From NCBI GenBank assembly GCA_054661495.1, contig BAAFSQ010000275.1, forward strand, positions 1 through 13,177: DNA of 13,177 nt. The letters run 5' to 3'. How positions within the stretch are numbered: position 1 is the stretch's first letter; every line of letters starts with the position of its first letter. Position numbers and translations under genes: made by a program. Shown in pieces: positions 1 through 13,177 of this stretch. The notes beneath the pieces were generated by a model. That model did not search any database and was not told where the DNA came from. It saw nothing but the letters and a program-made list of their open reading frames with translations. The DNA comes from Zygophlyctis sp. KS116 (Eukaryota > Fungi > Chytridiomycota).

Positions 1-102
1 TAAAATTAAAACACGCAAATTTGTTCTAAGTTTTTTTTAGGTGCTTTAGGGGAACCCATGGACTCAGTCAAGACTCAGCTAAGGGTTATAAAACCATCTA
101 GT

Positions 103-254
103 AAATAAATTATTGGTATTTTTAATGAAAAATAAATTATTGCTATGGGTTAAACCTTCAATCAATAATTGCAATTGGATTGAAGCCTGCAATCAATTAT
201 TGCAAAAAATATATTGCAATAATTGATATACCAATAATGTTTTGCACACCCCTG
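103..254. mobile_element. Probable right end of an hAT-superfamily DNA transposon or MITE (terminal inverted repeat plus subterminal repeats)
   Basis: Ends in TGCACACCCCTG (243-254; reverse complement CAGGGGTGTGCA), resembling hAT CAGGG.. termini. It is preceded by repeated CAAT(A/T)ATTG / TTATTGCAA motifs, including a perfect 14-bp inverted repeat (192-205 / 214-227) and AAATAAATTATTG twice (103-115, 130-142). The partner terminus is not in the window. Confidence 0.55.
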
Positions 255-835
255 TATTGATCCCAAAATAAAAGATGTTTGTAACTTTTTCCCCAAGTGT
301 GGAAAATTGAACAAAAAATCATAGAATAGCTGATAAAACTTGATATCACATCTAATTGCGTGTTCTAGTGATTGTGTCTACGGGCAGCAGTCGGGTCGTG
401 CCAATTAATGAGTTACTGTGGAGATGCAGCTTTTTCCGAAACTTCATTCTGATTTTTTGAGTCAAGATTTACGACTGGTGTCTAAAGTTTTGAACGAGGA
501 CAGATCCTAAAAGATTGAAATAGATATTAAAAGATTATCTAGATTATCTTGTTATCTTTTTTCCATTCTTTAAATATCGGATTATCTATTTTGTAGTTAA
601 TATTCCCCCAGGATAATATCTAGAAGTATTTTTCGGAATCCCTGGTTTGATTATTATTTGCGTATCTAATTCAGAATAAATCGGGTATTTTAATTTTAAC
701 AAGCCTTGTTTATTTTGGAAGATTTCGATTGAGATAAAAGATCATCTATATTGTGCATTCTTATTAAGAAGTTTGTCCTGAAATTTTCTGGCTATCCAAA
801 TTTTGCATAGTGAAATTTTCTGCGCAGTAAATTTT

Positions 836-2076
836 ATGCTAAAAAATGAAAACAATCGGCTAGAATACCTTGATGGTATGAGAGGTGCAGCAGCTTTATC
901 AGTTGTTTTTACTCATTTTGTCTCAATTACCGACCAGAAAATGACTTTCCATCTAATTGGTGAGATGGGTGTTTGGCTGTTTTTTGTTCTTTCATCTTTT
1001 CTAATCACTCAAGGACTCCATAGGAGATTCTCAGAGAAAGAAAGTTCGGTATGGATGATTATGATTGATTACACTATCAGGAGATTATGTCGTATTTATC
1101 CTTTACTGATAAGCGTCGTTGGCTTTGTATACCTGTTTCCTAATTATACTACACCTCATTTACTATTGGCAAACATTGCAAAAGACTGGCAAACTGTACT
1201 ATCTATTTATTCATATTCAATGCTATGGTCGATACCAGTTGAGATGCAATCTTATTTATTCCTACCGATCATACCACTATACTCTACCAGATACTCTGGA
1301 AAGAATGGTTGGATATATGTAGTCATTATATCTCTCTTTTTTGCTATGCTATGGGCTTTTGCATTTCCTCCACCGCAGAACACTGGACCATTTATTCTAT
1401 TGAAACATGTAGTTCCTGTATTTCTTACGGGACAAATAACGGCAATTCTTCAAATTAAAACTTTGAAATATCTGCCAATCTTGAAGAAAAAATGTAAAAT
1501 TACTTTTTAATCTTGATAGACAAAAGTCTTCTTAAATGGGGTTTAAAGCCATTGCTCATTCTTGGTGATCTTATATGTTGGTGCTTGGTTATTGCTTTAT
1601 CGTGGGTATCGATTAAGCAGTTTCGTCATGGATATCAAAGTAAATGGTATGCCAATGATCCAAATTTGTCGGCTCCGCTCCTGGGTGCTCTTTTGTACGT
1701 GTCTTCAATCATACAGCAAGGTACATTTGTACAATTCTTTGAATCTTCACTTTTCAGATTTGCTGGAAAGATAAGTTTCAGTATTTATTGTCTCCATTCT
1801 TGGGCTATTTGGTGGGAACAGCTTATTTTCCCTGCTTGGGGGTTTGCAGAAGGTTTGATTGTGGTGTATATATTCATTATTGGTTTATCTACTGTAACTT
1901 TCAATCTTATTGAAAACCCTGGAATCAGCATTGGAAGTTGGTTATGCCGTAAAATTAAAAGTCCCAAAAAGTTTACTGTTATATTACAAGAGATTCCTAA
2001 AGAAGAGAAAGTGGATAATTATGAAGAGGTCTTGCCACTTCATTCAACAAACAGGAAGGAAATTCTAAATTCTTGA
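836..2076 (+). CDS. Acyltransferase-3 family (OafA/YrhL-like) multi-pass membrane O-acyltransferase, 404 aa; join(836..1493,1520..2076)
   Basis: Family motifs LDGMRGAAALSVVFTH, GVWLFFVLSSFLIT, RRLCRIYP, LWSIPVEMQSY and FRFAGKISFSIYCLH, with many hydrophobic segments. ORFs 803..1510 and 1513..2076 join in frame through a 26-nt intron 1494-1519 (GTAAAA...TTAATCTTGATAG). First ATG at 836. Confidence 0.9.
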
Positions 2077-2541
2077 ATACTATCTTATATCATATACGAC
2101 GCTGCTTGCGAGCATTTTATCGGCTTACAACAAAATTCCCATGATTCGGCAGAGTCTCTTATTGGAATGGGAGAGCTGTTGTCTCTTGTTAAGCTGATTC
2201 GTATTATCTCAACCATTTAAATGGATCATAGATACTAAAAGTCTTTCTCAAATCACAATGTATTCATGATTTGGGTCAGTTGCGACTCCTTAAAATTTTT
2301 AACAATAAGACAGCCCCGTTGACCCTGAAGACTTTGCAGTGGATGGATTGACAGATTATGTTGGGTTTACTGTAGACTGTATCTTTCCATTAGGGTCATG
2401 AGTTTACTCAACTAACAATTCTCTATGGGGATATTAAGATGAGAATCTCTATTTAGAAAATCATTAATTAAGAGTTTCCTAGTGGTAAAATATAGATAAA
2501 TCAGGAGAATTTATTATTCTATAGATCACAGAGTATGTACT

Positions 2542-3670
2542 TTATTCCTCAGTGACACTTGATATTTCAAACCCTAAGCTTGTGATTAAATCTAAAATGA
2601 TTGAACGATCTACTTGTGAAAGGACTGTTAAAACACATGATCTATTTATCGGGTCTGAAATAGAGAATTCTCCAACTCCCATATCTTTTAGAGCATTTGA
2701 AATGGCAAATGTACAAGATTTGCAGCTTGTTCCCTACAAATTAGATTAAACCAAAAAATACGCTAATTTCTACTTCAAAGTTGGACATTGGGCCACATCC
2801 TCCCCCATAGCATGGCGATTTTCCTCTCAATCTAGAAAACCCTTTAAATGCTATAGTGAGCGCTCCAGCAACTCCAACAGCCTCTCCAGTTGCTTTGAAA
2901 GGATTCTTTTCAAATTCATTTTCCCATTCATTTAGAGCTTTTTTTGGGTGCCTCATCAGTCTTGGAGTTGAAGCAACACCTGCAATCAAATCCAATGATG
3001 CTGCTTTAACACCGTGATATTTGGGAAACATAAATTGTAATTCCATCGGTGCATTCTCTTGAGTAAAATCAGACGGATCTTGTGATAGAGGTATTGATTT
3101 CAAACAATTCTCATCACAATCTGAATCAAGAATATAAAACTGACTAGAGATTGCAGAAAATTTTCCTTCATGTCTCCATATTGACCATCCAGATATGTAT
3201 TTAAGATAGTATCTACCATTGGGAAGAGAAGGAACAGTCCATTTTAAATGCCCAAACCCCGCCCGAGGCAAAACATAAAACTTTGAGTAATTACTGTGAA
3301 GAATAACTTTGAATTCACTTTCTGATGCTATCTTGGCAACTCTATCAAAAGATGCATTTAAAATATATAAATCACTGGTTCTAAAATATGATCGTGAGCT
3401 AAGTCCAAAAGTTTCCATGTATAGATCTAACGATTCATTGACTTTGACAATTGAATTTTTCTCTGGTGTAGCAAATGTCATATTTCTAGTCCTAAATCCA
3501 TCAAAAAATGCAAGCATAAATGGAACAGAAGTTAACCCAGTCATCCATGATAAAATAGAATTTTGAACTGACAATCCACCCGACATTGTTGCACCAGCGA
3601 TAATTGGGCACAATGGGCAAATGCATCGACACAATGCTATAAAGTATGAGAATAAGATCCAGACTTTCAT
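2542..3670 (-). CDS. Cys-rich secretory or membrane protein with a C-terminal HMA domain, about 366 aa; complement(join(2542..2733,2762..3670))
   Basis: Signal-peptide-like start MKVWILFSYFIALCRC at ATG 3670. A 28-nt intron 2734-2761 (GTATTT...CTAATTTGTAG) extends the 2741..3784 ORF by 63 aa, giving FEVEIS-GTSCKSCTFAISNALKDMGV...IILDLITSLGFEI. This matches the HMA pattern (GxxCxxC, xAL, terminal xxLGF). Stop TAA at 2544-2542. Confidence 0.82.
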
Positions 3671-3716
3671 CAATAAATTTCTACTTTTCTCCCCTAAACC
3701 ATGAAAATCCATTTCA

Positions 3717-4105
3717 ATGGACAAAAATAATTCATTGTCTCCCTTTAGAGTTCCAGCCAAATCCTCCAAATTACCGACAGGCACAGGATATTCAAACTAT
3801 GACTGGCTTCAGAAATCATTTCCCCAAAAGGCCCCAATAAGAGTTTCAACGGCAGAATTGTCCAAACATAATCTAGAAGATGATGTATGGATCGCAATTC
3901 AAGGTAGAGTTTACGATATCACTCATTACATTCCATATCATCCAGGAGGCAAATATCAAATATTAAGGGGCAAAGGTATCGACGCAACAGAATTATTCTT
4001 CAAAGTTCACCCATGTAAGGATTAAGTTTTAATAAGTTAGGGGTAAATCCAGAAGCTCTTTTGGGTAAATGTTGGATTGGATTTCTTGTCCGAGATCAGT
4101 CTTAA
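3717..4105 (+). CDS. Cytochrome b5-like heme-binding protein of the Irc21 / Ncb5or-b5 / RLF type, 120 aa; join(3717..4014,4041..4105)
   Basis: Motifs GYSNYDW, ELSKHN..DDVWIAIQGRVYDITHYIPYHPGG and GIDATELF..VHPWVN..LL.KC.IG, with both heme His ligands. The conserved HPWVN is restored only by removing the 26-nt intron 4015-4040 (GTAAGG...TTAATAAGTTAG). Confidence 0.92.
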
Positions 4106-4148
4106 ATTGTAATAGCTTTAATAGAAATTTCTGATTTTTTTAATTCCG

Positions 4149-7000
4149 ATGTACAAAATAGACTATCCGCATATTGTTGTAACTACTGATTTGAATTCTT
4201 CGGATGGCCTGGTTATTGACAAGGAATCATCAAAGATTTTACTTTTAGGTAATTAGCATCAATTGACACGTAGAGTATCTTAGTTGGCGCGTACTAACAA
4301 TATAGGACACAGCTGGAAGTGGAGGAGATTATTCATCATGAATCAAATATATCTACAGTAATTGATAAACATAATTTGATAAATAATGTTATCAATGGTA
4401 AAAAATATTGATAATGATTAGGAAACTCAACCGCTCTTATTCAAGGGACAATCGGACATCCATTTGGACAATCCAATAAAATGTAGGTTTATGCGTGAAT
4501 AATTCTCAAAGAAATTCATTTGATTGTTGGATTGCAGAATTATTCCAAGAGCTGGAAAACGTTTCAGATCCACGAGTAACAGCTGGGTAATTCAATTTTT
4601 TGATTAATAACAGCTTATACGGGTTTACAGACAGCAAATGCATCGATATGATGAATGATCAGATTGTTCAGGGTATATGATTTAAAAATTGATTTTAAGT
4701 GGACTCTGCTATGCAGAAACTAAAAGTTGTACGGGATCCACAGCGCTTAATAAGCATAATCAAACAGGGAATAAACATTCCGTGGGCGGTCATAATACAG
4801 ATCGAAAGGCGTGAGCCAGTACGAACAGTTGGCACTCTTATTATGGTATGCACTCTATGATTTGAATTCAAAGTTGAATATCCATGATTTAGGATTTGTT
4901 AAAGATGCTCCCGAAAATTTATCTGCCGAATCTCTCAAGATGGTATTGAACCAATGTAGTCTGAAGACTAAAATGCCTCAAATTGGAGCCGGAGGGCCTA
5001 TATTACACTTATTTTCTGGTATTTTTTGGTTTTAATTTCAAGAAATAATCGGACAAAAATATTTTCTTATTTTATCTCTGGGGATTGATGTAAATTATTG
5101 TAGTTGATCTCTAGAAAACTGTCACGATTGAACAGACTTCTCTACTTTGTTTTTTGAATCAATTTTCAACTATTAAATGTTCTTTGGTATCCTGAATTTT
5201 AATCTTACACTATAGAACACCACATTCGTTGATCCGAGACTGGAATTTTTAGAAAGAAAGATTCATGCTCAGAACTTGGAGTTGGCAGAACTAAAGGTAT
5301 GCTAATAGTCCGGTTCTGATTAAATAATTAGATCATATTTGAAGCTGAAGCTAATAAATTAAAAGAAGAAATTGAAAATTTCAAGAATGAAGAATCGGAT
5401 AAAAGAGAACATCAAATAGCTATTTTACATGCTGAACAAGACGAAATGTTAGCCAAAGTTTCTTATGATTATCAAGAGGACTCCACGAGGGTATAATATT
5501 TTTTATTATTTAATTCAAGATGTTTATGAACAATCAATTGAACGTTTCAAACATAAAAATCACTCAGAATTGTATCAAACTAGAAAAATTAAATGAGCTG
5601 GAAATGCAACGACGGATCAGAGTTCAAATACGTAATTAATATGAGCTATTAATGTTTCATAGTCTCTCAATACCACTTGGCTCAAGGTTTATTAATGGCT
5701 TCTGAAAAGAAATGCATCTCAGTCGAAAAAAATAATTCAATTTTATCAGAGACTTATCAAAAAAATATCGATTCGAGTACAAAAGAATTGGGAGAAATTA
5801 GAATTAACCGTCAAGAAACCGAGGAAATGCTTAATTCGAAAATCAATATTTTAGAAGCCTTAATTTTTGAAAAAGGAGAACATATTGGCGAACTAACTAA
5901 TAAGATTGAAGAAATGAAGGCTAAAAATGATGGAAAATCTGAAAAATTGAAGAATACAGCCGATGAAATGAAATCATCTATTAAAGAGCTAAGTAAAGAA
6001 TTGGAATTGTCTAAAAGGCGTCAATCTGAAATTGAAGAGGAAAACATAAAGCTAATTCAAGAAATTGAATCTTTAAAATCAATTCATTCCATTAATTCTA
6101 ACTATTATTCATATTCTTCAGATTTGGGAGCTAAAAAAGATAATACTATAAAGCTGACCAAAAACAAATCTAGGCCACAGGTCGAACCAGTCAAGACACC
6201 GTTAGAAATTATGGAGGAGGGAGAGTCTGAAGGTCATATTGAACTGGACGCTATTAGTCAAGAATTCGAAAATACTCATGATAATTCTGTTTCAAATAAC
6301 CTAAGCAAATCAGACGAGACAGAGGAGCAAAAAAATCAAAAAGGTAATGCCACTATTTATTAAAAAATAGTCAAAGGCTCAAAAAAACAACGAAAACAAA
6401 AAAGTGAGAGTACGGCGGAACATATATATCCGTCGAAGGATCCATCGTCATCTGTAGAAGAAGTCATTGCATCAACTACAAAGACTAAGAAATCAAAAAA
6501 GAAGCAAAATCTGTTAAAAGATGACATCGAAGGAAATAACCAGCCTGCCTCCAAGTCCACTGTAGCCCCAGCAGTATCAGTGGATGGTTCAAAATCCAAA
6601 TCTTCAAAGGAAAAGCGAAAAGCCAAGGATAATAATTCAGATCCTGCACTTTCTTCCAAAGAAAATGACGATGCATCGATTAAAATTCCTCCAAAACCTG
6701 TGGAGGTAGTCAAGAAGCGTAAAATCGGCAATAAAAAACGGGAAAGAGAAGAAAAGGAGGTTTCTGATGTTGAGCTATCGCAGGTATTTTGGGTAATAGT
6801 TTCTAAAAAATTAGCAAGATGTACAGCATTCACAATCATTTCTGAGCAATTTTAGCATTTGGCCATTTACTGCTCAGGAAGACACAACACAGGAATCAGT
6901 TCCGGAAAATATAATGGCTATGCCTGAAGCAGTGATCCCAAAGCTCACTGAAGCAAAGGATAATCGTAGAACCATGCGATTATTAAGAGAATGTGTATAG
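4149..7000 (+). CDS. Kinesin-fold pseudo-motor protein with coiled coil and Lys/Ser-rich tail, about 809 aa; join(4149..4248,4274,4306..4397,4422..4482,4512..4586,4614..4672,4700..4845,4874..5018,5043..5089,5115..5186,5216..5296,5332..5490,5520..5631,5663..6343,6371..6783,6815..7000)
   Basis: Fifteen GT-AG introns of 24-35 nt join into one stop-free frame (2430 nt) that absorbs track ORFs 4811..5035, 5677..6363 and 6580..6855. The first about 275 aa follow kinesin element order: LINNVINGNSTALIQG, IAELFQEL..RVTAGLYGFTDSKCIDMM, VVRDPQRLISIIKQG..AVIIQIE..GTLIMLNI, NLSAESLKMVL, ILHLFSEIIG..LILSLGI, QTSLLCFLNQFSTIKC. E/K-rich heptads follow. The 3' end is uncertain: a possible extra intron 6995-7029 would extend it. 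Confidence 0.75.
4274..4274 (+). other. Candidate single-nucleotide exon (A) between introns 4249-4273 and 4275-4305
   Basis: Sequence reads ...TTGACACGTAG|A|GTATCTTAG...TACTAACAATATAG. The upstream exon ends in phase 1 and the downstream exon starts in phase 2, so 1 nt (or 1+3n) is required between them. Confidence 0.55.
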
Positions 7001-7107
7001 TAGAAAAGCTTGTAAATACATTTTTATAGGGATTGACGCTTTTTACTTTTTATGGGGAACTTAGTCAAACTAAATATAAGCATTTAGGCCACTTTCATGA
7101 AAATAGG

Positions 7108-7402
7108 TTATGCAGAAACATGATCACGAGCCAAAGCAGAAATCATTCCATCAACGCCAACATCATTATTAGGTGAAAGTTTACAATTCATTGTGGGCGC
7201 TTGTCTCTCTGGTTGTGCAGCACAACTAGGTGTTGGATTACCAACTTGAGCTTAAAAAATTCTATTGGTAGATTTTAATTCACAAGACACATGATATCCA
7301 CAGTAAGATGTACAAAAGGAGCTCTTCCAAGATCAGGTCTAATAGTTTCATAAACATCTCCTGCGTCAATAAAAAGTAAACTGCGGATGTATCTTCAGGA
7401 AA
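7108..7402 (-). pseudogene. Phosphate-induced protein 1 (Phi-1/EXORDIUM-like) pseudogene fragment
   Basis: Reads FPEDTSAVYFLLT/AGDVYETIRPDLGRA/SFCTSYCGYH...RIF*AQVGNP...SPNNDVGVDGMISALA. This matches the Phi-1 motifs Y.vLTa.DV, FC..CG.H, YA.VGN and PN.DVGVDGM. It carries two frameshifts and one nonsense codon and is truncated at both ends. Confidence 0.8.
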
Positions 7403-7524
7403 TTATGGTGCTAATATCTTCAATGCTGTAGCAACATTTTTTGATTGTCTATCTACAACAATAATAAGTTTAATAGCTTCAAATATAACCGATAACTTAA
7501 TATTCTAAGATTATATAATTATAG

Positions 7525-7949
7525 CTCGAGCCATTTATTTCAGCTCAGATCATGGAGCTTCATCATAAGAAGCATCATGCAGCTTATGTTGCTAATTTGA
7601 ATATTGCGTCTGAAAAGTTGGATTCTGAAATTGCAAAAAAGGACTTATAAGCAATCATTGGTCTTGAGCCGGCAATTAAGTTTAACGGTGGCGGTCATAT
7701 CAATCATACCTTTTTTGGAATTGCTTAACTCCCAGCAAAAGTCATGCTGCAGAGTTGTAAACCGGTAAGTAATTTGTTTTAATATTAGGAAATTTCAAGT
7801 CTGCGATTGAAAGAGATTTTGGATCTGTTGATGCGTTTAAAACTGCATTTTCTGCTGGAGTTCAAGGATCTGTATGGGGATTGTTTGGATACAATAAAAC
7901 TAGTCAAAAACTAGAAATTGCAACCACGCCCAATCAAGATCCATTATTA
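7525..7949 (+). pseudogene. SOD2: Mn superoxide dismutase (Fe/Mn-SOD family) pseudogene fragment
   Basis: Reads [26 protein letters not shown]...KFNGGGHINHT/FW...AIERDFGS...[12 protein letters not shown]...NQDPLL. Lesions: TAA at 7648 and 7758, a frameshift near 7711-7716 and a small deletion before GVQGS. It keeps a 24-nt intron at 7765-7788 and lacks the C-terminal DxWEHAYY metal-ligand motif. Confidence 0.9.
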
Positions 7950-8169
7950 CGTTTGGAACGCCACTTAAAGCCGCCAGCTTAGTATAGCACCTTATATAGG
8001 CTATCCCGTTGTCAAAACTCCTTTTGAGAGCCATTTATTCTATTATTTTAACCCTCTCTTCCCCACCAAAGTGTTTAGTTGAGCACTCACATGGATTGAA
8101 TCAACATAAAACTTATTGTATTGTAAATTTATTAGATTTTACTTAATAATTCAAAACTTCTGGCCTATT

Positions 8170-8550
8170 TAGTAAAGACTTAAAGCCAAATTATTCGGAT
8201 GAATAACAATTGATTCATTTTTCGCAATTCTATGCCCAGTGTAACACATATAAACTCCACAAGAGTTTCAATCATATTGCTTTGAAGATTAGCCGAGTGT
8301 ACTGCACATTTAATTTATGTCCAGTATAAGCTTGGATGAATTCAATAATACCATCGAAAATAACACAATACCCAGTTTCATTAGGTTTAGCAGAGTTTTC
8401 TTATTTCAAATGAAATTTGTAACATTTAAACCAGATTGAAGACTTGTTATGAAATGAGTATAAGACTCATACGCAGCTTCCAACAAATGTAGATAAGCAT
8501 TGATCATTTCATCATTTAACCACACTTGATTATTACAGAGTCTGTTTAAA
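8170..8550 (-). pseudogene. Ulp1/C48 SUMO-protease-like remnant, probably transposon-borne
   Basis: LNRLCNNQVWLNDEMINAYLHLL (about 8550-8480) matches the Ulp1 WLNDEvINfY motif. KQYD*NSCGVYMC (about 8282-8244) matches the Q.N..DCGvf catalytic-Cys motif. The region between is disrupted and no clear catalytic His-Trp motif remains. Confidence 0.7.
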
Positions 8551-8621
8551 ATGTTTGAGAAATTGGAATATTGTTTATGAATATTTCTTGGAAATTCATC
8601 AAGTGTGTCTATACTGTCATA

Positions 8622-8665
8622 AAGTTCACTAGTTAATAACTAGTGAACTTATAACTAGTAGTTAT
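8622..8665. repeat. Two abutting perfect palindromes (14-bp arms 8622-8635/8637-8650; 7-bp arms 8651-8657/8659-8665)
   Basis: AAGTTCACTAGTTA-A-TAACTAGTGAACTT is followed directly by ATAACTA-G-TAGTTAT. Confidence 0.9.
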
Positions 8666-9545
8666 GTCGTCCTCTGGCAAATTTTTGTACTCTGTACTAT
8701 TGAACAGGATATCTTTAAATGCCGGGGGAATGCTTTTTAAATATTCGAATGCAGCCAACCATACGGAATTTCTTACGATTAGTTCTGGACAATGTTTTTT
8801 AAGGCTTCCTTTGTCAATGCCCTTGTGATAATTTTGAACTTTGTTTTTATCAACCAAGATATAGCGCAAAGTGTCAGGCAAGTCTTTTAAATTACTTGGT
8901 AGAGATCGAGCAATTTCATTCACATCCTGTTTCAGTGTGATAGAGTTTCCAGAGGATGCAAATGAACCCTTTTGTAATCTTTTCATTGATATGAATGCAC
9001 GAGCGGGAGATAATAGAATTCTTTCTGCCAGTGTAAGTTTTTTCAAACAATCAGGTTGATATGAACTTACAAATCCCATATTGTAAAGTGACATTTTTGG
9101 GATTTTTTTTGTATTAAGTGCATTTTGACACATATTACAGACTGTATATTCTTCCAAAACCCGATTCAATAGAACATGATCTATAATGGAGAGTTGGCTT
9201 GGCGATAGTTTGCTTTTTGTCGAATTCATTTCATTCGTAAACTTTACCATTCCACAAAGGTTACAAGCGCCTGCATACATATGATCTTCTTTATCCAAGT
9301 CGTCGTAAAAATTCTTGGCAATTATCCTGTAATGATCGATAGAGTGACAGATAGGTGGCGAATCACTTTTTCCTTTATATTTTCTGTCAAGTAAATCATT
9401 ATTGATGAAGTTTTCTGTTTCAATTAGACCTAGATTAACTACTTAATTATTTATTCATAATACTCACCATGATGTATATCTTTGAGTTCCTGATTTATGA
9501 GTGATTCCACTTTTTTATCTTCTCTGAATATTTGATGAGTTCCAT
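8633..9545 (-). mobile_element. Helitron-type RepHel N-terminal fragment (DUF6570-like), truncated before the Rep and helicase domains
   Basis: Motifs ACNLCG, VCNMCQNAL..KKIPKMSLYN, PDCLKKLTLAERILLSP, GNSITLKQD..IARSLP..L.DLP and LIVRNSVWLAAFEYLK..P.FKDI are typical of the domain upstream of Helitron Rep. The frame extends upstream of 9298 through a 38-nt intron (9430-9467, GTGAGT...TTAATCTAG). No HUH or Pif1 motifs are present. Confidence 0.78.
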
Positions 9546-9728
9546 TAGATGTTCAATTAAGTCCGCTTTAGCCCACTTGGATTTACCTCTTAATTCTTCT
9601 TGAAAAGATTTCAGTATGTCAGCTTTTCTTTTTTTTAAGAAAATCCTTTGTAGAATTCTGGCTTTTTAGATGGGGTTTTGTTGGACTTTTACTATAGTTG
9701 TTAATATACTTTACGATTCCGGTTAAAT

Positions 9729-9812
9729 TCACATGCTTTTAAAGGCTCCTTTAAGGAGCCGATCATAATTTGATCATAATCACATGTTTTTAAAGGGATC
9801 ACATGCTTTTAA
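9729..9812. repeat. Three TCACATG(C/T)TTTTAA direct repeats with an embedded GC-rich hairpin and two GATCATAAT copies
   Basis: Repeat copies at 9729-9742, 9780-9793 and 9799-9812. Hairpin GGCTCCTT-T-AAGGAGCC at 9744-9760. GATCATAAT at 9761-9769 and 9772-9780. Confidence 0.85.
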
Positions 9813-9834
9813 TGATTTATTTTTTTATAGAATT

Positions 9835-9983
9835 TGACGGCAGCTTGTTTGCGGTAGTCTTTTGGCAGGCTAACTTCTGACAAGTGCGGCAGGCTTTCTT
9901 CATACAATTTTGCGGCAGGCTTACATCATACAAATTTACGGCAACTTGTTTCACCTAAACAACTAACTCAAAACACTGCCGCA
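9835..9983. repeat. Degenerate TGCGGCAGGCTT repeat cluster (partly 26-nt period) with one inverted copy
   Basis: Copies start near 9835, 9850, 9861, 9885, 9911 and 9937. An inverted CTGCCGCA lies at 9976-9983. Confidence 0.8.
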
Positions 9984-10002
9984 CAATCTTTTAAAAATTA
10001 AT

Positions 10003-10985
10003 ATGAAACTTACAGCAGCTCAAAAAAGAAATGCATCCAATTTCTATAAAACTCAGTTGGATTTTCCAAATAATGTTAGCTCAATGAATTTTTCTTGGAT
10101 TGGAAGTGGAAACAAACCCATAGAATATTCTTTAATTTTGGATCAGGACAAAACAAGCGATACTGATTTCTCAGTATCTACTTTAACTATTGTTAGTACT
10201 ATATCATTAGTTGAATCTGACAATTACAAATCTTTTCTTCATCTTACTGGATTTGTCTGCCAATCCTGTAATGCGTTCAATTAACAGAAGAACAGAAACA
10301 CCTAAAAAGGTTTCCAAGGAAATCGTACCTTGCAAAACTCCACCAACATTTGATCTAGGTTTTTAAACAAATAAAAACACTTTGATAACATTTCTATTTA
10401 TAAGTCAATGAAATATACCTTGATCTATTTATAACTTGATTACTACTATTAATAATATAATATTACATATTTACAGCTTGTTAAAAATAAGAAATGTCCC
10501 AACCTACTGAACCCTTTTACAAACAACAACGGACCATTCATGGTATAGTGAATCAGCTGACTACCTGTATTATTATATTCAAATAATTACTAGTAACTGC
10601 TGCTGAAAGGCAACTGATGTGTTCACAGTTGAAGAATGTACACTTAAAATTTCTGTTAATATTAGAACCAAGAGGTATACCTTTAATATTTAATCCAAGT
10701 CTTGACTGCTCATCCAAAAAGGAATTAGGACAATTCGAAAACTATTCTTCTTGAACAACCAAACAGACCAACAAGCTATCCAAGAAACCTAAAGTATTAA
10801 CAGATTATTCAGAGCTTCACCGGTTTTTGGATTATGCAGCTAGCAAACTCCAACCATTAACAAACATAACAGATGTCGCTTTGGATACAACCTACAATAT
10901 AGATGAACTTATTCAAAGACTTACCGACACTTTAAAAGCGATCCATAACACGGAATGCGAAAATTCAAATAAAATTTTGACTTAG
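10003..10985 (+). pseudogene. Decayed coding remnant, possibly a Mutator/MULE-type transposase
   Basis: Contains a 93-aa ORF (10003-10284), an intron-like 25-mer at 10675-10699 and a stop-free stretch 10755-10985. The latter includes ITDVALDTTYN, which resembles the MULE first-Asp motif (hhhDxTYxTN). The rest of the DDE core is not visible. Confidence 0.3.
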
Positions 10986-11029
10986 GGAAAAGTATTATCA
11001 ATCACTATGTTAAGATAACTAAATTTCTT

Positions 11030-11480
11030 ACAAATTATCCTAAATTTAAATATACAGGACTTACCTGGACATCTCTAAAAGATAAATCAGCTTTGCTGAA
11101 CAAATAAAAAATGAATTGCCAGCAGATAACGTACATTCTCCTCAATTTTGGAAATAAATTTTGTTTTAAAATGTTTTTACTTTATGTATTATTATAACTT
11201 TTTATTCCCTTATTAATGAGCCCATTCCAAAATAATATCATTAGCTATTTCAAGTTTAGCCAAAACCTTTCATTAGTAAAATATAAATTACCTGCCTGTA
11301 ATTTTGTGGTATTAAAAACCTCCTGGCAAGATATTTTTTGATCCATTTCATTCCAGAAAGATAGGTGTAGCCAGAGACTTGATTTGATTTCTGAAGCATA
11401 TACAAAATTCCTATCATTAAACTATATATAATTACCCATGGCATGCTTCTCTTTTCCATTTTTAAATGAGATCACAATTT
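11030..11480 (-). pseudogene. Unidentified multi-intron gene relic
   Basis: Three 25-nt GT-AG intron-like segments on the minus strand (11411-11435; 11267-11291 with TACTAAT; 11040-11064 with GTAAGT). Splicing the first two gives ..NGKEKHAMGILYMLQKSNQVSGYTYLSGMKWIKKYLARRFLIPQNYRQVLAKLEIANDIILEWAH*, flanked by stops. Confidence 0.45.
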
Positions 11481-11658
11481 GCCTATATCATTAGAAATTG
11501 GTTTTATTTGTAATCAAGATATGTTTTATCCATAGAGAGTTGGATTTACTACGAAGTTATAGGTAACTATTACCAGTGCTCGTCACCTAACACTACCGCA
11601 ATGGGCCATAACTCTCCAACTTCTCTGTGGATTAAACATGTCTAGAAAACAACAACCA

Positions 11659-11725
11659 GATAAATCAGCGTATTGCTGGATAAATGAGCGTAAAGCTCGA
11701 TAAATGTACGTAAAGTACAATAAAT
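11659..11725. repeat. 20-nt minisatellite, about 3.3 diverged copies
   Basis: GATAAATCAGCGTATTGCTG / GATAAATGAGCGTAAAGCTC / GATAAATGTACGTAAAGTAC / AATAAAT. Confidence 0.8.
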
Positions 11726-12044
11726 AATAGATTACCTTTTCTCTTGTGTTGTTTTCATTTTTTTTTGACCCTTGTAGTTAAAACCCCGCGCTAGCGTGAT
11801 CAAATTAAAAAGCTTATTTAAATAAACTCCGCCGTGGCCTTATTGATTAACCACAAAACTAACCATGTGTGTGATCAACCTTGCCCCTAGACTCATCCTG
11901 CAATCAGTTAGTGAATGGGCTCATAGCTGATTTGTTCATTGAAATTAGAAACATATAATCATGATGAGGGATCTCTATTTTTGGGCTGCTGTGATGTTTG
12001 CGCGTCGAAAAAAAAATTCAATGTAGTGTAATTTATTATTGTTC

Positions 12045-12690
12045 TTAATATACTAACCCCTCAAGCGTATTTCGTTTATCAGTTCCAACCATCCCCTTGC
12101 AACCAAGAGTTCTAGGGTCAAGCAAATAGGCAAATCCCATAGATTCGGTGTGTAAGAAATTTGATAAAAATCGCCTACAAGATAACGAAGCCTGTATAGT
12201 TCTGAATTCCTTAACAAGTGCTCCACGACGTTTTATGAAGTTGGTAATATCAGCTGGCTCCCGAAGCGTCTTCTCGTATTCCTTTATTTCAAGAATGTCT
12301 TTTATCAGAAGGTATAAGACGTGAGCCCCAAAGCCATTAGCAAATATAATAGGATAATTAGATTCAATAAGTTTCCAAGCTGCTTGCATATTTGCAGCAT
12401 TGTCTGTAACAACCGATGATACTCTTTCCGGTCCAATTTCATCAACTATTTTTTTTAAATCTTCATAAATGCTTTTGCCTGTCTGAGATACTCCAGACGT
12501 ATCAATGGCCTTATCAAGAATAGGTTAAGTTAACCAAATGGTCATTCCTAATATTGCTCCAACCATCAGAAACGATTGACACCGTTTGAGCGTTTTGTAT
12601 TAAAGTGTTCATTTCATCATCCAATATTTTTGGTTGTTTTTTCTAAAAGTATAGTCCTTAACTTCTTAGAGGAAGGAGTAGCATTCTTTA
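12045..12690 (-). mobile_element. hAT-superfamily transposase remnant (DUF659 region), frameshifted and internally deleted
   Basis: Motifs PSSKKLRTILL, VSIVSDGWSNIRNDHLVN, AIDTSG..TG..I..L..IVDEIGPERVSSVVTDNAANMQAAW, GFGAHVLYLLIKDI (degenerate CxxH) and AYLLDPR. Frameshifts near 12630 and 12525; the TRW segment is missing. Confidence 0.88.
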
Positions 12691-12904
12691 GTCGAATTCC
12701 TATATGCATTCCGCCTTTGTGTAGGCCGAATCGGTGATCATGGTGATAATTACGTTGCAGGGTTAGGAATTAACGCTAGGCGCACAGAAACCATAAATAC
12801 TTTAGACTCTCTTATGCATTTACAAAAAGTCTTGCCAAGTCATATAAGAAAAGGTCTATTAAAGATTTAACAAAAAATAATACAAACACATTAGTTTTAT
12901 AACG

Positions 12905-13071
12905 TATACGTTGGGACGCAAGATTAACTCTTCACTGATCATAAGGCGCTCACACATTTACTGCATACAACTCATATTATTCCTAAGCTTAATCGTTGGA
13001 TTTTGATATTACTTTCTTACAGTATTGATCTCTATCATAAGCCAGGCGTGGACAACATAATGGCTGATTCT
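12905..13071 (+). mobile_element. Ty3/Gypsy LTR retrotransposon RNase H remnant
   Basis: YTLGRKI/LFTDHKALTHLL...PKLNRWILILLSYSIDLYHKPGVDNIMADS matches the TDH..L / RW / pG..N..AD signature. Frameshift near 12926; similarity ends at 13071. Confidence 0.85.
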
Positions 13072-13177
13072 TACGAAACCCCCGTAATTCGGGGAATCAT
13101 TTATTCAACAATTTCCATCCGGAACTCACATTAGTGTCATTCGACAAGTACAGGAAAATATGCAAAGGCAGACGCTG

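Follow-up and report, generated by a model that had tools for sequence, protein, structure and literature searches.

RESULTS

Gene content and exon–intron layout of the locus

The window, by which we mean the whole stretch of 13,177 nucleotides analysed here, carries on its forward strand a cytochrome b5-like gene (3717–4105; PF00173, E = 7.7e-19), followed by a second gene on the same strand, which begins with an ATG at position 4149 and is the host gene of the feature under study. Exon 1 (4149–4248) comprises 100 nt; its frame is open throughout, and its last base, G4248, is the first base of a split codon. It is followed by intron A (4249–4273, 25 nt, GT..AG, phase 1), the single nucleotide A4274 and intron B (4275–4305, 31 nt, GT..AG, phase 2). 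Exon 3 (4306–4397) takes up the split codon at its third base, and its first codon start is at 4307. Joining G4248, A4274 and G4306 yields GAG, with A4274 as the middle base of a glutamate codon divided among three exons. The rest of the host gene (4398–7000) contains at least 13 further introns of 24–35 nt at positions common to its relatives, and the exons between them are in frame. Removal of 4249–4305 in one piece shifts the frame, and a stop is met after 18 further codons. The original prediction had proposed these exon and intron boundaries, the loss of frame with a single 57-nt intron and its restoration by the composite glutamate codon, and our check of sequence and frame bore out all of these points.

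When we listed all one- and two-intron solutions for the site, the in-frame options were the one-nucleotide exon, a 17-nt exon, a 9-nt exon, a 71-nt intron (4249–4319) as well as several models that use position 4212 as donor. At A4274, a single base lies between an upstream AG and a downstream GT, each of which belongs to a complete intron, and this base is needed for the frame of a conserved protein. The same layout (GTA..WAG-N/GT) was found at 1 of 423 predicted exon ends in the genome. Thus, the layout is beyond chance, and the frame requires A4274 here.

The host protein consists of a conserved N-terminal domain, a coiled coil and a low-complexity tail, and its exons are well conserved among four lineages. 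Eleven introns of the gene could be fixed by orthologues; they measure 24–35 nt and all are of the GTA..AG type. The reading frame had initially been described as kinesin-like, but this label found no statistical support. The locus was not among the 53 matches of the kinesin motor profile (PF00225) in its own genome, Pfam and Atlas searches gave no match, and exon-wise HMM and HH comparisons, which are a weak test for exons this short, gave no signal. The kinesin motifs GxxxxGKT (P-loop), SSRSH and DLAGSE were absent from every exon translation in all lineages. A resemblance to a kinesin motor is visible by eye only, in the spacing of motifs, and the protein may carry a degenerate motor-homology domain in front of its coiled coil. 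Database searches with the spliced model were run exon by exon, and joined segments served for checks of frame and stops.

Splicing style of the genome

The genome belongs to an uncultured chytrid: its cytosolic Hsp70 shares 88–92% identity with the proteins of Batrachochytrium, Spizellomyces and Rhizophlyctis, and a quick tree places it inside the chytrids, together with environmental sequences. From the assembly (12.7 Mb in 1175 contigs), we used 270 kb that lie outside the window to train a gene model whose intron-length prior was flat; it predicted 503 introns. According to these predictions, 445 of the 503 introns (88%) are 22–35 nt long, 94% start with GTA, and TRAY branch-like motifs peak 6–8 nt from the 3' end. 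Internal exons shorter than 31 nt were rare (5 of 392 predicted, the shortest having 4 nt); none of the 392 was shorter than 4 nt, and no exon of 0–5 nt was found hidden in the 23 long predicted introns inspected. The genome encodes UPF1 as well as a U2 snRNA with the canonical branch-pairing sequence GTAGTA. At the site itself, the trained model chose the one-nucleotide exon, and all rivals scored 6.5–21 log units worse. Elsewhere (L014, L016 and C3 12084–17189), the model predicts internal exons of 11, 9 and 4 nt between short introns; two of the three genes concerned are kinesin genes.

Comparison with orthologous loci

Orthologous contigs were found through the upstream cytochrome b5 gene, which is syntenic in all lineages, and they showed the same two-gene order. 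Three near-conspecific haplotypes from other metagenome samples (L002/L003, L010/L011 and L055) had an identical double-intron layout; with this layout common to four haplotypes, an assembly artefact was ruled out. Three further lineages (L004, L005/L006 and L007/L008) are distant, their synonymous sites being near saturation relative to the window. In each of them, the first exon has exactly 107 nt, ends with GGT NNA GA and is followed by one phase-2 intron of 25–30 nt at the site of intron B. Intron B is common to all lineages in position and phase (25–31 nt), and intron A is absent from the three distant ones.

In the window, 126 nt lead to the same donor, and the 19 extra bases lie between GGT and GA and include an in-frame TAG. 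Removal of 4249–4273 is the only 3n+1 removal with normal splice signals. It uses the GT of the old glycine codon and the AG from the old NNA-G, and gives a protein that is two residues shorter than those of the relatives. What it leaves as an exon is A4274, which corresponds to the A in the conserved GA that precedes the ancestral donor. This comparison, which the original prediction had called for, favours the one-nucleotide exon: a 107-nt exon with a phase-2 intron in the relatives versus 19 additional nucleotides in the window. A cytochrome b5 tree, weak as it is, places the window lineage within a set of lineages that lack intron A, which is in line with a gain.

Exon 1 contains no indels, and its protein is 45–58% identical to those of the three distant lineages. 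Its pN of 0.26–0.32 compares with a pS of 0.69–0.80, as in the later exons. Exon 3 is open and conserved, with Q-L-x-V-E-E kept through synonymous changes. Between the window and L002, the later exons gave a pS of 0.09 and a pN of 0.01, and these values indicate that the host gene is under purifying selection within the lineage. A sister lineage with an intermediate state was not found, and a JGI scan gave only a locus that was already known. Searches with the long exon matched only within the near-conspecific cluster. No spliced protein was found in the databases, and an exon-1 profile search matched only unspliced exon-1 fragments.

The neighbourhood of the gene showed several further features. 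The gap between the cytochrome b5 stop and the host gene is only about 20–45 nt, and the heptamer AATTCCG directly 5' of the ATG (window 4142–4151) is invariant in all four lineages despite the near-saturated synonymous sites. An intronless ORF of 309 amino acids without Pfam match (2741–3670, reverse strand) lies in head-to-head orientation to the cytochrome b5 gene; in L005/L006, its position is occupied by an ABC transporter. An Acyltransferase-3 gene with one 26-nt intron (1494–1519) occupies 836–2076; it is also present upstream in L010, with hAT-like sequence in its place in L002. On the other side of the host gene lie the remnant of an Fe/Mn superoxide dismutase (7555–7980) with an in-frame stop and a frameshift, and mobile-element pieces (8633–9298, 12045–12389, 12901–13101) with matches to DUF6570, weak matches to hAT-like DUF659 and weak RT RNase H-like matches.

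Splice signals of introns A and B

Measured against the 445 short introns, intron A has its donor at the 79th, its acceptor at the 6th and their sum at the 24th percentile. A branch-like TGAC with A4266 lies 7 nt before its end, and the intron is unchanged across the four haplotypes. Intron B contains a perfect TACTAAC (4292–4298), and its branch A lies 8 nt from the intron end. Both distances fall within the genome mode of 6–8 nt, and the claim that the motif of intron B is perfect and normally spaced therefore held. TACTAAC occurs in only 2 of the 445 short introns and is absent from the orthologues of intron B, which suggests that the motif was strengthened after intron A had been gained. 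Strain changes within intron B were seen at 4278 and 4282. The GC contents of the two introns (0.36 and 0.39) are high for this genome (0.21 ± 0.06). After removal of intron B, the first AG downstream of A4266 is still 4272–4273, and the next two AGs are out of frame. The strongest of the possible pairings combines the donor of intron A with the acceptor of intron B (71st percentile), and some skipping of A4274 by 57-nt removal is therefore likely.

Intron B also carries a CGCG core (4288–4291, forward strand), an MCB-like DNA element by its sequence, which is found in all four lineages and in 1 of 445 other short introns. The first ancestral intron of the relatives contains ACGCGT (L004 814–843, L005 4290–4314, L007 728–752), which is the MCB consensus (PMC4862756). 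Genes of the KilA-N/APSES type are present in the genome; a search of the genome for E2F found none. The core is possibly a cell-cycle DNA element, and it may protect intron B from loss.

RNA contigs

Contigs from three freshwater metatranscriptomes were used as RNA source. Four introns of the host gene (about 4587–4613, 5297–5331, 5491–5519 and 6784–6814) are missing from RNA contigs, and the gene is expressed and spliced downstream of 4485. In these metatranscriptomes, no RNA contig covered 3987–4485, and the junction 4248/4306 lies outside the coverage. One RNA contig (4486–4765) is partly spliced; it lacks intron 4587–4613 and retains both neighbouring introns. The introns of the host gene leave independently and not strictly in 5' to 3' order.

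Alternative splice models

Among the alternatives, the joining of exon 1 to position 4320 comes closest in score. It would proceed either by a 71-nt intron (4249–4319) or by removal of intron B followed by a 40-nt intron that ends at the AAG at 4317–4319, and would give a protein with no micro-exon and five residues fewer. The frame is kept, AAG acceptors are common (97 of 445 short introns), and introns of at least 60 nt do occur (33 of 503 predicted introns). However, the acceptor stands at the 0th percentile, the model falls behind the one-nucleotide exon by 6.5 (flat prior) to 13 log units, and splicing would have to pass over two AG sites that lie closer and have well-spaced branch motifs. 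Moreover, the stretch 4307–4318, which would be lost, keeps its glutamine and leucine via synonymous codon changes, and all orthologous introns of the gene measure 23–35 nt. We regard this reading as improbable. About equally improbable is a 5' end that is not productively spliced, in which the 57-nt skip dominates or translation starts later and A4274 is an insertion by-product. The strong pairing of donor A with acceptor B would suit such a scenario, as would the gap in RNA coverage at the site. On the other hand, exons 1 and 3 show the same degree of constraint as the later exons and contain neither indels nor stops, the layout has been kept in four haplotypes, and the first downstream in-frame methionine follows only some 130 residues into the protein.

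Still less probable is a route through a non-canonical splice site or through nested, stwintron-like splicing to another in-frame product. Removal of intron B does create an extra AG across A4274/G4306, but the [A2,3]-type route that uses it removes 58 nt and then meets a stop, and the only TG within intron A would define a 17-nt intron that is out of frame. The least probable alternative, and a very unlikely one, is the competing model of the original prediction, a 17-nt exon (4274–4290) with a 22-nt intron, together with its variants, the same exon with a 34-nt intron and a 9-nt exon with a GTT donor. The earlier remarks that the 17-nt exon keeps the frame in the haplotype of the window and that its branch motif is badly spaced (15 nt from the end) were both correct. 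In L002/L003 and L055, however, the change T4278A creates an in-frame TAA in the 17-nt and the 9-nt exon, which refutes the 17-nt exon for these two haplotypes; the same change is harmless in a donor. In addition, the 17-nt exon abandons a donor that is conserved in all lineages, and its acceptor is at the 0th percentile. All rivals other than the 71-nt intron scored 9–21 log units below the one-nucleotide exon.

Three further candidates were rejected. Read-through or recoding of the TAG at 4254–4256 would retain intron A and leave 126 nt in the wrong phase, a GC donor at 4256 leads to a stop or to the wrong phase, and the models with a donor at 4212 delete conserved residues and are 12–21 log units worse.

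DISCUSSION

Orthologues, strain variation and the genome-trained splice model all backed the one-nucleotide exon, which the original prediction had favoured. Thus, a chytrid gene very probably needs the single-base exon A4274, and we consider it highly likely that A4274 is a constitutive one-base exon whose flanking introns leave in succession. As has been argued for APC11 and plant micro-exons (PMC4674806, PMC8831610), a one-base exon does not allow exon definition, and its two introns cannot be spliced simultaneously. Introns A and B would each be recognised by intron definition and removed in turn, since one base cannot seat the 3' machinery of intron A and the 5' machinery of intron B together. 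Sequential, intron-defined splicing at A4274 is a sound inference from this analysis. Either order of removal would be workable, but intron B may well leave first because its branch motif is unusually perfect. A transcript from which all 57 nt have been skipped runs into an early stop and would be expected to enter nonsense-mediated decay, for which UPF1 is encoded.

The orthologue comparison indicates that the one-base exon has arisen recently and that a new intron was gained one base before an old one. For the origin of intron A, its own sequence offers a clue. The stretch 4252–4274 resembles a segment that runs from the 3' end of the ancestral intron across some 18 nt of the exon behind it, and this segment is its probable duplicated source. 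When intron A was compared with the whole orthologous loci, this segment (the end of intron B and the initial 18 nt of the following exon) was the best local match both in L005 (rank 1 of 584 windows) and in L007 (1 of 376 windows). Scores as good were reached by 0 of 445 (L005) and 1 of 445 (L007) real introns and by 2 of 5000 and 9 of 5000 shuffles, respectively; these figures come from a test that was set up after the likeness had been noticed, L005 and L007 are related, and AT richness helps the match. No match to the start of the next exon was found in L004 or in exon 3 of the window itself. If the frame of exon 1 is carried on into intron A, the translation is G-N-stop-H-Q-L-T, compared with G-x-D/E-N-Q-L-A/Q in the relatives, and the Val-Glu codons GTA-GA of the copy provide a TAG one base before the old donor.

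Taken at face value, this likeness makes it probable that intron A stems from a local duplication of the start of the next exon. The 19 extra nt between GGT (the glycine codon) and NNA-GA (the exon end) would have been gained, most probably from such a duplicate. The glycine codon's GT would then have come to serve as donor, and the AG lying one base ahead of the old donor as acceptor, at a cost of two residues. The simplest route would be a duplication of the intron and 18 nt of exon at an AGA microhomology, after which the first intron copy may have been lost or collapsed, the acceptor would have moved to the last AG, and the mini-exon would have shrunk to one base.

One-base exons are already known; what is new here are the tiny flanking introns, the restriction to a single lineage and the traceable origin. 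As in Arabidopsis APC11 and plant VPS55 (PMC4674806, PMC8831610), one coding base sits between two spliceosomal introns and was missed by annotation, and intron definition with successive removal has been proposed for these plant genes as well. The plant exons, however, are proven by RNA and old (conserved across land plants), whereas A4274 is deduced from sequence, is restricted to a single lineage and lies between introns of only 25 and 31 nt. The one-nucleotide exon of Fusarium CYP621A (PMC12940212) is likewise fungal, likewise solves a phase-1/phase-2 mismatch by the middle base of a codon, and was also revealed by orthologue comparison. It is confirmed by reads and present in more than 20 orthologues, and its intervening region spans ~139 nt, compared with the 57-nt unit around A4274. 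Its authors propose a cryptic exon adopted inside an old intron, whereas A4274 appears to be the end of an old exon severed by a new upstream intron.

The case also resembles intron gain by tandem duplication or intronisation (PMC2891723, PMC4974935) in that a duplicate from within the gene and pre-existing GT and AG dinucleotides would have been used. In the classic tandem-duplication model, an AG/GT proto-splice site is copied far from other introns, near positions being mutually exclusive, and gain beside an existing intron is usually taken as not tolerated (PMC2891723). Here, by contrast, the old and the new intron coexist with a single base between them, and the order of the copy departs from a simple tandem. 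Two consecutive intron-defined splicing steps over a short distance also characterise fungal stwintrons (PMC7138796). In a stwintron, however, a splice element of one intron is split by the other and nothing remains between them, whereas here both introns are complete, one base is retained and the [A2,3] route is out of frame; we therefore do not assign the locus to this class.

A more comprehensive reading would describe a young one-base exon that arose when a duplicated piece of the next exon made a 25-nt intron beside a 31-nt one, in a tiny-intron genome where splicing is purely intron-defined, exon length is irrelevant and several exons of 1–4 nt exist. We put this forward tentatively, at slightly less than even chances. 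If true, no intron-base-intron unit more compact than this one (57 nt) would have been described, and A4274 would be the first one-nucleotide exon with an identified source. In the literature searched, few nuclear one-base exons are described (APC11, VPS55, CYP621A); all of them are old, and their origins are guesswork. Relatives with and without the extra intron would here provide a concrete route of origin, the gain of an intron next to an existing one. The 57-nt cassette may serve as a minimal substrate for studying the handover of a single base between two spliceosomes. It is also a warning that annotation of chytrid genomes with tiny introns will break such genes.

Follow-up and report, generated by a model that had tools for sequence, protein, structure and literature searches.

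Organization of the locus

Contig BAAFSQ010000275.1 of Zygophlyctis sp. KS116 (13.2 kb), which was analyzed over its whole length and is referred to below as the window, belongs to an AT-rich assembly of 12.7 Mb in 1175 contigs, whose genes contain very short introns. The gene under study occupies positions 4149..7000 of the forward strand, on which all of its features described below are located. Its predicted product consists of four parts, namely an N-terminal head of ~266 aa, a heptad-rich stalk of ~250 aa, a low-complexity basic region, and a C-terminal peptide of ~55 aa, and appears to be non-enzymatic. The gene is referred to here as the head-stalk gene. Its upstream neighbor is a Cyt-b5 gene, located at 3717-4025 with a further exon, and its downstream neighbor is an Fe/Mn superoxide dismutase (SOD) gene starting at ~7552.

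The order of the Cyt-b5 gene followed by the head-stalk gene was the same in the window and in the related metagenome loci L024, L026, L027, and L029, that is, in all loci having an upstream flank. The spacer separating the two genes was only ~25–45 nt long. In L024, an open reading frame (ORF) with a hAT transposase dimerisation domain was found at 248-640, upstream of the region shared with the window.

In the gap between the head-stalk gene and the SOD gene, the segment 7230-7404 was matched by RNA contigs from two runs with ~92–96% identity, each RNA piece having 3–7 changed letters and 1–2 gaps. At position 7404, two of the RNA contigs (X1 and X2) continued into a sequence that was unlike that of the window and identical in both. 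The segment could be another transcribed feature, a product of long-range splicing, or a related locus.

Gene model, introns, and transcripts

The gene model was obtained by a shortest-path search over GT..AG introns and was then corrected using orthologues and RNA. It relies on frame bookkeeping, on the orthologous exons of L024, L026, L027, L029, and L033, and on RNA contigs assembled from lake and freshwater metatranscriptomes. The final model comprises 16 exons and 15 introns, the latter being 24–35 nt long and all of the GTA..AG type. The coding sequence of 807 codons starts with the ATG at 4149 and ends with a single stop at 6998-7000. The frame is intact throughout, as had been proposed in an earlier reading of the locus made by manual splicing of the sequence alone (hereafter, the sequence-only reading). 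The first automatic model, which used weak GTT and GTAC donors and placed the last intron at 6793-6826, was dropped, since the orthologues keep the QL-x-VEE frame and the RNA places the last intron at 6784-6814.

Three of the introns were confirmed by RNA, in each case in the exon frames that the sequence-only reading had assigned. The 27-nt intron 4587..4613 was revealed by one RNA contig (X2), in which 27 letters were absent after position 4586; L024 carries a 1-nt insertion within the corresponding intron. The 35-nt intron 5297..5331 was spliced out in one RNA contig bridging exons E10 and E11, and the 31-nt intron 6784..6814 in two RNA contigs (X1 and X3). Thus, the head-stalk gene is real and expressed. 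An RNA contig covering 4486-4765 had intron 4587-4613 spliced out and retained introns 4483-4511 and 4673-4699. With one of the three covered introns removed, this contig represents a partly spliced molecule, and partly spliced transcripts of the head-stalk gene occur in lake RNA.

At the junction of exons 1 and 2, the frame closes only if a single base, the A at 4274, is kept between introns 4249-4273 and 4275-4305. The junction is then read as G, a 25-nt intron, A, a 31-nt intron, and G. Frame closure at this site implies a 1-nt exon at 4274, which we regard as a candidate. The spliced frame of the sequence-only reading stood as a whole, with the correction that at this junction it closes only with the additional base. 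At the corresponding positions of L026 (806-844), L027 (4282-4315), and L029 (720-753), the sequence GGT-xxx-GA is followed by a single intron of 25–30 nt. In the window and in L024, a stop-containing GT..AG segment of 25 nt stands in place of the coding hexamer GTxxAG. Judging by this arrangement, the 25-nt segment looks like an insertion that has turned into an intron.

Related loci and selection

Relatives of the gene were found by a HMMER search with the 226-aa stalk exon, which led through ORF fragments to L024/L025 and L026, with a nucleotide identity to the window of 96.6% and ~68%, respectively. Further relatives were obtained through the neighboring Cyt-b5 gene (L027/L028 and L029/L030) and through a word search based on the profile of exon E6 (L033). 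The HMMER search with the stalk exon returned only ORF fragments and no full-length or intron-free protein among the relatives, and neither exon E6 nor the large exon gave a match when used as a query in two metagenome scans. An ORF reading through two exons was found only once among the relatives, in L027, where it spans E4 and E5 (71 aa). The same exon layout, order, and introns were present in five related metagenome loci (L024, L026, L027, L029, and L033). All occurrences of the 807-aa protein found to date are in a small group of chytrid-like lake fungi.

Comparison of the window with L024 revealed 26 differences per 446 bases in the introns and untranslated regions and 65 per 1996 bases in the exons, and the indels within the gene were confined to introns. 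The survey of orthologues and dN/dS that the sequence-only reading had proposed thus covered five related loci and gave, in comparison with L024, a dN/dS of 0.14 for the head exons E1–E10 (13 synonymous and 7 non-synonymous substitutions) and 0.48 for the stalk. The amino acid identity to L026 was ~60% in the head, 34% in the large stalk exon, and 64% in the C-terminal exon. The stalk (5332-6342) evolves much faster than the head (4149-5296). These results show that the gene is functional and that the head is its most constrained part.

Structure of the head

The conserved N-terminal globular domain, delimited by identity to L026 and dN/dS, is encoded by exons E1–E9 (4149..5186), namely by the segments 4149-4248, 4274, 4306-4397, 4422-4482, 4512-4586, 4614-4672, 4700-4845, 4874-5018, 5043-5089, and 5115-5186. 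It is ~266 aa long, or 293 aa together with the neck-like exon; the sequence-only reading had estimated ~275 aa.

The sequence-only reading had proposed that the P-loop, switch I, and switch II of a kinesin motor were all lost in this domain, and the peptides that it quoted for the three sites, as well as for a basic motif in the tail, are all present in the frames it gave. The proposed P-loop remnant, GTIGHPFG (4445..4468), is devoid of the GK[ST] of the GxxxxGK[ST] pattern, and the relatives have GTVGHPTF, GALGSK, and GSIGHAGN in its place, so that the length of the loop varies among the orthologues. The site of the presumed missing switch I, KQG-INIPW-AVIIQI (4762..4803), lies in E6, the most conserved exon, in which 24 of the 48 columns are invariant among the orthologues and which contains no SSRSH-like segment. 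The proposed switch II remnant, NIHDLG (4877..4894), corresponds to N-L-N-[DE]-[FI]-G in the relatives, and neither form fits DxxGxE. The translated exons thus show a head free of any nucleotide-binding motif, and the absence of the catalytic motifs predicted by the sequence-only reading was borne out.

Stalk and tail

The head is followed by exon E10 (5216..5296), which encodes a neck-like linker and the beginning of the helical stalk. The heptad-rich stalk extends from E11 through E12 into E13, of which it takes up the first ~145 aa (5332..6100). It gave weak matches to coiled-coil families, and a crude heptad scan located heptad-rich helical sequence at 5332-5400 and 5851-6021. The rest of E13 together with E14 (6101..6783) encodes a low-complexity region rich in Ser, Lys, and Glu, which is presumed to be disordered, given its composition and low conservation. 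Within it, the basic NLS-like motif KKRKIGNKKR is located at 6712..6741, and L026 and L033 both retain the pattern [KR][KR]R[KR]-I-x-x-KKRE. The succession of a coiled coil and a basic NLS-like tail described in the sequence-only reading was recovered.

The C-terminal exon (6815..7000, stop included) is conserved, with 28 of its 57 alignment columns being identical across three orthologues. Two of its motifs, SFLS-x-FS-x-WPF and MPEAVIPK...RRT-x-RL-x-RE, are both sharply conserved. Judging by its heptads, the stalk probably dimerises. Taken together, the stalk, the NLS-like motif, and the C-terminal motifs suggest dimerisation, nuclear import, and docking of a partner, respectively.

Comparison of the head with kinesins

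A six-frame search of the genome with the Pfam model PF00225 revealed ~20 kinesin loci, none of which was on the contig of the window at E<=1. An exon-wise hmmscan against Pfam detected no kinesin or other domain family in the head exons (for kinesin, none at E<=10). Searches of the PDB with phmmer and with four-orthologue profiles of two 48-aa exons yielded 0 matches at E<=10, a search of the own genome with the same two exons recovered only those exons themselves, and single exons had no usable match in the ESM Atlas. A local kinesin HMM of 344 columns was also built from 63 exon pieces of the kinesins encoded in this genome. With this model, every exon scored below zero in hmmsearch --max, and hhalign of the exon alignments against the kinesin profile gave probabilities of <=1.5%. 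In the reverse direction, the exon HMMs, searched against 2273 ORF pieces, never placed a kinesin piece in the top five. None of these exon-wise, sequence-based tests placed the head in the kinesin family. All of the exon-wise searches used pieces of 15–48 aa and consequently had little power. Moreover, a genuine nucleotide-free head would be expected to give null results of this kind as well, since the motor homology domain of the yeast proteins Vik1 and Cik1 was recognized from a high-resolution structure (PMC4338441).

The positions of the best matches were then compared with the map of kinesin elements given in the sequence-only reading. The top hhalign matches of E2, E4, and E6 were at the columns predicted by this map. 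The best local profile match was at the expected columns for E2, E4, E7, E8, and E9, and off them for the other five of the ten exons (E1, E3, E5, E6, and E10). When the exons were chained collinearly with permissive gaps, which let any sequence align end to end, the head aligned to columns 21–344 of the kinesin profile. This chain reproduced the earlier map, in which E3 corresponds to the P-loop, E6 to alpha3/beta6/beta7, E7 to switch II/alpha4/alpha5, E8 to the LGGN strand, and E9 to alpha6; motif matching by eye also invites over-reading.

The z-scores of the chain were 0.4 to 2.6 for within-exon shuffles with Viterbi scoring, -0.2 to 2.1 with profile-profile scoring, 0.6 to 3.4 with Forward scoring of three orthologues (the highest being that of L026), and 0.5 to 2.3 for random exon orders. 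All but two of the shuffle and permutation z-scores were positive, and they lay about 0–3 standard deviations above the controls. For the order and pattern of the kinesin elements, which the sequence-only reading had described as kept, an excess over chance was not confirmed: the resemblance to kinesin is consistently on the positive side and statistically not established. AlphaFold models of the two 48-aa exons, each predicted singly, were low-confidence fragments (pLDDT 52 and 64). The predicted helices sit at the expected positions of alpha3 and alpha4, which is compatible with kinesin and non-discriminating.

Known systems with inactive motor heads

In budding yeast, Vik1 and Cik1, the partners of the kinesin-14 Kar3, have a microtubule-binding motor homology domain devoid of ATP-binding elements (PMC4338441, PMC3384419). 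The head-stalk protein resembles them in having a globular head on a coiled coil without the elements of ATP binding and hydrolysis, and a non-catalytic role is proposed for it here. However, the head of Vik1 and Cik1 is C-terminal, and these proteins are defined by their heterodimer with Kar3, whereas the head described here is N-terminal and its kinesin fold is putative.

In Smy1p, the head is N-terminal and precedes a coiled coil. Together with KIF26A/B, this protein represents kinesin-11, whose members are devoid of the IFAYGQT and DLAGSE motifs and of ATPase activity; KIF26B retains an association with microtubules, and Smy1p is considered to be non-motile (PMC3387196). The kinesin-11 heads can still be recognized from their sequence as kinesin motor domains, whereas the Pfam kinesin model matched nothing here in the exon-wise search, and the present head is ~60 aa shorter. 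Given the cases of Vik1/Cik1 and kinesin-11, an inactive head derived from kinesin would not be unprecedented.

The ordinary N-terminal kinesins encoded in this genome (~20 loci) share with the head-stalk protein the succession of a head, a short neck-like linker, and a heptad-rich stalk. The size of the head is comparable, and a collinear alignment is possible if permissive gaps are allowed. Unlike these kinesins, the head of the head-stalk protein has no P-loop, switch I, or switch II and no significant profile match in exon-wise searches.

Origin and possible function of the head

The best single reading of the head, which we put forward tentatively, is that it is kinesin-derived and nucleotide-free. 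This reading is supported by the short linker and stalk directly after the head, an arrangement found in N-terminal kinesins, and by the hints described above, namely the collinear map, the best matches at expected columns, the mostly positive z-scores, and the positions of the predicted helices. Against it, none of the tests reached significance. The head would then be a strongly degenerated descendant of an N-terminal kinesin motor, free of nucleotide, whose role would be static binding, with microtubules as the probable ligand. The stalk carrying it would be a homodimer or heterodimer, the protein would be located at or within the nucleus or the spindle, and the C-terminal peptide may dock a partner. 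A more specific proposal is rather doubtful: an N-terminal kinesin head, encoded by a gene read across a 1-nt exon, would have lost its nucleotide site wholly and independently of Vik1 and Cik1 in a chytrid lineage, would have been maintained by strong purifying selection, and would serve either as a catalytically inactive second head alongside one of the ~20 kinesins or as a microtubule tether, static and nuclear or spindle-bound.

The head may equally well be a conserved globular domain with no relation to kinesin, from a new or unrecognized family forming part of a lineage-restricted coiled-coil scaffold or adaptor with a non-microtubule ligand. The kinesin-like pattern would then reflect chance or a generic alpha/beta resemblance. 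The uniformly negative exon-wise searches of sequences, profiles, the PDB, and the atlas agree with such an origin, as do chain statistics within ~0–3 standard deviations of the controls and the misplaced best matches of five of the ten exons. However, the z-scores are nearly all positive, pieces of 15–48 aa give the exon-wise searches little power, the end-to-end collinear map follows the order of kinesin secondary structure, and the layout of head, neck, and stalk is kinesin-like.

That the head represents a degenerate, non-kinesin P-loop NTPase, such as a GTPase-like one, with G-x-x-G-H-P as a decayed Walker A motif, is improbable. The stretch STAL-IQG-T-I-G, following a hydrophobic segment, does resemble a strand with a glycine-rich loop, a likeness devoid of family-specific evidence; however, no NTPase family was matched in the exon-wise searches of Pfam or the PDB, and the loop, whose length differs from one orthologue to another, is reached after ~75 residues of the domain, as it is in kinesins.

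Finally, a pseudogene in decay or a wrongly spliced model, with the domain as an artefact of forced splicing, is very unlikely and has been largely refuted: the odd 1-nt exon at the first junction and the RNA contig retaining two of its three introns would suit it, but five related loci contain every exon with the order unchanged, the dN/dS of the head is low, the indels are restricted to introns, and three introns are confirmed by RNA, so that the gene is not a pseudogene, as the sequence-only reading had argued.

If the tentatively preferred kinesin fold of the head is correct, a motor-homology head free of nucleotide would have arisen a second time and independently, in this case at the N-terminus. 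Its occurrence would be in an early-diverging fungal lineage, and it would be useful for studying the ways in which motors are tuned, or microtubules tethered, by dead heads. Without a kinesin fold in the head, the locus would define a conserved orphan family combining a head and a stalk with a sharply conserved C-terminal peptide. In either case, the locus neatly exemplifies a functional gene with introns of 24–35 nt and a junction needing a 1-nt exon.
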